Shown: positions 1 through 64,000 of the stretch, piece by piece
How positions within the stretch are numbered: position 1 is the first letter of the stretch
Layout of the letters: each line of letters opens with the position of its first letter
Source of the DNA: Phycisphaerae bacterium
GTDB lineage: Bacteria; Planctomycetota; Phycisphaerae; Phycisphaerales; SM1A02
Direction of reading: 5' to 3'
Length of the DNA: 64,000 nucleotides
Assembly: GCA_034439815.1 (NCBI GenBank)
Contig: JAWXBD010000173.1
Location: 1,874-65,873, forward strand
Made by a program: the position numbers and the translations under genes
Notes under the pieces: generated by a model
Databases searched by the model: none
Seen by the model: only the letters and a program-made list of their open reading frames with translations
Told to the model about the DNA's origin: nothing

Positions 1-2222
1 GACTTTGCACAGCGGAATCCCAGCGACAGATCGCCGCTCGCGGACGGCGCCACGAGTACGTACGAAAGATCACGATGCTGCAATGAGTCCTGCCAGCAGC
101 GACCAAGCACAATCCATGCTGCGAACCGCTGATCGACTGATCCGGTGAGTTCGCGCACATTCCCGAACGCGTGACGAACTGGAAGAATCCCCTGCAGTGG
201 ATCGGGGGCATGCACATCGACGATCGAGCGCATCGCCAGTGCGAGCTGTTCGCGCGGACGCGTGTCCTGCGCGGCGAGCAGCGACTCACCGCTGGGATCA
301 AGTTTCGCCATCCCGGCTGGCATCTCCGCGTCAGTCCATGGGTAGCGACGACCAGTCGGACCGCGCGTGGCAGCCTGCCATTCAGCGTGCGTGGGCAGGC
401 GCTTCCCGCGCCAGCGTGCGTATGCCTCGGCGTCCTCCGGTGCGATTAACGTTGCGGGCCGTGCCGACATTGATGCATCAAAGGGATACGTGGCCCATCC
501 TCGCGGCGGTGCACGGCCGGTCGTTGTCAGAAACTCTTCGAACTCCCCCCGCGACACTTCCTGCCTGTCAATGAGGAACGGTGCGAGCGTGACCGTTCGG
601 CGCCGAGCCGGCGCGCTGCTCTCATCCTTGTCACCGATGATGTACTCACCGCCATCGATCATCGCCATGTCGGCGCTCACCTTCTGCGCCGACACAAGAA
701 TCGCCGCATCCGTCGTCACATCGGACTCGGTCGCGTGAAACGCGAGCGCCGCCTCGTATCCCGACCGCAAGAGCACCGCATTGCATTCTGCAAAGCGCTT
801 GCCGTCTGGCGCGAGGATCGTGACGCGATACTGGCCAATTTCGAGCGGCATGAACTCAATCGGTGTGGTGCCGATCAGTCGTGACGTATCCAGATCACAC
901 GTGGCCTCATCGCAGCGCTGCAGATACACACTGCAGTGTTCGACGTCCGCGCTGACACTCAGCCACGCATACGCAGCTGCCCGCGCCCGCAGCGCGGCCG
1001 CAGCAGTGACCGCTGTCACAATGAGCAGAAGGGACGCCGCAGCGAATGCGACCGCGCGCCGATGGTGCGCAGTCCAGCGTTTTATCCGTCGCCCGATCGA
1101 GGGCGGCCGGGCGAGGATCGGCCGCCGCGCCGCGACGCAACGCAGATCGGCGGCCATGTGCGCGGCCGTTTGATAGCGCAGCGCCGGATCCTTCTCGAGC
1201 GCCTTGTGGCAGATCGTTTCCAGATCCGGGAAAACGAGAGGTTCGACAGCGCGGAGCTTCTTGGGATCTTCGCTGACGACGGCGCGCAGCACCTGTTCGG
1301 AATCGCTCCCTTCAAATGGACGGCGAAGCGCCAGCAGTTCGTAGAGCACCACGCCCAGCGAGAACACATCACTGCGTCCGTCGACTTCGAGCAATGCGAC
1401 CGAGGCCTGCTCGGGACTCATGTAGTGCGCGCTGCCGATCACCGAGGTGATCAAACGCGTCGGGCCCGCTTCACCCAGATCCCTGGCGATGCCGAAATCT
1501 GTCAGGCGCGGACCGCGGATCGGATCGATCAGAATGTTGGAAGGCTTCACATCGCGATGGACGATGCCGGCGCGATGACAGTCGTCGAGACCGTCCGCGA
1601 TGGCGGCGACGATGTCGCCAGCGCGGCGATGCCAGGCTCGGACGTCGTCGACGCTCGACGCGCCGCGGCGTTCGCGCTCGGCGTCGAGTTCCACGGCCAA
1701 CGTGGTGCCGTGCACAAACTCGCTGACGATGTACTGCTTGCCCTCGTCTTCACCGAACGCGTACACCGGCACGATCACCGGATGGTGCAACGCGGCCGCA
1801 GCGCGAGCCTCGCGCCGAAATCGCGCCAGCGCCTGCTCCGACCCTGCCAGGTGGTCAGCGAGGACCTTGATCGCGACATCGCGACCCAGGACCGGATCGA
1901 CAGCGCGGTAGACGACTCCCATGCCGCCGGCGCCGATGCGCTCGATGATGCGCATTCCTGCGAGGCTCGTCAGGCCGTCACACGACGCGGGATCCCCGCC
2001 GCCCGTTGCCCGAAGTTCCGATGCCGCAGCCCGAAACGGCGTTTCACCCGCTCCCGCGTGCCGCCGCAGCAGTCGTTCCACGCGCTCGCGCGACTGCTGA
2101 TCAGGACAGCGGCGGGCCAGCAGCGTCTCCAGCGCCGCCCCTTCGAGGACAACGGCTTCCAGAAACACCGCTTTCTCATCGAATCCGTCGTTCACGTCGG
2201 CGATGGTCCCCTGCACGGTCAT
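1..2222 (-). CDS. Ser/Thr protein kinase with C-terminal FGE-sulfatase (SUMF1-like) domain; the 3' end runs off the left edge
   Basis: Absent from the ORF track because it has no in-window stop. Hand translation from the ATG at 2220-2222 gives MTVQGTIADV... Kinase motifs are GAGGMGVVY, VAIKVL, HRDVKPSNIL, DFGIA and YMSPEQ. A hydrophobic TM-like stretch AVAFAAASLLLIVTAV follows, then YARWRGKRLPTHAEWQAATRG, an FGE-sulfatase signature. The frame at 2222 is consistent with the frame at nt 1 and at two intermediate points checked by hand; I did not scan every codon for stops. Confidence 0.85.
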   Translation of the reverse strand, partial: MTVQGTIADVNDGFDEKAVFLEAVVLEGAALETLLARRCPDQQSRERVERLLRRHAGAGETPFRAAASELRATGGGDPASCDGLTSLAGMRIIERIGAGGMGVVYRAVDPVLGRDVAIKVLADHLAGSEQALARFRREARAAAALHHPVIVPVYAFGEDEGKQYIVSEFVHGTTLAVELDAERERRGASSVDDVRAWHRRAGDIVAAIADGLDDCHRAGIVHRDVKPSNILIDPIRGPRLTDFGIARDLGEAGPTRLITSVIGSAHYMSPEQASVALLEVDGRSDVFSLGVVLYELLALRRPFEGSDSEQVLRAVVSEDPKKLRAVEPLVFPDLETICHKALEKDPALRYQTAAHMAADLRCVAARRPILARPPSIGRRIKRWTAHHRRAVAFAAASLLLIVTAVTAAAALRARAAAYAWLSVSADVEHCSVYLQRCDEATCDLDTSRLIGTTPIEFMPLEIGQYRVTILAPDGKRFAECNAVLLRSGYEAALAFHATESDVTTDAAILVSAQKVSADMAMIDGGEYIIGDKDESSAPARRRTVTLAPFLIDRQEVSRGEFEEFLTTTGRAPPRGWATYPFDASMSARPATLIAPEDAEAYARWRGKRLPTHAEWQAATRGPTGRRYPWTDAEMPAGMAKLDPSGESLLAAQDTRPREQLALAMRSIVDVHAPDPLQGILPVRHAFGNVRELTGSVDQRFAAWIVLGRCWQDSLQHRDLSYVLVAPSASGDLSLGFRCAK

Positions 2223-2272
2223 GCGCCCTACAACCGCGAAGCAGGCGCTCTGCCGCTCGCAGTTTGCAATGT

Positions 2273-2917
2273 TTATGGAGATTCTGCCGCGGGTCCGGCC
2301 GACTGCTCCGCAAGCTGCTCGAGCAGCCACGCACGGGCATATGTCCAATGACGGCGCGCGGCGGGGACACTGCAGCCCATCAGGAGGGCCGACTCGTCAA
2401 TCGTCCGGTTGGCGAAGAACCGCAGCATGACGACCTGCGCGGCAGCGGCGTCGACCCGGCCGAGCGCATCGATCGCCTCATGCAGTGCGAGGAGGTCGAG
2501 TCGGCTGCTGACGCCGTCGACTTCGAACTCGACCATGGGGACGCGGGTCATTCCTCCGCCACGGCGCAGCGCTTTCTCGAATCGAATGTGCTCGACGAGC
2601 ACATCACGCATCGCTCGTCCAAGCACAAAGAAGAAGTGCTGGCGGTCTTCGGCGTGCAGTCCGCCGCGCGCCAGCATGCGCTCACAGGCGGCGTTGGCGA
2701 GCGAGGTTCCTTCCATGTCACCGTTCCAGCGCGAGAGATTGAGCTGGGCCTGCACGAGCCGCTTCAGGTCGTCATACACGACCTGCAGCAGTGCAGCGTC
2801 CGCCCCATCACGTCCGTCGCGCACATCGCGCAAAAGTACGGTAATCGTCCCCGAAAGACCGCTGTCGCTAGCCGGTGGGAATGTCATCAAAGGCGAAGCG
2901 TACAAAGTCGCCACCAA
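2273..2917 (-). CDS. ECF-type RNA polymerase sigma factor (Sigma70_ECF / PF07638-like), paired with the downstream kinase
   Basis: 214-aa ORF. The N-terminus ITVLLRDVRDGRDGADAALLQVVYDDLKRLV is typical of this ECF family. The C-terminal region-4 HTH reads VVMLRFFANRTIDESALLMGCSVPAARRHWTYARAWL. The stop lies 50 nt upstream of the kinase start. Confidence 0.85.
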   Translation of the reverse strand: MVATLYASPLMTFPPASDSGLSGTITVLLRDVRDGRDGADAALLQVVYDDLKRLVQAQLNLSRWNGDMEGTSLANAACERMLARGGLHAEDRQHFFFVLGRAMRDVLVEHIRFEKALRRGGGMTRVPMVEFEVDGVSSRLDLLALHEAIDALGRVDAAAAQVVMLRFFANRTIDESALLMGCSVPAARRHWTYARAWLLEQLAEQSAGPAAESP

Positions 2918-2957
2918 AGATGCGAGATCTCCCCCAAATTCTTATGTTTGCGCAGTG

Positions 2958-3830
2958 TCAACGCAGCGCAGCGTCGACACAGTTGCGGAGCAGCATCGCG
3001 ACGGTCATCGGGCCGACGCCGCCCGGGACAGGCGAGACGGCACCGGCGACTGCGCGAACCTCGTCAAATGCCACGTCGCCCACCGTCATCATCTTGCCGT
3101 CGGGCCCCTTCACACGGTTGATGCCGATATCGATCACCACCGCGCCCGGTTTGACCATGTCGCCCCGGATCAGATTCGGCACGCCGGCGGCGGCAATCAG
3201 CACATCCGCCACCCGCGTGAACTCCGCAAGATCCGGCGTGAAACGGTTGCAGCTGATGACGGTGGCCTCGGCGCGCATCAGCAGGACCGCAATCGGCTTG
3301 CCGACGATGTTGCTGGCCCCCACGACCACGCAGGGGGCGCCGGGAAGGAGCGTGCGTGTCGATTCGATCATCTCCAGCGCCGCGAGCGCCGTGCACGGCA
3401 CGAGGCTGCGCCGTCCGTAGACGACGTTGCCGATATTCGCCGGGTTGACTCCTTCTATATCTTTTTCCGGCGCAATGAACGACTGAATGCGTTCGGTATC
3501 GATATTGGGTGGGAGCGGCAGATGAAGCATCAGCGCCTTCACTTGCTCGTCGGTGTTCAGCAGCAGAATGCGTCCGGCAATTTCGTCGTATCCCGAGCCC
3601 GCCGGCAGACGGTGCAACACATATTCGATGCCCAGATCCGCGCACGTTTTTGCTTGATTCTCCGCATAGATCGCGGCGGACTTGTCATCGCCGACCAGAA
3701 TCGCGTCCAGCCGCACTGGACGTCCGGCCCCGCGCACGCGTTCGGCAAGCGAACGGCGGATCTGCTCCGACAGCTTCTTGCCATCAATGATGACGGCGGG
3801 ATCGCCCGCCGCGGCCACGGTGAATTGCAT
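2958..3830 (-). CDS. folD: bifunctional methylenetetrahydrofolate dehydrogenase/cyclohydrolase
   Basis: 290 aa. Motifs IIDGKKLSEQIR, LAILVGDD-type region, LHLPLP, GRRSLVPCTALA, VVVGASNIVGKP, PVPGGVGPMTVAMLL; full-length FolD pattern. Confidence 0.95.
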   Translation of the reverse strand: MQFTVAAAGDPAVIIDGKKLSEQIRRSLAERVRGAGRPVRLDAILVGDDKSAAIYAENQAKTCADLGIEYVLHRLPAGSGYDEIAGRILLLNTDEQVKALMLHLPLPPNIDTERIQSFIAPEKDIEGVNPANIGNVVYGRRSLVPCTALAALEMIESTRTLLPGAPCVVVGASNIVGKPIAVLLMRAEATVISCNRFTPDLAEFTRVADVLIAAAGVPNLIRGDMVKPGAVVIDIGINRVKGPDGKMMTVGDVAFDEVRAVAGAVSPVPGGVGPMTVAMLLRNCVDAALR

Positions 3831-4033
3831 GACGAAAGTTTACGGGCGACGCGGCGGTCCGGGACCCGTCCTCGACGCGCGCGTCCAGCCCTCCCGATCC
3901 GGCGCCGCCGTACAACCTGGGAGAGACCCGCGGGTACACTCATGCCGACAGAGTTCCACGGATCCGATCCGCCACCCGCCAAAGTCCCGTTTTAGCTATT
4001 CGCCCCCTGTTTGCGGGGCAGGAGACAGCGCCC

Positions 4034-5155
4034 ATGATCGACCTTCGTAACGCCATCAGCCGAACCGCCGTCGTTGTTGTCGCCTGTACCCTCGCGTGCC
4101 CCACCGCGTCAGGGCAGGAAACGCCTCCCGCGAAGCTCCAGCCGGCACCAAAGGCGGAACCTGCGAAGCCCGAGGTGCCGTTGCTCTCGATCGGCGACAA
4201 GGCCCCCCCCTTCGACATCGAGCACTGGATCAAGGGCGACCAGATCTCGGAGTACCCGCCGGGCAAGATCACCGTGATGGAATTCTGGGCGACGTGGTGC
4301 GGACCGTGCAAGGTCGGCATGCCGCATCTCAGCGAGATGCAGGAGCGCTTCCGCGATTACGGCGTGCAGTTCATTGGTGTGTCCGATGAGAAGCTTGACA
4401 CCGTCAGTGCGTTCGTCGCAAAGCCGGAATGGGACGCGAAGATGCGTTACACCGTGGCGACCGACCCCGACAGGAGCACCTATACGTCGTTCATGACCGC
4501 GGCCCGCCAGAGCGGGATCCCGACGGCGTTCGTCGTCGGCAAGCAGGGCATTATCGAATGGGTCGGCCATCCCACGAACCTCGACAAGGTGCTGGACGAG
4601 ATTGTCCACGACAAGTGGGACGCGGCTGCGTTCAAGAGCAAGTTTGACGCGGAAGCCAGGGCTGAAAGTGAATGGCGCATCCAAGGCGCGAAGATCAAGG
4701 AAGCGCAGCAGGCGGGCGACTGGAACACAGTCATCGCCATCTACGACGGCATCATCGAGAAGAATCCTGACAACGTCGGCGTTCACCTGCAGAAGATGCA
4801 GGTGTGCCTCATGAAGGCCAACCGGCCGGACGACGGCTACGCCATCGCAAAGGAGCTGGCGGACAAGTCGCAGAACAATCCGATGGTCCTGAATCAGATC
4901 GCGTGGACGCTCGTCGATCCGAAGGCGCCGATCACGCAGCGGAATTATCCCCTCGCCAAGACGATCGCCGAACAGGCAGTCAAGGCGAGCGACAGCAAGG
5001 ATGGCCCGATTCTCGACACGCTCGCGCGCTGCTACTGGGAGATGGGCGACAAGGCGAAGGCCATCGAGATGCAGAAGAAGGCCGTCAGTCTCACCGAAGG
5101 CCCGATGAAGGCGCAGATCGCCGAGACGCTCGAGGAGTATGAAGCGGCGAAGTGA
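4034..5155 (+). CDS. secreted thioredoxin-like (TlpA/ResA-type) thiol:disulfide oxidoreductase with a C-terminal TPR-like region
   Basis: The N-terminus has a signal-peptide-like stretch (TAVVVVACTLACPTASGQE). The active site is WATWCGPC. The helical repeat tail reads ...LARCYWEMGDKAKAIEMQKKAV. An AGGAG-like RBS lies upstream. Confidence 0.85.
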   Translation: MIDLRNAISRTAVVVVACTLACPTASGQETPPAKLQPAPKAEPAKPEVPLLSIGDKAPPFDIEHWIKGDQISEYPPGKITVMEFWATWCGPCKVGMPHLSEMQERFRDYGVQFIGVSDEKLDTVSAFVAKPEWDAKMRYTVATDPDRSTYTSFMTAARQSGIPTAFVVGKQGIIEWVGHPTNLDKVLDEIVHDKWDAAAFKSKFDAEARAESEWRIQGAKIKEAQQAGDWNTVIAIYDGIIEKNPDNVGVHLQKMQVCLMKANRPDDGYAIAKELADKSQNNPMVLNQIAWTLVDPKAPITQRNYPLAKTIAEQAVKASDSKDGPILDTLARCYWEMGDKAKAIEMQKKAVSLTEGPMKAQIAETLEEYEAAK

Positions 5156-5212
5156 TCGAGTGATCGCCGGACTCGCGACGGGAAATTTGTTCGGAACGAT
5201 CTCTATATGAAA

Positions 5213-5248
5213 ACAGCGGCCGGCGCGTGCGCCGGCCGCTGTCTGTTT
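5213..5248. terminator. bidirectional intrinsic terminator between convergent genes
   Basis: Near-perfect 14-bp GC-rich inverted repeat acagcggccggcgc/gcgccggccgctgt (5213-5242). A TTTT run follows on the + strand and a TTTC run on the - strand. Confidence 0.55.
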
Positions 5249-5256
5249 TCGGGCCG

Positions 5257-6354
5257 TCAGCGGCCGGAGTCGCCGACATCGGCGACCTCGACTTCCCGCT
5301 GCTCGGCGCTCGACCGATAGATCGCTTCGATCAGCGCCTGAATCGCCCGGCCATCGTGGCCGGTCGCGTGCGGCGCGACGCCATGTTTCACCGCGTTGCT
5401 GAACTGCACATACTGAGCGTCCCATCCCTTTCGCAGCGCGTCGACATTCGGGAGGAGCGGATGCACGTCGACCAGACGTCCGTTCTCTTCCGTCGCAAGT
5501 GTCAGCGCCGAGCCGAAGATCTGAAACGACGCGCCGCCTTCTCGGCCGAACAGGAAGATTCCGTCGCGAAGCCCACCTTCGGGCTGATTCACGGCCCACG
5601 TGACATTCAGCTCGATCGTCATTCCGTTCGCGCACCGAATGAGCGCGGTCGACTGATCCTCGACATCGAAGATTCCATGAGGACGCGGGGGGCCTGCCCA
5701 CATGTCAACGAATCGATAGCTGTCGATCGGAGCACCGAATGTCGAATAGCACGCGCCGCTCACGCGCAGCATGCGCGGTTTGCCGGTCAGATACCGCACC
5801 AGATCGAGCGCATGAACGCCGAGGTCGATGAGTGCCCCGCCACCGGACGATGCTCTGGTTGTGAACCACCCGCCCAGCCCCGGAATGCCGCGCCGCCGAT
5901 ACAGGCTGCACTTCGCGTGATACACGGCACCGAGCCGTCCGGCGTCGACGAGCTGCTTGGCCAGTTGCGCGGTCGGCGTGCCACGGCAGATGAAGCCCAG
6001 CTGCAGTGTGCGCCGCGCGGCGGATGCTGCCGCGAGAATGGCGTCGCATTCGGGCACACTCATCGCCATCGGCTTCTCGAGCAGCACGTGCTTCCCGCGT
6101 TCGAACGCGCGAATGGCGCATTCCGCATGCGCAGCGTTCGGGACAGCGATCGCGACCGCGTCGACCTCCGGCATGGCGAGCAGGTCGTCGAGACTGCGCG
6201 CCGGAACGCCGCCGTGGATCGAGGTCAGACCCTGGGCGCGATCAAAATGGATATCCCACGCCGCCGTGACACGGACGCCGTTGCGCGTGGCTGTTTCTGC
6301 GTGCACATTGCCAATGCTGCCGGCGCCGACGATGCCGAGACCGATAGACGTCAT
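5257..6354 (-). CDS. Gfo/Idh/MocA family NAD(P)-dependent oxidoreductase
   Basis: 365 aa. N-terminal Rossmann motif IGLGIVGAGSIGNVHA; EKPMA motif (LLEKPMAMS) typical of the family. Confidence 0.9.
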   Translation of the reverse strand: MTSIGLGIVGAGSIGNVHAETATRNGVRVTAAWDIHFDRAQGLTSIHGGVPARSLDDLLAMPEVDAVAIAVPNAAHAECAIRAFERGKHVLLEKPMAMSVPECDAILAAASAARRTLQLGFICRGTPTAQLAKQLVDAGRLGAVYHAKCSLYRRRGIPGLGGWFTTRASSGGGALIDLGVHALDLVRYLTGKPRMLRVSGACYSTFGAPIDSYRFVDMWAGPPRPHGIFDVEDQSTALIRCANGMTIELNVTWAVNQPEGGLRDGIFLFGREGGASFQIFGSALTLATEENGRLVDVHPLLPNVDALRKGWDAQYVQFSNAVKHGVAPHATGHDGRAIQALIEAIYRSSAEQREVEVADVGDSGR

Positions 6355-6443
6355 GGGGTGTCCTTGGGAAAGCGCTCACCATACGCCACACCGCGAATCC
6401 CTACAATCTTGACGCGGCCATCGGTCAGCGGCCGCGCTTCGTC

Positions 6444-7703
6444 ATGGCATCCACCACTTCACTGCGACACGTCATCGTCGTCGGCGCCGGCGTCATCGGT
6501 TTGTCGACCGCCTGGTTCCTGCTGAAGCGCGGACTTCGCGTCACTGTGCTCGAACGTGAACCGCTTGGCGACAGCGCGAGCTGCGGCAACGCCGGACTGC
6601 TTTCGATCGGCCACTATCCGCTCACGCGCCCGGGCGTGTCATGGCGCGGACTCCGCTGGATGTTTGATCCGACCAGCCCGCTGTACATCAAGCCCCGTGC
6701 AGACGCCGCGCTCCTTTCGTGGATGTGGCACTTCCACTGGCACTGCAATCGACGGCATCTCGACCGCTGCATGCCGGTGCTCTGCGACATGGGCTTCAAG
6801 TCCCTTGCGATCTGGGAACAGATGATCCGCGAGGAATCGATTGAGTGCGATTACGCGCGCGACGGCTGGCTCGACGTCGTGATGCAGCCGGAGAACATGG
6901 ACGCAGCGGAAGCCGAAGCAAAGGCACTCGTTCCGTATGGCTATTCGTATCAGCGTCTGACCGGCGACGAACTCCGCGCCCGCGACCCGATCTTTCGCGA
7001 CGAGATCGCCGGCGCGATTCACTATCTCGACTCGGCACACGCGCACCCTGGAGACTTTCTCATGGGTCTCGCGCGTGCATGCGCCACACGCGGGGCGAAC
7101 GTGCGCACCGATGCGATCGTCACTGGATTCCTGCGCAGCGCGCACGGGCGCGTCGCCGGCGTCAAGCTGCGCGACGGGTCGATGGTCGAGAGTGACGCAG
7201 TCGTACTCGCCGCCGGCATCTGGAACAGCGATCTCGCGCGGTCGCTCGGGCTGCATGTGCCGATGGTCGGAGCACGCGGCTATCACATGCAGTTCCGTCA
7301 TGTGCCGACGATGCCGTCGACGGGCATGGTGCTGCACGAAACGTTCATCGCCGTCACGCCGATGCGCAACGAACTGCGCATCGCGGGAACGCTGGAGATC
7401 GATCGACTTGGCCAGCCGTGGCGTCGCGAACGGCTCGGCATGCTGACGAAGGGCGCGGAGCGCTATCTGCACGGCCTCGACCAGGCGAAGCCGGTCGCTG
7501 AATGGGCCGGCTATCGACCGTGCGCCCGCGACGGCATGCCGGTGCTCGGCTTTGCGCCGAAGGTCGGGGGCGTGTTGATCGCCGGTGCCCACGCGATGAT
7601 GGGCATGACGCTCGGTCCGGTGACCGGTGAAGCGGCGGCAGCGATGCTGTGCGGCGAGAAGCCGTCGTTTGACGTGTCCATGCTGCGGGCCGATCGATTT
7701 TGA
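6444..7703 (+). CDS. FAD-dependent oxidoreductase (DAO family, D-amino-acid dehydrogenase-like)
   Basis: 419 aa. The N-terminal dinucleotide fold is HVIVVGAGVIGLSTAWFLLKRGLRVTVLE, and the protein has DAO-family length and layout. Confidence 0.85.
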   Translation: MASTTSLRHVIVVGAGVIGLSTAWFLLKRGLRVTVLEREPLGDSASCGNAGLLSIGHYPLTRPGVSWRGLRWMFDPTSPLYIKPRADAALLSWMWHFHWHCNRRHLDRCMPVLCDMGFKSLAIWEQMIREESIECDYARDGWLDVVMQPENMDAAEAEAKALVPYGYSYQRLTGDELRARDPIFRDEIAGAIHYLDSAHAHPGDFLMGLARACATRGANVRTDAIVTGFLRSAHGRVAGVKLRDGSMVESDAVVLAAGIWNSDLARSLGLHVPMVGARGYHMQFRHVPTMPSTGMVLHETFIAVTPMRNELRIAGTLEIDRLGQPWRRERLGMLTKGAERYLHGLDQAKPVAEWAGYRPCARDGMPVLGFAPKVGGVLIAGAHAMMGMTLGPVTGEAAAAMLCGEKPSFDVSMLRADRF

Positions 7704-7756
7704 CATGGTGACCGCGTTACGCTGCGACAACTGCGCTGCAGGAGGAGGGTACTCGC

Positions 7757-8113
7757 ATGGGACTGCTCGACTTCATTTGGAATATCCGGCAGGACGCGCG
7801 GCTGAGGGATGTCGAGGCCGACCGCCGCCTGAATCCGCGGCCCGGTGTTTCGGAATCACCGCACTCAACCGAGCGCATGACGCTCGTGATGCAGGCCATG
7901 TGGGAACTCCTTTCGGAACGCGTCGGCGTGACGGAGGTGGATCTGCTCCGCAAGCTGGAAGAGATCGATCTGCGCGATGGCACCGCCGATGGCCGGCATG
8001 GAGCGCGGACGATCGCATGTCCCGCGTGCAACCGCCCGAACCGTTCGGAGCGCACACACTGTGTGTACTGCGACGCGACGCTTCCCATGCGCAGCGCGTT
8101 CGACAAGCTCTGA
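7757..8113 (+). CDS. small hypothetical protein with a C-terminal zinc-ribbon (CPACN...CVYCD)
   Basis: 118-aa ORF with a strong AGGAGG RBS 7-12 nt upstream and coding-like GC3. The CxxC-x11-CxxC motif is near the C-terminus. Confidence 0.6.
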   Translation: MGLLDFIWNIRQDARLRDVEADRRLNPRPGVSESPHSTERMTLVMQAMWELLSERVGVTEVDLLRKLEEIDLRDGTADGRHGARTIACPACNRPNRSERTHCVYCDATLPMRSAFDKL

Positions 8114-8118
8114 CGCGC

Positions 8119-9030
8119 TCACTCCCAGAGCATTGCTGCGCCGAACACGCCGCTTGAATCACCGTGCTCGGCGCGCACGATCGGCGTCGTCCACACATCG
8201 GTGAACGAGTAGCGCGTCACGAGCGGCGGCAGCGCTTCGTACAGCGCGTCGATGTTGCTCACGCCGCCACCGAGCACGATGCAGTCCGGATCTAGCAGGT
8301 TCACCACGTCCGCGAGCGATAACGCCAGACGCTCGATGAGCCGGCTGATCGTTGCGTGACACGCAAGGTCCGTTCCGTTGGCGGAGCGCCGCGCGATCTC
8401 GGCGAGGGCAAGTGTTTCGCCCGTGATGCAGTCATGCTCGCGTTCGATCGCGGGACCGGACATGAACTGCTCCCGGCATCCCGCGAGTCCGCAATAGCAC
8501 GGCCGGGCATCGCGCTCGCTGCGATCCGTTCCCGGCTGCGGCGAATGGCCCCACTCGCCTGCAACACCGTTGCGGCCATGGCGTGCCTTCTGATCGATCA
8601 CAACGCCGCCGCCGACTCCTGTGCCGAGAATCACGCCAAACACGACTGCTGCGCCGCGCCCCGCGCCGATGACCGCTTCGGACAGGGCGAAGCAGTTCGC
8701 ATCATTCGTCATGCGGATCGTGCGGCCCAGCCGCAAGGCAAGATCGCGCTCGAGCGGCTTGCCGTTGAGGCACGTCGAGTTCGAGTTGCGATGCAGGGAG
8801 GAAGCCGGCGACGTGGATCCCGGTGTGCCGATGCCGACCACGCCGCGCGCGCCGCAGTCGCGTTCGATTTGCTCGACTATTGCGCCGATCGCCTCGACCG
8901 TGCCGCAATAGTCGCCTTGCGGCGTCGGCACCCGCGCACGCCAGCGCACGGCGCCTTCCCGGCTGAGCCCCAGCCCTTCGATCTTGCTGCCGCCGAGATC
9001 GATGCCGATACGCAGCTCTGCCTTCGTCAT
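8119..9030 (-). CDS. ROK family sugar kinase (N-acetylglucosamine kinase-like)
   Basis: I chose the internal ATG at 9030 (MTKAELRIGIDLGGSKIEG...). ROK motifs are present: DLGG, NDANCFALSE, GTGVGGG and the Zn site CYCGLAGCRE. The Arg-rich 151-aa N-terminal extension of the tracked ORF is not protein-like. The start overlaps the upstream gene's stop by 4 nt (ATGA). Confidence 0.85.
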   Translation of the reverse strand: MTKAELRIGIDLGGSKIEGLGLSREGAVRWRARVPTPQGDYCGTVEAIGAIVEQIERDCGARGVVGIGTPGSTSPASSLHRNSNSTCLNGKPLERDLALRLGRTIRMTNDANCFALSEAVIGAGRGAAVVFGVILGTGVGGGVVIDQKARHGRNGVAGEWGHSPQPGTDRSERDARPCYCGLAGCREQFMSGPAIEREHDCITGETLALAEIARRSANGTDLACHATISRLIERLALSLADVVNLLDPDCIVLGGGVSNIDALYEALPPLVTRYSFTDVWTTPIVRAEHGDSSGVFGAAMLWE

Positions 9031-10346
9031 CGACGAATCCGCCACTTGCCCCCGACGCACGTCCCGCACACCGCGCTCGTGCCGACGCCGAAGATCAGAT
9101 GCGATGCAAACGACTCCGGCGTCCATCCCAGCATCGTCACATGATTCAGGTCGACGATCGCCAGATCGGCAAGCATGCCCGGCTGGATGGATCCCGCGTT
9201 CAATCCGAGCGACCGGGCGCCGTTGCGCGTTCCGATCGCGAGCAGTTCTGCGCCGGTGTCGCCATCGCTGCCGACAACGAGGCCGCGCGACTCGTACCGC
9301 AGCCGCTGTACGTATTCGATCCAGCGCAGCTCTTCGGTCGGCGCGATCCGGCTGTTCAGATCGGTGCCGAAGGCGATCGCGCCTCCCGCGCTGCGGAGTG
9401 CCCGGACGTCGCAGATGCCGTCGCCGAGATTGCCTTCGGTCAACGGACAGAGACACACCGTCGCGCCGGTCTTCGCCAGCGCCGTCAGATCGTCCGCGCT
9501 CGTGTGCGTGCAATGCACGGCCGTGAAACGCTGATCCATCGCGAGCCGCTCCAACAGCAGCTCCGTCGGCCGCTTGCCATGTGCACTCTGGCAGTCCGTG
9601 ATCTCCTGCTGCACTTCCTCGACATGCATGTGAAAGACCGCGGCCCGCCGCACACTCTCGCGATGGAGCCGTTCAATCGTGTCGATTGGTACGGCGCGAA
9701 CGCTGTGCGCCGTCGCGCCGACCGTTTGCGTGGAGTCGCGGCAGGCTGCGGCCAGCGCGTCAAAACGGTTCCAGTACTCCTGCTCGTCGGTCGTGCGAAA
9801 TCGGAGCTGCCCGCCGGCCAGCGGCTTTCCGAACCCGCCGTCCATGTAGCAGGTGTGCAGCAGAACGATGCGGATCCCGACATCGTGCGCGGCACTGAGG
9901 ACGCTGGCATCGAATGCGTATTGCAGCGTGTCGCCTTCCGACGACGCGTGCCGCAGATAGTGAAACTCGCCGACCGACGTGATTCCCGACGACAGCATCT
10001 CGGCGAAACACTGCCGTGACAGCTCGTAGCACTGCTCGGGTGTCATCGACGCTACGAGCTGATACATCGAGTCGCGCCACGAGAAGAACCCCGTGCCAGT
10101 GCCGCTTTGCCCCCGAAATCGCTCGGTCAGGCCGCGAAGCCCGCGCTGAAATGCGTGCGAGTGGGCGCTGACAAAGCCTGGAATGAGCGCCTTTCCCGGG
10201 AGTCGCAACGTCGACGGGCTGCTTGGCGGCATCACGGAGGTCACGCGCCCGTCACCGCCGATGCCGACGGCGCGACCGCGCTCGAGGCGCCCCCCGGTCC
10301 ACACCCAATCGGCATGCACGAGTTGCTGCGGACGGGAATCACTCAT
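9027..10346 (-). CDS. amidohydrolase superfamily, formimidoylglutamate deiminase (HutF)-like
   Basis: I chose the start at 10346 (MSDSRPQQLVHADWVWTGG...). Metal-binding motif PGFVSAHSHAFQRGLRG; 439 aa, typical for HutF/guanine-deaminase-type enzymes. The longer tracked ORF would overlap the divergent S9 peptidase gene. Confidence 0.75.
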   Translation of the reverse strand: MSDSRPQQLVHADWVWTGGRLERGRAVGIGGDGRVTSVMPPSSPSTLRLPGKALIPGFVSAHSHAFQRGLRGLTERFRGQSGTGTGFFSWRDSMYQLVASMTPEQCYELSRQCFAEMLSSGITSVGEFHYLRHASSEGDTLQYAFDASVLSAAHDVGIRIVLLHTCYMDGGFGKPLAGGQLRFRTTDEQEYWNRFDALAAACRDSTQTVGATAHSVRAVPIDTIERLHRESVRRAAVFHMHVEEVQQEITDCQSAHGKRPTELLLERLAMDQRFTAVHCTHTSADDLTALAKTGATVCLCPLTEGNLGDGICDVRALRSAGGAIAFGTDLNSRIAPTEELRWIEYVQRLRYESRGLVVGSDGDTGAELLAIGTRNGARSLGLNAGSIQPGMLADLAIVDLNHVTMLGWTPESFASHLIFGVGTSAVCGTCVGGKWRIRR

Positions 10347-10439
10347 GCGGGCGATGGTAGCATCGCCGAAGGCACTGTTGGGCCCCTTTCGAAGCCCAAG
10401 GCCGCGCGGCCGCGCACTCCCCGCCATCAGATCAACCAC

Positions 10440-12617
<2,178 letters not shown>

Positions 12618-12651
12618 GCGCATCCGACGCTTGCCTTACACTCCAACTCCA

Positions 12652-13275
12652 ATGCAGAAACCTGATCCCCCAAAAGCGCTCCAAGATGCCCTCACCGATC
12701 CGAAGTCGCTGGCAGCAATGCAGCATGTGCGGGCGATCCTTGAGTACATCGGTGAGGACCCAGACCGTGAAGGGCTGATCGATACGCCGAAGCGCGTGGT
12801 GAAGGCGTGGCAGGAGCACTTTTACGGATATCACGAAGATCCGCTCGCGCCGCTCGCTCGGACATTCACCGAAATCGAAGACTACGACGAGCTCGTGCTG
12901 CTGCAGGACATCGAAGTGCACAGCCACTGTGAGCATCACATGGTGCCGTTCGTCGGCAAGGCCCATGTCGGCTACATCCCCAACGGCAAGGTGACAGGAC
13001 TCTCAAAGCTCGCGCGCGTCGTGGAAATCTATTCAAAGCGGCTGCAGGTCCAGGAAAAGCTGACCGCGCAGATCGCGGGCGCCATCTGGAAGGCGCTGGA
13101 GCCTCACGGCGTTGCTGTCGTGATTCAGGCGCGCCACTTCTGCATGTGTTACCGGGGTGTGCGCCAGCCCAGCGCCGTCACGACCACCAGCAAACTGCAC
13201 GGGATCTTCTTGACGAATCCGGCCGCGCGGGCCGAGTTTTTCACGTTGCTCAAGATGCGGCCGGGCGGAAACTGA
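12652..13275 (+). CDS. folE: GTP cyclohydrolase I
   Basis: I chose the start at 12652 (MQKPDPPK...). Motifs [64 protein letters not shown]. Confidence 0.93.
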
Positions 13276-15043
13276 TGCGCCGGCACCGATGGCGCACTGG
13301 GCCGCTGTGCCCGGCCAGAAACTCCAGCTGCTCATTCATGCGCGCCGGCTGCAGCGCCCGCTTTCCGATCGTGTAACGAATCTCGCCTTCGGCGCCGAGG
13401 ATGATCGTGACGCCGCCGTACAGCGTCACTGCCGTCTTCCGCCCGGGGCGCCTCACCTCGACGGACTGCACGACTTCTGCAACGAGATCGAACGCGACAG
13501 TCCCCTGCGGACCGACGCGGCGCAGGCTGCGGATCGACTCGATCGTCGGACGATCGACGAGATGCCCTTCCTTCGAGCGACCCGGCTTCTCGAGTCCGAA
13601 CGCCGCGAGCCGTCCGTCGCTGATGTACGCACCAAGTACTTCACCCTGTCGAATCAGTTCCGCTTCGCCCGCCGGTCGCCCGGGCTCGCCATTGAACCGC
13701 AAATCCCCGAACGAAAGTCCGCGGATCATGCGCTCAGGCAGTCGAAACGGCCGCCAGAGCAGCGCCTCTTCCGAGAGCGTCGGCACGTGCCGCGGGTAGA
13801 TCGCGCGGCGCCGAAACGCCGCGATAATGGACTCGCGATAACCCCACGGATCGTCAGGAACGAGATCGTGGTCCGCGGTGATGAGCGCCCGCACGTATTC
13901 GCCAAGCTCGATGTTCACCGGCGGGCAATAGTCAATCGCACGGATGCAGATATTCAGGAACTGCGTGGCGACGCGCGCCGCCTCATCGGTCACGAGCTCG
14001 ATGAGCTCATGCGGCAACTGTCCTTCGGGGTACACGCCGGTCCCGCCCGAACCGAGCCGCATGAACGACTGCACGCGCCGCTGCACGATGCGCGTAAACG
14101 CTTCGAAGACCGAGCCAAGCAGCAGCTCGCCGAGATCATGCGCGTCGAGTGCTTTGCTGTACTGCTTGATCGGAGTGTCGCTGTCCCCCGCTGCCTCGAC
14201 CGCGTGGCGGAGCGCGTTGCCTGCGCCGACCGCGGTTCCGAACTGCGCCGCCACGCGCGAGAGTACGGATTCGCGCGACAGATCACCGCGCACGCCGGCG
14301 ACCGCCTCACGCAGAACTCCTCGATGCGTGAGTCGGTGAAAAATGGCGACGACGTCGGAGAATCCTTCGTGAAACCCGTCGACATCCTTGCTGGTCGACA
14401 GCGCGAAGCCGGGTCGCATGCCGTCGAGAAACGCGTGCGACAGTTCGTGCGCGACCACGTCGTGCGAAAGGCACGTGAAGATCCACTCGCGCGCGTGCTG
14501 CCGTGAACCGTCGCTCCCCGCTGACTGGAAATATCCGAACGCGACCTCGCCGTTCTCACGGTCGTAATACGCATTGTCCTCGTTGAACGCATGCGGACGC
14601 AGCCGCAGCGTCTTGCCTGGAAATCCCCACGAAGGATCACGACCGAGTGCGGTCTGAAACGTCGCGTACAACCGCGCTGCCACCGCGTACACCATCTGCT
14701 GATGTGACTTGGGCTCGGTGGACGACGGCGCAACACCCGACTGGATCAGCAGGTTTCTCGCCTCAAGATCCACCGGCGCGTAGGTGCGCTGTGCCGAGTC
14801 GTCACGGTCGACGACTTCGATAACCGCGCCGATCGGTCCGGGCAACAGCGGCTCAAATGGAACGTGCGCCTCCGTCACGCAGCCTTCAAAGCGTGACACC
14901 GCCGGATCGACGGCGAAGATGCGCAACCGACGAAACGGAGGATCATCCGCAGCGCGTCGATACGGTCGAATGTCGGCGGGCCACGTCAGTCGCGCGCCGA
15001 GCCGGAATCCTCTCGACGCAGCGGGCTTCACGGAGTGCTTCAT
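13250..15043 (-). CDS. cytoplasmic thermolysin-like (gluzincin, M4-like) zinc metallopeptidase with extra N- and C-terminal domains
   Basis: I chose the start at 15043 ([10 protein letters not shown]...), 13 nt after the upstream gene's stop. The motif order matches thermolysin: [27 protein letters not shown] (HELSH at nt 14435-14449), then [13 protein letters not shown] as the candidate third Zn ligand Glu. No signal peptide is visible. The 3' end overlaps convergent folE by 26 nt. Confidence 0.75.
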
Positions 15044-15056
15044 GGCGAACTTGGTC

Positions 15057-17456
15057 CTATCGCAGGCGTCGAGCAATCGCTTCCAACGATCGAGCGATCG
15101 CAGCTCGATCGCCAGCACCAAGACTGCTGGATGTCCGTCCAAGAGAAGTGCGGCCGTCGCGCGTCGGAGCGAGCAGCGGCAGGGATCGCCGTTCGTCTCC
15201 GCAGTGCAGCTCAGGAAGCTGCCGCGCCATCGTACCGAACGCGCTGCGCACTGACTCCAATAGTCCTTCGTTGGTGATCGCCCCGTTTCCAAGTTCGGCT
15301 GTGCTCTTCTGAAGGATCCTGGTGGCGATGCGTGTGAAATCGCCGTGGCCGTTGGACTCCCAGGCGCTCTCGGACGAGCGGCACGCCGAGAAGAAAACTT
15401 CGCTTGCAGCATGCACACCCCGCGCATTGCGCGACGCGCTCATGCCGCGGGCTGCCGCCGCGAGCTGCGCACGAAATGCAACGTGACGGCTGGTGAGCAC
15501 CTCGTTCACGGGAAGGAACCGGCGACGCTGGTCGGTGCAGTCCGCAGGCGCAGCGTCGATGCCCAGCGGCGCCGCGAAGATGCGGTTCATCGTGCCGGAG
15601 TGGCAACAGTCGAAAATGCACGTGATGTTGACGCCGCGCGGCGCAGCGCGAAACACCTCAGCGAGATCGTCGTCGATGACAAACGCGCCGGCCTCGTAGT
15701 CGAACGGCACCATCGCTTCGTCAAAGCCCGGCGTGTCGCCGTCGGCCTCGTCACCATCCACATCGCGGATGCGCGTTCCGTGACCGGCGTACTGCATCAC
15801 GACTACATCGCCGGCGGTCGCCGAACGCAGAATTCCGCGCATCGCGGCCAGGATTCCTTCGCGCGTGGCCTCTGCGTCGAGAAGCGGCGCGCGAACGTCA
15901 AATCCGAGTTGCGCCAATGTCTCGTGCCAGAGCCGCGCATCCGCGACGCATCCGGACAACGGACTGGCGCTGTAGCGGTTGATGCCGATACAGAGTGCGA
16001 GCCGCTTGCCTCCAGGCGGCGCGTCCTCTGCTTCGTCATCCTGCGAATCGACAACAGGGTCCACCGTCACGGTCGGTCCGCGATGCGCCGGTACATCAAT
16101 TCCGCGGCGATCCATTTCTTCGCGCAGATCCTGCTCCACATCAAACGTCCGCGCGGCTGCTGGTGCGAATCCGATGATCGACGTCGCATCCGCGCCGAGC
16201 ACGTGGCGCAGCACACTGTTCATCGTCGCCGGATCATCGTCGAAGGCACCGTGCGCAGTCGCTTCGGTCACTCCCGGCGCCGTTCCGGAAAACGCGATGT
16301 CGCCGGGGGGATTCGTGGCATTCGCGAGACCGAACAACCGGGCGACGTCGCCATTGCGACGAAGACTTTCTTCGAGCCCGAGAATCTCCGTGCCAGACTC
16401 CGCCTCGAGCGATGCGCGAATCAGGTACAGCAGCGACTTCTGATAGGGACCACAGTTGTCGGCGCGCTCCAGGTCGCGCGCCATCGTGAACATCTTGACG
16501 CGCTTGACCGCAGACCCGACAAGCGGCGCCACACGGGCGCGGAACTCCTCGACGGTGATCGCCGGCGCCATCAGCGTCAGCGTCTGCGCCGCCGGCAATC
16601 CCAGCGACCGCGCAGCCTGCAGCAGGTGCGCGTGCAAGATCGAACCGGCGCTATGGCCGACGAGATGGAACTCGATGTCACGATCCGAGCGATCGATCTC
16701 TTCCTGCAACAGTGTGAGTGCGCGTCGTCCTCCACCAGCGGCATCGAACGAGCGCTCGGCGCTGCGCTTCATGCCCGACCAGATTGTCGGACCGCCGAAC
16801 ACCCGCGCCAGCGCTTCCAACACGGGATCGGTGGTCCAGTCCGCGAGATCGCGCCTGCCGAGGGCGCGGCCCGCACTGCCCGTGATGATCTGACTGATCG
16901 TCTCCCAGAATCCGGTCTCCCACACGAAGTGAATCGGATACACGCCATTGGCCATCCACCACGGCGTCTGGTGCGCGGCAATCGTGAGACCCGACTCTTC
17001 GCCGACGAGCCCGCCGTGCGCAAACAGCACGATCCGCGCGGGTCCGGTTCCCCCCGCTGCCAGCCACGCGCGCAGATGTTCGCGAAAGAGCGCGTCCACG
17101 TCTTCTTTCGTCGACGTGAATCGACCGCCCTGCGAGAAGCGTCCCTGATTCAGATTGATGACGTGTGCCCGCAGCTGTGCGAGCGCCGCTGGATCGAGCC
17201 CGTCGGATGCGCGCGGTGCCATCGCTGCTGGAATGGCGAGGCGCTCGACGCCCGCTACCACTGCAGCGGCTTCGGCGGTCGGAACTGCGGGCAGTTCCGC
17301 ATCGGGTGCAAACGGTTGCGACACCGGCGCGTCAGCCGCACGCTTCGCCGCCGTCCGAGCGGCCTTCGATACGGGCGTGTGCGGGGAAGGTGTCGCGGGC
17401 GGCATGATGCGCGGCACGCCGGACGGCGCGGGTTGCTTTCCTTTGCGTTTCGACAT
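15057..17456 (-). CDS. fusion protein: basic/Pro-rich N-terminus, alpha/beta-hydrolase (GxSxG lipase/esterase-like) domain, then a caspase-like peptidase C14 domain
   Basis: 799 aa. The hydrolase part reads IVLFAHGGLVGEESG ... HLVGHSAGS, with the Ser269 codon at 16650-16652. An acidic linker DSQDDEAEDAPPGG follows. The caspase part reads LALCIGINRY, QYAGHG (His559, nt 15780-15782), FDCCHSG (Cys618, nt 15603-15605) and FSACRSSESAWE...GHGDFT. No signal peptide is visible. Confidence 0.8.
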   Translation of the reverse strand: MSKRKGKQPAPSGVPRIMPPATPSPHTPVSKAARTAAKRAADAPVSQPFAPDAELPAVPTAEAAAVVAGVERLAIPAAMAPRASDGLDPAALAQLRAHVINLNQGRFSQGGRFTSTKEDVDALFREHLRAWLAAGGTGPARIVLFAHGGLVGEESGLTIAAHQTPWWMANGVYPIHFVWETGFWETISQIITGSAGRALGRRDLADWTTDPVLEALARVFGGPTIWSGMKRSAERSFDAAGGGRRALTLLQEEIDRSDRDIEFHLVGHSAGSILHAHLLQAARSLGLPAAQTLTLMAPAITVEEFRARVAPLVGSAVKRVKMFTMARDLERADNCGPYQKSLLYLIRASLEAESGTEILGLEESLRRNGDVARLFGLANATNPPGDIAFSGTAPGVTEATAHGAFDDDPATMNSVLRHVLGADATSIIGFAPAAARTFDVEQDLREEMDRRGIDVPAHRGPTVTVDPVVDSQDDEAEDAPPGGKRLALCIGINRYSASPLSGCVADARLWHETLAQLGFDVRAPLLDAEATREGILAAMRGILRSATAGDVVVMQYAGHGTRIRDVDGDEADGDTPGFDEAMVPFDYEAGAFVIDDDLAEVFRAAPRGVNITCIFDCCHSGTMNRIFAAPLGIDAAPADCTDQRRRFLPVNEVLTSRHVAFRAQLAAAARGMSASRNARGVHAASEVFFSACRSSESAWESNGHGDFTRIATRILQKSTAELGNGAITNEGLLESVRSAFGTMARQLPELHCGDERRSLPLLAPTRDGRTSLGRTSSSLGAGDRAAIARSLEAIARRLR

Positions 17457-17507
17457 TGCGTATTCCTGAAGGCGTGTCGTGAGGAGCGAGGCGAGAGAGG
17501 GACAGCG

Positions 17508-18197
17508 TCATGCCCGACCATACACGGGCAGCAAGGCGCCGCTCGTCACCGTGTTCGCGGGCGCTGCGAGAGACACGATCATCTGCGTGACGTCATCGAG
17601 GAGGGGCCAAGATGCATGATCGGCATCTGGCATTGCGGCGCGATTCGCGGGCGTGTTGAGGATGGACGGCAGGATCGCGTTGACGAGGATGCGGTCTTCG
17701 CGCACTTCTTCAGCGAGCGACTGCGTGATCGACGCCACGGCTGCCTTACTCATGCTGTAGGCGATCATGCCGCCCACGGGACGCACGGCGGGCCGGGCGG
17801 CGACGTTGACGATCCGCCCTCCTCGCCCGGCGCTGCGCATGCGGCGTACCGCTTCACGGCAGCAGTAAAAGCAGGTCATCGCATTCATCTGCATCATCCG
17901 CTCGACATCGGCGCCGGTCGTCTCGAGAATCGGCGCCATCGCGAAACCGCCGGCGAGGTGAATCGAGACCCCCAGGTCGGGCAGCGACCGATAGAACGAG
18001 TTGACTTCGGACTCGGAGCGGAGATCGACCTTCGACGTCGTGTATGCGCCCCCCGTAAAGGACGGCGCCGCGGAGTCCGTCTCGTCGAACCACGGCACAT
18101 GCACGTGGGAACCTGCGGCGAGCAGGCGCGCCACGACCGCATGACCGAGCGCTCCCGCTCCCCCCGTCACGACCGCATGCACTCCATCAAACCTCAT
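17508..18197 (-). CDS. short-chain dehydrogenase/reductase (SDR) family oxidoreductase
   Basis: I chose the start at 18197 (MRFDGVHAVVTGGAGALGHAV...). TGxxGxxG Rossmann motif and an SDR-like YSMSKAA catalytic region. The stop is 51 nt upstream of the caspase-fusion gene on the same strand. Confidence 0.85.
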   Translation of the reverse strand: MRFDGVHAVVTGGAGALGHAVVARLLAAGSHVHVPWFDETDSAAPSFTGGAYTTSKVDLRSESEVNSFYRSLPDLGVSIHLAGGFAMAPILETTGADVERMMQMNAMTCFYCCREAVRRMRSAGRGGRIVNVAARPAVRPVGGMIAYSMSKAAVASITQSLAEEVREDRILVNAILPSILNTPANRAAMPDADHASWPLLDDVTQMIVSLAAPANTVTSGALLPVYGRA

Positions 18198-18358
18198 GTT
18201 CAAAGCCCTCTTCGCTCGCTCGCGTTCCGTCTGTCGCTCAAACACCGCAAACGGACCACGCGGCAGCGCGCTGAAACGGTACCATCTCCGCTCTTTCGCT
18301 CGAACGTCCCGAAGCATCCACCAACGTTCCCATACGCGAACCGCCGCGAGATCCGATC

Positions 18359-19888
18359 ATGACCCGCCCGCCCGTCCGCATGGACGACATCGTTTCTCTC
18401 TGCCGCCGCCGCGGCTTCATCTTCCAGTCTTCCGAAATCTACGGCGGCATCAACGGCTTCTGGGATTACGGTCCGCTCGGCGCCGAGCTCAAGCGGAATC
18501 TCAAGAACGCGTGGTGGAATGACATCGTGCAGCGCGAACTGCCCGGTCCCGACGGCCAGCCGGTCGACGTGGTGGGGCTCGACTGCACCATCATCATGAA
18601 TCCGAAGACGTGGGTCGCGAGCGGCCACGTGGGCGGCTTCAACGACCCGATGATCGATTGCCGCGAAAGCAAGGCCCGGTACCGCGCGGATCACGTGGTC
18701 GTGCTCGGTGCGGTCGAGGCGGGCGCACGGCTCTATGCGTTCATTCAGGGCGATGAAGAGCAGGAAGCGAAGGCTGTCAAAGCGCTCACGCGGTATGAGA
18801 AGCGGGAGGCCCTGGACGCCGCGCGGCACGTTGTCCGCCCATTCAGCGCGATTTCGGCCGAGGAGCGGAGCCGCGCGGTCGGTCCGGACGCGCGCGAGGC
18901 AGGAACGCTGACGGAACCTCGGCAGTTCAACCTGATGTTTGAGACCTACTGCGGCGCGGTGCGCGACGACGACTCCAAGGCATACCTCCGTCCCGAAACG
19001 GCGCAGGGCATCTTTGTGAACTTCTGGAACGTGATCGACACATCGCGCGTGAAGATTCCATTCGGAATCGCCCAGATCGGCAAGGCGTTCCGCAACGAGG
19101 TGACGCCGCGCAATTTCACATTCCGAAGCCGGGAGTTTGAACAGATGGAGATTGAATTCTTCATCCATCCCGATACGGCGAACGAGTGGTATGCATTCTG
19201 GCGCGATTATCGATATCGCTGGTGGCAGTCGATCGGTCTGGCGGGAAGCAATCTCCAGCTGCGCGAACATGATCGCGACGAGCTCGCGCATTACGCAAAG
19301 GAAGGTGCCGGCACGAGCGACATCGAATACAAGTTTCCGTTTACCGATCCGGGCTTCGGTGAGCTCGAGGGCATTGCCCACCGCGCCGACTTCGACCTCA
19401 AGGCCCACGCGAACGCCTGTGGCAAGGGCGACAAGCTGAAGTATTTCGATCAGGCGAAGGCCGAGCGCTACTTCCCGCACGTCATTGAGCCGTCGGCAGG
19501 CGCGGATCGCGGCGTGCTCGCCCTGCTGTGCGAGGCGTACACCCCGGACGAAAGCCGCCCGAGCAAGGTGTTCATGAACTTCAACCCGCGCATGGCACCG
19601 ATCAAGGGCGGCGTCTATCCGCTCGTCAACAAGGACGGCATGCCGGAAGTCGCGGAAAGGCTGTTCCGCGATCTGCGCAAGACATGGTCCGTCGAGATGG
19701 ATGAAAAGCAGGCGATCGGCAAGCGCTATGCCCGCATGGACGAAGCCGGCACGCCGTTCTGTTTCACGATCGACGGCGAGACACTCACTGCCAACACCGT
19801 CACCGTGCGCCATCGCGATACACAGGCCCAGGAACGAATCGCGATCGACCAGGTCCGCACGTTTATGAGCAGTCACATCGGCGCGTAA
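18359..19888 (+). CDS. glyQS: glycine--tRNA ligase (homodimeric GlyQS type)
   Basis: 509 aa. IVSLCRRRGFIFQSSEIYGGINGFWDYGPLGAELKRN, RPETAQGIFVNF, FRNEVTPRNFTFRSREFEQMEIEFF and a class II core. Confidence 0.95.
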   Translation: MTRPPVRMDDIVSLCRRRGFIFQSSEIYGGINGFWDYGPLGAELKRNLKNAWWNDIVQRELPGPDGQPVDVVGLDCTIIMNPKTWVASGHVGGFNDPMIDCRESKARYRADHVVVLGAVEAGARLYAFIQGDEEQEAKAVKALTRYEKREALDAARHVVRPFSAISAEERSRAVGPDAREAGTLTEPRQFNLMFETYCGAVRDDDSKAYLRPETAQGIFVNFWNVIDTSRVKIPFGIAQIGKAFRNEVTPRNFTFRSREFEQMEIEFFIHPDTANEWYAFWRDYRYRWWQSIGLAGSNLQLREHDRDELAHYAKEGAGTSDIEYKFPFTDPGFGELEGIAHRADFDLKAHANACGKGDKLKYFDQAKAERYFPHVIEPSAGADRGVLALLCEAYTPDESRPSKVFMNFNPRMAPIKGGVYPLVNKDGMPEVAERLFRDLRKTWSVEMDEKQAIGKRYARMDEAGTPFCFTIDGETLTANTVTVRHRDTQAQERIAIDQVRTFMSSHIGA

Positions 19889-19900
19889 CAAAAACAGAAC

Positions 19901-19926
19901 GGGGCCGACGATCGCTCGTCGGCCCC
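19901..19926. terminator. intrinsic terminator hairpin between convergent glyQS and the pilin gene
   Basis: Perfect 11-bp stem ggggccgacga/tcgtcggcccc with a 4-nt loop. On the minus strand it is followed by guucuguuuuug (U-run). An A-run precedes it on the plus strand. Confidence 0.65.
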
Positions 19927-19987
19927 AGGTCTGTCATTCAGCGCAGAGCCAGCGTGCGCCCCGAGGGCGCTACCGGAGCACTATCAA

Positions 19988-20503
19988 TCAATACACATTG
20001 TATTTCTTGCCGGCGCCATCGACTTCGGCGTCGGCGCAGTTCGCGGTGACCGTGCCGGTTGCCGCGGTGTAGACCCAGCCACCCGCGCCACCGAGCGTGG
20101 CGACGAAGGCCGTCTCACCCTTCTTGGCACCGACGCTGAGCGCCGGAATCGTGCGGACGTACGGACCGTAGATGACGCCCGTGGCGACATCGCGTGCGCC
20201 GAACGTCGTGCCTGCGAGGTTCGAGTACTGCGTGAGGGCGTTCGTGAGATCGCCGATCGCCGGATAGGTCTGACCATGCTCCGCGGCAAACATCTCGATG
20301 CCGTTGCGGATCACGGAGAGGTTTGCGGCCAGCGCATTCTCGCCAGCGGCACTCGCGCCGCGGCTGAGCCGCGGTACAGCGATCGCGGCGAGGACCCCGA
20401 TGATCACGATGACGATGACGAGCTCGATCAGGCTGAACGCTCGCAGCCGACGGATGCTCTGGGCTGAACGCGAGGAAAACGTGTGAAGAGCCGCACTGTA
20501 CAT
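19988..20503 (-). CDS. major type IV pilin / GspG-like pseudopilin (prepilin-type N-terminal methylation domain)
   Basis: I chose the start at 20503, with a GGAGG RBS 5 nt upstream. The leader ends ...IRRLRA, followed by FSLIELVIVIVIIGVLAAIAVP with Glu at +5. It is the last gene of the pilus gene string. Confidence 0.85.
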   Translation of the reverse strand: MYSAALHTFSSRSAQSIRRLRAFSLIELVIVIVIIGVLAAIAVPRLSRGASAAGENALAANLSVIRNGIEMFAAEHGQTYPAIGDLTNALTQYSNLAGTTFGARDVATGVIYGPYVRTIPALSVGAKKGETAFVATLGGAGGWVYTAATGTVTANCADAEVDGAGKKYNVY

Positions 20504-20640
20504 ATCGCCTCCTGAAGTCATTCTTTCGCCGGTTTCGCGCCGGCCGTTATGCACTCATCGGAGTTCCACCGACCCGACTTCGGTGATTGCCGCGCTATTG
20601 GGCGGAAGAAGAACCTCGTTTCGCGGGGCGAGTGCAGGCG

Positions 20641-21171
20641 TTAACGGACGCGCCGCTCGACATTCATGCCGTCCCGCGCAAAGACGACGGCGCCTTCACT
20701 GATGCCGGCGACGGTCCATCCGTCGATTTCGCCCGCGAGCGGCACCGTCTTCCCGTTCACGATGGCTGCGGGGCGCTGGCCGGTGAGGACGGCGGTCACC
20801 TGCGGCGCGTCCACGACCACGGGGGCGCTCTCCACGGTCTCGACGACTTCCACCGGCGGCGGCCGACGGAACGCCTCATCAAGCGCCGCAAGATTCGAGT
20901 GATCCTGGACCTGATTCTGGACACCCATGGCCCGGAGCTGGTCGGCGAGGCGCGCCATCGCGATCTGCTCGCTCGAAAGCGTCGCGGCGACCGGCGCCTG
21001 CGTCGGGTTGACCATCAGATCGGAGCCCAGCAGCGCCGCATCGGCGCCGGAGGGACCTGAGACCGCGCCACCCAGCATGAATCGGTCGAGTGCCCAGGCA
21101 CCGACCGCGCACGTCAAGATCGCGACATACACCTTACGTTTACTTGGAGCCGGCATGGACTCAACCATCAC
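20641..21171 (-). CDS. pilus/secretion accessory membrane protein (PilP/GspC-like), hypothetical
   Basis: 176 aa with one N-terminal TM segment (VYVAILTCAVGAWAL). The C-terminal beta-rich segment is VTAVLTGQRPAAIVNGKTVPLAGEIDGWTVAGISEGAVVF, resembling PilP/GspC cores. The assignment rests mainly on its position after PilO. Confidence 0.5.
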   Translation of the reverse strand: MMVESMPAPSKRKVYVAILTCAVGAWALDRFMLGGAVSGPSGADAALLGSDLMVNPTQAPVAATLSSEQIAMARLADQLRAMGVQNQVQDHSNLAALDEAFRRPPPVEVVETVESAPVVVDAPQVTAVLTGQRPAAIVNGKTVPLAGEIDGWTVAGISEGAVVFARDGMNVERRVR

Positions 21172-21198
21172 AAGCGTGCACGTGAAGTCAAGTCAGGA

Positions 21199-21801
21199 TC
21201 ACGGAGTCGGCGCGGCGGCGGTGGCCCGATCGGCAGCACGATCCGCATACCACACAAGGTCGAGCTGAAGTGACGCTGCAGTCGGACCATCCTGACGAGT
21301 GAGGTCAAACGATTCAATCGCGACATCCGGAAATGCCGAACGCAAGGCCGCCATGAAGCGCACGCCGGCCGGTGTGCCACCACGCGCAACCATGCGCAGC
21401 GGCACGCGCACCGCCAGCGGCGTGTCCGTCGCTATCCCAGGTTCCATGCGCTCCACTTCCAATTCATGCGCCGCAGCGAGCTTCGCCAGTTCGCCTAACC
21501 GGGCATTCAGCGCCGTCGCCGGCTGCAGCCGGACGGTCGACGAGGCGAGCTCCTGCTCCTGCGTGCGCAGTGTCGTATGCAGCGTTTCGCGCCGCTCGGC
21601 AAATGCGGCTACGTCCGCACGGACCGTCGCGAGCGCCGCGAGCAGGGAGCTGGACCGTGCCGATGCAGTCGCATACGGATGCACGCTGAAGACGTACCAG
21701 GCGACCGTCAGCAGCATGATTGCCGCCATGGCGCCCATGTGCACCGGACCACTGCCGTCGATGAAGCGTCGAGACCTGGTCATTGGCGCCATTCGGGTCA
21801 T
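21199..21801 (-). CDS. PilO/GspM-like pilus assembly protein
   Basis: 200 aa: short cytoplasmic N-terminus, one TM segment (GAMAAIMLLTVAWYVF), a coiled-coil region, then an alpha/beta C-terminal domain. The ATGA overlap with the PilN stop supports the operon position. Confidence 0.65.
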   Translation of the reverse strand: MTRMAPMTRSRRFIDGSGPVHMGAMAAIMLLTVAWYVFSVHPYATASARSSSLLAALATVRADVAAFAERRETLHTTLRTQEQELASSTVRLQPATALNARLGELAKLAAAHELEVERMEPGIATDTPLAVRVPLRMVARGGTPAGVRFMAALRSAFPDVAIESFDLTRQDGPTAASLQLDLVWYADRAADRATAAAPTP

Positions 21802-22385
21802 CGGGTTCCTCCGACGAGCAGCTCGCCGTCAATTGCAAACTCAATCGAGTCATCGCCGGTAGCCAGCATGGATGCGCGCGAGCTGGCGCGGATGAGCGAG
21901 ACCCTGCGAAAGATTCCGAAGCTCTCAAGCTGCATGACGAAGTCGGTAACGCGTCCGAGATCGCGCGTCTCGCCTTCGAGACGCAGTGAGAGCAGCTCCT
22001 GCTTTGTCGCGTCCGAGCGCGTCAGGGCCCAACGACGGAAGATCATCGTGTCAGGCCGGGCGGCGAGCACGCGCACCAAGAGGACACTCCAGTCGGGATG
22101 GTCGACCGTGGCGCGCGACGCGGCGATCGATCGCGATGCTGCGGCGACGCCGCGCTCGAGCTTCGAGATGTTTTCCTGAAGTCGCGCTGCCTCAGTCTGC
22201 AGCGCATCGATTTCACGTTGTGTCGCGGCCTGGTCTGGCGCAGGAAACATCCGCGCAACCGCGAGGGTGCAGCCGGTAAGCATTGCGGCCAAGACGGCGG
22301 CGAAGACGCCCCATCGTCCGAGCAGGCGCCGACGCGCGGCAGCAGCGCGTCGTCGCCAAGGAAGGAAGTTGAATGCAGTTTTCAC
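21798..22385 (-). CDS. PilN-like pilus assembly protein
   Basis: 195 aa, GTG start. N-terminal FNFLPWRRR motif (PilN INLLPW-type), one TM segment, coiled coil. 4-nt overlaps on both sides. Confidence 0.7.
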   Translation of the reverse strand: MKTAFNFLPWRRRAAAARRRLLGRWGVFAAVLAAMLTGCTLAVARMFPAPDQAATQREIDALQTEAARLQENISKLERGVAAASRSIAASRATVDHPDWSVLLVRVLAARPDTMIFRRWALTRSDATKQELLSLRLEGETRDLGRVTDFVMQLESFGIFRRVSLIRASSRASMLATGDDSIEFAIDGELLVGGTR

Positions 22386-23326
22386 GGTGCCTCCGTGCGC
22401 AGGGCCAAGCCAAGCGCTACGACCATCGACGGTCCGAATCCCTTGGTGTCGATCGATTGAAACTGCGCGAGGGGCGCGGCCAGGACGGGAACGACTTTGA
22501 TCTCCAGCGCCTCGTCGAGCGCGTTGGAGAGCGCCGCGACGTCCGCATCACTTCCGAGCAGGAGGACCCGACGCACGGTTTCCGATGGATGTCGGTGCAC
22601 GAGATATCCGAGCGTCAGACGTACCTCGGACACAAACGAGTCGACGGCGAAACCGCCCGTATCACCGGCGCACGCGCCGATGCCGTGCGGCGCGATCTTG
22701 CGCACGTAGCTGACCTCGCCCTTCTCAAGGACGATGAGCATCGCGACATCGCTCGAACGGTCGATCACCACTTCCACGTTCGGACCGGCGATACCGCGAC
22801 AGGCGCGGGCGATGGCGACCGGGCGCAGTTCAATGGCGTCAATGGGAAGACCGGTTTCGTCAAAGCTTCGCGCGAGAGCATCCGCCGTTTCGCTCACGAC
22901 CCCGGCGCCGAGCGACCGTGTGGCCGTGGCGGCGGCCGTCCGCTCCTGCGTCGACCACCACGCCACTTCGAGCGATGAGGGCTCGACTTGACGCATTCGT
23001 CCAAGCTGTTCCGCAACCATGTCGCCAAGTGGAGCACCGGAACTCACTGCGGGCAGCATGAGTTCCGCAAGCGTGACGTCGGCGTCGGGCATGCTCACAA
23101 TGAGCGGCGCATCGCGAAAGCCTCGCCGCGCCATGACGCGGACGAGCCGCCCGATTTCTTCGGTGACAGGCTGTCCCTGCAACTGACGCGGCAGCTCAAG
23201 AGCCGCAACGACACGTCGATCACCGCGGCGCAGCAGCTGCACGGCTGCCAGGCGCGTCGCACCAAGATCGATGCCGATCGGTCCCGCTGATCCGAACCCG
23301 GGATAAATGGTGCGACTGTGCATCAT
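22382..23326 (-). CDS. PilM-like actin-fold pilus assembly ATPase
   Basis: 314 aa. N-terminal IGIDLGATRLAAVQL (actin/HSP70-fold phosphate-1 motif). Size and position immediately upstream of PilN fit PilM. Confidence 0.8.
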   Translation of the reverse strand: MMHSRTIYPGFGSAGPIGIDLGATRLAAVQLLRRGDRRVVAALELPRQLQGQPVTEEIGRLVRVMARRGFRDAPLIVSMPDADVTLAELMLPAVSSGAPLGDMVAEQLGRMRQVEPSSLEVAWWSTQERTAAATATRSLGAGVVSETADALARSFDETGLPIDAIELRPVAIARACRGIAGPNVEVVIDRSSDVAMLIVLEKGEVSYVRKIAPHGIGACAGDTGGFAVDSFVSEVRLTLGYLVHRHPSETVRRVLLLGSDADVAALSNALDEALEIKVVPVLAAPLAQFQSIDTKGFGPSMVVALGLALRTEAP

Positions 23327-24531
23327 GACGCCCCTCCCCCTCCGGCCGAGGCCGCGACGTCAAAGAGCGGGAGAAAGAGGCTGATCGCGACGAAGCCGAT
23401 CATGATGCCGAGTACAGCGAGCAGCAGCGGCTCCACAGCCCGCGCTAGTCCCTTCACGGCAACTTCATTGTCCTCGTCGAGGTAACGGCCAAGCTGTGAA
23501 AGCACGAGGCCGAGGCGCCCCGAGCGCTCACCGCTCGCGACAGCCTGCCGCACCGCTGGCGGAATGCATCGTTCATCGTCGAGCACGCTCGCGAACGGTT
23601 CGCCGTGAGAGATCGCCATTTCGGCTCGGCGCAAGAGCGCGACGTATGCGGGATGACCCATGGAATCACCGGTCAGCTTGAGCGCGTCCAGGAGACTCAC
23701 GCGTGATTCGAGCAGCAGGCCGAGACACCGCACGAGCTGCGCTGTCGAGAGTGAACGCACGATGCCGCCGACGATCGGCATACGCAGCGCCCAATGCGCG
23801 AAGGCCTGCTGGACCGAGGCGGTACGGATCAGCAGCACAGCGCCAACGACAATGCTGATGGCCGCGACACCCGCGATCATCCAGTGCTGCCGGATCGTCT
23901 CGCCGATATGCATCAGAAAGGCTGTGGTTGCGGGCACCGGCGCCTGAATGGCATCAAACATGGTTTGAAACTTGGGAAGTACGACGGTGACGAGTCCAAG
24001 CAGCACACCGAGCGACGCCACGATGACGACGACCGGGTATGTCAGGGCACCGACCACCGCTTTGCGCACGCGACTTTGCCGTCGATAGAGATCGGCGAGA
24101 TCGCCGAGCATGCGATCGAGAATGCCCGCCGACTCGCCCGCTGCTGCCATGGTCCGGCAGATCGGATCGAACACGGTGTTCATGGCGCCCATCGCATCAG
24201 AGAGCGCGGCGCCTTCCTCGACGCGACGGCGCAGCTCGCCGATCGTCGCCTGCCACTTCGCATCATCCGCCTGCCGTTCGATTGCCACGAGCGCCTCGAC
24301 GAGCGGTGTGCCGGTGGTGACGAGAATCGAGAGCTGGCGCAGCATCGCCGCCAGCCGCTCCTTGGAGACACGCCGCGTGGGCGCCGCCGATCGCTCGCCC
24401 CCGGTGGTGAGTCGCGTTGCAAAGATGCCCTGGCCGCGCAGCTGTGCCCGCGCGGTGGTTTGATCCGACGCCGTGATGACGCCGTTCGTCGCCTGTCCCT
24501 CGACTGTGAATCCCTCGTAGGCGATCTTCAT
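23323..24531 (-). CDS. type II secretion system F family platform protein (PilC/GspF)
   Basis: 402 aa with two T2SSF repeats, e.g. LAAMLRQLSILVTTGTPLVEAL and LVRCLGLLLESRVSLLDAL, and three TM segments. Confidence 0.92.
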   Translation of the reverse strand: MKIAYEGFTVEGQATNGVITASDQTTARAQLRGQGIFATRLTTGGERSAAPTRRVSKERLAAMLRQLSILVTTGTPLVEALVAIERQADDAKWQATIGELRRRVEEGAALSDAMGAMNTVFDPICRTMAAAGESAGILDRMLGDLADLYRRQSRVRKAVVGALTYPVVVIVASLGVLLGLVTVVLPKFQTMFDAIQAPVPATTAFLMHIGETIRQHWMIAGVAAISIVVGAVLLIRTASVQQAFAHWALRMPIVGGIVRSLSTAQLVRCLGLLLESRVSLLDALKLTGDSMGHPAYVALLRRAEMAISHGEPFASVLDDERCIPPAVRQAVASGERSGRLGLVLSQLGRYLDEDNEVAVKGLARAVEPLLLAVLGIMIGFVAISLFLPLFDVAASAGGGGAS

Positions 24532-26342
24532 GCGGCATCCTTCGTGCTGTCATTCGCATCCCGGCTCGCCTGCAGCGGCACGCTGCGCACACGCGGGATG
24601 TCGACGCGGAGGTTTCCGACAGCGCTGATGTCCTCTTCGTCGTAGCGCGTGACGCGCAGCACTTCTTCAAGGCTCGTCTTGCCTTCGAGTGCAAAGCGCA
24701 CGCCCTCGTCGCGCAGTGTCGACATGCCTTCGCGCCGCGCCAGCGCCCGGATCTCGTGCGCCGGCGAGCCCGCGTACACCAGGCGCTGCATCGGCGTCGT
24801 GACTTCGAGCACTTCGTAGATGCCGATGCGCCCACGGAATCCGCTGTCGTGACACTGCCGGCAACCAGCGCCCTTGCGAAACGGCTGCCCCGCGGTTGCG
24901 AGCAAGCCAGCGTCCGTGAGCACCTGCTCGGACGGAAAGTACTTGGTGATGCAGTTGGCACAGATCGTCCGCGCCAACCGCTGCGCGACGACGCCGGTGA
25001 GGGCACTCGCGAGCAAGTAGCTCTCGATGCCCATGTCCGCGAGTCGCGCAGGCGTGCTCGGAGCGTCGTTCGTGTGCAACGTCGCCATGACCAGGTGGCC
25101 GGTGAGCGCCGCCTGCACGGCAACGCGCGCGGTTTCCTGATCGCGGATCTCGCCGACCATGATGATGTCGGGATCCTGACGCAGGATGCTGCGCAGCGCG
25201 CGGGCGAATGTCAGGCCGACGGCCTCCTGCACTTGAATCTGGTTGATGAGGTCCAGCTGATACTCGACGGGATCTTCGACCGTCACGATGTTGACTTCCG
25301 GACTGCGAACGAGATCGAGCGCCGAATACAGCGTCGTGGTCTTGCCGCTTCCGGTCGGACCGGTCACGAGCGCCAGTCCGTGCGGCTGCTTCAGCACTCG
25401 CTCGAACGTGGCGAGGCCAGACGGTCCGATGCCAAGATCGCTCAGTCGCACGCGCAGATTCGCCTTGTCGAGCAGACGAACCACGACTTTCTCGCCGAGC
25501 AGCGTCGGCATGCTCGAGATGCGCAAGTCGATCTCGCGCCCTTCGGCCACGATGCGCACGCGGCCTTCCTGGGGAAGACGCTTCTCAGCGATGTCCATGC
25601 GGCCGATCACTTTGACGCGCGAGATGACCGCCGCGTGCAGTCCTGCAGGAGGACGCATAAGTTCGCGCATAGAACCGTCGATGCGATAGCGGATGCGCGT
25701 GCCGCGCTTGTCTGGCTCGATGTGAATGTCGCTGGCACGATCGCGTACTGCCGTCAGGAACGCGACGTTGACGAGGTTGACGATCGGGCTGCCCTCGATC
25801 ATCTTGTCGAGATCGGTGACCGGACCTTCGTCCTGCGCCTCGCGTTCGATGACCTCGACGTCGGATTCAGCAAGCGAGGTCAGGAACGCATCGACACTCA
25901 CCTGTCCCGATGCATACTTGCGAATGAACTCGCGGATGTTCGCCTGCAGCGCCAGGACAGGACGAATGTGACATCCCGTCAGCTGCTGCAGCCGGTCGAT
26001 CGTGCTGAGTGACTGCGGCTCCGCCATCGCCACGGTCAGCGTGCCGCGCACACGAAAGAGCGGCAGCGCGCGAAGGCGCTCGGCTTCTTCGGCGCCGATC
26101 AGCATCAGCAACGGCGGATCGATGAGCCCATGGCGTAGATGCACCGAAGCGACGCCAAGGCAGGTTGCCAGCGTCTTCAAGAGCGTGCCGACCGCAACGA
26201 GTTCCTGCTCGACGAGCAGCTCGCCGAGACGGCGTCCCGTCGTGCGCTGACTCAGCAGCACCTGATCGAGCTGGGCCGCAGTGATGGCGCCGGAGCGCAC
26301 CAGCTCCTCGCCGAGCCTGAGCTTGGCAGCGCCTCCGCTCAC
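24528..26342 (-). CDS. GspE/PilB-family type IV filament assembly ATPase with an N-terminal MshEN/T2SSE_N domain
   Basis: 604 aa, GTG start. Walker A VTGPTGSGKTT; Walker B IIMVGEIRD; His box TGHLVMATLHTN; tetracysteine CANC...CRQC. The N-terminal tandem RLGxxLV motifs are described in findings. Confidence 0.95.
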   Translation of the reverse strand: MSGGAAKLRLGEELVRSGAITAAQLDQVLLSQRTTGRRLGELLVEQELVAVGTLLKTLATCLGVASVHLRHGLIDPPLLMLIGAEEAERLRALPLFRVRGTLTVAMAEPQSLSTIDRLQQLTGCHIRPVLALQANIREFIRKYASGQVSVDAFLTSLAESDVEVIEREAQDEGPVTDLDKMIEGSPIVNLVNVAFLTAVRDRASDIHIEPDKRGTRIRYRIDGSMRELMRPPAGLHAAVISRVKVIGRMDIAEKRLPQEGRVRIVAEGREIDLRISSMPTLLGEKVVVRLLDKANLRVRLSDLGIGPSGLATFERVLKQPHGLALVTGPTGSGKTTTLYSALDLVRSPEVNIVTVEDPVEYQLDLINQIQVQEAVGLTFARALRSILRQDPDIIMVGEIRDQETARVAVQAALTGHLVMATLHTNDAPSTPARLADMGIESYLLASALTGVVAQRLARTICANCITKYFPSEQVLTDAGLLATAGQPFRKGAGCRQCHDSGFRGRIGIYEVLEVTTPMQRLVYAGSPAHEIRALARREGMSTLRDEGVRFALEGKTSLEEVLRVTRYDEEDISAVGNLRVDIPRVRSVPLQASRDANDSTKDAA

Positions 26343-26674
26343 AGGAAGCTCCTGACCGCGGCATTGACGTCGGGATAGAACTCAAAGAGACCGACGATGC
26401 CGGTGACGACGAGCGCTTCGCGCACAGTGTCGGCGGGCTGACAGATCTTGAGCGCCCGTCCGCTCACGCTGAGCGCATCGGCCACATCAAGCAGCGCTTC
26501 GAGTCCGTCGCTGTCAGCGAATGGAATGCCGCTGGCGTCGATGATCACGCGGCCGCGCCGGCGCACCGTTGCCTCGATCGCGGCATCGCGGAACATCTTC
26601 GCGTCCGCGCCGCTGAGCGGCCCTTGCGGGACAAGCACGCTCACAGCTCCAGTGACAGTTTCGGCGATCTGCAT
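26339..26674 (-). CDS. STAS domain protein (anti-sigma-factor antagonist family)
   Basis: 111 aa. VIIDASGIPFADSDGLEALLD matches the SpoIIAA/RsbV-type DxSxVxxxDSxG region. The stop overlaps the PilB GTG start (GTGA). Confidence 0.85.
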   Translation of the reverse strand: MQIAETVTGAVSVLVPQGPLSGADAKMFRDAAIEATVRRRGRVIIDASGIPFADSDGLEALLDVADALSVSGRALKICQPADTVREALVVTGIVGLFEFYPDVNAAVRSFL

Positions 26675-26698
26675 CGGTTTCCTCTTGCCCTCTCCGGG

Positions 26699-28600
26699 TT
26701 ATGCAGCGGCGCTGGCGCTCTGGCGAAGTGGCACGGTCAACGTGAAGGTCGAGCCCTTGTCGATTGCAGAACGCACAGTGATGTCCCCGCCGTGCAGCCG
26801 CGCGATCTGCCGCGCGATGGGCAGACCAAGGCCCGTGCCCGCGATGCCTTCCACGCGCTGATCTTTCGAGCGGTAGAAGCTGCGGAACACCAGTTCCTGT
26901 TCGTCGTCGCGGATGCCGATTCCGGAGTCCGTGATCTCGAACCGCACGTCTTCGGGACTCGTCTTCACCGTCATTGAGACCGAGCCGGACTCGGGCGTGT
27001 ACTTGAGTGCATTGCCAAGCAGATTCGCCAGCGTCATCTGGATCTTGTCGCGATCCCCAGTGAGCTGCGGGAACTTCGGCGGCAACCGGAACTCGAGCCC
27101 GATCTTGCGTTCCGCGGCCTGGGCCTTGAAATCACGCTCGAGATCCTTGAGCATCGGCTCGATGCGCACATCGTCGGGATGCAGCCGAATCGTGCCTGCT
27201 TCAATTTCGGAGATAGACAGCATGTCGCCGACCATGCGCTCGAGCCGGCGGGTTTCCTGATTGATCACGTCGAGACAGCGCGAGCGCGACTCGGTGGTTT
27301 GATCCTCGTCTTCAATCAGCTCGTCGACATAGAGGCGCACGTTCGTGAGCGGCGTGCGCAGTTCATGCGTTGCCTGCGCGACGAACGCATCGCGCGATCG
27401 ATCGGCGAGCCGCTGCTGCGTCACGTCCTCAAGCAGGAGCAGCGCGCCGCCGGCCGACGAGGCGATACTTCGGATAGAGAAGCGCAGAATGCTCTCGTCA
27501 GCGGCCGCGTTGGAGTCACTCTGCATGTCGCCGACTGCATTGGCGAGCGGCACTTCAAGCGTGGCCCGCGCGCCGGCTTCGCCGCCGGCGGCGCGTTTCA
27601 CTGCGGCAATCAGTTCACCGTCGCGCAGAATCTCGTCCATCGCACGGCCGAGCGCCGTTTCGCGGCGATTCCCGAGCAGCAGCGCGGCGGCACCGTTCAT
27701 GTATCGAACGCGGTGCGCGATATCCGTCACGATGACGCCATGCCAGAGCGCATCGCACACGCCAAGCGCATCCCCGTCGCTTACGCAGACAGCGCCGGCG
27801 GGCGCCTCGTGACCAGGAGCATGACTTGCAGAATCGAGCCGCGGCAGGAGACAGTTCCACGCGGGAGCGAGCGGTCCGAATCGGTCATCGATCTTGAGCG
27901 CATCGGTATGCAGTTCACCCGCAGCTGCGGACGCTACGGATTCCGCCACAGCGAGGACATCGCGCATGGCGCGACGCGTGGTGAGACCGACCAAGAGGAC
28001 CGCGGCACTGATGCCGAGGCTGACAAAGAGCGCGTTCAGCAGCGAGTCCGCCTGCTGCAATGGACCTTCGAGCGTCGTGGCAAGCACGAGCGTGAGCGAG
28101 CGCCGCCCGTCAATGGCGACCGGCTGGCGAATCGTCAGAACGCCGTGTTCGTCCACGGAGCGCGCAGCAACAAGGCCGGTGCCTCCTCGCGCATCGACTG
28201 GCCAGGGATCCGGCAGAGCCTTGGCGGTGACGCGCGACGGCACCAGATCGGCAATCACCGTGCCGCCCGGCAGCTCGAGCCGGCATTCGTCGGCGTCGGT
28301 GTCCTGTCCGAGCGATCCGATCAGTCGACGGGCGCCGGACAGATCTTCTGCGGCGAGGAGCGATCCGGCAGCGTCAGCGACGGTCATCACGTAGCCGTTC
28401 ATCCCGGCGACGGCGGCATCACGAGCAGCTGCGGCAGATGAGTCGGCGATCCACCACGTCGCGGCGCCAGCGCCGAACCCTGCAACGACGGCGGTGAGCG
28501 CGACGTAGCGAAGTAACGGCGTCGAACTGAAGCGCAGGCCTTGTCCTCGTGGGTTCACTGCAGCAACTCCCCCGAAAGATGGACCCCCCCGGCGCGGCAC
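26699..28600 (-). CDS. membrane sensor histidine kinase (periplasmic loop, PAS-like region, HisKA, HATPase_c); no receiver domain
   Basis: 633 aa with two N-terminal TM segments. H-box ATHELRTPLTNV; N-box LGNALKYT; G1 DSGIGI; G2 GTGLGLPIA. Confidence 0.9.
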   Translation of the reverse strand: MPRRGGPSFGGVAAVNPRGQGLRFSSTPLLRYVALTAVVAGFGAGAATWWIADSSAAAARDAAVAGMNGYVMTVADAAGSLLAAEDLSGARRLIGSLGQDTDADECRLELPGGTVIADLVPSRVTAKALPDPWPVDARGGTGLVAARSVDEHGVLTIRQPVAIDGRRSLTLVLATTLEGPLQQADSLLNALFVSLGISAAVLLVGLTTRRAMRDVLAVAESVASAAAGELHTDALKIDDRFGPLAPAWNCLLPRLDSASHAPGHEAPAGAVCVSDGDALGVCDALWHGVIVTDIAHRVRYMNGAAALLLGNRRETALGRAMDEILRDGELIAAVKRAAGGEAGARATLEVPLANAVGDMQSDSNAAADESILRFSIRSIASSAGGALLLLEDVTQQRLADRSRDAFVAQATHELRTPLTNVRLYVDELIEDEDQTTESRSRCLDVINQETRRLERMVGDMLSISEIEAGTIRLHPDDVRIEPMLKDLERDFKAQAAERKIGLEFRLPPKFPQLTGDRDKIQMTLANLLGNALKYTPESGSVSMTVKTSPEDVRFEITDSGIGIRDDEQELVFRSFYRSKDQRVEGIAGTGLGLPIARQIARLHGGDITVRSAIDKGSTFTLTVPLRQSASAAA

Positions 28601-28754
28601 CGCTGCAACAGAAGAGCGCAGCGTCTCCGCGACAGGAAGAATCTACTCAGCGGCTATCGGCGGTCGGACACCTTTGATTCAGTCCACTTGCCTGCTTGGA
28701 GAGGTCCGCTTGGGATGGGTCCGCCGGATTGGAGCGGTTGCACGTGCGGTGTCG

Positions 28755-30035
28755 TCAGGGGGCAGGGAGCGGCTGCGACACGCTGCCCGACTTGAGTTGC
28801 CAGGTGGTGGAGGTGAATCCCGGCGCTGGCGCAACGAAGCACCACGGGTCAGGTTCCGTAATGAGCGTGCCGCTGACCGTGAGGTTTCCGCACACAACGA
28901 ATGTCGCCGTCCGCAGCCTCCCGCTCACGACCGCGTCGCCGGTGACGAAGACCATGCCGTCGATGCCCGGCGTGTACGTGTCGCTCGTGTCGGTATCCCA
29001 CCCGCCCCCGACAAACGGGTACGGTGTTCCCTGCGGCGCAAAATTGACGTTCGTACCGGAGGACTCCGACAAGACCGTGCTCGTGGTGCTGAACGTCATG
29101 TTGCCGCGCACAATCAGGGTTGGATATCCGTGCACAGCAGGTTCGAACACGATGCCGCTGCCGATGAATGAGCCGGCACCCGGATCGAGCAGGATCAGCG
29201 TTCCGGCAACGCGGCAGTTCGCAATGGAGACTCTGCGGCCCGCGCAGTTGACGACGTAGATGCCCGATGTGTTCAGCGTCCCCGTTGGATTCGAGCGCGG
29301 CGAGGCGAGGAGTCGCGAAAGCGCGAACGCACTCGTTCCCGTCGGAATGATGTACGTGGTGCCGCTTGCAATGAGCGTGTCGATCGCGCTGGCCTCGGGA
29401 AAGGCGACCAGCTTCGCTGCGTGGTCCGCCGCGCTTTTCACAGTGTTTCCGACGGCGTTGGACTGCTCGACGTCCCCTGCGACAGTTCCTCCGCCCGCGA
29501 CGTCCAGTTGCGCTGCGATCCCCTCGCCGCTCGGGATCGACACCGTCCCGCTGCTCGTGACCGTCAGCACCTTGCCGACCGCGAGCGCTTTCTGAAACGC
29601 GCTGTAAGGCCTCGTGACCGCGATTGCCTGGCCGACGATGCGGCGCTGCGCGAGTCCCACCGTTGCCGTGGAGTCGATCACGGCCGGTTGGAATTCATTC
29701 ACGCCCACCGCCGGAGCGGAGTTCGCGATCGTTGCGGTCAGGCTCTCGCGCCCGGAGGCGCTGCTGAGCGTGGCCGTGGACGGCACGGTGCCCCCCGCGT
29801 AGGCAACGTGGCGATTGAGCGCAGCAAGCCCCCACGCGAGCCCGCTCCGCGCGAGCACCCGCGCCTTCGCCACATCCTCCTGATCGCGACCCGCGTGCAT
29901 CAGTGCCTGCGATGCGAGGAGCGAGCCGGTCGCAACGGCCGCGAGCAAGAGCGACAGTCCGACGGCAAGCACATACGCCGTGCCGCGACATCGGTGACGG
30001 TAGCTGAGCGATGCACGGCGTCGATGATGTGTCAT
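28755..30035 (-). CDS. large minor pseudopilin-like protein (GspK/PilX-like position), hypothetical
   Basis: 426 aa. The N-terminal hydrophobic helix GTAYVLAVGLSLLLAAVATG lacks Glu+5, as in GspK-type proteins. It is the last gene of the H-J-I-K-like string, and its ATG overlaps the upstream stop. Confidence 0.5.
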   Translation of the reverse strand: MTHHRRRASLSYRHRCRGTAYVLAVGLSLLLAAVATGSLLASQALMHAGRDQEDVAKARVLARSGLAWGLAALNRHVAYAGGTVPSTATLSSASGRESLTATIANSAPAVGVNEFQPAVIDSTATVGLAQRRIVGQAIAVTRPYSAFQKALAVGKVLTVTSSGTVSIPSGEGIAAQLDVAGGGTVAGDVEQSNAVGNTVKSAADHAAKLVAFPEASAIDTLIASGTTYIIPTGTSAFALSRLLASPRSNPTGTLNTSGIYVVNCAGRRVSIANCRVAGTLILLDPGAGSFIGSGIVFEPAVHGYPTLIVRGNMTFSTTSTVLSESSGTNVNFAPQGTPYPFVGGGWDTDTSDTYTPGIDGMVFVTGDAVVSGRLRTATFVVCGNLTVSGTLITEPDPWCFVAPAPGFTSTTWQLKSGSVSQPLPAP

Positions 30036-30541
30036 TCGCGGGTGACCAGCATGGTGCGGGTAAGCAGCGGCCGACCGAACCGCAGCGTGGTGATGGTGAT
30101 GCGCTTGAGCCCCTGATCGGTGCCCGAGCCCACGAGAGGATCACCCATGGTCACAAAGCCCACGGTGACTTGCATGCTCCAGCCGGACGCAGCACTCTGT
30201 TCGATTGGCAGTCCTGACCACCCGTGCGCGTCGTCCACGTCGTCCCAGGCGAGCGGACTCGTCGCGCTCTCGCCGGAGTCGGCGCCCAGCGCAGCCGACG
30301 GTGTTGTCGGATCGGCGAACGGCAGCATGACGAGATAATTCATCATGGTGTCCGTGAGTGCGGTCGCCTGCCGCACGTTTTCCGCTGTCTGCGCGGTCTT
30401 CGCGGCGGCGGTCGCCGCTTGCATGCAGGCAGCCGTCGCGACCGCGGTGACGAGCAACGCGATCGACACTTCCACGAGTGACATGCCGCGGGCGGGCCGT
30501 GGCCCTGCGAAGCGCGTCGACCTCGTGCCGACGTTGATCAT
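30032..30541 (-). CDS. minor pseudopilin (GspI/PilV-like) with a prepilin-type N-terminus
   Basis: 169 aa. ...RPARG followed by MSLVEVSIALLVTAVATA, with Glu at +5. Confidence 0.7.
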   Translation of the reverse strand: MINVGTRSTRFAGPRPARGMSLVEVSIALLVTAVATAACMQAATAAAKTAQTAENVRQATALTDTMMNYLVMLPFADPTTPSAALGADSGESATSPLAWDDVDDAHGWSGLPIEQSAASGWSMQVTVGFVTMGDPLVGSGTDQGLKRITITTLRFGRPLLTRTMLVTRE

Positions 30542-31581
30542 GGTTTCACCGGCAGTGCTGGTAGGACGAAGAGTTCGGTGCGTTTCGTGGCATCGGCGTC
30601 ATCCGAGGTAATCGTTCCGGTCAGCGCAGGCAGATGCGTGGACGACGAACTCGATGTGGGCAGCGTGACCGTGCCGAACATCTGGTAATTCAAGCTGCCG
30701 CTTGCGGGAAGCCATGTCACCAGAAGACCCGTGTAGATCGAGTCGTTGGGCGGCAGCTCCATTGAATGAATTTGCTCGACGTGCGCGGCGCCAAGGAGAC
30801 TGGGGCTGCTGAAGACGACCGCGACCTCCGTAGCGCCCGCGGGCATGGTCGTTGCCGGAAACGGCACGACCACCCAGGACATGCTGCCCGGGAGACTGAC
30901 CGTCGCAAGTGTGACGGTGGCGAGAACCGTGGCCGTCGGAAGCCCGCCGCTCACCGTGCGGAGCTGCACCGTGGTGGTGCCGCCGCCATCGCTGCCGCGC
31001 GACATGCGGACGAGAAAACCGAGGATCGTCCATCGCTTTGTTGATGTCGGCAGCACCGGGCGCGTGACGAGTGCGACGCCACCTGTGGCCATGACAGTGA
31101 CCTTGGCCGTGGCACCGGTCGGCTCCGGCGTTCCGCCCAGCATGAACGCGGTGGGCACAGCCTGGATCGTCGGCGTCGAAGCGTGTGACCGCTCGACCAG
31201 TCCGAACTCCAGACTGTCAACGGATGAAACCATTGTCGCTGTGCCCGAAGCGTCCGTGCGCGTCAGGGGATCGCCTCCGCCGCCTCCCCAGGCATACGTC
31301 GCCGATTCCGCGCTGCCATCCGCGTCGCGGTCAGGCAGCTCGATCGCCAGCGAGGTCGCAGTCTGCGCGGTGACGGCAACTGCTTCAGACAGCTCGCGGC
31401 GCATCAGCGTCAGTCCCTCGCTGAGATCGCGGTCGCCGCCGCCACGCTCGATCAGTGCCATTGCGCGCTGGGTCTGCATGAAGACGGACAGTGCGGCCGC
31501 TGACAAAGTGACCATCAAGCCGGCCGCAATGACGACTTCGACGAGCGTGGTGCCGCGATGGCGCGGGAGGCTCAGTTCCAT
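30538..31581 (-). CDS. minor pseudopilin (GspJ/PilW-like) with a prepilin-type N-terminus
   Basis: 347 aa. ...PRHRG followed by TTLVEVVIAAGLMVTLSAAAL, with Glu at +5. Confidence 0.7.
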   Translation of the reverse strand: MELSLPRHRGTTLVEVVIAAGLMVTLSAAALSVFMQTQRAMALIERGGGDRDLSEGLTLMRRELSEAVAVTAQTATSLAIELPDRDADGSAESATYAWGGGGGDPLTRTDASGTATMVSSVDSLEFGLVERSHASTPTIQAVPTAFMLGGTPEPTGATAKVTVMATGGVALVTRPVLPTSTKRWTILGFLVRMSRGSDGGGTTTVQLRTVSGGLPTATVLATVTLATVSLPGSMSWVVVPFPATTMPAGATEVAVVFSSPSLLGAAHVEQIHSMELPPNDSIYTGLLVTWLPASGSLNYQMFGTVTLPTSSSSSTHLPALTGTITSDDADATKRTELFVLPALPVKP

Positions 31582-32039
31582 CGCGCGACTCCCGAACGTT
31601 CGAGCAGAATCGCCCGTTCATGATCACCGCGCTTCAGGACCAGCTTGCCCGTGTCGTTTGCGAGGCCGTATCCGTCAAACATGACGGTTTCGTCGTCAAA
31701 GCCGACTTCCTTGAACGTGACCCGGTACGGGCTTGCCTCCAGATCGAACGTGCCGGATGACCAGCTGGTGCCCGCGCCTGCAAGACCCTTGACTTCCACG
31801 GTTCCGCCGTTCAGTTCGAACACGACCGTCGCCGGCTTTCCCGTCATGACGGCGCGGTCGCGAATCGAACCCAGTTCGTGCATCAGCCGCCGCGCCGCGG
31901 CGTCGACGCATGCCCGATCGGACAGTCGTCCGAATCGCGGCACCGCTATCCCTGCCAGCAACGCGACGATGGCCAGCGTCATCAGCACTTCGAAGAGTGA
32001 TGTGCCGAGTCGGCGTGCGCGATGACTGGCGAGCGACAT
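31572..32039 (-). CDS. minor pseudopilin (GspH/FimT-like) with a prepilin-type N-terminus
   Basis: 155 aa. ...ARRLG followed by TSLFEVLMTLAIVALLAGIAVPRF, then a GspH-like beta domain. Confidence 0.75.
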   Translation of the reverse strand: MSLASHRARRLGTSLFEVLMTLAIVALLAGIAVPRFGRLSDRACVDAAARRLMHELGSIRDRAVMTGKPATVVFELNGGTVEVKGLAGAGTSWSSGTFDLEASPYRVTFKEVGFDDETVMFDGYGLANDTGKLVLKRGDHERAILLERSGVARWN

Positions 32040-32254
32040 GCGAGGTGCATCGGCTTCGGGTGCCTGCGGATTGAGGCGAACTGCGGAAACTTTCGGTGCA
32101 TGTGCCTTTATCGGTCGACAGCCGTCCCCGCGTTCTCGTCCCGTTGCGACATTGCGTTCGAGCGCGGTCCGCCCGTGGTCGATGACACTGCGGAGTCTCG
32201 ACCGTTGTCGAAGACGTCGTCCGCGAAGGTCGCGAAAGCATTGAGTGCAATCTG

Positions 32255-32722
32255 ATGGCGAACACGTTCAATCCGAGCCGCATGGACATTGCTTCCGGCT
32301 CGCCGCCGCGCGCCGCGCCGGTCATCGTCATCGCCGACGATGAGCCCGCGATCCGCCTCGTCATCGCCCGCAAGCTGCAGCAGGTCGGATGGACCGTCGT
32401 GCCCGTGGCGAACGGTGAAGACGCTGTTCGCGAAGCAACCGCTCATCAACCGCAGCTGGTGATCACCGATCTTCAGATGCCCCGGATGGACGGATTGTGC
32501 ATGGCACGTCAGCTCTTCAGCAATCCCGCGACGGGTCACATTCCGCTCATTCTGCTTTCTGCGCGCGGTCACCGAATCTCGACGCACGACCTCACCAACA
32601 CGAACGTGCAGCACGTGATGCTGAAGCCGTTCAGCATGCGGCAGATTCTCGCCATTGCGCAGGACTATTGGGATTTCACAACGGGAGACGGCGCCGCGTC
32701 CCCGAATGCTCAGGCTGCTTGA
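32255..32722 (+). CDS. single-domain response regulator (CheY-like receiver)
   Basis: 155 aa. VIVIADDEPAIR, phospho-acceptor context VITDLQMPRMDG, conserved LKPF. Transcribed divergently from the pseudopilin operon. Confidence 0.9.
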   Translation: MANTFNPSRMDIASGSPPRAAPVIVIADDEPAIRLVIARKLQQVGWTVVPVANGEDAVREATAHQPQLVITDLQMPRMDGLCMARQLFSNPATGHIPLILLSARGHRISTHDLTNTNVQHVMLKPFSMRQILAIAQDYWDFTTGDGAASPNAQAA

Positions 32723-32782
32723 CGTCGACGGCCACGAATCGCGACAGCCTCCCATACGACCGCTTCTGGAAACACGCGAGCC

Positions 32783-34243
32783 ATGCAAGGCACATACCAG
32801 GAAACATCCGACTCTTCCGCGGCATCCGCTGCGTTGACCCTGCTCAACGAAGTGTGCGAGCGCGGTGCAGAGCTTGGCCTGACGTGGAATGACTGCATAT
32901 CGACCGACGGAGCGGACGGAGTGCACACTCGATGTGCAACCGACAGCGCAGGCGCGGTCCCGCGACAGTTCTCGATTCACTGGCAAGGGCTCGAACGCCG
33001 CACGGTTCATCATTGTGATGAGCGCGAAGCGGAGCTGATCACGACCGCGCTCCGCTGGTCGCTTGAGAAGATCGCCGGCGATCAGGAGCACGAACTGGTC
33101 GTTGCCGACTTTTGCGAAAAGCTGTCACAGGCATACGAAGAGACCTACTCGCTCTTCCGCGCCATGCGCATGCTCGCCACCAGCGACAATGCCGAATCAC
33201 TCATCCAATCGGTGTGCGCCGACATACAGTCAACGCTGCCGTTCGACTGGCTTGCAGTGCAGTTCTCTGCGAGTTCGCGCGTCGTCGGATCCCTGCGCGG
33301 AAAGCTCGTGCTGGTGGGCAAGACGCCCGTGCCGCCAGAAGCGCTGGCTGAGCTCGCATTCTCGCGCGTCGCCACAGTCAAGGGTGACAGCTGGACGAAG
33401 GTGCTCGATCCTGCGCGCGATGTGTTCGCGGAATCCCTCGGCTCCGAAGTGGTCGTTGAACCCATCACCCATGACGACACGGTGATCGGCGTGCTGCTGG
33501 CCGGCGGCAAGCATGGCAGCGATCCCGAAGTCGCGAGTCCCGAGATCCAGTTCCTCGACGCGGCGGCCGACTTCCTTGGCACGTTTCATGAGAACATCGC
33601 CCGTCTCGACGAGCAGCGCGAAATGATGCTGGGAACGCTGCACGCGCTCGTCGCAGCCATCGACGCGAAGGACCGTTACACATGCGGTCACTCGGAGCGT
33701 GTCGCCGCCATCGCCGCGATGATCGCCGAGTCGATGGGCATGGGCGAACGCGAGGTCGAACGCGTCCGGCTGTCCGGACTCGTGCATGACGTCGGCAAGA
33801 TCGGCGTTCCCGAAGCAATCCTCTGCAAGCCGGGACGGCTCACCGAAGAGGAGTTCGCCGCGATCCAGCGCCATCCCACGATCGGCCACTGCATCCTGCA
33901 GGGTGTCCTCGGCTTCACGGACCTCCTGCCCGGCGTGCTGCATCACCATGAACGGTGGGACGGCAAGGGATATCCGCACAAACTCGCGGGCGAAGCCATT
34001 CCGCTGATGGCCCGCATCATCGGCCTTGCCGATGCATTCGACGCGATGTCCTCGACACGCTCCTATCGCTCAGCGCTGCCGCGCGAACGCGTCCTCGAAG
34101 AGATCCGCAAGGGCGCCGGCTCGCAGTTCGATCCGCGCGTGGTCAACGCATTCCAGCGCGTGAATCTCGCCGCGTACGAGGCGCTGCTCGCGCGCCATGC
34201 CGGGGCGTCCGACTGGATTGATCCGATCCGCGCTGCAGCGTGA
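32783..34243 (+). CDS. GAF-domain HD-GYP phosphodiesterase (c-di-GMP hydrolase family)
   Basis: 486 aa. HSERVAAIAAMIA, LVHDVGKIGVPEAIL, HHERWDGKGYPHKL (HD and GYP motifs), GLADAFDAMSSTRSYR. Confidence 0.9.
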   Translation: MQGTYQETSDSSAASAALTLLNEVCERGAELGLTWNDCISTDGADGVHTRCATDSAGAVPRQFSIHWQGLERRTVHHCDEREAELITTALRWSLEKIAGDQEHELVVADFCEKLSQAYEETYSLFRAMRMLATSDNAESLIQSVCADIQSTLPFDWLAVQFSASSRVVGSLRGKLVLVGKTPVPPEALAELAFSRVATVKGDSWTKVLDPARDVFAESLGSEVVVEPITHDDTVIGVLLAGGKHGSDPEVASPEIQFLDAAADFLGTFHENIARLDEQREMMLGTLHALVAAIDAKDRYTCGHSERVAAIAAMIAESMGMGEREVERVRLSGLVHDVGKIGVPEAILCKPGRLTEEEFAAIQRHPTIGHCILQGVLGFTDLLPGVLHHHERWDGKGYPHKLAGEAIPLMARIIGLADAFDAMSSTRSYRSALPRERVLEEIRKGAGSQFDPRVVNAFQRVNLAAYEALLARHAGASDWIDPIRAAA

Positions 34244-34277
34244 GAACTGAACCCCGCGCTCGACGCTCGCATCGCCC

Positions 34278-35021
34278 CTACTTCCCTTCCCGCTGACCGT
34301 CGTACCACAGCTCCAGCCCCTCGCGCCGCTTCCAGGCTTCCGGTCCGCGCAGCAGCAGTTTGAGCGAGTAGAACAGCAGCGCGAACGGCTTGTGCATGCG
34401 CAGCTTGCGGCCGCTGGAGACGACCGCCGGCTCGACGAGGCCGAACCGCCCGCGCCCCATCAGCGCTTTGCTCAGCCAGACTTCTTCGCTCGCGTAGAAG
34501 CTTTCGTCGAAACCGCCAACTGCGTCGAAGTCGGATTTTCGGCACCAGACGAAACATCCCGCCGCGTAGCCGAGGTGACGCCACACCATCGTGAAAATCA
34601 TGAACGATGGTTTGATGATCCACGGCATCGGGCCTTCCAGCAGGACGAGCGCCCCGCCGCCGACCGCGCCGGCATCGAGTTCGCGCACTGCGGCGGCGAG
34701 CGTTGCATCGGCGACGCGCGTGTCGGCGTCGACGAAGACGAGATACCTCCCGCGCGCGACTCTCGCACCCGCGTTGCGGACTGCGGCGATCTGCCGCTTC
34801 TGGACGTGTTCGACGTGCGCGCCGAAGCGCTGCGCTAGCTCGGCTGTGCGATCCGTCGAGGCATCGTCGACCACAATCAGCTCATGACTGCGTCCGAGCG
34901 CAGCGAGCGCCTCGCGCAGGCGCTCGAGCGTCGCAGGCAGTTCGTGCTCTTCGTTCCATGCGGGAACGATGACGGAAATATCCAGTGCATCGTCCGCTCG
35001 ACCGGTCATGAGCGGAGCCAC
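34278..35021 (-). CDS. family 2 glycosyltransferase
   Basis: 247 aa. ISVIVPAWNEEHELPATLERL, LIVVDDASTDRTAE, FVDADT (DxD). Confidence 0.85.
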   Translation of the reverse strand: MAPLMTGRADDALDISVIVPAWNEEHELPATLERLREALAALGRSHELIVVDDASTDRTAELAQRFGAHVEHVQKRQIAAVRNAGARVARGRYLVFVDADTRVADATLAAAVRELDAGAVGGGALVLLEGPMPWIIKPSFMIFTMVWRHLGYAAGCFVWCRKSDFDAVGGFDESFYASEEVWLSKALMGRGRFGLVEPAVVSSGRKLRMHKPFALLFYSLKLLLRGPEAWKRREGLELWYDGQREGK

Positions 35022-36517
35022 GCATCATCGATCCGCATGCCTGCCGGCAGCGGCGCCGCTTCGGACGACTCCACCATTGACGCGACCGGATAGGCGCAGT
35101 AGTCGACGCTGAAAGCACCAGCAGGCCGATGGTTCCCTGAGTGGCCGAGACCGCCGAACGGCAGCTTGGAACTGGCGCCGGCCGTGCCGTTGTTGTGATT
35201 GATGCAGCCGGAGCGGCAGCGCTCGAAGAAGTGCTCAAACTCGGCCGCGTCGTTCGTGAAGATGGACGCCGCGAGTCCGTAATCGCTCGCGTTCGCCTGC
35301 TCGATCGCCTGTTCGATGTCGTCGACAATGACGACACGCACGAACGGACCGAACACTTCGCGATCGGTCGATCGCTCGAATCGATCGACTTCGATCACCG
35401 ACGGGGTCACGAAGTATCCGGGACGGTCCATGCGGGTCGCGGCGACGAGCACCCGACCGCCCTGCGCAGCAACGAACGTCTGCTCGGCGAGCACTGCCTG
35501 CGCGGACGCCTCGTTCACGATCGGTCCCATGAACACCGGATCAGTCGAGAACCCGGGTCCGACGAGCAGCGTGCTCGCCACCTTGCAGAACGCCGACAGA
35601 AACTGGTCGGCAATCGCGCGGTCGAGAATGATTCGCCGCGTGCACGTGCAGCGCTGTCCGGTCGTCGCGAAGGCTGATCGCGCACACTCGATCACCGCCT
35701 GGCGGAGATGCGCGCTGCGCATGACCACCGCGGGGTTGCTGCCGCCGAGTTCCAGCGCCACGATGCGGCCCGGTCGATCGAGATTGGCCGCGAGAATCGC
35801 CCGGCCGACCGGCCAGCTGCCCGTGAACAGGATGCCGTCGATGTCCTCATGCCGCACGAGCGCCTGTGCGACATCGGCGGCGCCATGCACGACATTGAAG
35901 ACGCCCGCGGGAATGCCCGCTTCGTGCACGCACTCGGCCATGAGCTGCGCGACTCCCGGCGTCTTGTCGCTCGGCTTGAACACGACCGTGTTGCCCAGCA
36001 GCAGCGCAGGGAGAAAGTGGCCGTTCGGCAGATGCGCCGGAAAGTTGTACGGACCGATCACGGCCATGACGCCGTGCGGCTTGAAGCGGCAGCGGCCGGT
36101 GCGGCTTGTGTTCACCGGCACGTCGTAGCCGCGCACGCGCCCCATCGAGATGTCGTCGAGCGTGATGGCCAGCTTTTCTGCAAGGAGCTTTGCTTCCAGC
36201 AGCGACTCGCTCCGCACCTTGCCCATCTCGAGCGTAATGCGGTCGGCGATGCGGTCGACGTGCTTCGTCGTGGCGGCGGCATAACGCTGCAGAATCTCCA
36301 CGCGCTCAGTCAGCGGCCGCGCAGACCACGCAGGCAGCGCTGCGCGAGCGGCCGCGACTGCTTCGCCGACATGTGCCACGTGCGACGCGCTCGACCACAC
36401 CACCATGCAGCCGTCGCTCGGATCGCGCACCATGATGGCGTCGCCGGCGATCGAGCGAAAGGCGCCGTCGATGTAGTCACTCGGGCCATGCTGCAGCTGG
36501 CCGCGCTGCGCGGTCAT
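35006..36517 (-). CDS. astD: N-succinylglutamate 5-semialdehyde dehydrogenase (aldehyde dehydrogenase family)
   Basis: 503 aa. Recalled similarity to E. coli AstD: [79 protein letters not shown]. Confidence 0.85.
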   Translation of the reverse strand: [503 protein letters not shown]

Positions 36518-37602
36518 GAGGTGCGGGCCTTCTTGCGCGATGGCTTCTTCGTCACCGCGTCTGCTGGCGGAACACCGGCGGGCTGGGTGAACCCGATCTT
36601 GCCGCCGACCTTGGCGCCGAGCGCCTCAATCGCTTCCGCTGCAAGCAGCACCGTGTCGCCATCGAGCGCATACGGCGCCCGCAGCGCGCGGAAGTCGTCC
36701 TTCGGTTCGAATGAGACGATGGCCATGCCGGTGGGCTTCGTCGTGGCGCCGCCAAGCGTCTTCAGCGATGTCGCCTGCACGAGCGGGATGCTGTCGCGGT
36801 CCGCTTCGACGTACGGTCCGCCGTCGAACGGATCGACGTGGCCTGTGTCGCGAAACCCTTGCTTCTGCAGCAGCGCGAGCGCCGGCTCCGTCTCCTCGCC
36901 CACACGTCCGATCAGATTGCGCGCTTCAGGCGGGAGCAGCGACGCGAAGATCTCTTCGCGCGGAAAGAGGCTCACCATGAACTCTTTCGAGCGGGCGGAA
37001 AAGAGATCCGCCTCCTTGTAGCTCAGGTTGATGAATCGGCGGCCGAGATACTCCCACAGGAGTGTGTGCGAATCGGGTGTGACCGCGCCCATCATTTCAG
37101 CGATCACGCGCTTCGCAAACCATGCGCGATGCAGACCGATGAAGTGAAAGCGCACAGTCGACAGCAGAGCGCCGAGCTTCTCCTTGTGGCCGCGATATCC
37201 GGGCGCGAGGATCAGCCCGCCCATTTCGCTCGGACCGCTTTCGTCGGTGCCGAACTGCAGCGTCGTGTGCACCTGTCCTGTCGCGAGATCCTTGCTCACG
37301 AACTCGCGCCGTCCGCGCTTCAGAAAGACGTGTGGAAAGCCGGGCCACGAGATACACGAAATGACCGCCGACGTGCCGACGACGTTTTCCGTCTCCGTGT
37401 CCTCGAGCACGAACATGAACTGCCGCTCGCGCTCGGACTTCGCCTTGCTCGCGAACGAACTGAGACTCTTGCGCACCTTCGACGTGAGCAGATCGTTGTC
37501 AGCCGGCAGATTGATGAAGTGAACCATCCGCGCGAGCTTCAGGAGCGTCGGAAGATCCTTGGGCTGCGCCGGTCTGATGATGAACATGGAAGAAATCCCC
37601 AC
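36514..37602 (-). CDS. astA: arginine N-succinyltransferase
   Basis: 362 aa. FIIRPAQPKDL, FMFVLEDTETENVVGTSAV, SEMGGLILAPGYR, VIAEMMG, LWEYLGRRFINLSYKEAD, DPFDGGPYVEA; collinear with recalled E. coli AstA. ATGA overlap with astD. Confidence 0.85.
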   Translation of the reverse strand: MGISSMFIIRPAQPKDLPTLLKLARMVHFINLPADNDLLTSKVRKSLSSFASKAKSERERQFMFVLEDTETENVVGTSAVISCISWPGFPHVFLKRGRREFVSKDLATGQVHTTLQFGTDESGPSEMGGLILAPGYRGHKEKLGALLSTVRFHFIGLHRAWFAKRVIAEMMGAVTPDSHTLLWEYLGRRFINLSYKEADLFSARSKEFMVSLFPREEIFASLLPPEARNLIGRVGEETEPALALLQKQGFRDTGHVDPFDGGPYVEADRDSIPLVQATSLKTLGGATTKPTGMAIVSFEPKDDFRALRAPYALDGDTVLLAAEAIEALGAKVGGKIGFTQPAGVPPADAVTKKPSRKKARTS

Positions 37603-37605
37603 CGA

Positions 37606-39054
37606 TCATTTGGCGGGCTGCGACACAGCCGCGAAGGACGATTCCATGATCTCGAAGACCGGTCCGAAGTGCTCGGGCTTCATGACGCCGATCGGCGGCA
37701 GGAACCGCAGGTGATACGGCTGGTGGCCGCAGTAGAACGCGATGATGCCGTCTGCGAAGAGGCGATGCAGCAGCGCCATGATGCGGTCCTTGTCACCGCC
37801 GAACGGTGTCATGCGCATCATGCCGCCCGTGCCCGCGACGAGATCCTTCATCGGCCCGCCGTTGGCGTTGCGCACGGGCAGGAACCACTCGGGGTGCTTC
37901 TTGACGAACGCGCCGGCGTGCTCGCGCCACGCTTTCTGAAGCCGTGCGATGCGGCCGTCTGCACCGTAGTAACCGCCGCTCTGCAGCTTCTTCAATCCGG
38001 CAAGGCCGACGCCGATCGCCGAACTGCTCGCCTGGAACGTGCCGCTCAGCAGTCCCGGCTTGGGATTCATGTCGTGCGTGTAGAGCACAGCGCATGCCTG
38101 ACTCATCTTGCCAAGCGTGACGACATCGATGTGCCCGCCAAGTGCAAGCTGCTCGAAGCAGTACATGGTCTTCGTGCGGCCAAACGTCTGCACCTCGTCA
38201 TCCCACACCGGGATGCCGTTGGAGCGGCAGAGCTCCATGAGCGGAAGGAAAAACTCGCGCGGGGCGACGTTGAAGCCGCCTTCGCCCTGCACCAGTTCCA
38301 TGACGAAGCACGAGTGCTGTCGGGGGTATCGGTGAATGCACTGCTGCAACTGGCGCACGGCCGCATCGATCGAGCTCTGCCCTGCATCCGCGTCGTAGAA
38401 CGGCAGGTAGTCGACCTGCACATTGAGCGGCACGCCGACCCGATACGCCGGACCGTCACCGATCTGCGCCATCGTCGTCGACCGGCCCATGAAGCAATCT
38501 TGAAACGCAATGATGCGCGGTGCGGCGCCGGTCTTCTGCTGACAGATCTTGAGCGCCTGCTCGTTCGCCATGCAGCCCGAGTTCGTGACGAAGCAGTACT
38601 TGAGCTTTGAACTCCGCATCGCCTCGGCGACGAGGAACTCGGCGAACTCGATCGAGTCGGCGTTGAACTGGAGGTTGCCCTGCATCACCGTGTCGGTGAG
38701 TGCGGAGCGGATATTCGCTTCCATTATCTCGGGGTCACTGTGGCCGAACATGTGGACGCCGATTCCGCTGATGAGGTCCCACTTGACGCTCCCGTCAACG
38801 AGTTCGACCAGCGGACCGTGACCCAATCCGCTGCCCACGTAGGGGAACAGCGCGGGACGCCCCTTCACCTCGGCACTCCGCTTCAACCAGGCGTCGAGCG
38901 TGACTTTGTGCTCGGCGGAGGCCGGGCGGGCGCCCGTGATTTCGCTCTGCCGCTCCCGCACTTCCCGGAGGATGGTGTGGATCGCCGCCTGCACGGCGAC
39001 ACTCGACGAGAAGAGCGACGCTTGGGTGGGCGAGTCGGTCGCGGTGGCTGGCAT
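37606..39054 (-). CDS. class III pyridoxal-phosphate-dependent aminotransferase (AstC/LAT-like)
   Basis: I prefer the ATG at 39054 (MPATATDS...) over the tracked TTG at 39069. Class III fold pattern (FVTNSGCMANEQALK, DEVQTFGRT, TLGKMSQ with the putative PLP lysine). The stop is 3 nt before the astA start. Confidence 0.85.
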   Translation of the reverse strand: MPATATDSPTQASLFSSSVAVQAAIHTILREVRERQSEITGARPASAEHKVTLDAWLKRSAEVKGRPALFPYVGSGLGHGPLVELVDGSVKWDLISGIGVHMFGHSDPEIMEANIRSALTDTVMQGNLQFNADSIEFAEFLVAEAMRSSKLKYCFVTNSGCMANEQALKICQQKTGAAPRIIAFQDCFMGRSTTMAQIGDGPAYRVGVPLNVQVDYLPFYDADAGQSSIDAAVRQLQQCIHRYPRQHSCFVMELVQGEGGFNVAPREFFLPLMELCRSNGIPVWDDEVQTFGRTKTMYCFEQLALGGHIDVVTLGKMSQACAVLYTHDMNPKPGLLSGTFQASSSAIGVGLAGLKKLQSGGYYGADGRIARLQKAWREHAGAFVKKHPEWFLPVRNANGGPMKDLVAGTGGMMRMTPFGGDKDRIMALLHRLFADGIIAFYCGHQPYHLRFLPPIGVMKPEHFGPVFEIMESSFAAVSQPAK

Positions 39055-39069
39055 GGGCGGACCTTGCAA

Positions 39070-39134
39070 GTTCAGTTCAGTTCAGTTCAGGTCAGGTCAG
39101 TTCAGTTCAATGCAATTCAATGCAATGCAATCCA
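39070..39134. repeat. pentanucleotide tandem array of about 13 units: (GTTCA)4 (GGTCA)2 (GTTCA)2 then ATGCA/ATTCA/ATCCA variants
   Basis: Direct reading of gttcagttcagttcagttcaggtcaggtcagttcagttcaatgcaattcaatgcaatgcaatccaat. It lies 16 nt upstream of the aminotransferase ATG, in the operon leader/promoter. Confidence 0.95.
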
Positions 39135-39293
39135 ATAGGAGCGATGGGACGGTGGACCGACGTGAATCCGAGCCAACCCTTCGTCCCGTGGACGATACCG
39201 GGAGGGCGCGCCGGACGCGACTTCGCAAAAAACATCGATGGCGTCGGCCGCGGGCGCCTCGGGGGACCCCACCATTTCTCCTCGTCCGCATGG

Positions 39294-40577
39294 TCACAGG
39301 ATCGTGATCCGCCCGGTTCCGATCCGGTACAGCACGATCGCCAGCAGCTGGCAGCGCTCGACGAGGCTCGGAATCTCGATGAACTCGTCGGTGCGGTGAA
39401 GGTTTCCCCCGCGAATGCCGAGCGTGTCGAGCGTGAGCAGCCCGACCGACTGCAGGACGTTTCCGTCGCAGACGCCGCCGGTGGTGGTGAACGGCAGCGG
39501 CTGACCGAGATCCGTCGCGACATCGCGAACGGCCATGGCGAAGCGTTCGACCTCGGGCGTCATCGGCTTGGCCGCACGCGCGAAGGTGCGCCGCAGCATC
39601 ACGCCGGGCAGCGTGTCGCCGGTGGTGTTGAGCGAATCCAGTCGCCGCGCGAGTTCGACCTGCGCCTTGGGATCGGCGAAGCGCACGTTGCCCCACGCGC
39701 TCGCATGGTCGGGCACCGCGTTCGACACGAGACCGCCTTCCAGTGGACCGATGTTCACGATGCGCCCCGCATCAGGCGCCGACGCGGCGGCAGCATCGAG
39801 AATCGCCTGGGCGAGCGCGTTGACCGCTGAAACGCCTTTGATGAAATCGCGCCCCGCATGCGCCGTGCGGCCGGTGCAGTCGATGCGGAAATGACCGGAG
39901 CCCATGCGCGCCACGACGAGCCCGCCGTTGTCGCTCGCCGGTTCGAGCGCGATGCCCACATCGTGCAGGCGCCCCGCATCTTCAATGTGGCGAGCGGAGT
40001 GAAACGAACCGGTCTCCTCGTCGCTGTTCAAGAGGAATGACCAGCGCAGCGAGTTCGACACGTCGGCGCGCTGCATCAGCGCCTCGAGCGCGTGCAGCGC
40101 GAGCGTGATGCCTCCCTTCATGTCGGCGGCACCGGGACCGCGCGCGATCGTGTCGGATTCGCGCGTGAGACGCTGAAACGTGCCGACCGGATCGTGCACG
40201 GTGTCGATGTGGCCCGCGAGCAGCACGCGCGGTCCGGATGCATGAGGTGTAAGTCCGCAGCGCGACGCGATGATCGTCGGCGGAGCGGAAGCCAGCGGTG
40301 CTTTGGGCGACGCGATGCCGCGCTCGGACGGAAGCGTGAGCCAGACAGGCCGCTCGTCGCCCGCATGTTCGGTGATGACCGCGCCGAGTTCCTGGAGCCG
40401 CTCCGCCAGCATCCCGCGCAGTTCGTCGAGGCCGGGCGTGAACGCGGCGCCCGTCGGGATCGCGACGTAGCGCTCGAGGTCTGCGTACAGCGCCTCCCCG
40501 CGCGCCGCGATGTCGCGGCAGAGCATCTGCTCCGCGGTGTCGAGACCGGCCGCGCGGTTCACTGCTGGAGTCGTCAT
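39294..40577 (-). CDS. M20 family metallopeptidase (carboxypeptidase G2 / desuccinylase-like)
   Basis: I chose the start at 40577 (MTTPAVNRA...), which overlaps the dapF stop (ATGA). Motifs LLAGHIDTVH, GPGAADMKGG, LNSDEETGS. Confidence 0.85.
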   Translation of the reverse strand: MTTPAVNRAAGLDTAEQMLCRDIAARGEALYADLERYVAIPTGAAFTPGLDELRGMLAERLQELGAVITEHAGDERPVWLTLPSERGIASPKAPLASAPPTIIASRCGLTPHASGPRVLLAGHIDTVHDPVGTFQRLTRESDTIARGPGAADMKGGITLALHALEALMQRADVSNSLRWSFLLNSDEETGSFHSARHIEDAGRLHDVGIALEPASDNGGLVVARMGSGHFRIDCTGRTAHAGRDFIKGVSAVNALAQAILDAAAASAPDAGRIVNIGPLEGGLVSNAVPDHASAWGNVRFADPKAQVELARRLDSLNTTGDTLPGVMLRRTFARAAKPMTPEVERFAMAVRDVATDLGQPLPFTTTGGVCDGNVLQSVGLLTLDTLGIRGGNLHRTDEFIEIPSLVERCQLLAIVLYRIGTGRITIL

Positions 40578-41515
40578 CCGCGAACGGCCTCGATGTCGGC
40601 GGGCGCCGCGAGAAAGGACGGCGCGAACACGCCTTCGAACACTTCGGTTGCCGGTCCGGTCATGATCACCTGCCGTCCGTCTCCGTCCCATTGCAGATGA
40701 AGATCACCGCCCGGCAGGTGCGCGTGAATGCTTGGTGCCGTCTTGCCGGCCAGGACGCCGGCGACGCACACGGCGCTCGCGCCGGTTCCGCACGCGCGTG
40801 TGACGCCGCTGCCGCGCTCCCACGTGCGCATGATGACTTCGTCGGGCGCGACGACCTGCACGAAATGCACATTGATGCGGTTGGGGAAGAACGCCGCGCG
40901 CTCTAGCACCGTGCCGACGAGCGCGAGCGGGACGCGCGCGACATCGCGGCAGAAGATCACCGCATGCGGATTGCCCATCGACACGCACGTCATTGCAGTC
41001 TCGCAGCCCGCGGCGTCGAGCCATCCTGCAGGGCCGACACTCATGAGCAGTTCGCGCGGAATCGCGTGCGCGATCACGCGGTCATCGGCGTGAACGCCCG
41101 GAATTCGCACCGGAATCTGGCCCGCAGCAAGGATCGGTTCGCCCATCTCGACAGCCGCGTGCGCCACCGTGCCGTCCTCGCCAAGAGTCCATCGAATGGC
41201 GAGGACTCCGCGGCCGGTCTGCACGCGGATCGGATTCTCACGGGCGATGCCGCGGTCCACCGCGAACTTCGCGACACAGCGGATGCCGTTGCCGCACATC
41301 TCGCTTTCACTGCCGTCGGCATTGAACATGCGCATCCGCACGTCGGCCGAGACGCCCGACGATGGAGGCGCGACGAGAATCAGTCCGTCGCTGCCGACGC
41401 CGGTGTGCCGATCAGCGACCTTCCGCGCGAGCGCTGCGGGATCAGCGACCCGCTCCTCGAACGCGTTGATGTACACGTAGTCGTTGCCAATGCCATGCAT
41501 CTTTACGAAGCGCAT
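40574..41515 (-). CDS. dapF: diaminopimelate epimerase
   Basis: 313 aa. FVKMHGIGNDYVYI, GSDGLILV, both catalytic Cys contexts (MCGNGIRCVAKF and ACGTGASA). Confidence 0.95.
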   Translation of the reverse strand: MRFVKMHGIGNDYVYINAFEERVADPAALARKVADRHTGVGSDGLILVAPPSSGVSADVRMRMFNADGSESEMCGNGIRCVAKFAVDRGIARENPIRVQTGRGVLAIRWTLGEDGTVAHAAVEMGEPILAAGQIPVRIPGVHADDRVIAHAIPRELLMSVGPAGWLDAAGCETAMTCVSMGNPHAVIFCRDVARVPLALVGTVLERAAFFPNRINVHFVQVVAPDEVIMRTWERGSGVTRACGTGASAVCVAGVLAGKTAPSIHAHLPGGDLHLQWDGDGRQVIMTGPATEVFEGVFAPSFLAAPADIEAVRG

Positions 41516-41519
41516 CGTC

Positions 41520-43013
41520 TTATCGTACCGTGCGCGCGTGTGCGGTTGATGCAGCCACGCGCGCCTCGGCCTCGTCCGCGTGCGCCAGCTCCCACGCGAG
41601 CAGCGCTCCGAGCACGACGAGGCTGCACGCGGCCGTGAGCTTGAGCGAGGCGATCAACCGATCGATCCCGAGGCGATCGATGCGCTGGCCGACCAGAGCC
41701 GCAAGATACTGCTGCCGCCAGCGGATCGAGCCGTGCCGCCACGAAAACTGCCCGGACGGCACGCCTGCGTGGCGGGCGACATTCGCCAATGCCGCGGTCA
41801 TCGCCATGACCGCTCCGGGCGTGATGTCGCTGCCTCCGGCCTCGCGGGAGAGGTACTGCACGGCGAACGCGTCCGCCTGCCGTTCGAATCGTCGCGACAC
41901 CCAGCCGAACGCGATGAGGGCGACGGCACCGGCGCCGATGGCGGCGCTCCGATCGAGCCAGTCCACCGCCGTCTGGAACGTCGCGGCGTCCAGCGACGAG
42001 TCGACGAGCCGCTCGTACACCGCGCGCAGGGGCAGTTCCATCGCGATCGACGACACAGCGAGCAGCACGAGCAGGACGCCGAGCATCCACGGTAGATGCC
42101 GGCGGCGGACGTGGCCGATTTCGTGAGCCATCACCGCGCGGAGCTCTTCGCGCGGCAGAAGTTCGAGCAGACCGTCGGTGAGCATGACAAAACGCAGCGG
42201 CGCGATCAGACCCATGACTGCGCCGTTCACCATGCCGTACTCGGTCCGCCACAGGAGCACATCGCGGACACGCACGCCGCATCCCGCGCACACCGCCAGC
42301 AGGTCGTCGCGGAGGGTTCCGGATGCAAGCGGCCGCACGTCAAGCACCAGCCGCGCGATCCAGGGGCTGACGACATACACCGTCGCCCCGATCGCGAGCG
42401 TCGTCAGCTCGCGGCCGCCCGCGTTCCACCACGCCGGCCAGGCGCTGCGCATGAGCGGCTCGAGCAGTTCGGAGACTGCGAGCACGATCATGACCGGCAC
42501 CAGAATGAGCAGAATGTTGGTGCGCACGCGCGCGACGACGAACTTCCACGCTGCGGGCCACGGCGCGACCGGCAGCCCTTCATCGAGACGGCGAATGAGC
42601 GACGCTTCGCGCACGCGCCGCTCCATCGGCGCCTGCAAGGACCATGAGATGGCCATCGCGGCGAATGCGGGGGTGAGTGCCACCATCTCGTCGATCGCAG
42701 GCAGGTCGCCGATTATGCGGCGCACAGTTTCAAGCCAGCCGAAGCCGAAGACTGCGACGGCGAGAGCGGCGAGCGCAAACCATGGAACGAATCGCGCGAA
42801 CATCTCGGCACGATCGAAGGTGATCACGCCGCGGGCGTCGCGGTCGTCGAGCATCCGCAGCGCGCGGCGGGTGAGAATCGCCTGGAGTCCGAGCGGCACC
42901 GCCATCGGCAGCGCTGCGGCGCACAGTGAAGCCCACGGCCAGACGGCGGCGGCGCTCGGCGAGCGATCCTCGAGCAGAACCACTGCCACCAGAATGAGCA
43001 CGATCAGTTGCAC
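41520..43013 (-). CDS. M48 family (HtpX/Ste24-like) integral-membrane zinc metallopeptidase
   Basis: 497 aa, multi-TM. VMAHEIGHVRRRH (HExxH) and a downstream ERQADAFAV Glu motif. Confidence 0.85.
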   Translation of the reverse strand: MQLIVLILVAVVLLEDRSPSAAAVWPWASLCAAALPMAVPLGLQAILTRRALRMLDDRDARGVITFDRAEMFARFVPWFALAALAVAVFGFGWLETVRRIIGDLPAIDEMVALTPAFAAMAISWSLQAPMERRVREASLIRRLDEGLPVAPWPAAWKFVVARVRTNILLILVPVMIVLAVSELLEPLMRSAWPAWWNAGGRELTTLAIGATVYVVSPWIARLVLDVRPLASGTLRDDLLAVCAGCGVRVRDVLLWRTEYGMVNGAVMGLIAPLRFVMLTDGLLELLPREELRAVMAHEIGHVRRRHLPWMLGVLLVLLAVSSIAMELPLRAVYERLVDSSLDAATFQTAVDWLDRSAAIGAGAVALIAFGWVSRRFERQADAFAVQYLSREAGGSDITPGAVMAMTAALANVARHAGVPSGQFSWRHGSIRWRQQYLAALVGQRIDRLGIDRLIASLKLTAACSLVVLGALLAWELAHADEAEARVAASTAHARTVR

Positions 43014-43053
43014 GCGCGGTTGCTGCTCCGACGTTTCTGGAACCTGTGCGACG

Positions 43054-44514
43054 TCATTGGCGTTCGATCGTCCCCAGGTCGACGACCACGCGGTCGTAAC
43101 GATAGAAGTCGACGTTCAGGTGATCGGCATTGACAAACGTCAGCACCACGCAGTTCGCGCGCGTCCCGTCCGCAAACTGAAAGTCGCCCATGTGCGGGCC
43201 GGCATAGCGGCGGTTGTCGTACTCCTGCGCGTGAAAGTGCACGTGAAAGAGACTCGTATACAGCGCGTCCATCAGCGCCTGCGGCGATTCATATCGTTTG
43301 TCATTGGCGCGCGAACGGCTTGGGTATTCCACCAGATCGAATCGCCCGCGCGCGTCGAGTTGCAGCACACCGCCGTACTCCGTCGACGTATCAGCAAGGT
43401 CGCGGTCCGCGACAGCGAAGAGGTGCGCCCGCACTTCCGGAACGCGCAGCGCCTCGGTCAGCAGCAGCATCGCGGCGCGATCACCCCAAGTCAGCTTTTT
43501 GGAAACGACTGCGAGCCGCTCGCTGAACATGCCATCCAGTCCGCGATTGAAGCCCTCGAAGTCCGGGCTGTAGATCGGCCGCCCTGTGCCGCCCGTCGCA
43601 ACCGTGATCTGCTCCTCAATCGCCTCGTCGCTCATCGTGAACACCGCGGGCTGATGGCGGGCCGCGGCCGCGGCGACAGGCACGTCGCGCAGCTCGACGG
43701 CGGCGCGGCGCTCCGCCGGAATCTGCGCGATTGCCGCCTTCGCTGCGCTCCAGAACGCCTCGTTCTTCGGAGTCCGCAGCGAGCGCAGCCAGAGAATCTC
43801 TTCGCGGTTCCTCGGCAGAACGCCAAGATCCACCACGCCCGCGCGGAGATCGAGCAGCATGGCGTCCTTTCCCAGCGCTGACTCATCGGCGAGGATCGCA
43901 CGCAGCCGGTCTTCCTGTCCTTCAAGCAACAGAAGTTCCCAGCAGCGTGCCCGCAGGTTGGACTGCGTGATAGGGTTCGCGGTCCGCATCGCTTCGAGCA
44001 GTGTGTCGACGATGCGGTCCTCCCCGTGGAGCGTGGCGAGGGCGAGCCGTTCCGGCCGCTCCTTTCCGAGTGTCGCCCATGCACCGAGCGGTGTCGCCCA
44101 GGCGCGGATGAGCGTCGGTGTCATCTCGATCCAGTGATCCGCGGCGATGCGCTCGCAAAGCTCGCGCCGCCATTCGAGCGCCTCCATCTTTGGGAGATGC
44201 AATTGAAGTGAGTCGCTCAGCCCCTGCGGATCAATTTCGCGCAGCCGCGCGTATGCCGCCCGGCGAGCGTCGATGACGTAGTTGGGCGAGACAACGATGC
44301 GGCGCAGTGCCTGGCGATACTTCGGGTCCTGTCCAAGCCGATCGCCCGCGGCCATGGCTGCGAGATAGTCGCGGCCTGGCCGACCCGGCTCACCCAGGAC
44401 CGCGATCGGATTATCGATCGTCGGCGTCGAGCAGCTGGACAGATGCATGAGCGCGTACGCGAGCACGAAGGTGGAAAGCACGCCAAGCGGCACGGTACGG
44501 AAGGGCTTCTGCAT
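43054..44514 (-). CDS. hypothetical lipoprotein with a possible JAB/MPN-like C-terminal domain
   Basis: I chose the start at 44514 (MQKPFRTVPLGVLSTFVLAYALMHLSSC), which gives a lipobox-like LSSC. The C-terminus reads EYGGVLQL...HVHFHAQEYDNRRYAGPHMGD. The Arg-rich extension of the tracked ORF is rejected. Confidence 0.6.
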   Translation of the reverse strand: MQKPFRTVPLGVLSTFVLAYALMHLSSCSTPTIDNPIAVLGEPGRPGRDYLAAMAAGDRLGQDPKYRQALRRIVVSPNYVIDARRAAYARLREIDPQGLSDSLQLHLPKMEALEWRRELCERIAADHWIEMTPTLIRAWATPLGAWATLGKERPERLALATLHGEDRIVDTLLEAMRTANPITQSNLRARCWELLLLEGQEDRLRAILADESALGKDAMLLDLRAGVVDLGVLPRNREEILWLRSLRTPKNEAFWSAAKAAIAQIPAERRAAVELRDVPVAAAAARHQPAVFTMSDEAIEEQITVATGGTGRPIYSPDFEGFNRGLDGMFSERLAVVSKKLTWGDRAAMLLLTEALRVPEVRAHLFAVADRDLADTSTEYGGVLQLDARGRFDLVEYPSRSRANDKRYESPQALMDALYTSLFHVHFHAQEYDNRRYAGPHMGDFQFADGTRANCVVLTFVNADHLNVDFYRYDRVVVDLGTIERQ

Positions 44515-44606
44515 CGGGGACCACTGAACAATCAGAGGAGGCGGATAGGGATCTCGTCGAACATTGCGTGTTGGTCTGACGGGGCGGTCCCGTATTATCA
44601 AAGGAA

Positions 44607-44972
44607 ATGCCGAATCGCACTCGACACAGCCTGCCAATTGCTTCGCCCCCACTTGCTTCGACCGGCACCGAAACCGTGTTGACCGCGACCGTCAGGGGCG
44701 GCGGCTGTCCGGCCAGCCCCGAAGCCAGCCCGGAAGCCAACCCGGAACTAATCGAGCGCGTCCGAACCATCTTGGATCTGATCCGCCCGGCCGTGCAGGA
44801 TGACGGGGGCGACGTTGAGCTGGTCGATGTCTCGCCCGACGGGCTGGTGCGGGTCCGGTTTCACGGGGCATGCGTCGGGTGTCCATCAAGTTCGATCACG
44901 CTGCAGACGGGGATTGAGCGGAACCTGCGCGACCATGTGGCCGAGGTCACGAGCGTCATCGCGATCCCGTGA
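44607..44972 (+). CDS. NifU C-terminal domain (Nfu-type) Fe-S cluster scaffold/carrier protein
   Basis: The C-terminal 75 aa LIERVRTILDLIRPAVQDDGGDVELVDV...VRFHGACVGCPSSSITLQ fit the NifU/Nfu CxxC domain. The start position is uncertain: the N-terminal roughly 45 aa are low complexity and include a 12-nt x3 repeat. Confidence 0.75.
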   Translation: MPNRTRHSLPIASPPLASTGTETVLTATVRGGGCPASPEASPEANPELIERVRTILDLIRPAVQDDGGDVELVDVSPDGLVRVRFHGACVGCPSSSITLQTGIERNLRDHVAEVTSVIAIP

Positions 44973-44998
44973 CGGCCGGCGCCCGGCCACTACCGCCG

Positions 44999-45055
44999 GG
45001 GGACCTGGCAGCTGGGACCTGGCAGCTGGGACCTGGCAGCTGGGACCTGGCAGCC
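44999..45055. repeat. 14-nt tandem repeat (gggacctggcagct) x4 upstream of csrA
   Basis: Direct reading: four consecutive, nearly perfect copies at 45000-45055, intergenic between the nifU-like gene and csrA. Confidence 0.95.
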
Positions 45056-45282
45056 CAGAGCGCGTCTACGAGAATTCCCTTCCACCAGCCGCAACCCTCG
45101 GCTACGCTCTGCCTCGACGACTGTACTCGCAGGCTGCGGTCACCGCCCGATGGGCAAACACCAGTGGCCAATCGCGGAGGACAGTCGTGCTGGTCGATGA
45201 TGGGTCGCCGCTCTGCGACCTGTCGCCGCCGAGCAGGCGACCCTCGCAAAGACGCGGGGAGAACAGGCAGGAGGTCCTGGCG

Positions 45283-45516
45283 ATGCTGGTCATCACACGC
45301 AAAGAAGGCGAAGAGGTCATCATCGGCGACCCCGCGGCGCCGATCGGTATCGTTCGCATCGCCACTATCAAAGGGGACCGCGTCCGGATCGCATTTGAAT
45401 TCCCGCGCGAGGTCCCGGTGCATCGGCGCGAAGTTGCGGAGCAGATTCTGTCCGCCGAGGCAGCGCAGGCCCAGATCATCGGATCGATTCGACCGGCGAC
45501 GGGCGAAGCAACCTGA
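45283..45516 (+). CDS. csrA: carbon storage regulator (translational repressor CsrA)
   Basis: 77 aa. MLVITRKEGEEVIIGD...VRIAFEFPREVPVHRREV, collinear with CsrA/RsmA. GGAGG RBS 8 nt upstream. The 238-aa tracked ORF is an upstream in-frame extension through repeat DNA. Confidence 0.93.
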   Translation: MLVITRKEGEEVIIGDPAAPIGIVRIATIKGDRVRIAFEFPREVPVHRREVAEQILSAEAAQAQIIGSIRPATGEAT

Positions 45517-45543
45517 CGGGCGACGGGCACCGAGCGGCCCGTT

Positions 45544-45595
45544 TCAACAGGCACCTGCAACGGGCACTTGCAACGGGCACTTGCAACGGGCACTT
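45544..45595. repeat. 13-nt tandem repeat (gcaacgggcactt) x3 plus one degenerate copy, just downstream of the csrA stop
   Basis: Direct reading of tcaacaggcacct gcaacgggcactt gcaacgggcactt gcaacgggcactt. Confidence 0.95.
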
Positions 45596-45610
45596 GATCA
45601 CCAGACGGTC

Positions 45611-45641
45611 CTCCCCTCAGCGGGGGGATCGTTTTTCGTTT
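45611..45641 (+). terminator. candidate intrinsic terminator of csrA
   Basis: A short GC stem (ctcccc / gggggg, loop tcagc) followed by atcgTTTTTcgTTT. Confidence 0.5.
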
Positions 45642-45664
45642 GAAGCGAACGAGTCGAATTGCCG

Positions 45665-46118
45665 CGCATGAAAAGGCCCCGGTCTTGGGTTGCAAGACCG
45701 GGGCGTTGCTTCTGTCGCGGCGAATCGATTGGCTATCCATGCCTGTCGCTTCGCCGCCCGAGCCGTGCCGCCTATCCGTAGCGGGCTCGGTCGCACAGCC
45801 GGGAAAAGGCCCCACGGCGCTTCGACCTCGAAAACTTCGAAGAGGAAGAAGCGTCGTGAAGTCGGATGTGCGGCGGTCGCTCACTCCGTCGCAGGGAACT
45901 CCTGTCCGCCGTCCTTGGCGGGCGCTTGTTCCGCTCATCCGCACCCAGAAACCGTTCGCCCGTGTGGAGAACGGCAATGGGTGCTTCCCTGCCCGGAAGC
46001 CGTCACCGATCCTTGGCGACGGCCGACGGGCGAATGTCCTGGCGAATTGCGGAGAGATCGGTCGGGATCCGTCCGCAGCGTGTCGTTCGATCGGTGCCGT
46101 TCTACTGACTTCCTCGCG
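45665..46118 (-). ncRNA. candidate structured non-coding RNA or mraZ 3' UTR with multiple GGA-in-loop hairpins (CsrB/Rsm-like decoy hypothesis)
   Basis: About 440 nt with no protein-like ORF in any frame. It ends in a strong minus-strand terminator. By eye there are 14 GGA on the minus strand against 8 on the plus strand. Several GGA sit in hairpin loops (AAGGAC, AAGGAUC, UACGGAUAG, AUGGAUA). The region is convergent with csrA. Confidence 0.3.
45677..45703 (-). terminator. intrinsic terminator (minus strand)
   Basis: 10-bp stem ccccggtctt/aagaccgggg with a 7-nt loop. On the minus strand it is followed by ccUUUUcaug. Confidence 0.65.
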
Positions 46119-46598
46119 CTACTTCGCCGCCGCGTCCGTGCGGCGGCGATCGGCGAGAGCTTGCCTCGCTCGTCGCCACACATCGGCTTGAGAGGGCTGC
46201 AGCGCCTGCTGCTCAGCCTTCCATGCCGTCGGATCACAGAGCTCCAGGTGATCCCGAACACCCAAAATCATCACACTCCCGGAGAGTCCAAACGCCTGAA
46301 GCAGCCGGTCTGGAATCCGTACCCGGCCTGCACCGTCGATCGGCAGTCGAGCGGCCTGCGAAAAGATCAGCCGTTCAAACTGCTGCATGTCTTCGTCACC
46401 GAGAAGCGATCCGCCCAGGGCCGTCGAAAGCTCCTGGAACGTCTTCTCGGGCCAGAGCCAAAGGCTGCCGTTCGAACCCGGGGCTGCGATGAGCGCTTCG
46501 CCGTGAAGCTCCGGCCGCAAAACATCGCGGAGTTCCGCGGGAATTGCGAGGCGTTGCTTCGGATCGAGGGAATGCTCATACTCACCGAGGAAGAACAC
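46119..46598 (-). CDS. mraZ: transcriptional regulator MraZ
   Basis: Two SpoVT/AbrB-like halves with DxxxR motifs (LDPKQRLAIPAELR and IDGAGRVRIPDRL). I chose the GTG at 46596-46598, which gives VFFLGEYEHSLD and matches the canonical MraZ N-terminus (MFxGxxxxxxD). The tracked start at 46646 would put the putative MraZ boxes inside the CDS. Confidence 0.88.
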   Translation of the reverse strand: MFFLGEYEHSLDPKQRLAIPAELRDVLRPELHGEALIAAPGSNGSLWLWPEKTFQELSTALGGSLLGDEDMQQFERLIFSQAARLPIDGAGRVRIPDRLLQAFGLSGSVMILGVRDHLELCDPTAWKAEQQALQPSQADVWRRARQALADRRRTDAAAK

Positions 46599-46630
46599 AC
46601 GACACCTCAGTTCTGACAAGTGGAAAAGTA

Positions 46631-46665
46631 ACCCACTCTGCCCCACCTTTCAACACTTCTCCCCA
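46631..46665 (-). promoter_or_regulatory. putative MraZ operator: three TGGGG/TGGGT direct repeats in phase (10- and 20-nt spacing) upstream of mraZ
   Basis: The minus-strand sense reads TGGGGagaagtgttgaaaggTGGGGcagagTGGGT, the complement of 46661-65, 46641-45 and 46631-35. It lies 33-67 nt upstream of the proposed GTG. E. coli MraZ binds TGGGN direct repeats with 10-nt periodicity. Confidence 0.45.
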
Positions 46666-46801
46666 AAAAGTTTTCATGTGCTCTCGAAGAACCTTCGAGA
46701 CCCCGCTTGGCAAGACCCATTAAGCGTGGCAAATTCAAGAGTTAGCGAATTATCCACAGGCCGCTCTCGCCGCTGTGGAAATGTGGGGAGTCCGTGCGGA
46801 T

Positions 46802-47494
46802 ATGAGCACCAAGAAGCCTGGCAAGCCTGCAACGTCACCAGACACCGCGCCCCCAGCGACGGAGGCGGTCGCGCCTCCCATTGATCCACGGCTCGCAGCG
46901 CTCGCGCTGATCCCCCACAGCAGCTTCATCCTGACCTCGGCATTCGGCGAGATCCGCGCCGGCGTCGTGGTGCACTGGGTCCAGCAGGTTTCGTCGACGC
47001 CGATGCTCGTGGTCGTGGCGATTGAAAAGGGGCAGCCGCTCAGTCCGGTGATTCGCGACAGTCGGCGCTTCGCGCTGTGTCAGCTCGACAATGACGACCG
47101 CGTGCTCCGCCGAATGTTCGAGGGCGAGCGGGCCGACCCGTACACCCGCCACGAGGTCTTCGACCCGTTTCTGGGCATCGCCACGATGACCACGGCCGGC
47201 GGCGTTCCTGTTCCGCTCAAGAGCCTGGCCTGGCTCGACTGCGAACTGTCGCGGCATCTGGATGTCGAGGGGAACTGCGAGCTGTACATCGGGCTGGTGC
47301 ACAGCGGCGGCGTGCTGCGGCCCATGAGCGACGCGCAGGTGCCTGTCGCGGCGCGTGCCCCCGGTTCCGCAGTGCCGGGTCGGGTGGAGGCGAGCACGAT
47401 CCGTCCGATCCAACCGCTCAACGGGCATGCCAACGGGCACGCTGGTCCGCGGTCGACTAACGACGCGACTCACGGCGCCAAGCGACGAGCGTGA
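46802..47494 (+). CDS. flavin reductase-like domain protein
   Basis: I chose the start at 46802 (MSTKKPG...). The core SSFILTSAFGEIRAGVVVHWVQQVSSTPMLVVVAIEKGQPLSPVIRDSRRFALCQL fits the flavin reductase (PF01613-type) pattern. Confidence 0.75.
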   Translation: MSTKKPGKPATSPDTAPPATEAVAPPIDPRLAALALIPHSSFILTSAFGEIRAGVVVHWVQQVSSTPMLVVVAIEKGQPLSPVIRDSRRFALCQLDNDDRVLRRMFEGERADPYTRHEVFDPFLGIATMTTAGGVPVPLKSLAWLDCELSRHLDVEGNCELYIGLVHSGGVLRPMSDAQVPVAARAPGSAVPGRVEASTIRPIQPLNGHANGHAGPRSTNDATHGAKRRA

Positions 47495-47515
47495 GCGTCC
47501 GCCTACACTCGGCGA

Positions 47516-48691
47516 ATGTCGATGGATGTACGCCCGGTCGCAACTGGCAAGACGATGACGGAAAAGGTGGCGGCGGAGGTGGCGCGCCGAGTCCCGCTGC
47601 TGTCGCCTCGCCCAGGACCGTTTGTGAACGCCTCCAACCGGTGCAGCCTCGACTACCGCGCGGAAGCGGTACTGCTGCCTGAGCTGGGCTATCCGATCAT
47701 CGACGCGCACACGCACGTGAACGGCCCTGAGGCTGCGCGCGTCATGCTGGAAGCAATGGACCTGTACGGCATCGGCCGCGTCTACTCGATGACGCTGATC
47801 GAACAGGTCCCGGCGATCCAGGACCTGTACGGCGATCGCATCCGTTTCATCGCGATCCCGGACTGGGCAAGCACCGATCGGCGGCTTGCCAACGGTGCCG
47901 GGTTCCTCAAGAACATCGAACGGTTCCACGCGCTCGGCGCCCGCATCGTCAAATTTTGGCAGGCCCCGCGCACGATCGATCTCGCGACCGATGCCGGCGA
48001 TCCACGCCTCTTCGCGATCAACGGTCCCGACCGGCTGCGCGCGATGGAACTCGCTGATTCGCTCGGCATGACGTTCATGACGCACATCGCCGATCCCGAC
48101 ACGTGGTTCTCCACGCGCTACAAGGACGCATCGAAGTACGGCTCGAAGAGCTCGCACTACGAGCCGCTGGAAATTCTGCTCGATCGATTCCGCCATCGAA
48201 CCTGGATCGCCGCGCATATGGGCGGCTGGCCTGAAGATCTCGCGTTCCTGTCGGGGCTGCTCGATCGGCATCCGAATCTGCATCTCGACACCAGCGCCAC
48301 GAAGTGGATCGTGCGCGAACTGTCAAAGCATCCGCTTGTCGATCTCACTGCGTTCGTGCAGCGCTACCGCGGACGTCTCTTGTTCGGATCCGACATCGTG
48401 ACCGCCGACGAGCATCTGAAGAGCGTTGAAGGCAAGACGGAAATGCAGGCGAAGGCGGAGAGTCCGGAGACTGCGTTCGATCTGTACGCGAGTCGCTACT
48501 GGGCGCTGCGCATGCTGTGGGAGGGCGAGGGCTCGATGGAGTCACCGATCTGCGATCCCGATCTCGCCATGGTCGCGCCGGAGTGTCATCCGGCGAACGC
48601 TGCCCCGATGCTGCGCGGTTCGCAACTCGCACCGGATCTCCTGAAGTCGCTTTACCACGACGCGGCGATGGCCGTGCTCCCACATGCTTAG
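47516..48691 (+). CDS. metal-dependent amidohydrolase (TIM-barrel, Amidohydro_2-like)
   Basis: 391 aa. IIDAHTHV metal-binding motif, later FMTHIADP and AAHMGGWPE motifs. Confidence 0.75.
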   Translation: MSMDVRPVATGKTMTEKVAAEVARRVPLLSPRPGPFVNASNRCSLDYRAEAVLLPELGYPIIDAHTHVNGPEAARVMLEAMDLYGIGRVYSMTLIEQVPAIQDLYGDRIRFIAIPDWASTDRRLANGAGFLKNIERFHALGARIVKFWQAPRTIDLATDAGDPRLFAINGPDRLRAMELADSLGMTFMTHIADPDTWFSTRYKDASKYGSKSSHYEPLEILLDRFRHRTWIAAHMGGWPEDLAFLSGLLDRHPNLHLDTSATKWIVRELSKHPLVDLTAFVQRYRGRLLFGSDIVTADEHLKSVEGKTEMQAKAESPETAFDLYASRYWALRMLWEGEGSMESPICDPDLAMVAPECHPANAAPMLRGSQLAPDLLKSLYHDAAMAVLPHA

Positions 48692-48708
48692 GGACCGATG
48701 CGAAGGGA

Positions 48709-50112
48709 CTATGGGTTGAGCCGCACCTGCTGCTGCTTCTGGTTCGATCCGCGGCGATACATCAGCTCGTAGGCGAAGTCCTTCGTCGTGTTCGCGCCGA
48801 CCGTCGATGTGAACTCCGGTGTGCGGTAGTCAAAGAGTGCCGGACTCAGCGCGCTCTGCATCGTCACGTCGCCATCGATCGGGAAACGCCACGCGACAGT
48901 CACCGGAACGTCGCGATAGTTGCGGATCCGCTCGACGCGCACCTCGTGGTCGTTCCAGCCGGCGATCGCATAGCGCTGGTCGATCTTCTCGCCGCCCGCC
49001 GGACTCACGAGCTTGTCCGTGTTGCCGACCTTGAACCAGAACTCGTCGCGGTAGTTCCGCTGCACGATCCGCTCGAGCAGGACCTGCGGGTCGCTCCCGA
49101 GATTGAACTCGAACTCCTGCCCGATCGGCACATACTTCGTCGTGACGAATGCCAGGACGCCGAGTCCGTCATTCGATGCCGTCGTCTGAAAGAGCCGCAC
49201 CGTTCCGTCCGGCAGCGGCGAACCGCCCAGCGTGCTCGCCTCGTCGTTCCGCACGAGATACAGCCGCACGAGCCCGTCGCCGTATTCCTGCGGGCGATAG
49301 CGGTACTCGACGCGGAACGGCACCTTCGTGCCTTCGAAGAGCCGCATGCGCTTCGACCAGCCGTTCTTCACCGTTTCCGTTCCGGGAACGGTGAAGATGA
49401 AGTATTCGGAGAGGCCTTCCTTGACGATCTGCTTTTGATCGTCTGCTCGCTCCTTGAAGCTGTCGGCGAGCGCACCACCGACTGCGGCGCGGGCCGGTGC
49501 CGGCATCGACTGCACCGCTGCGCCTCCGCGCAGCCGCTCGAGCACTTCATTCGAAACGATTCCGCGCTGCGCGAGCGCGGCGATCTTCTCGACGAGATTG
49601 ATCGTGCCGACGACCATCCGCACGCTGGCGTGCTCATAGTCCTCGCCGGAGTTGTTGATGATCGTCACGAATCCCTCGAACGACATCGACGACTCCGGGC
49701 GATCGACGGTCCCGACGTAGTCTGCAGCCCACGAGATGCCGCTCGTGAAGTAGCTGATCTCAACCACGGCGTCGCCGTCAAATGACGACTCCACGGTCCA
49801 GTACAGCGCCTGCGGCCGATCGTGCGGAAAACGCGTGTCGATCAGTTCGAGTCCCTTCGGGCTGCCCGAGAAGCGCAACGACACGCTCGATGCGTCGATG
49901 AGCGTGTTGGCCCAGGAGAACTGCAACTGGTTGGCGCCGGTGCGCACGGTGAGATGACGGGTCTCGCGCACGAGGGTCAAGTCCTCGCCGTTGTAAATCG
50001 TCAGCTGCACGCTATCGCGTCCCGGCAGCGTCGACATGTCGATGTTCTGGGCGGGCGCCGTCCCGGCGAGGAGGAGCACAAGCACGATCGCGATGTATGT
50101 GATGAGTCGCAT
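48709..50112 (-). CDS. secreted DUF4139 domain protein (MuiA-like family), paralog 1
   Basis: I chose the start at 50112 (MRLITYIAIVLVLLLAGTAPAQ signal peptide). LTIYNGEDLTLVRETR, QFSWANTLIDASSV, ISWAADY; paralogous to the next gene. Confidence 0.8.
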   Translation of the reverse strand: MRLITYIAIVLVLLLAGTAPAQNIDMSTLPGRDSVQLTIYNGEDLTLVRETRHLTVRTGANQLQFSWANTLIDASSVSLRFSGSPKGLELIDTRFPHDRPQALYWTVESSFDGDAVVEISYFTSGISWAADYVGTVDRPESSMSFEGFVTIINNSGEDYEHASVRMVVGTINLVEKIAALAQRGIVSNEVLERLRGGAAVQSMPAPARAAVGGALADSFKERADDQKQIVKEGLSEYFIFTVPGTETVKNGWSKRMRLFEGTKVPFRVEYRYRPQEYGDGLVRLYLVRNDEASTLGGSPLPDGTVRLFQTTASNDGLGVLAFVTTKYVPIGQEFEFNLGSDPQVLLERIVQRNYRDEFWFKVGNTDKLVSPAGGEKIDQRYAIAGWNDHEVRVERIRNYRDVPVTVAWRFPIDGDVTMQSALSPALFDYRTPEFTSTVGANTTKDFAYELMYRRGSNQKQQQVRLNP

Positions 50113-50138
50113 GGAGGTATTCCCTTCTTCGATGCCGA

Positions 50139-51320
50139 TCACCATTCGTTGCGAATCAGGACATGCAGCGTTTCGGTCGTCTTGACCGCTTTCTGATCGG
50201 CGCCGCGCGGTGGCGCGCTCACGTGAAAGACGACGCGGTCACTCGTTGACTTCTGGGCATCGATCTCGCGCAGCGTCCCATCCTGCTGAAGCTCCCACTC
50301 CACCGCCCGCTGGTCTCTGCCGACGACCTCGTTGCGCAGGTGACGCATGGATTCCGCGATGTCGATCGTGACCGCTTCGTCCTTGAAATTTTCGATCTCG
50401 TACTTCACGATCACGTCGTGGTCCGAGAGAACGCCCGCGGTGGGTGTGCGCTCGCGCCGCTCGATGATGCGCCGCACGACGACGTCCTTCGCGACGCCGA
50501 CGAACAGCCGCAGCTCGTCGTCCTTGGACGCGAACGGCGCCCAATCCTCGCCGAGGAACGCCACGGTCCCCCTGCCGTCGTCCTGAAAAATGCGTGCTTT
50601 GCCGGGTTCCAGGGGGAACGTGCCGAGACCGCTCGCGACGTCGTTCTTCAGCACATAGTGCATCGGAATCTTCAGCTGCTGCTTGGCAGGATCAAGCATT
50701 CCGAAGCTCGCGAGATCGGCGGTGTAGGTCTTCCGCACCGGAACGTTGTCGATGCGGGCGGCCAGAATCTTGCGCGTTTCGTTGCGTCCGATCGGCCGTT
50801 CAAGCCGCTCACCGAAGCCCATGGTCATGCCGCTGGCGCCGAACTCCTCACTCGTGCGATTGTGAAGCTGGACGTACTGCCAGAGCGTCAGCGTCTTCTC
50901 GTCCTTTGCAGTCTCGGCCCGGTATTCGTAGGTCTTGTCCACGCCCGCGATCACGTAACTGATCCGTACCTTCGCAGGTCCGGCATCGGGTGCGGCGACC
51001 TGCCACGTCAGCGCGTTCTCGCCGGGCGGATACGAGACGCTCAGCACGCGGATGTTCTCGGGATCCGTCAGGCTGCGGAACTGAATGGTGTTCCGATCGA
51101 TCGCTGTGTTCGCCCACGCGAAGACCACGTCATTCGCCCCCTTCGCGAGCGGCACCGTCCGTTCCTCTTCCACGAGCGTGATGCCGAGCCGCTCCAGTCG
51201 AATCTCGACGCGCTCACGCTCCGGCAGCGCAATCAGCTTCACACCGGCAAACGTCGTGGGAGCAAGGCCGATCAGCGCGACGAACGAGAGAGCGAAGGCG
51301 GCCGCATGGAAGCGTGACAT
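50139..51320 (-). CDS. secreted DUF4139 domain protein (MuiA-like family), paralog 2
   Basis: I chose the start at 51320 (MSRFHAAAFALSFVALIGLAPTTFA signal peptide) with an AGGAG RBS upstream. VFAWANTAIDRNTIQF parallels QFSWANTLIDASSV of paralog 1. Confidence 0.8.
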   Translation of the reverse strand: MSRFHAAAFALSFVALIGLAPTTFAGVKLIALPERERVEIRLERLGITLVEEERTVPLAKGANDVVFAWANTAIDRNTIQFRSLTDPENIRVLSVSYPPGENALTWQVAAPDAGPAKVRISYVIAGVDKTYEYRAETAKDEKTLTLWQYVQLHNRTSEEFGASGMTMGFGERLERPIGRNETRKILAARIDNVPVRKTYTADLASFGMLDPAKQQLKIPMHYVLKNDVASGLGTFPLEPGKARIFQDDGRGTVAFLGEDWAPFASKDDELRLFVGVAKDVVVRRIIERRERTPTAGVLSDHDVIVKYEIENFKDEAVTIDIAESMRHLRNEVVGRDQRAVEWELQQDGTLREIDAQKSTSDRVVFHVSAPPRGADQKAVKTTETLHVLIRNEW

Positions 51321-51504
51321 CGAGAGCAACTCCTGAGAACGAGAGCAAGGGAAGGAAGCGCGCAAGGCGCGCCGGCGTTGGCCCATGGCCGACGATGGCG
51401 CTGCGCGGACAGTACGCGATATGGTTTTCGAATGGGAATTCGGACGTTGCGGTCGATCGTGCGGCCTGCGCCGCGCATGCCACGTCCCGCGCGTTCGTTC
51501 GTCG

Positions 51505-52509
51505 TCAACGGCAGGCGGCTGTCCCGGCCCAGCGCTGCATCCACGCGCGCTTCCTCGCGTCCGCTTCGTCAGCGCGCCGAGCATCATCGGCAGGACGGTG
51601 GCGACTCGGTGGATCGGCGATCCACGCCACGAGCGTCCGAGTGGCGCTGAGCGGATCGTCCCTCGAAAACGTCGTCGTCGCGACGTCCGGCGGCTGGAGC
51701 GCCTCAGCGCAGTCCACTTCGCTCAGGACCGGGACCCCCGCTGCAACTGCCCATAGGCTCGGGAGTTGTGAGCAGGCGGCCGGCTGCCCTGTCGTCCAAG
51801 ACCGTCGACCAAGCGCGGCCGCGCCACCCGTCGCAAGTCCGTCCCCGAGCACCAGCGCCACGTCCAGCCCGTGCACGATCTCCCATGGCTGCGCGATGCG
51901 CGGGTCGTGCACGAGTCCAGACTCACGCCCCGACGTTGCCGTCCACCGTGTCATCCACTGGTTCATCCATTGCGCCGTCGTCCCGCTGCGGGCTGCGCGA
52001 GGATGCACCACGAGACGAACGTTCAGCCCGCGCACGGCGACCGTGCTGACGATGTCGGCGGCGCGGCGCACGTCACAGTGCGCTACGGGATCCGCAAGCA
52101 GTCCGACGACACACACGGAATCATCGGCGCGCCATGACGCGCGCACCCGCGCGCGATCGCACGGTATGCGCGAGGCATCAACAAAAGCGTGCGACGGCTC
52201 AGGCACGATGATCTCGATGTTCGCATGCGTCGCGCGCAGATCATCGTGCAGCGCCCTGCTCCAGCACACGAACCGCTCGGCCCGCAGCGGCGCGAGCGCC
52301 CGGCGCAGCGATCGGCGCGCGAGCGCCGGTTCGCGCAGCGGCGGGCAGAACGCACCGGACACTTGCAGATCGAGCGAGCGGGCGATATGCACGGCGGACT
52401 GCGGTCCGACGATGAAGACGCCGTGACTCCCGCCCACCAGTGCCGCGAGATCGGCGGCCTGCGCAATGAGCGTCGCACCGTCATCAGCGGCGGCTTCAAT
52501 CAGGTGCAT
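51505..52509 (-). CDS. hypothetical protein, possibly a degenerate GT4/GT1-fold glycosyltransferase
   Basis: 334 aa with coding-like codon usage. It is preferred over the overlapping Ser/Ala-rich + strand ORF 51314-52426. The C-terminal PSLWAVAAGVPVLSE resembles the GT-B EAMAxGxPVV motif. The functional call is weak. Confidence 0.45.
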   Translation of the reverse strand: MHLIEAAADDGATLIAQAADLAALVGGSHGVFIVGPQSAVHIARSLDLQVSGAFCPPLREPALARRSLRRALAPLRAERFVCWSRALHDDLRATHANIEIIVPEPSHAFVDASRIPCDRARVRASWRADDSVCVVGLLADPVAHCDVRRAADIVSTVAVRGLNVRLVVHPRAARSGTTAQWMNQWMTRWTATSGRESGLVHDPRIAQPWEIVHGLDVALVLGDGLATGGAAALGRRSWTTGQPAACSQLPSLWAVAAGVPVLSEVDCAEALQPPDVATTTFSRDDPLSATRTLVAWIADPPSRHRPADDARRADEADARKRAWMQRWAGTAACR

Positions 52510-52569
52510 CGTGGAAACGTGAATCTCCTGCGGCTGAACAGGTTCTTCGGAGTGGATTCTTCGGAGTGC

Positions 52570-53310
52570 TCAGCGTGGACCGAGATTCTCGCCGAAATCG
52601 ATCCGCTCGTACTCGTAGAACAGCTTGCCGATCTGTTCGCCCAGCTCAATCGCGAGCTTGTCTTCGACCACACGCCGCTTCGCCACCGTGTTGATGTGAT
52701 CCTGATCGACTTCGCGCACCTTCCCGACCAGGTCGTACCCGGGACCGTCGCTGCCGGGAAAGGTTCGAATGTTGTTCACGACATCGATCACCTTGATCAC
52801 CGCAGTGGCGGTTGGCGTCGCGCCTGTCGAGATGCCGCCGCTCGCATTGCCACCGTCGCCCACCAGCGAAAAGCCCGTCACCTGCACGTAGATGACCTGC
52901 TGACACTCGAGTTCACGGCCGATTGCCGCGATCGACAGCGGCTTCGCGCCGTCTTCGCGCTGGCGCGTGAGGATGATTGCGTCGGCAGGGCGCACTGCAC
53001 TGGGAACGAGCGACCGTTCCATGATGTCGCGCGAGACTTTGTCACCGATCGCCGCCCGCATCGACGTGCGGGGCAATACGTTCTGGCGATCATCGACAAA
53101 GACGACGGTGCGCACCGGCGCCAGTTCGTGCATGGCCTCGATCTTGCCTGGTCCAAAGATCGCGTACGCGGCAGGCACTCCGACGTTGCAGCCACTCATG
53201 CTGCTCAAGGCGAACAGTGCCGAGATTGCGGCGCCGAGCGCCGCCGTCGCGCAGCACTGGCGGCGGGTCGGCTTCAACAGGCTGGGTTGCAACAGGCTGG
53301 GCTTCATCAT
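52570..53310 (-). CDS. hypothetical lipoprotein
   Basis: I chose the start at 53310 (MMKPSLLQPSLLKP...ALFALSSMSGC lipobox). The ATG overlaps the upstream stop (ATGA). The N-terminus contains a 15-nt tandem duplication. Confidence 0.65.
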   Translation of the reverse strand: MMKPSLLQPSLLKPTRRQCCATAALGAAISALFALSSMSGCNVGVPAAYAIFGPGKIEAMHELAPVRTVVFVDDRQNVLPRTSMRAAIGDKVSRDIMERSLVPSAVRPADAIILTRQREDGAKPLSIAAIGRELECQQVIYVQVTGFSLVGDGGNASGGISTGATPTATAVIKVIDVVNNIRTFPGSDGPGYDLVGKVREVDQDHINTVAKRRVVEDKLAIELGEQIGKLFYEYERIDFGENLGPR

Positions 53311-53984
53311 TTGGCGTCCGGGTATTTGTCTTCGATGTGGGTGTAGAAGAGCCACGATGACTTCTGCACGAACTTCGTGAGAAGTCCGGTCAAAATCGCC
53401 TGCGCGGAAGCACTCTCGCGGCCGATCCCCTCCTGATTGGGGAAGCTCGATCGCACGTCAAACGTGTACGCATACGCATCGGGATCGAGGCCGTCACGCT
53501 CGATGATGCCGATATTGGCGGCTGCGACACCCTCCCACAGATACTGGTTTCCCGGCGGGTTCAAGCGAAACTCATAGATGTCGATGATGACGACACGGTC
53601 GACGCCAAGTTCGTCGGCAATCTGGCCGTACGGCAACGTCGTCCAGGCCGGAGTCTGATACTGCCACTGGGCGACGGTCGCCGGTGCGAGCAGCGAAACA
53701 CCCTTCACGTTCGACTGAATGCGCACTGCGACATTCGCGGCGACGTTTAGCGTGACATTCGGAAAATCGTAGAGCGTTGATGCGTCGGCATGCACGAGCA
53801 CTGCACACGTGCGGTTCTCGAGACCGTCATACTCGGCAAGCACTTCGATCTTCTTGTTGCGCTCGATCTCGTTGCCGACCGCACCGGCAATGCCCATGAC
53901 GGCGCATCCGCTGAGGTACGTCGCGCACACGAGGATTGCGACGACTGCAGATGTCGTGGAGTTGATGGCCGGCACGCATTTCAT
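53307..53984 (-). CDS. hypothetical lipoprotein (LpoB/CsgG-like size and layout, not verified)
   Basis: I chose the start at 53984 (MKCVPAINSTTSAVVAILVCATYLSGC lipobox), which overlaps the DUF2752 stop (ATGA). Confidence 0.7.
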   Translation of the reverse strand: MKCVPAINSTTSAVVAILVCATYLSGCAVMGIAGAVGNEIERNKKIEVLAEYDGLENRTCAVLVHADASTLYDFPNVTLNVAANVAVRIQSNVKGVSLLAPATVAQWQYQTPAWTTLPYGQIADELGVDRVVIIDIYEFRLNPPGNQYLWEGVAAANIGIIERDGLDPDAYAYTFDVRSSFPNQEGIGRESASAQAILTGLLTKFVQKSSWLFYTHIEDKYPDAK

Positions 53985-54478
53985 GGAAGAAGACCTCGGA
54001 AGGACGCGATCTTGTAGAGCCACGCGGCCAGTGCGAACACCAGAATGAACCATCCGACGCGCGGCGTGACGAGCCGGAGCAGATGACCGCCGAGCCCGCC
54101 GCCGGTCGCAGCGACGAACGCCGCAACCACGGCTGCGGCCGCCGTGGCGATTGCGAGCACACACCCAAACGGCTGTGCCCGAAGTGATGCGAGAAGATCA
54201 CCATCGGCCGCGGCGGCGAACGCCGTCGTCATGCCACAAGTCGGGCATGGTACCCCGGCGGCCGTGACCCAATTGCAAGGGGGCAGTCCAAGCTGATGAT
54301 GCGTGCCGAGTCCCGACCGGTCGGGGCTCAGCCAGGCCGCCATCGCAAGCAGAGCGATCGCGCCGACGAAGACGATCAATGCCGCCGAGCGCCGGCCCGG
54401 ATTGCGTCGTCCGGAGACGGCCAACGCGGGAACAGGGGGCGGGGAGACGGTTTGCGACTGATCTGGCGCGACGGACAT
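53981..54478 (-). CDS. DUF2752 family membrane protein
   Basis: 165 aa. LPPCNWVTAAGVPCPTCGMTTAF matches the DUF2752 C-x7-CPxCG(M/L)T(R) signature. TM segments flank it. Confidence 0.75.
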   Translation of the reverse strand: MSVAPDQSQTVSPPPVPALAVSGRRNPGRRSAALIVFVGAIALLAMAAWLSPDRSGLGTHHQLGLPPCNWVTAAGVPCPTCGMTTAFAAAADGDLLASLRAQPFGCVLAIATAAAAVVAAFVAATGGGLGGHLLRLVTPRVGWFILVFALAAWLYKIASFRGLLP

Positions 54479-54638
54479 GAACCCGCGAGGCTACCGGCCC
54501 GGAGCCGCTGCGACAATACCCGCCCCCCAAAACAGCGCGCCTCTTTGCAGACCGCGCGGCCAATCCAGCACGCGGTCGTGCGCGGGCGTTGCCCCCGCTC
54601 ATTAGGATGCGAGGGGAAAGCACCTCGGTGTTCACCGC

Positions 54639-57203
54639 ATGGAAACGGATCCCACACCTCCTGTCACCGGGGAAATCACGCTGCTTCTTTCGGCAGCGCG
54701 CGGAGGGGACGCCGACGCGATGGCGCGGCTGCTTCCGTTGGTGTACGACTTCCTGCGCGAACAGGCCGAGCGGTCGCTGCGGCGCGAGCGAAGCAGCCAC
54801 ACGCTGCAGCCGACCGCGCTGGTGCACGAGGCCTGGTTGCGGCTGGCTGACGAGCGCGATGCCCACTTTCAGGATCGCAATCACTTTCTCGCGGTCGCGG
54901 GCATGGTCATGCGGCGGATTCTGGTCGATCACGCCCGCTATCGATCCCGGCAGAAACGCGGCGGTGGCGCCAAAGTCGTCTCGTGGGAACGGACGCGCAC
55001 ACTCTTCGGAGCACTGCTGGAGCGCACGCCCGCTGACCGGCGCGTGATGCTCGCTGCCGAATCGGACGAATCGGTCCGGCGCGAAGTCGAAGCGCTGCTG
55101 GCAGCGCTCGACGAGGACGATGGTTTTCTCGCGACGCCCGCGCTGTCGAGCGCGCCGTTCGCTTCAGCGCTGCTCGATGCTTCCGACACGTTGCTCGGTG
55201 CGAACATCGGTGGCTACACCCTGCTCCGTCGCATCGGCGCCGGGGGCATGGGCGTCGTCTATGAGGCGGAGCAGGCCACACCGCGCCGCCGGGTGGCGGT
55301 CAAGCTGCTGCGCTCGGAGTTCGCCGAGCGCGGCACGCTGCATCGATTTCGTCGTGAAGCGGAACTGCTCGGACGGCTCCAGCATCCGGGGATCGCTGCA
55401 GTCCACGAGGCCGGCGTGGCCCCTGATCCGCATGGACAGCCCGGGCGGGAGCGGCCGTTCTGCGCGATGGAGCTGGTCGTCGGCGTGCCGGTGACCGCGT
55501 ATGTCGATGAACACAAACTGCAGCTTGGCGAGCGCATCGAACTCATCGCACAGATCTGTGACGCCGTTGATCATGCGCATCGGCGCGGCGTGCTCCACCG
55601 CGACATCAAGCCCGCGAACATTCTCGTCACAGCCGATGGCAGTCCGAAAGTGCTCGACTTCGGCATCGCCCGCGCGCCCGACGCACAACCGGCCGCGACG
55701 CTCGACACTGCGCACGGGGACATTGTCGGCACGCTGGGCACCATGAGTCCTGAGCAGCTGCGCGGTGATCGCGAGATTGACGCGCGCAGTGACGTCTACT
55801 CGCTGGGCGTGCTTGCGTACGAGCTGTTGAGCGGCCGACCTCCGTTTGATGTTCGCGCCCGTGATGTCGCCGCCGCGTTTCGTCACGTGCTCGACCACGA
55901 GCCGACCTCCATCGGCCGGCTGCGCCGCGACCTGCGCGGTGATGTCGAGACGGTGGTGACGACCGCGATGGAGAAGGATCCGCAGCGCCGCTATGCGACG
56001 GCGGCGGCGCTGGCGAGCGATCTGCGGGCGTGCAGGGACCGCCGCCCGATCGCCGCGCGGCCGCCGAGCGTGCTGTATCGCAGCGGGCGATTCGTGCAGC
56101 GCAACCGCGCACTGGTCGGTGTGACGACGCTCGCGTTCGCAGCCGTGTGCACGGCCGCGATCTGGGCGCTGGTGTCGCTGCAGGCGGCGACTCGATCGGC
56201 GGAGCGTTCGCGCCGGAGCAACACCAGTCTGATCGGCCCCCTTGAGTGGCTTGACCCGGTGAAGGCCGGCGGCCCGAAAGCGGATCTCGTTGACGCGCTG
56301 GACGAAGCGGAGCGGCTGACCGCGGAACTCGATGTCGATCCGGAAGTCGCGTATTCGGTGCGTGAGGTGCTCGGGCTCCGTTACTTCTCGGTCGGCAATT
56401 TCGAGAAGGCGGCGCTGCACCACGCCGAGTCGCTGCGCGTCGCCGAAGAGCTGCACGGTCCGAGTTCCGCGCAGGCAGCAACATCGCTGCTGAATCTCGG
56501 CATGGCCTACCGCAAGCTCGGGCAGCGCGACGCGGCCATCGCAGCTCAGGAACGGGGACTCGCCATTCGCCGTGATGCGCTGCGCCTGCGCGACACGTCG
56601 CTAGCGGAGTCAGAGAACGCGCTGGGTGCCGCGCTCTTCGAAGCGGGTCGCGTCCCCGAAGCGATCGGTCACTTTGAGCGGGCGCTGCGCGTTGAGAAAT
56701 CTCGTCCCGATGCATCGCCAGCTGACATCGCGACGGGGTGCCGCAACCTCTTCCTCGCATATCTCCGGGCCGGCCGCACCACCGAGAGCGCGGCTGCGGC
56801 CGAGGAGTCGATCGCACAGAACAAGCTTGCTGGTGTTGATCCGCTCGATGACGCGAGTTTCCGCACCTTCGCCGGCACCGCGCTGCTGCACGGTGGGCAG
56901 GCGGAACTCGCGCTCGAGATGTACCAGGCTGCGTATGCGATCCGCAGCCAGCTCCTGCCGTTGCGTCACGCCGACCTCAACGCGAGCCGTTCGTCGCTTG
57001 CCAACACGCTCACGCTGCTGGGCCGCCCGCGTGAAGCGGTTCCCTATCTGCGCGACCACATTCGCTACGACGACACGCCTGGTCCCAATCCGGTGGCGAG
57101 CGTGGGCTGGATGGCGGGGACGATGATCAAGGCGCTGCGCGAAAGCGGCGATGAGTCAGCCGCCGCCGAGGTCGAGCGCATGCTGCGCGAGGCAACGGAA
57201 TGA
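54639..57203 (+). CDS. fusion: ECF-sigma region-2-like N-terminal domain, Ser/Thr protein kinase, TM segment, TPR repeats
   Basis: 854 aa. The N-terminus ITLLLSAARGGDADAMARLLPLVYDFLREQA...ALVHEAWLRL parallels the ECF sigma at 2273-2917 up to ...RGGG, but the region-4 HTH is missing. The kinase part reads GAGGMGVVYEA, VAVKLL, HRDIKPANIL, DFGIA, SPEQ. The TM segment is LVGVTTLAFAAVCTAAIWALV. The TPR part reads NLGMAYRKLGQRDAAI. Confidence 0.88.
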   Translation: METDPTPPVTGEITLLLSAARGGDADAMARLLPLVYDFLREQAERSLRRERSSHTLQPTALVHEAWLRLADERDAHFQDRNHFLAVAGMVMRRILVDHARYRSRQKRGGGAKVVSWERTRTLFGALLERTPADRRVMLAAESDESVRREVEALLAALDEDDGFLATPALSSAPFASALLDASDTLLGANIGGYTLLRRIGAGGMGVVYEAEQATPRRRVAVKLLRSEFAERGTLHRFRREAELLGRLQHPGIAAVHEAGVAPDPHGQPGRERPFCAMELVVGVPVTAYVDEHKLQLGERIELIAQICDAVDHAHRRGVLHRDIKPANILVTADGSPKVLDFGIARAPDAQPAATLDTAHGDIVGTLGTMSPEQLRGDREIDARSDVYSLGVLAYELLSGRPPFDVRARDVAAAFRHVLDHEPTSIGRLRRDLRGDVETVVTTAMEKDPQRRYATAAALASDLRACRDRRPIAARPPSVLYRSGRFVQRNRALVGVTTLAFAAVCTAAIWALVSLQAATRSAERSRRSNTSLIGPLEWLDPVKAGGPKADLVDALDEAERLTAELDVDPEVAYSVREVLGLRYFSVGNFEKAALHHAESLRVAEELHGPSSAQAATSLLNLGMAYRKLGQRDAAIAAQERGLAIRRDALRLRDTSLAESENALGAALFEAGRVPEAIGHFERALRVEKSRPDASPADIATGCRNLFLAYLRAGRTTESAAAAEESIAQNKLAGVDPLDDASFRTFAGTALLHGGQAELALEMYQAAYAIRSQLLPLRHADLNASRSSLANTLTLLGRPREAVPYLRDHIRYDDTPGPNPVASVGWMAGTMIKALRESGDESAAAEVERMLREATE

Positions 57204-58216
57204 AGGACACGAGCAGTCTGCAGGAATCGGAATGGGTCGATGGACATCTCGACATCGCGTACCTCGCGGAGTCTGGACGTGACTGCACCGTCCGCTGCCC
57301 GGATCCCGATCAGGGCTGCCTGAGTTTTCCCGATCTCCATGACGCGCCTGTGCGCATCGCCCTGGCGACGATCTTCACCGAGGCGAAGGCCCCGGGTCAG
57401 CCCGCGGGATACATCGACAGCGCTGACGTCGAAGGCGCGAGCGCCGCGGGGCGGTGTCAGCTTGCGTGGTACCAGTCGATGGAGTCGCGCGGGTTCGTCA
57501 CGATCATCCGCTCGCGCGCTGATCTCGACCGCGCGCTCGTCGTCCCGCGGGATCGCGCGCCGCTCGCCGTTGTGTTGCTCATGGAGTGCGCCGATCCGAT
57601 GCGTTCTCCTGACGAAGTATCCTGGTGGTTCGAACAGGGCGTGCGTGTCGTCGGGCTGAGCTGGGCATACGGATCTCGATACTCCGGCGGAAACTCCGCG
57701 GGCGGAGGAATCACGCCGCTCGGCCGTGATCTCGTGGCTGCCTTCGATGCGCTCGGCATCCTGCACGATGTGTCGCACCTGTCCGACGCCAGCTTCGACG
57801 ATCTGCTCGCGCTCACCACGCGGCGCGTCGTGGCGACGCATTCCAACTGCCGCGCGCTGCTGCCGCCGAAGGAGCGCCATCTGACCGACACACAGATCAA
57901 CGCCATCGGTGCCCGCGACGGCCTTGTGGGACTCAATCTCTTTGGCCTCTTTCTCGCTTCAGAGCGCGAGGCCACGATTGAGGACTGCATGCGGCATGTC
58001 GAGCACGTCGCGGGGCTCATCGGTCCGGAGCGCACGGGACTCGGCAGCGATCTGGACGGCGGTTTCACGCCGAAGCAGCTGCCGATCGGTCTGCGCCATC
58101 CGCGCGACTACAGAGTCCTTGCAGAAGGGCTTGGCGCCCGCAGCTGGAGCGCCGCGCACATTGCCGGATTCCGCGCGGCCAACTGGCTGCGCATCCTGCG
58201 CTCGACGCTTCAGTAG
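57200..58216 (+). CDS. M19 family membrane dipeptidase-like protein
   Basis: 338 aa. VDGHLDIAY, DVSHLSDASFDD, ATHSNCRAL, LGSDLDGGF. The ATG overlaps the kinase stop (ATGA). Confidence 0.85.
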   Translation: MKDTSSLQESEWVDGHLDIAYLAESGRDCTVRCPDPDQGCLSFPDLHDAPVRIALATIFTEAKAPGQPAGYIDSADVEGASAAGRCQLAWYQSMESRGFVTIIRSRADLDRALVVPRDRAPLAVVLLMECADPMRSPDEVSWWFEQGVRVVGLSWAYGSRYSGGNSAGGGITPLGRDLVAAFDALGILHDVSHLSDASFDDLLALTTRRVVATHSNCRALLPPKERHLTDTQINAIGARDGLVGLNLFGLFLASEREATIEDCMRHVEHVAGLIGPERTGLGSDLDGGFTPKQLPIGLRHPRDYRVLAEGLGARSWSAAHIAGFRAANWLRILRSTLQ

Positions 58217-60099
58217 AGGACGCGGAAGCGGATCGTCCCGGACACTGCCTTCAGTTCCGCGATCACTTCTTCGTCATACTTTCGATTGACATCCGTGATG
58301 ACGTAGCCAACGCGTTCATCGGTGCGCAGCCCCTGACCCAGGATGTTGATCTTGCGCCGTGCGAGGATCGCGTTGACCGCGGCCATGACGCCGGGCTGGT
58401 TGCGATGAAAATGCAGGAACCGATGGGCCCGCGGAATCGTCGGCACCTGCAGGTTCGGGACGTTCACGGATCCCGCAGTGCTCCCCGTGTTCACGCACTC
58501 AACAAGGCGTGATGCGACGAACGCCCCGATATTCTGCTGCGCTTCGGCGGTGCTCCCGCCGACGTGCGGCGTCAGGATCGCACAGGAGATGCCTCGCAAT
58601 GGCGAGACGAAGGGATCCTTGTTCGACAGCGGCTCCTCGGGAAACACGTCGACTGCGGCGCCGGCGAGATGGCCCGCACGCAGCGAGCGCCCCAGCGCCT
58701 CGAGATCCACGATGTGGCCGCGGCTGAGATTGACGAAGCACGAGCCGGCTTTCATCTTGCGGAATTCGCGCTCGGCGATCAGGTGGCGATTCTCGGAGCG
58801 GCCGTCGACGTGGAGACTCACGACATCTGATTTCGTCAGCAGTTCGGTCAGCGTGCGACACTTTCGCGCGTTGCCAAGCGCGAGGCGTTCTTCGAGGTCG
58901 TAGAACAGCACGTTCATGCCGACGGCTTCGGCAACGACACTGAGCTGCGAACCGATGTGACCGTAGCCGACGATACCGAGCGTCTTGCCGCGGACCTCGC
59001 GGCATCCCGCCGCCGACTTGCGCCACGATCCGTTATGCAGCAGCGTGCTCGATTCGAACGTGCGCCGGAACATCATGATGATTTCGCCAAGCGCGAGTTC
59101 GACCACGCTGCGGGTGTTCGAGTAGGGCGCGTTGAACACAGCAATCGCGCGGTCGCTCGCCGCCGCGAGGTCCACCTGCTCAGTGCCGATGCAGAAGCAG
59201 CCGATCGCGAGCAGCCGATCGGCGTTGGCAAGGACATCGGCCGTCAGCTGCGTCTTCGAACGGATGCCCAAGAGCGACACGCCGCAGATCGACCGCGACA
59301 GCTCAGCACCAGAGAGCGCATCGCTCAGCGTTTCGACGCGGTATCCCTCGTTGCGGAGGAAGTCGGCGGCGTCCGCGTGAATGTTCTCGAGCAGCAGCGC
59401 GACCATGCGCGACTTCGGAAAGCTCGGACTGCCCGGCAGACGGTACAGCCACAGCACTTCATCGAGCGATCGAACGACGCGGTCCGCGCGCTGCACGACA
59501 CCCTCGCGTTCAACGTTCTCGCAGTACGCAACGAACTCGGTCGCCGCGCCGAGATCCCGGATTTCGCAGTCCGTTGCACCGTCACCGACAGCGATCACGG
59601 GGCCGTCAAGCGCGAGCCGCCGGACCACCTCGGCCTTGCCGCCCGGACGCGCCAGCGGCTTCGTGCGATCAAAGCCCGTGGCCACGTCCTTCGACCAGGT
59701 GAACTCGTTGCAGTGCACGTGGGACGGATCGATCCCGAGTTCTTCGCAGATCGGCAGCACGTAATCGCGAAATCCGCTGGAGACCACGTGGATGCGGTCC
59801 GCATTGCGGCGAATCACGTTCTTGTTGCGGCGAAACGACGGGCTGATCTTCGATCGCAGCAGCTTGACCACCGCATCGACGTGACGACGTTCGATGCGCA
59901 GGACGGCGAGACGCTGCGCGAGCGATGCATCGATGCCGATCGTGCCATCCATCCCTTGACGCGTGATCGCTTCGATTGATTCGATCGCGGCGTCGCGGCG
60001 CGGAGCATCGGCCAGAGCGATGCGTGCGAGTTCGTCGAGACCCTCGACCTGCACGATCGTGCTGTCGAAATCGATGATGAGCGTGGGGATCGGATCCAT
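58210..60099 (-). CDS. bifunctional phosphoserine phosphatase-like (HAD) / D-3-phosphoglycerate dehydrogenase with a C-terminal ACT domain
   Basis: 629 aa. The N-terminal HAD motif I is LIIDFDSTIVQ, with a later GDGATD. The 2-hydroxyacid dehydrogenase core is GIVGYGHIGSQ ... ILTPHVGGST. The ACT-like tail is HRFLHFHRNQPGVMAAVN. Confidence 0.88.
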   Translation of the reverse strand: MDPIPTLIIDFDSTIVQVEGLDELARIALADAPRRDAAIESIEAITRQGMDGTIGIDASLAQRLAVLRIERRHVDAVVKLLRSKISPSFRRNKNVIRRNADRIHVVSSGFRDYVLPICEELGIDPSHVHCNEFTWSKDVATGFDRTKPLARPGGKAEVVRRLALDGPVIAVGDGATDCEIRDLGAATEFVAYCENVEREGVVQRADRVVRSLDEVLWLYRLPGSPSFPKSRMVALLLENIHADAADFLRNEGYRVETLSDALSGAELSRSICGVSLLGIRSKTQLTADVLANADRLLAIGCFCIGTEQVDLAAASDRAIAVFNAPYSNTRSVVELALGEIIMMFRRTFESSTLLHNGSWRKSAAGCREVRGKTLGIVGYGHIGSQLSVVAEAVGMNVLFYDLEERLALGNARKCRTLTELLTKSDVVSLHVDGRSENRHLIAEREFRKMKAGSCFVNLSRGHIVDLEALGRSLRAGHLAGAAVDVFPEEPLSNKDPFVSPLRGISCAILTPHVGGSTAEAQQNIGAFVASRLVECVNTGSTAGSVNVPNLQVPTIPRAHRFLHFHRNQPGVMAAVNAILARRKINILGQGLRTDERVGYVITDVNRKYDEEVIAELKAVSGTIRFRVLY

Positions 60100-60202
60100 A
60101 CACGAGGCCGGACGCGAGAGTGGACACGAGCTCGCGCCGGATCGTGGGTTGTATCGCGAATCACGTCCGCCTGCACCGCCGCAGACTCCCGCCGATCGCC
60201 GG

Positions 60203-61693
60203 TCACGTGAGTTGATTCAACGGAACGCAGACGCTGCCATCAACAGTCTGCACGATCAGATGCAGCCGAATGCCGACGCCATGCAGCGGCACGACGGCCG
60301 GCGCATCGGTGGTCACCACATGACTCACGATCGTGTCGCAATCAACGCGGCCGCAGGCGAGCCGGAGGAGATCCGCATGCGCCCGTGCCCACGCTTCCAC
60401 CGGCCTCAGGGCGGCCATGCTGCTGTGGGCAACCACCAGATGCAGTGCGCCGTTCGCATCGACGGCGAGTTCCACGTCGCGGTGGGCCGGACACGAGATC
60501 GGCAGCGCATCGAGCCCAGCGATCTGCGACACCAGCGACGTCGGGCGATCGATCGCGGCGGGTGCGACCCGCGGAGCTGTGTGCACTTCGCGCGCGAGCG
60601 GCGTGATGCGCGCGCCCGGGGCGGCCGTCCCGCCGGCCGTGGCCAGTTTAGCGCCGATCACTTCGCGACCGATCGGCTTCGGCGCGAGCTTGAGTTCGGG
60701 GCGCGTCCCGCTCATCGCCAGTTCGGCTGGCGGGGAGGCGGGTGCGGACCGAGGCGCGCGGCGGATCCGACCGCTCGCGACGCGGATCCGGCGGCATACG
60801 TCGTTCAACGTCGGTTCGGGGCCGCTCTCTGCGAGCAGGAACGTGCGCCGGCCCGCCGATTCGATCGCATCCATCCGCTGATACGTTCCAGCGACCGAGA
60901 GTTCGACATCGAGAAAGGCCTTGGTGGCCTGATCGAGCTTCGCCATGACCTCGCCCACGCGCTCGTCCGAAGCGCCGAGCACCACAAGTCCGACCGGTGG
61001 CACCGGCCATCCGGCGATATGCCAGCGCTCGGCGAGATTCTTCATCACGCGGTATGCCGCCACCGTCGCAGCGTCATCCGCTCCGGTGAGCAGCGTCAAC
61101 GCGCCGGCAGGCAGCGGACCGTCGACAGCCGCTTCACCCTGCGGGCAGATCACCCAGCGCGCGGCCGCTTCCGCAAGCACATGCAGACCCTCATCGAGCG
61201 ATTCGGCCGCTTCCAGCCGTCCGCGGAACTGCGGCGCGCGGAGTAGCTCCAAGGTCAATTGCCCGCGCTCGAGTCGGACCAGCGCCGTCGGACCCTCGCG
61301 GCGCGCGATCTGATCGGCGTATTGCGTGACCCACAGCCCGCCCATGACCGGCAGGTGTCCGACGATTGCCACTTCGATGGGCGCGGTCACCACATTGCTG
61401 TCCTCGATCGATTCGTCGAGTCGGAGAGCGAACGACGTTCCTGTCGATTGCTGGGCGGCGCCGGCCGACTGCTCGATCATGTGCGGCATCAGATAGGGCA
61501 CGTCCGGACCGTCGGTCAGGAAGAGTGATGCGAGTTCGGCGTACGGATCGAACGTCAAACGCGCCGATTCCGTGGTCTCGCCCGCCTGAGGGAAGCTGGA
61601 TCGGCGCGATTGGCGCGCGAATTCCCCGCTCCCGACCAGTTGAGGCAGTTCGGCATTCGTGTTGTCGGGCCCGGCATCGGCGTCATGTCGCAT
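60203..61693 (-). CDS. hypothetical protein, partner of the upstream ParA-CBM48 gene
   Basis: 496 aa with coding-like composition, 57 nt downstream of the ParA-like gene on the same strand. I recognise no confident family. The central segment IEVAIVGHLPVMGGLWVTQYA ... LTLLTGADD is vaguely P-loop-NTPase-like but has no GK[ST]. Confidence 0.55.
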   Translation of the reverse strand: MRHDADAGPDNTNAELPQLVGSGEFARQSRRSSFPQAGETTESARLTFDPYAELASLFLTDGPDVPYLMPHMIEQSAGAAQQSTGTSFALRLDESIEDSNVVTAPIEVAIVGHLPVMGGLWVTQYADQIARREGPTALVRLERGQLTLELLRAPQFRGRLEAAESLDEGLHVLAEAAARWVICPQGEAAVDGPLPAGALTLLTGADDAATVAAYRVMKNLAERWHIAGWPVPPVGLVVLGASDERVGEVMAKLDQATKAFLDVELSVAGTYQRMDAIESAGRRTFLLAESGPEPTLNDVCRRIRVASGRIRRAPRSAPASPPAELAMSGTRPELKLAPKPIGREVIGAKLATAGGTAAPGARITPLAREVHTAPRVAPAAIDRPTSLVSQIAGLDALPISCPAHRDVELAVDANGALHLVVAHSSMAALRPVEAWARAHADLLRLACGRVDCDTIVSHVVTTDAPAVVPLHGVGIRLHLIVQTVDGSVCVPLNQLT

Positions 61694-61750
61694 ATCGATC
61701 CACCCTTGGGCACCGTCGCCCGTTGCGTCGGGCTCTGAGGCGCCATTCGA

Positions 61751-63109
61751 TCACAGCCGAGGAACAAACAGCACACTCACCTCGCGCCCGTCCGGACCCA
61801 GCTCTCGCATGGTGTTCACGGGGTCAAGCGTTTCGCGCCCGTCGACAATCAGACGATATCGATAGCGGCCGGGCGCAAGCGCCAGCACGCCTTCGAATAC
61901 ACCGAGATCCTGCCGCAGTGCGAGCGGAGCGCAGGCCCACGCATTGAAGTCCCCAACGATGCCAACCTGCATCGCAAGTCCGCGCGGCACAGCGATGCGG
62001 ACTCCAGCGGGCGACGGGCCCGGCCTCTGCAGCATCTCGATCTCTTCGCGCGTCGGCTTGGCGTTCAGTTCACGAACGCGTCGAACGAGTTCGGCGGCGC
62101 GGCTGCCGTTTGCAGCGGGAGCCGGCGCAGCGGTCGTCGCAGCGGTCGCAAGCGGCGCACCGGCTCCAATGGCGGTGTGCGGCGGCACGTGGTCCGCCGG
62201 TGCGCGCGGGGCGCTGAGCGCCGATGCAAAGGAGGCGAACGTGCGGGTGCTGAAGCCCTGAGCAACGGGTGAAGAGGGCACCGGCGCGCTGCTTGACGAT
62301 GCGGCGCGCGGCACGTCTTCTTCGCGCGGTGCTATGGGAACGTGTGCGAGCAGCCAGTCCGCGAGCGCCTCAAACTCGACATCGGCAGTCGAACCCGGGG
62401 CGTACTCGGTCACGGCCTGTCCGAGGCTGGCCGCTTCTCGCAGCACTTCGTGGTCGCCGACCACCACCGGAATCACCGCATCGGCGTAGCGATTGCGCAG
62501 TGCTTCGAGTACGTCGCGGTCGACGGCTCGGGCATCGTCGTACAGCGTCGCGAGCAGCCGGTACGGAAGCGGACGGCCGATCTTCTCGATCGTCTTGGCG
62601 ATCGTCGCGAGCTGTTTTTCTGTGCCGCGGAAACTGAAGTAACCGGTCTCGACGGGGATGATCGCTTCATCCGCGGCGCGCAGCGCGTTGAATGTGAGCA
62701 GCCCGATCGTCGGTGGACAGTCGATCAGGCAGAGGTCGAAGCGGGGCCGCAGCCAGTGGAGGACGCGGCCGAGTCGCCGATCGCGGTCCGCCATGCCGTT
62801 CAACGCGCCAGCCGCCGCCTCCAGCGCCGCAAGTCCGACGGTGCTCGGCGCGAGATGCAGATTGCGCGCGACCTCCCAGAGGAAGTCGCTGCCGTCGAGC
62901 GGTCGATCGAGGTTGCCGATGAGCACGTCGCCTATGCCGCGCTCGATCCGCGCTTCAGGGACACCGAGTCCTGCAGCGCAATGCGACTGAGGATCCATGT
63001 CGACGAGGAGCGTGCGCAGTCCGCGGCGTGCGAAAGTCGCGGCGAGGTTGATTGCCGTTGTGGTCTTGCCACAGCCGCCCTTTTGATTCACGATGGCGAT
63101 AGTGCGCAT
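61751..63109 (-). CDS. ParA/MinD-family ATPase fused to a C-terminal AMPK-beta-type carbohydrate-binding (CBM48 / glycogen-binding) domain
   Basis: I chose the start at 63109 (MRTIAIVNQKGGCGKTTTAINLA, deviant Walker A). DMDPQ, LIDCPP. An Ala/Pro-rich linker follows, then VRIAVP...VGIVGDFNAWACAPLAL...GVFEGVLALAPGRYRYRLIVDGRETLDPVN, matching the AMPK1_CBM pattern (GxFNxW ... G.Y.YkfiVDG.w..Dp.N). Confidence 0.85.
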   Translation of the reverse strand: MRTIAIVNQKGGCGKTTTAINLAATFARRGLRTLLVDMDPQSHCAAGLGVPEARIERGIGDVLIGNLDRPLDGSDFLWEVARNLHLAPSTVGLAALEAAAGALNGMADRDRRLGRVLHWLRPRFDLCLIDCPPTIGLLTFNALRAADEAIIPVETGYFSFRGTEKQLATIAKTIEKIGRPLPYRLLATLYDDARAVDRDVLEALRNRYADAVIPVVVGDHEVLREAASLGQAVTEYAPGSTADVEFEALADWLLAHVPIAPREEDVPRAASSSSAPVPSSPVAQGFSTRTFASFASALSAPRAPADHVPPHTAIGAGAPLATAATTAAPAPAANGSRAAELVRRVRELNAKPTREEIEMLQRPGPSPAGVRIAVPRGLAMQVGIVGDFNAWACAPLALRQDLGVFEGVLALAPGRYRYRLIVDGRETLDPVNTMRELGPDGREVSVLFVPRL

Positions 63110-63296
63110 AGCTGGATTAATTTCGGGATGCAGCCTCGACAAACGTCCGTTCGATGCTTTCTCCCCGACACACACGTCCAGTCCGCTTTATCGGCGAACC
63201 GTTGCTCGACGCTGTGGCTTTGGTCCCCCACCACTGCGGCCTTCGACAATACCGGCCCAAGTCCGGCGCAAGCAAAGGGAATCGGACGACAGCGTA

Positions 63297-64000
63297 CTAC
63301 GGAGTGCAACCGATCGCAGCCAACGAGGCGCGCACGGCGGCGTCGGGAAGGACAACACCTGACTCGACGGAACCGATCGCGCGAGGCACGACAAATCGCA
63401 CGATCCCGGCATCGGCCTTCTTGTCGAATCCCATGCGCGCGAGCACCGTGCTGGCTGACACCTGGTGCGTCCCAGGGTGCGTCCCAGGGTGCGTCCCAGG
63501 GTGCGTCCTAGGGTGCGAACCAGGCTGCGCCCCAGCGTGCAAACCGTGCCGAGCGTCCCCCGCGAGCGACGTCGGCAAACCCATCCGCGCGAGCAACGCC
63601 CGCACGCGGTCGGTGAGTGCCCCATCGCCGCCGGCGAACGTCGCCGCAACTGTTCCGATCGCAACTGCTTCGCCATGCGTGAGATCTACTCCGGGAATCG
63701 TCTCGATCGCGTGGCCGAAAGTGTGGCCGAGATTGAGCACGGCGCGCAAGCCCTTCTCGCGCGGGTCGAGCGAGACGATGCGCGCCTTGACCGCGACGCT
63801 CCGCGCGATCAGGTCCTCGACGACGCGGCGGTCGAGGCGAAGGATCTCGTCCACGGACTGTTCGAGGAACGCAAAGTGAGCTTCCCCATCGATCATCGCA
63901 TGCTTCACGCACTCCGCGAGACCTGAGCGGAGCTCGCGCGGCGGCAGCGTCGCGAGCAGCGTCGGATCGGCGATCACCTCGAGCGGACGCCAGAATGCTC
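63297..64000 (-). CDS. aroB: 3-dehydroquinate synthase; the 5' part lies beyond the right edge
   Basis: LPPRELRSGLAECVKHAMI, NLGHTFGHAIE, LTHGEAVAIG. The reading frame stays open upstream of the tracked GTG to nt 64000 (AFWRPLEVIADP...). It contains an in-frame 12-nt repeat insertion. Confidence 0.9.
   Translation of the reverse strand, partial: AFWRPLEVIADPTLLATLPPRELRSGLAECVKHAMIDGEAHFAFLEQSVDEILRLDRRVVEDLIARSVAVKARIVSLDPREKGLRAVLNLGHTFGHAIETIPGVDLTHGEAVAIGTVAATFAGGDGALTDRVRALLARMGLPTSLAGDARHGLHAGAQPGSHPRTHPGTHPGTHPGTHQVSASTVLARMGFDKKADAGIVRFVVPRAIGSVESGVVLPDAAVRASLAAIGCTP
63465..63548. repeat. 12-nt tandem repeat (gtgcgtcccagg): 3 perfect copies followed by about 4 progressively degenerate copies, inside aroB
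   Basis: Direct reading. The minus-strand translation is ...AQPGSHPRTHPGTHPGTHPGTHQ... (HPGT tetrapeptide repeat). Confidence 0.95.

Follow-up and report, generated by a model that had tools for sequence, protein, structure and literature searches.

A co-inherited bacterial gene pair joins a putative hydrolase-metacaspase protein to a thermolysin-like zinc peptidase

Genes A and B, which lie side by side in a 64,000-nucleotide stretch of DNA from a Phycisphaerae bacterium (the window, meaning the whole stretch analysed), form a functional module, as is evident from their synteny in both directions across phyla, their co-evolution and their operonic spacing. This module is widespread and co-inherited among bacteria, and the comparisons mark it as one autonomous, horizontally mobile, putatively cytoplasmic two-protease unit. 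Gene A is predicted to encode a zymogen-like multi-enzyme joining a serine alpha/beta-hydrolase to a metacaspase, and gene B a cytoplasmic thermolysin-like zinc endopeptidase with additional N- and C-terminal domains. To judge from these sequences, self-destruction or conflict is the most likely function of the module. A preliminary description had not recognised the architecture as a described system, and our literature search likewise turned up no account of the two genes as a pair.

Layout of the locus and domains of the two proteins

The coordinates and motifs previously given for A and B were all recovered in the sequence (Table 1). Gene B begins with an ATG at position 15043, 13 nt past the TAG stop codon of gene A; in the public annotation its start is a GTG at 15118, overlapping A (P0001, 622 aa). 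The pair is bordered in the window by folE (GTP cyclohydrolase I) and glyQS. Inspection of the neighbouring genes agreed with the earlier report that no gasdermin, NTPase, STAND or TIR partner is present at the window locus, where tRNAs, flanking repeats and a GC anomaly were also not found. The SDR gene does end as close to A as had been reported, but it was rejected as a member of the module, being found beside the pair in none of the other genomes examined.

Table 1. Features of the A-B locus, in window coordinates
Feature	Position	Strand	Basis or remark
Gene A	15057..17456	minus	799 aa; open reading frame and motifs
A residues 1-86, basic Ala/Pro-rich disordered tail	17199..17456	minus	AF2 pLDDT, composition
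A residues 88-432, alpha/beta-hydrolase-like serine hydrolase domain (putative)	16161..17195	minus	conserved residues, AF2 topology
A hydrolase HGG 147-149	17010-17018	minus	
A hydrolase Ser269	16650-16652	minus	HLVGHSAGS begins at residue 264
A hydrolase Asp333	16458-16460	minus	
A hydrolase His402	16251-16253	minus	
A residues 484-765, metacaspase (C14) domain	15162..16007	minus	Pfam PF00656, PDB, Foldseek
A metacaspase His559	15780-15782	minus	QYAGHG begins at 555
A metacaspase Cys618	15603-15605	minus	FDCCHSG begins at 615
A residues 781-798, C-terminal amphipathic helix behind disordered spacer	15063..15116	minus	AF2
A-B spacer	15044..15056	minus	13 nt, operonic; sequence
Gene B	13250..15043	minus	597 aa; open reading frame and motifs
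B residues 1-100, conserved beta-rich N-terminal domain	14744..15043	minus	AF2, conservation
B residues 101-430, M4-like catalytic domain (predicted)	13754..14743	minus	fold match, invariant residues
B zinc site His199, Glu200, His203 (HELSH 199-203)	14435-14449	minus	
B zinc site Glu226	14366-14368	minus	HEGFSD begins at 225
B residues 431-597, linker and C-terminal alpha+beta domain	13253..13753	minus	AF2, family conservation
SDR gene	17508-18317	minus	3' end 51 nt upstream of A

More than 1500 homologues of A were found, at 42-55% identity, and the AF2 model of the window protein has a mean pLDDT of 80. Residues 1-84 stay below pLDDT 50 almost throughout and are thus predicted to be disordered; the tail (22 Ala and 15 Pro in residues 1-86) occupies the position of an Amidase_2 (PGRP-like) domain in most homologues. 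The caspase-type domain proposed earlier was recognised by Pfam (PF00656, E=7.8e-25), by PDB metacaspases (E down to 1.6e-18) and by Foldseek (E=3e-15), whose matches include metacaspase 9 and GSU0716. Its His-Cys dyad is kept in at least 90% of 100 sequences; a disordered loop (620-639) and the motifs FSACRSSESAWE, from residue 689, and GHGDFT, from 703, follow Cys618. The C-terminal helix comes after a stretch with pLDDT <50 (770-779) and shows an A..L...A..L pattern that is conserved in the family consensus.

The assignment of residues 88-432 as a putative alpha/beta-fold serine hydrolase is supported: it is weak by sequence, with Pfam matches limited to DUF900 (E=0.009, short of the Pfam threshold) and Abhydrolase_3 and no match in a PDB sequence search, and is backed by the catalytic residues and their placement. 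H147/G148/G149 and S269 are conserved at ≥90% in the family alignment and D333 and H402 are invariant in the mid-domain alignment, while AF2 predicts a strand-elbow-helix topology with HGG, GHSAG, Asp and His canonically placed after predicted strands. The predicted hydrolase fold of the preliminary description therefore stands, whereas its terms lipase and membrane-active were assumptions.

At least 4845 homologues of B were found (5102 clusters at 50% identity), and the AF2 model has a mean pLDDT of 90 and a pTM of 0.92. The thermolysin-like character first suggested by motif order agrees with the fold, for which Foldseek ranked vibriolysin 3nqz_B first (E=1e-5, probability 1.0) and gave no other confident structural match. 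B shares with thermolysin and vibriolysin (M4) the HExxH and xExxSD zinc site and a two-lobed catalytic fold, and its HEGFSD fits the thermolysin NExxSD pattern of that family. Unlike these enzymes, B shows only ~13% identity to them, a sub-threshold Pfam M4 match (17.1 bits against a cut-off of 22.4) and no Peptidase_M4_C match, lacks a signal peptide and an FTP/PepSY propeptide, and has additional conserved domains at both ends. Profile searches assigned it no Pfam, NCBIfam or PADLOC family. His199, Glu200, His203, Glu226, Asp230 and His302 are invariant in 100 sequences, and further motifs are NAYY (from residue 157) and FGYF (from 169). Overall, the catalytic residues singled out earlier in A and B are conserved, all three centres being invariant or nearly so in the alignments.

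The N-terminal domain of B contains strands of high pLDDT (37-43, 56-62 and 75-77) and the invariant residues P35, R38, L40, D46, P62 and E64. The C-terminal domain, conserved in the family, has AF2 strands within residues 500-561 and gave weak Foldseek matches only, to NTF2-like and OCP C-terminal domains; some homologues extend past the 431-597 region into PG_binding_1 and GH19/CHAP. Since signal peptide and propeptide are missing, B is predicted to be cytoplasmic. Moreover, neither a signal peptide nor a transmembrane segment was found in the A or the B family, as expected from the earlier view that neither protein is secreted.

Pairing of A and B across genomes

Of 84 genome loci anchored on B, 33 have A immediately upstream. 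The A-bearing loci cluster among the B homologues nearest to the window B, though a few close relatives (L013, L014, L021 and L023) have no A. Reciprocally, among metagenome loci anchored on the A hydrolase domain, B was directly downstream of A in 56 of the 63 that were informative. The distance matrices of A and B are correlated over 81 pairs (r=0.88, a value equalled in 0 of 999 Mantel permutations), and the two genes are separated by 13 nt in the window, by 2-10 nt in L002, L085, L086 and L087, and by 149 nt in L004. One protein (P0282) is an A-B fusion. These observations bear out the earlier proposal of a two-gene module. Chance adjacency of two unrelated, functionally uncoupled genes is effectively refuted, and to us highly improbable, because synteny runs in both directions, co-evolution is strong, the gaps are short in most loci checked and the peptidoglycan-hydrolase domain is placed in a complementary manner, on A or on B (see below).

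The pair was found across many phyla, with ~45-50% identity between phyla; its distribution is patchy, its insertion sites differ even inside Phycisphaerae, and its flanking genes are unrelated from genome to genome. No third conserved gene emerged, as 111 neighbour proteins fell into 151 Pfam families, each present in ≤5 neighbours. In this survey, the pair was enriched neither in defence islands nor near mobile-element genes, and the sole PADLOC match was that of A to a generic caspase model. Housekeeping and metabolic genes surround it in most genomes. Two Polaromonas species (L008 and L026) apparently carry it at the same locus, judged solely by matching neighbour-gene sizes. Viral contigs yielded only 8 distant B-like matches, and a BFVD fold search gave no match.

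Peptidoglycan-hydrolase modules and relatives of B

Most family members carry one peptidoglycan-hydrolase module, either Amidase_2 on A (residues ~25-155 of the homologues) or PG_binding_1 with GH19/CHAP on B. Among 67 complete pairs, an automated tally found Amidase_2 on A only in 49, a C-terminal extension of ~265-363 aa on B only in 8 (PG_binding_1 and GH19/CHAP in the two extensions run through Pfam), both in 1 and neither in 9; two of these nine have a frameshifted (L006) or degenerate (L002) Amidase_2, leaving 7 truly without. A-borne and B-borne modules are thus nearly mutually exclusive (Fisher p=2.9e-5), and the module swaps among three unrelated folds and between the two proteins. 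Of 105 family members, 99 have Gln in place of the catalytic Tyr of the amidase. The window gave no Amidase_2-type match, and its pair is a minority minimal variant without either module.

B-family fusions include nSTAND1, TPR-S, S8, Trypsin_2 and Amidase_2, and, with adjoining genes counted as well, the partners of B relatives are S8 subtilase, trypsin, patatin, MBL-fold proteins, nSTAND1 and TPR-S. In one sister clade of the B family the neighbours are patatin and MBL-fold genes and, on a plasmid, CBASS and HNH genes as well; B relatives are present on 53 plasmids. It should be noted that the nSTAND1 and CBASS-neighbourhood associations belong to more distant B relatives and not to the A-B pair itself, so that they support a conflict or programmed-death role indirectly, together with the TPR-S, patatin and MBL-fold links. 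The role first proposed for the pair gains from these associations and from the endolysin-type domains of most members, and loses from the lack of enrichment in defence islands.

A non-conflict physiology, in which regulated cytoplasmic proteolysis and hydrolysis would serve wall turnover, developmental autolysis, nutrient stress or protein quality control, would suit the housekeeping surroundings and the apparently shared Polaromonas locus. The Amidase_2 fold is also that of AmpD, a cytoplasmic muropeptide amidase. We regard such a role as unlikely, given the patchy, phylum-crossing spread with differing insertion sites, the swapping of the hydrolase module, the Tyr to Gln replacement and the associations of B relatives listed above.

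Alternatively, A and B could be exported by non-classical secretion as a bacteriolytic weapon against other bacteria, in competition or predation, combining protease and esterase activities with the peptidoglycan hydrolase of the relatives. In these relatives Amidase_2, GH19, CHAP and PG_binding_1 are joined to hydrolase and protease domains, the PG_binding_1 domain implies that intact cell walls are contacted, and 'a highly destructive weapon' was the term used in a 2012 survey for a related protein combining amidase, lipase and metacaspase (PMC3501461). This seems decidedly unlikely to us, as both families lack signal peptides and transmembrane segments, no conserved secretion-system, trafficking-domain or small immunity gene adjoins the pair, and B is large and slowly evolving, unlike an immunity protein.

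Proposed mechanism and comparison with known systems

We propose, at about an even chance, that the pair works in the cytoplasm as a self-contained switch, operated by proteolysis, which frees destructive hydrolases and so leads to programmed death or lysis. Both proteins would be latent at rest; a trigger such as phage infection, envelope or other stress would start cleavage, one protease cutting the other or the linkers of A, and the promiscuous proteolytic and esterolytic activity set free would arrest or kill the cell (abortive infection or programmed death). B may be the constant protease, with a licensing or sensing part, and A the effector. We prefer this direction, though weakly, because peptidases of the B type are found repeatedly with effector-like partners that can stand in for one another (caspase, subtilase, trypsin, patatin and MBL-fold proteins). 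Since most members carry an endolysin-type peptidoglycan hydrolase, the usual output in the family is probably lysis; as the window copy has no such domain, this does not carry over directly to it, and it would kill with no step devoted to degrading the wall.

Coupling of a caspase to an alpha/beta-hydrolase is a described theme in bacterial conflict systems: Kaur, Burroughs, Iyer and Aravind (eLife 2020) reported this pairing in MoxR-vWA (VMAP) ternary and GAP1 systems and predicted thresholding of the death or defence response by a proteolytic cascade (PMC7159879). There, as in the A-B pair, a peptidase of the caspase superfamily has an alpha/beta-hydrolase domain as its obligatory partner; in contrast, gene A fuses both in one polypeptide, the window locus has no MoxR, vWA, VMAP, GTPase or EAD, and the role of constant partner falls to an M4-like zinc peptidase, a protein not described in PMC7159879.

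Gasdermin operons (bacterial and fungal), type IV Thoeris and SAVED-CHAT also place a caspase-type protease in a compact operon, and their outcome is cell death. Gasdermin operons use caspase-like, trypsin or S8 partners and type IV Thoeris a TIR protein with a caspase-like protease, so that caspase, subtilase and trypsin partners are common to these executioner systems and the B family. The window pair differs in having no gasdermin, TIR, SAVED or CRISPR component and no signalling nucleotide enzyme, and in that the caspase partner is itself a protease. Modular phage endolysins (PG_binding_1 with GH19/CHAP/Amidase_2) and mycobacteriophage LysB-type esterases resemble the family, which joins endolysin-type to serine esterase-fold domains; unlike them, the module is chromosomal, virtually missing from viral contigs and coupled to two proteases, and its window copy has no endolysin-type domain.

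The fold and His-Cys dyad of A are those of metacaspases/orthocaspases (MEROPS C14B). Asplund-Samuelsson et al. (2012) described four Amidase_2-metacaspase proteins, from Polaromonas, Nitrosococcus, Desulfobacterium and Chitinophaga (PMC3501461), with the combination of Amidase_2 and metacaspase that is usual in the A family; the window A differs in lacking Amidase_2. The middle hydrolase domain and the conserved M4-like neighbour were not recognised in that survey. The Polaromonas genomes sampled in our own comparison carry the A-B pair.

Three hydrolytic centres in two adjacent genes

The module consists of two co-inherited cytoplasmic genes that carry three hydrolytic centres, all apparently active as judged from their sequences. 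Both reading frames matched the preliminary description, whose coordinates and motifs were reproduced (see the table of coordinates). The ATG of gene B lies 13 nt past the TAG stop of gene A, whereas the public annotation of B (protein P0001) starts at a GTG at 15118 and consequently overlaps gene A. The motifs HLVGHSAGS, QYAGHG and FDCCHSG of A contain Ser269, His559 and Cys618, respectively, and a further segment reads FSACRSSESAWE..GHGDFT. In B, we found NAYY, FGYF, HELSH (199–203) and HEGFSD (225–230).

Coordinates of the two genes of the module
Gene	Position	Strand	Product
Gene A	15057–17456	minus	799 aa
Gene B	13250–15043	minus	597 aa; ATG at 15043

The module is present as a single copy in the window. 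An SDR gene ends 51 nt upstream of gene A, with glyQS farther out, and on the other side the 3' end of gene B overlaps that of the convergent, plus-strand GTP cyclohydrolase I gene by 26 nt (13250–13275, the latter gene ending at 13275). Promoter and terminator scans gave counts at or under shuffle expectation. A recent mobile-element insertion at this locus is without support, since we found no tRNAs, no direct or inverted repeats on the flanks beyond chance level and no GC or compositional shift. The adjoining PD40/Tricorn-like S9 peptidase gene (plus-strand ORF 10107–12617) contains ten histidines in a row (11427–11456). A pseudopilin-like gene cluster, unrelated to the module, occupies the minus strand from ~19988 to 22400 and beyond; it includes an N_methyl prepilin motif (FSLIELVIVIVIIG) and genes for PilN/O-like small membrane proteins, and in the source contig T2SS E and F genes follow on from it.

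The C-terminal domain of A is a bona fide metacaspase (Peptidase C14) by both its fold and its conserved dyad. It matched PF00656 with 88.3 bits (cut-off 21.4; E=7.8e-25) in Pfam and yeast, trypanosome and plant metacaspases in the PDB (E 1e-13 to 1.6e-18), while Foldseek retrieved metacaspase 9 and Geobacter GSU0716 (E about 1e-15, probability 1.0, target-normalised TM up to 0.76). The His559 and Cys618 dyad is kept in at least 90% of 100 homologues. In the predicted structure, a disordered loop (620–639) sits at the position of the p20/p10 linker, and residues 1–84 are almost wholly disordered (pLDDT <50). Membership of the EACC1 type is not indicated, the score against NCBIfam caspase_w_EACC1 (NF047832) being 23.4 bits for a cut-off of 140.

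Residues 88–432 of A were accepted as an alpha/beta-fold serine hydrolase because the defining anatomy of the fold is present and its residues are invariant or nearly so. The oxyanion HGG (147–149) follows a predicted strand (140–146), the GHSAG elbow with Ser269 lies between a strand (261–268) and a helix (271–285), and Asp333 and His402 come past strands 317–325 and 385–390, respectively; HGG, Ser269, Asp333 and His402 are all invariant or nearly so (at least 90%) among homologues. For this domain, sequence and profile searches of the PDB and Pfam returned no significant match. The matches to DUF900 (E=0.003–0.009) and Abhydrolase_3 (E=0.009–0.03) are weak, fall under the cut-off and occur in just one of 19 family members, and in Foldseek, with the whole protein as query, caspases took up the entire list, so that the hydrolase domain was not matched separately. 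The GxSxG domain had been presented as a hydrolase or lipase-like domain. The serine hydrolase fold is retained here; the lipase label is not, and lipase families gave no family-level match. The lipid reading is taken over from other authors' interpretation of related effectors (PMC8195603).

For B, a thermolysin-like two-lobed fold was predicted with a mean pLDDT of 90 and a pTM of 0.92, its sole confident structural neighbour in Foldseek being the M4 protease vibriolysin MCP-02 (3nqz_B; E=9.9e-6, probability 1.00, target-normalised TM 0.58). The M4 zinc site, HExxH followed by a downstream Glu in xExxSD, is present, and H199, E200, H203, E226, D230 and H302 are invariant among 100 homologues. 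Conserved additional domains flank this core at both ends. No Pfam, NCBIfam or PADLOC family matched B: PF01447 (Peptidase_M4) scored 17.1 bits against a cut-off of 22.4, PF02868 (Peptidase_M4_C) was not detected, and no B homologue carries a precomputed Pfam domain. Moreover, B differs from the secreted pre-pro-enzymes of M4 in that neither an N-terminal hydrophobic segment nor an FTP/PepSY propeptide Pfam domain was found. Signal peptides and membrane segments are absent from both families, in agreement with the initial view that neither protein is secreted.

Conservation of the pair across phyla

More than 1500 homologues of A were retrieved, and at least 4845 of B at 90% clustering; an exhaustive scan with B gave 5102 representative clusters at 50% identity, 1562 of them with E<=1e-30. 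A scan with B limited to one genome per species yielded more than 550 loci, and among the best 84, which were analysed, B is immediately preceded by a same-strand A-type gene in 33. These A-bearing loci are concentrated among the B homologues closest to that of the window, some close relatives (L013, L014, L021 and L023) being without A. In the reverse scan, metagenome contigs were queried with the hydrolase domain of A alone, and a caspase domain with B immediately downstream was found in 56 of the 63 loci with enough downstream sequence. Adjacency therefore holds from both anchors and across phyla.

According to gene calls in independent assemblies, the gap between the two genes is 2–10 nt in Opitutaceae EW11 and three metagenome contigs; it is 149 nt in a second Phycisphaerales genome. 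Distances among 81 A proteins correlate with those among their cognate B proteins (r=0.88), a value reached in 0 of 999 permutations, and one representative (P0282) is an A-B fusion. Chance adjacency of A and B is excluded.

Carriers belong to the Planctomycetota, Verrucomicrobiota, Acidobacteriota, Gemmatimonadota, Armatimonadota, Chloroflexota, Nitrospirota, Chlorobiota and the Alpha-, Beta-, Gamma- and Deltaproteobacteria; the module occurs in hundreds of sequenced species of many phyla. Cultured carriers include Pseudomonas fluorescens PS723, Massilia niastensis DSM 21313, Polaromonas species and Kaistia soli DSM 19436. The flanks are wholly different between genomes; even within Phycisphaerae, the pair lies beside folE and the SDR gene in one genome and beside FtsJ/gyrA and LpxI in another.

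We scanned 111 neighbouring proteins from 19 genomes against Pfam. They represent 151 families, each found in at most five neighbours; cytochromes c, GNAT acetyltransferases and permeases headed the list, and there was no recurrent integrase, transposase, restriction or toxin-antitoxin family. Because neighbour families do not recur, we see no third component and no enrichment of the pair in defence islands. The SDR gene, which had been considered possibly co-transcribed with the module, is not kept beside the pair in the other genomes examined and was rejected as a component. The ORFs upstream of three unpaired B loci (L013, L046 and L080) were likewise discarded as new partners, being arginine-rich wrong-frame artefacts with zero Pfam matches. 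A phage origin was also rejected, as just eight distant viral-contig matches were obtained and a fold match in BFVD was absent. These eight IMG/VR contigs (L088–L095, some of 125–390 kb) encode relatives of 28–33% identity that comprise the M4-like catalytic core only.

Exchange of peptidoglycan-hydrolase domains

Most A homologues are 940–1000 aa long and contain an Amidase_2 domain (T7-lysozyme/AmpD/PGRP) starting at residue ~25, in place of which the A of the window and its closest Phycisphaerae relatives have a basic disordered tail. In a second variant (L027, L028, L064, L115, L133, L151, L157 and L164; proteins P0248 and P0253), the Amidase_2 of A gives way to an N-terminal DUF7379 alpha/beta-hydrolase domain, and B of these operons is extended at its C-terminus by PG_binding_1 plus GH19 or CHAP, an addition that resembles a modular endolysin. 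To quantify this, 67 complete pairs were tallied (see the table of modules).

Peptidoglycan-hydrolase modules in complete A-B pairs
Arrangement	Pairs
Amidase_2 on A only	49/67
C-terminal extension of ~265–363 aa on B only (PG_binding_1 + GH19/CHAP where tested)	8/67
Both modules	1/67
Neither module	9/67

The two placements are almost mutually exclusive (Fisher's exact p=2.9e-5), and the tally indicates that a peptidoglycan-acting domain is near-obligatory. Seven of the pairs with neither module are truly minimal, the window copy included, which is an atypical minimal variant.

The Amidase_2 domain of the A family retains the Zn triad (His/His/Cys) and the Lys (e.g., P0127, P0174 and P0186); the catalytic Tyr of T7 lysozyme (Tyr46 in literature numbering, position 47 in the Met-inclusive alignment) is replaced by Gln in 99 of 105 sequences. 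This substitution may mean that the domain only binds, as a PGRP-like sensor would, or that its mechanism is altered. More speculatively, the domain could serve as a cytosolic muropeptide sensor, which would set up a PGRP-to-caspase axis resembling that of animal innate immunity. The peptidoglycan-acting domain, however, swaps among three unrelated folds and between both proteins, so that an effector fits better than a ligand sensor.

Many B homologues (P0006, P0009, P0017, P0036 etc.) begin with a conserved peptide resembling sTPeATAAvAQsR, which is missing from the B of the window (start at 15043) and its nearest relatives. Its terminal, conserved Arg could be a cleavage site for the metacaspase. 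Co-loss of this peptide with Amidase_2 was rejected, 20 loci having Amidase_2 without the motif and four the motif without Amidase_2.

Relation to conflict systems and possible mode of action

Proteases of the caspase family are increasingly recognised as executioners in bacterial immunity and, to our knowledge, those characterised depend on gasdermin, TIR or CRISPR partners. The module would add to them a self-contained, signal-nucleotide-free design made of two proteases of different catalytic classes and fused hydrolases. In contrast to gasdermin, type IV Thoeris and SAVED-CHAT systems, the Pfam-annotated neighbourhood contains no gasdermin, TIR or SAVED/CRISPR partner, consistent with the earlier remark that gasdermin and TIR partners are lacking. 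The obligatory pairing of an alpha/beta-hydrolase with a caspase has been noted before in conflict systems (PMC7159879). Unlike the MoxR-vWA/VMAP ternary systems (Kaur et al. 2020), the module is without a MoxR AAA+ ATPase, vWA or VMAP, none of which was found within 10 kb of the window pair or in six other annotated contexts. With PADLOC v2, B gave no match and A only the generic 'caspase' model PDLC02987, over the protease domain (model positions 5–160 of 453); the pair does not match the components of a catalogued anti-phage system. A 2012 survey reported four Amidase_2-metacaspase proteins and speculated on programmed death, but missed the hydrolase domain and the M4-like partner (PMC3501461). 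Full-text literature searching turned up no account of either the pair or the B family.

B defines a large zinc-peptidase family that lacks a Pfam model and recurs with effector-like partners. In a sister clade (L045–L084, e.g., L050:8144–11839), an MBL-fold protein with weak likeness to the PADLOC models LmuA and RTasMBL follows B in nearly every locus examined, the one exception (L062) lying on a short contig. B of this clade frequently has an S8 subtilase fused to its N-terminus, or a patatin phospholipase encoded in front of it. Sister-clade B is also carried by plasmids (L176, L177 and L178): it adjoins a CBASS cyclase/SAVED pair and an ATPase/HNH pair on pColt5.8d of Rhizobium rhizogenes, an LmuB-like ATPase on a Hymenobacter plasmid and an integrase on a Deinococcus plasmid. 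Sister-clade B together with its MBL-fold protein looks like a separate, uncharacterised candidate defence system. Moreover, the B domain is fused, rarely, to the STAND NTPase nSTAND1 (P0378), which was defined in a study of counter-invader systems (PMC8195603), to TPR-S (P0321), to the trypsin-like peptidase Trypsin_2 (P0310) and to parts of A (P0282), with further fusions to DUF7379 and Amidase_2. These associations, including nSTAND1, TPR-S, CBASS and patatin, indicate that the A and B families belong to the domain vocabulary of bacterial conflict.

On these purely comparative grounds, we class the module as a putative protease-based system of the bacterial conflict or programmed-death kind. 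A function in normal physiology, such as wall turnover or developmental autolysis, would suit the housekeeping flanks of the pair; against it speak the patchy occurrence across phyla, the exchange of domains and the conflict-type partners of relatives. We also disfavour an exported bacteriolytic weapon, to which the enzyme repertoire would be suited, given that signal peptides, secretion genes and immunity genes are all absent.

We infer that the module is a latent proteolytic switch, the activation of which would release destructive activities: promiscuous proteolysis by the metacaspase, putatively directed at Arg/Lys, endoproteolytic cleavage by the zinc peptidase B and hydrolysis of esters or peptides by the serine hydrolase of A, with peptidoglycan degradation probably added in most relatives. 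We lean slightly towards a scheme in which B is the constant, licensing component and A acts as the effector, because B-type peptidases recur with interchangeable effector-like partners. By analogy, the reverse direction could apply, with B as the cleaved executioner; caspase, subtilase and trypsin, i.e., the same three protease classes, activate gasdermins elsewhere. It is a speculative and rather doubtful proposal that the window copy represents, in minimal form, a death pathway under caspase and zinc-protease control that is widespread but had gone unrecognised, and in which the protease pair licenses fused endolysin-type and esterase-type executioners for programmed lysis. If true, bacteria would have their own equivalent of protease-triggered lytic death, with cell-wall hydrolases taking the place of gasdermin pores. 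A death or lysis function would also make the module a tractable model for how a cytoplasmic lytic arsenal is kept latent.

Finally, a three-gene variant of the A system, with its functions divided among separate proteins and without an M4-like gene, was found on metagenome contigs (L155, L159 and L100). Its first protein combines Amidase_2 with an alpha/beta-hydrolase and has no caspase domain, the second (~400 aa) is Trypsin_2-like or unannotated, and the third (800–900 aa) carries an N-terminal caspase domain.

Follow-up and report, generated by a model that had tools for sequence, protein, structure and literature searches.

A candidate CsrA-decoy RNA encoded behind mraZ and beside csrA in the Phycisphaerales

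The mraZ-csrA locus

Does the short gap that separates mraZ from csrA in a Phycisphaerae genome encode an RNA that acts on the CsrA protein made next door? The gap lies within a 64,000-nt stretch of DNA (the window), and a sequence-only reading had proposed that its segment 45665 to 46118 is either a CsrA decoy RNA or a CsrA-targeted mraZ 3′ UTR. To this proposal, which stands with its transcript and its binding to CsrA as predictions, the analysis adds loop presentation, conservation and structure. The refuting conditions given along with it were checked wherever computation allows, and the idea was contradicted by none of these checks. The positions that had been assigned to csrA, to the mraZ stop and to the segment were correct (Table 1). 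The two genes match the Pfam families CsrA (E=2.9e-15) and MraZ (E=3.8e-20). Neither rsmH nor any other dcw gene is present behind this mraZ, and fliW was not found adjoining csrA among the neighboring genes looked up. The sequence of the gap is identical across four independent assemblies, in none of which a gene is called there. All the proteins retrieved in a homologue search with CsrA were of Phycisphaerales type, with identities of at least 68%. Aligned to E. coli CsrA (1Y00, E=1e-8), the protein has identical residues at L2, R6, V40, V42, H43 and R44 and conservative replacements of L4, R7 and I47 by I, K and V, and the RNA-binding residues of the E. coli protein are thus retained. The csrA leader contains a hairpin in which GGCAGGAGG is conserved and whose closing stem covaries in nearly all loci. 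This hairpin, which holds the Shine-Dalgarno sequence, is likely a site of CsrA autoregulation.

Table 1. Features of the mraZ-csrA region in window coordinates; the parts of the candidate RNA follow 5′ to 3′ on the minus strand
Feature	Position	Strand	Remarks
mraZ promoter/operator	46625..46656	-	-35 TTGAAA, 17-nt spacer, -10 TACTTT
Three GTGKKG repeats overlapping the mraZ promoter		-	GTGTTG, GTGGGG and GTGGGT at 10-bp spacing
mraZ coding sequence	46119..46598	-	159 aa; start at 46598 from homologues and gene calls
Hairpin cgccgccgc-ACGGAC-gcggcggcg	46125..46148	-	Overlaps the last mraZ codons; CAGGAC in L001; missing from some relatives; may be the first GGA site of the RNA
Linker, mraZ stop to conserved core	46081..46118	-	Poorly conserved; neither terminator nor promoter-like site found
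P1, 5′ hairpin of the core (GCGGA..UCCGC)	46049..46076	-	Two GGA; compensatory changes at 6/10 pairs
Near-invariant UUCGCCAGGAC	46036..46046	-	UCGCCAG pairs with CUGnGCGA at 45789-45803 in RNAalifold
H2, gccgucgcc-AAGGAUC-ggugacggc	45999..46023	-	A(N)GGA loop, 9-bp stem
CAGGGAAG, then stem GCACC/GGUGC	45941..45992	-	Stem surrounds an insert of variable length
Conserved GCGGAUGAGCGGAAC	45928..45942	-	Two GGA
H4, ccgcc-AAGGAC-ggcgg	45906..45921	-	Loop A(A/U/G)GGA in 12/12 sequences
Block UGCGACGGAGUGAGCGACCGCCGCAC	45868..45893	-	26 nt; predicted fold, 7-bp stem closed by loop GAGUGAGCGA
Variable hairpin	45808..45863	-	Length and sequence differ in every relative
Conserved CCCGGCUGUGCGACC into H7, ccgagcc..cgcu-ACGGAUA-ggcg..ggcucgg	45758..45803	-	
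H8, gcggcgaa..ggc-AUGGAUA-gcc..uucgccgc	45717..45757	-	
Intrinsic terminator of the RNA	45670..45704	-	12-bp GC-rich stem, then CUUUUC; compensatory changes at 8/12 pairs
csrA coding sequence	45283..45516	+	77 aa
csrA leader hairpin cagg-CAGGAGGU-ccug	45264..45279	+	csrA Shine-Dalgarno sequence and a GGA in the loop

Loop-presented GGA motifs across the order

The comparative set, which supplies the decisive evidence, comprised about 75 distinct Phycisphaerales loci, with MraZ proteins 58 to 89% identical. Wherever there was enough flanking sequence (about 75 loci), csrA was adjacent to mraZ, and the gap was always 330 to 770 nt long. The orientation of csrA varies, convergent or co-directional to mraZ and inverted in about half the clades, whereas that of the GGA-hairpin RNA relative to mraZ never changes among the loci compared. 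In the gap, the mraZ strand has 6.2 strict hairpins with A(N)GGA in the loop per kb, versus 0.13 per kb for the opposite strand and a background of about 0.3 per kb in the flanks (330 kb); counted by strand, there are 238 A(N)GGA loop hairpins against 5. At least one strict hairpin was found in all 75 gaps and at least two in 71 of them. More than half of the ANGGA motifs of the gap sit in hairpin loops (57%, versus 12% in the flanks), the commonest loops being the hexaloops AAGGAU, AAGGAC, AUGGAC and ACGGAU. Since CsrA recognizes ANGGA or AUGGA in apical loops (PMC5207318), the loops of the gap match its recognition motif. E. coli CsrB, run as a positive control, fails the strict setting of the detector because its stems are only 2-3 bp long, i.e., the detector fits GC-rich genomes and is not transferable.

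Within the segment, a recount gave exactly the numbers of GGA triplets that had been counted by eye, 14 for the minus and 8 for the plus strand. The modest enrichment that had been seen in these numbers did not survive comparison with dinucleotide shuffles of the minus strand, which have 12.0 ± 2.4 GGA and reach at least 14 in 23% of cases. As the raw count is not above the shuffles, it was dropped as an argument, and what counts is the presentation in loops and its conservation. The control that had been suggested, GGA in loops against dinucleotide shuffles, came out clearly: there are 4 GGA inside hairpin loops of the minimum free energy (MFE) structure, against 0.57 ± 0.73 in the shuffles (about 1 in 200). 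The candidate RNA (411 nt) has 13 GGA and 7 ANGGA, and the number presented in hairpin loops is 3-7 according to the stringency applied. Four of the five hairpins that had been folded by hand (45906-45921, 45999-46023, 45758-45790 and 45717-45757) are found at those positions, and all of them recur in relatives. The fifth (45920-45946, GGGUGC/GCGCCC) was rejected for want of conservation: relatives pair GGUGC upstream with GCACC instead. Two other ANGGA hairpins of the window, at 10947 and 11014, are inside a long open reading frame and look like chance occurrences.

A predicted structured RNA on the mraZ strand

Searches with nhmmer (single sequence and profile) and with a covariance model of the 5′ domain provided only 12 alignable sequences. 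Only the clade of the window could be aligned, so the RNAs of other clades are equated by position and motif, and beyond that clade nothing other than the A(N)GGA loops is conserved throughout the order. The covariance-model matches from other clades, most of them located between mraZ and csrA too, are weak and were not counted as evidence of homology. In the 12-sequence alignment, 92% of the cells are paired, and compensatory changes were found at 22 of 50 pairs, versus 10.7 ± 1.9 in shuffles (0/500 reach 22) and 4-10 in slid controls. The search of relatives for conservation and covariation, proposed with the original idea, has thus produced strong signals of both. The loop AnGGA of H2 is invariant while its stem covaries (U-A to A-U, C-G to U-A). 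Both H2 and H4 belong to the measured consensus structure, and compensatory changes affect 3 of 7 pairs in the stem of H2 and 1 of 4 in that of H4. The pairing of UCGCCAG, within UUCGCCAGGAC, with CUGnGCGA (45789-45803) is putative because covariation was not seen in it.

Several near-invariant blocks, including the 26-nt one at 45868-45893, are not accounted for by CsrA binding. This block is identical in 7 of 10 sequences of the clade of the window; the other three differ at 1-5 positions, and all of these differences fall outside its inner 19 nt, CGGAGUGAGCGACCGCCGC. A metagenome scan with this invariant 19-mer gave 26 loci, 23 of them chance matches in unrelated high-GC contexts and 3 real, two identical to the locus L010 and one close to L002.

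The region is far more stable than its shuffles on either strand (MFE z = -5.2 for the minus and -6.7 for the plus strand), and folding energy did not distinguish the two as a strand test. The RNA strand is the mraZ strand, as indicated by the GGA loops, the T-runs, the fixed orientation and an excess of G-U pairs over A-C mismatches (91 versus 52 in the gap, 170 versus 160 in the flanks). These data also bear on whether there is an RNA gene here at all. The gap might instead hold DNA-level palindromes (REP-like or protein-binding sites), a decayed remnant of the dcw cluster or a small protein gene, and the equally low folding energy of the plus strand, as well as the long spurious open reading frames that high-GC sequence offers, would agree with that. 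However, the element is single copy in the window and syntenic rather than dispersed, its loops are strand specific, G-U pairs exceed A-C mismatches and the T-runs are on one strand, which leaves these explanations very improbable. A dispersed REP/MITE-like repeat was discarded, as the element occurs once in the 64 kb and, among the loci, always between mraZ and csrA. The open reading frames of the region have no match in Pfam, and only 40 of 145 indels have a length multiple of three, i.e., there is no frame-preserving bias. The statement that no frame gives a protein-like product thus holds, no conserved small open reading frame being apparent from Pfam or indel lengths. A small protein gene was rejected on the same grounds, together with the lack of gene calls in the gaps looked up, except that of L005. 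There, a single gene of 82 aa without Pfam match is called, which is missing from the identical L004.

Rfam was searched in the window and in 18 related loci, with no match at gathering score (CsrB, CsrC, RsmX, RsmY and RsmZ included); with E values up to 10, positions 45400-46300 gave only unrelated weak matches (E > 1). No unrelated RNA family emerged from this check, which the sequence-only reading had asked for. A structured RNA with a different function (ligand of another protein, base-pairing sRNA or scaffold), with GGA loops that are incidental or secondary, would explain a conservation of the 26-nt block, UUCGCCAGGAC and GCGACCG beyond the needs of CsrA binding, and a density of GGA below that of classical sponges. 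We consider it improbable: it is the A(N)GGA loops alone that are conserved across the order beyond the clade of the window, the adjacency to csrA holds in all loci in spite of the changing orientation of this gene, and complements of the invariant block in the window are not more frequent than chance.

Promoter, terminator and probable origin of the predicted transcript

All 79 distinct loci searched have the sigma-70-like promoter pattern TTGNNN-N16-18-TANNNT ahead of mraZ, and 74 of them have adjacent GTGKKG repeats. These repeats are presumably MraZ boxes. Around the mraZ stop, in the 150 nt to each side, the same pattern was found in 0 of 78 loci; promoters of other sigma factors fall outside it. 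At the other end, the strong minus-strand terminator that had been noticed by eye is there, as a terminator-like hairpin at 45676-45704 with 12 pairs and CUUUUC on the minus strand. Co-directional loci have a strong terminator after the GGA hairpins, 100-300 nt ahead of the csrA start, so the GGA-hairpin RNA is a unit separate from csrA. No terminator follows mraZ in the clade of the window, while in the clade of L045, L049, L050, L051, L058, L072 and L077 the GGA hairpins are preceded by a terminator-like hairpin, 21-39 nt past the mraZ stop.

The lack of a sigma-70-like promoter before the RNA, together with its fixed orientation to mraZ, points to the RNA as the tail of the mraZ transcript. 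A CsrA decoy could also come from an sRNA gene that is independent of mraZ and driven by a promoter of its own (alternative sigma or weak sigma-70), in which case only biogenesis and regulatory input would differ. The terminator-like hairpin of the L045-like clade, which separates mraZ from the GGA hairpins, would fit such a gene, and so would the first 40-130 nt past the mraZ stop, which are unconserved until the conserved core begins sharply at P1; promoters of other sigma factors would be compatible with the absence of the sigma-70-like pattern. Still, a pattern that finds all the mraZ promoters finds none near the stop of this gene, and inversion relative to mraZ, seen for csrA in about half the clades, never occurs for the RNA. 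We regard an independent gene as unlikely, if a serious contender.

Alternatively, the RNA might be a cis-acting 3′ UTR, a target of CsrA rather than a decoy, to which CsrA binds to control the stability or decay of the mraZ mRNA. The orientation and adjacency to mraZ, fixed in all loci, agree with this, as do the absence of a promoter-like site between mraZ and the RNA and, in the window, the GGA hairpin that overlaps the mraZ stop. On the other hand, the five to nine loop-presented sites far exceed the needs of known CsrA target mRNAs, a 3′ placement cannot block translation initiation, and the 5′ leaders of mraZ have no conserved GGA hairpin. Control in cis as the function of the RNA is rather unlikely for these reasons. 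It overlaps with our best explanation, since an abundant RNA with so many sites would titrate CsrA anyway, and the two options originally put forward, independent decoy and mraZ 3′ UTR, are probably not mutually exclusive.

A model for the regulation of CsrA

The reading that we prefer is that positions 45670-46080 of the window (minus strand), possibly up to the hairpin at 46125-46148, encode a structured non-coding CsrA-decoy RNA of ca. 410 nt in the 3′ portion of the mraZ transcript, and we think it probably correct. In this reading, 5-7 A(N)GGA motifs would be exposed in hairpin loops of the RNA. Most likely, the RNA would be transcribed with mraZ from the sigma-70-type promoter overlapped by the MraZ-box repeats, would end at its own intrinsic terminator and may then be processed. 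Dimers of the CsrA encoded next door would bind its GGA loops, and the RNA, like CsrB and RsmZ, would in this way titrate CsrA off the mRNAs that it targets, so that the availability of CsrA would track the activity of the mraZ promoter. More tentatively, MraZ, the RNA and CsrA could form a conserved three-part module of the Phycisphaerales, in which MraZ, a regulator of division and the cell wall that has here lost its dcw operon cargo, drives from its auto-regulated promoter a CsrA-titrating RNA fused to its mRNA. If true, this would link the global post-transcriptional control exerted by CsrA to the activity of MraZ and suggests a possible role for an mraZ that lacks the dcw cluster. To our knowledge, RNA antagonists of CsrA have been documented essentially only in Gammaproteobacteria, and in the literature searched we found nothing that ties CsrA to an RNA antagonist in Planctomycetes/Phycisphaerae or to mraZ. 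It is plausible, from the sequence features described, that the candidate is the first Csr/Rsm-style decoy RNA outside Proteobacteria; the module, if it exists, would also have the first Csr-type RNA antagonist carried on the mRNA of a transcription factor. The occurrence next to csrA of a conserved RNA with multiple A(N)GGA, in about 75 species from another phylum, would mean that RNA decoys of CsrA arose on more than one occasion. CsrA is widespread and especially prevalent in Planctomycetota (PMC13443453), and the candidate would give a concrete entry point to its regulation in this poorly studied phylum.

Comparison with known CsrA antagonists and ligands

The candidate shares with RNAs that sequester CsrA the presence of multiple GGA in loops, a structured non-coding RNA with a Rho-independent terminator and, in the same genome, a cognate CsrA whose RNA-binding surface is intact. 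A free-standing gene with its own GacA/UvrY-type promoter was not found, the only promoter detected with the sigma-70-like pattern being that of mraZ. The closest parallels are CsrB and CsrC of Enterobacteria, which are also non-coding, a few hundred nucleotides long (CsrB, 369 nt), with many GGA loops and an intrinsic terminator, and which act by sequestering CsrA dimers (PMC7652899). They have no sequence or covariance-model similarity to the candidate, in which GGA is about half as dense (13 in 411 nt) as in E. coli CsrB (22 in 369 nt) and the stems are long and GC rich instead of 2-3 bp. BarA-UvrY activates both CsrB and CsrC, which are free-standing genes away from csrA, whereas the candidate, from a different phylum, is fused behind mraZ and lies beside csrA.

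RsmX, RsmY and RsmZ of Pseudomonas and relatives resemble it in having several sites per RNA, as A(N)GGA hexaloops or pentaloops on well-formed stems, although there is no Rfam match. These RNAs work as sponges of the proteins RsmA and RsmE (the structure of the RsmZ sponge was reportedly described by Duss et al. in 2014) and are shorter, about 110-130 nt, and encoded by GacA-dependent free-standing genes. Other CsrA ligands are embedded in mRNAs, such as the fim leader of Salmonella and the flaA mRNA of C. jejuni. In E. coli, rrA, rrB and rrF are CsrA ligands that derive from read-through of rRNA operon terminators (PMC8144298). All of these are like the proposed origin of the candidate, a CsrA-binding RNA within a longer transcript and without its own promoter. 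However, they have few sites, located in 5′ leaders or rRNA operon tails. The candidate, which follows a transcription-factor gene and is conserved along with csrA, is a domain of multiple hairpins, itself conserved, 320-430 nt long and ended by a terminator of its own. Outside Gammaproteobacteria, CsrA is generally assumed to be antagonized by FliW (PMC7652899). The candidate RNA would share with FliW the regulatory role of CsrA antagonist, but FliW is a protein, allosteric on the CsrA C-terminus and encoded with flagellar genes. The candidate is best read as an RNA of the functional kind of CsrB and the Rsm RNAs, rather than a member of their families, which occurs in a phylum new to this kind and would respond to another regulatory input.

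Gene order and the stretch between mraZ and csrA

Homologues of MraZ place the window (65% G+C) in the Phycisphaerales, phylum Planctomycetota. The order flavin reductase, mraZ, uncalled gap, csrA and nifU is common to the three close relatives that were looked up. A scan with one genome per species provided 80 loci with MraZ 58-89% identical, and csrA was the next gene past mraZ in each locus with sufficient flank. Some of these csrA genes converge on mraZ, like that of the window, across a gap of 330-635 nt; the others are co-directional and start 350-770 nt past the mraZ stop. Thus, csrA flips between clades yet never departs, and no locus has a short gap. Relative to mraZ and the RNA, csrA is inverted in about half of the clades (loci L013-L085 compared with the window), always as the immediate neighbor, and selection seems to act on the proximity of csrA rather than on co-transcription. 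This mraZ is an orphan, with neither rsmH nor other dcw genes downstream, and the RNA is its sole downstream cargo. Two local features were also seen. The stretch that separates the csrA stop from its terminator holds a 13-mer, GCAACGGGCACTT, repeated perfectly three times in tandem (45557-45595, plus strand); the aligned relatives lack this repeat. An ORF of ca. 475-530 aa without Pfam domain (43054-44652, minus strand) is syntenic beside nifU in the related loci L001, L002, and L004, where a gene for an M48 peptidase comes after it.

Features of the mraZ-csrA region in the window
Feature	Coordinates	Strand	Remarks
csrA	45283-45516	+	Pfam CsrA 2.9e-15; 77 aa
csrA's own terminator	45603-45634	+	
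Terminator of the RNA	45670-45704	-	hairpin 45676-45704, then CUUUUC
H8	45717-45757	-	
H7	45758-45790	-	
Variable hairpin	45808-45863	-	
Near-invariant block, 26 nt	45868-45893	-	UGCGACGGAGUGAGCGACCGCCGCAC
H4	45906-45921	-	
GCGGAUGAGCGGAAC	45928-45942	-	conserved motif
Stem with variable insert	45941-45984	-	
H2	45999-46023	-	loop AAGGAUC
UUCGCCAGGAC	46036-46046	-	near-invariant motif
P1	46049-46076	-	5' hairpin
mraZ	46119 (stop) to 46598 (start)	-	Pfam MraZ 3.8e-20; 159 aa; start per homologues and public gene calls
mraZ promoter with three GTGKKG repeats	46625-46656	-	pattern match; same position in related loci L001-L085

GGA loops in the window and in related loci

The sequence-only reading had proposed a CsrA decoy RNA or a CsrA-targeted mraZ 3' UTR. 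Recounting reproduced its totals of 14 minus-strand and 8 plus-strand GGA exactly, but the minus-strand total does not amount to an enrichment: dinucleotide-preserving shuffles of the minus strand contain 12.0 ± 2.4, and 23% of them reach 14. What does stand out is the placement: the MFE structure encloses 4 complete GGA triplets in hairpin loops, compared with a shuffle average of 0.57 ± 0.73 (ca. 1 in 200). Four of the five hairpins folded by hand (H2, H4, H7, and H8) are found exactly where they had been placed, whereas the fifth (45920-45946) is not conserved in relatives, in which GGUGC pairs with an upstream GCACC instead. The stretch is clearly structured (stability against shuffles, z = -5.2 for the minus strand and -6.7 for the plus strand), and the single sequence leaves undecided both the strand and the meaning of the GGA.

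We scored a hairpin as strict if its stem had 4 or more pairs, 3 of them G-C, and its loop of 5-9 nt contained A(N)GGA. The 75 distinct gaps contain 238 such hairpins on the mraZ strand (6.2 per kb) versus 5 on the opposite strand (0.13 per kb), and the density in 330 kb of flanks is ca. 0.3 per kb. None of the gaps lacks a strict hairpin, and 71 of the 75 have at least two; 57% of the ANGGA motifs are located in strict loops in the gap, compared with 12% in the flanks. AAGGAU (53), AAGGAC (33), AUGGAC (19), and ACGGAU (17) are the most frequent loops, and the loop is kept while the stems wholly differ by clade (cgcc/ggcg, gggcc/ggccc, gagcc/ggcuc, caacuc/gaguug, or ggguc/gaucc). In Salmonella, apical loops with AUGGA or ANGGA were identified by CLIP-seq (PMC5207318), and the A(N)GGA loops of the gap correspond to this CsrA recognition element. 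Since the window's RNA is not alignable to those of other clades, the order-wide claim is a prediction from position and motif. In L001 (4481-4645), the last ca. 30 nt of mraZ, including a CAGGAC hairpin, are tandemly duplicated right past the stop codon, and there are two or three additional copies of P1 (4561-4644, matched weakly by nhmmer and CM), which looks like a local duplication building extra hairpins.

The folding energy is uninformative about the strand (alifold, -63.2 forward and -66.2 reverse). However, the RNA can be assigned to the mraZ strand because of the asymmetry in GGA loops, the T-runs past the terminal hairpin on this strand in both gene arrangements, the excess of G-U over A-C in stems (91 versus 52, against 170 versus 160 in flanks), and an orientation relative to mraZ that is constant across loci.

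Structure and covariation

Alignment A4 comprises the 12 alignable sequences, all from the window's own clade. RNAalifold predicts 50 pairs, with 92% of cells paired, and both-side changes occur in 22 of them, versus 10.7 ± 1.9 in column shuffles (none of 500 reached 22) and only 4-10 when partners were slid by 1-3 columns as a control. Conservation with covariation, suggested earlier as a check, is thus found in relatives. The compensatory changes fall mostly in P1, in H2 around AAGGAUC, and in the terminator, the last being the minus-strand terminator already noticed by eye.

Seven of 10 species share the block UGCGACGGAGUGAGCGACCGCCGCAC without a difference, and all 10 share its inner 19 nt; in these species, MraZ is only 76-89% identical. 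The neighboring genes are less conserved than the block, which differs from a standard ANGGA hexaloop. CsrA binding does not account for it or for two further near-invariant motifs. No complementary target for the block was seen within the window. As a metagenome probe, the 19-mer CGGAGTGAGCGACCGCCGC gave chance matches in 23 unrelated high-GC contigs (among loci L086-L111); exact-word scans of this length are unspecific at that database size.

Other possible identities were discarded. A coding gene is ruled out because the ORFs of the region have no Pfam match, indel lengths do not favor multiples of three (40 of 145), and the gap is mostly uncalled; the sole exception in the assemblies looked up, an 82-aa call in L005 (no Pfam match), is missing from the identical L004. 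This agrees with the earlier impression of no protein-like product. Nor is the RNA a csrA leader: in co-directional loci, the GGA hairpins are closed off by a strong intrinsic terminator, located 250-400 nt past the mraZ stop and still 100-300 nt short of the csrA start. A repeat element is ruled out by the single occurrence of the RNA in the 64-kb window; the RNA is identical in four independent assemblies.

Probable transcription with mraZ

A sigma-70-like promoter (TTGCAA/TTGAAA, 16-18 nt, TAAAGT/TATTCT/TACTTT) precedes mraZ in all 79 distinct loci, and 74 of these promoters overlap with GTGKKG repeats spaced by 10 bp, the form taken by MraZ operators. These repeats over an orphan mraZ promoter look like the classical MraZ operator. 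Within 150 nt of the mraZ stop, no sigma-70-like pattern was found in any of 78 loci, and the window's clade has no terminator between mraZ and the RNA. Hence, the simplest reading of these sequences is that the mraZ transcript would carry the RNA as its 3' part and may be processed later. Only one clade, of lower GC (L045, L049, L050, L051, L058, L072, and L077), has a terminator-like hairpin (ccgucgC..GCGgcgg then UUUGAUUC) 21-39 nt past the mraZ stop, before the GGA hairpins; there, either an independent gene or read-through may account for the RNA.

The predicted partner, CsrA

The 77-aa CsrA aligns to E. coli CsrA (PDB 1Y00; E=1e-8) with L2, R6, V40, V42, H43, and R44 identical and conservative replacements of L4, R7, and I47 by I, K, and V. 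The csrA ribosome-binding site GGCAGGAGG lies in a hairpin loop (45264-45279, plus strand) whose closing stem covaries in nearly all loci. Co-directional loci have further AUGGAU-loop hairpins upstream in the csrA leader. Together, these hairpins suggest CsrA autoregulation, and the classical look of the covarying ribosome-binding-site hairpin argues that the window CsrA would read GGA loops like related CsrA proteins.

Proposed function and comparison with known systems

As far as computation reaches, the loops, covariation, strand, terminator, and linkage to mraZ and csrA support the decoy or 3' UTR interpretation, and both terms probably designate the same molecule. Of its 13 GGA, the RNA would expose 5-7 as A(N)GGA loops, bind several CsrA dimers, and lower free CsrA as CsrB and RsmZ do, at a level tracking the mraZ promoter. 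We consider it very probable that this is a conserved structured RNA with CsrA-type loops; the predicted binding to CsrA is likely, and a role as a decoy made with mraZ is somewhat favored.

CsrA is prevalent in Planctomycetota (PMC13443453), and RNA antagonists of CsrA have been described for Gammaproteobacteria, with FliW elsewhere (PMC7652899). A literature search that paired CsrA with Planctomycetes, Phycisphaerae, or mraZ yielded no relevant reports. The predicted function resembles that of the Csr/Rsm sponge RNAs, but by homology the RNA falls outside all Rfam families: neither the window nor 18 related loci matched Rfam 15 at gathering thresholds, a check proposed with the original reading, and permissive thresholds gave only noise. 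E. coli CsrB has 22 GGA in 369 nt, about twice the site density found here, and much shorter stems. Known co-transcribed CsrA ligands, such as rrA, rrB, and rrF (PMC8144298), are small and have few sites. Csr/Rsm sponges are free-standing and GacA- or UvrY-controlled, whereas the RNA described here is attached to a transcription-factor gene, belongs to a different phylum, and adjoins csrA itself.
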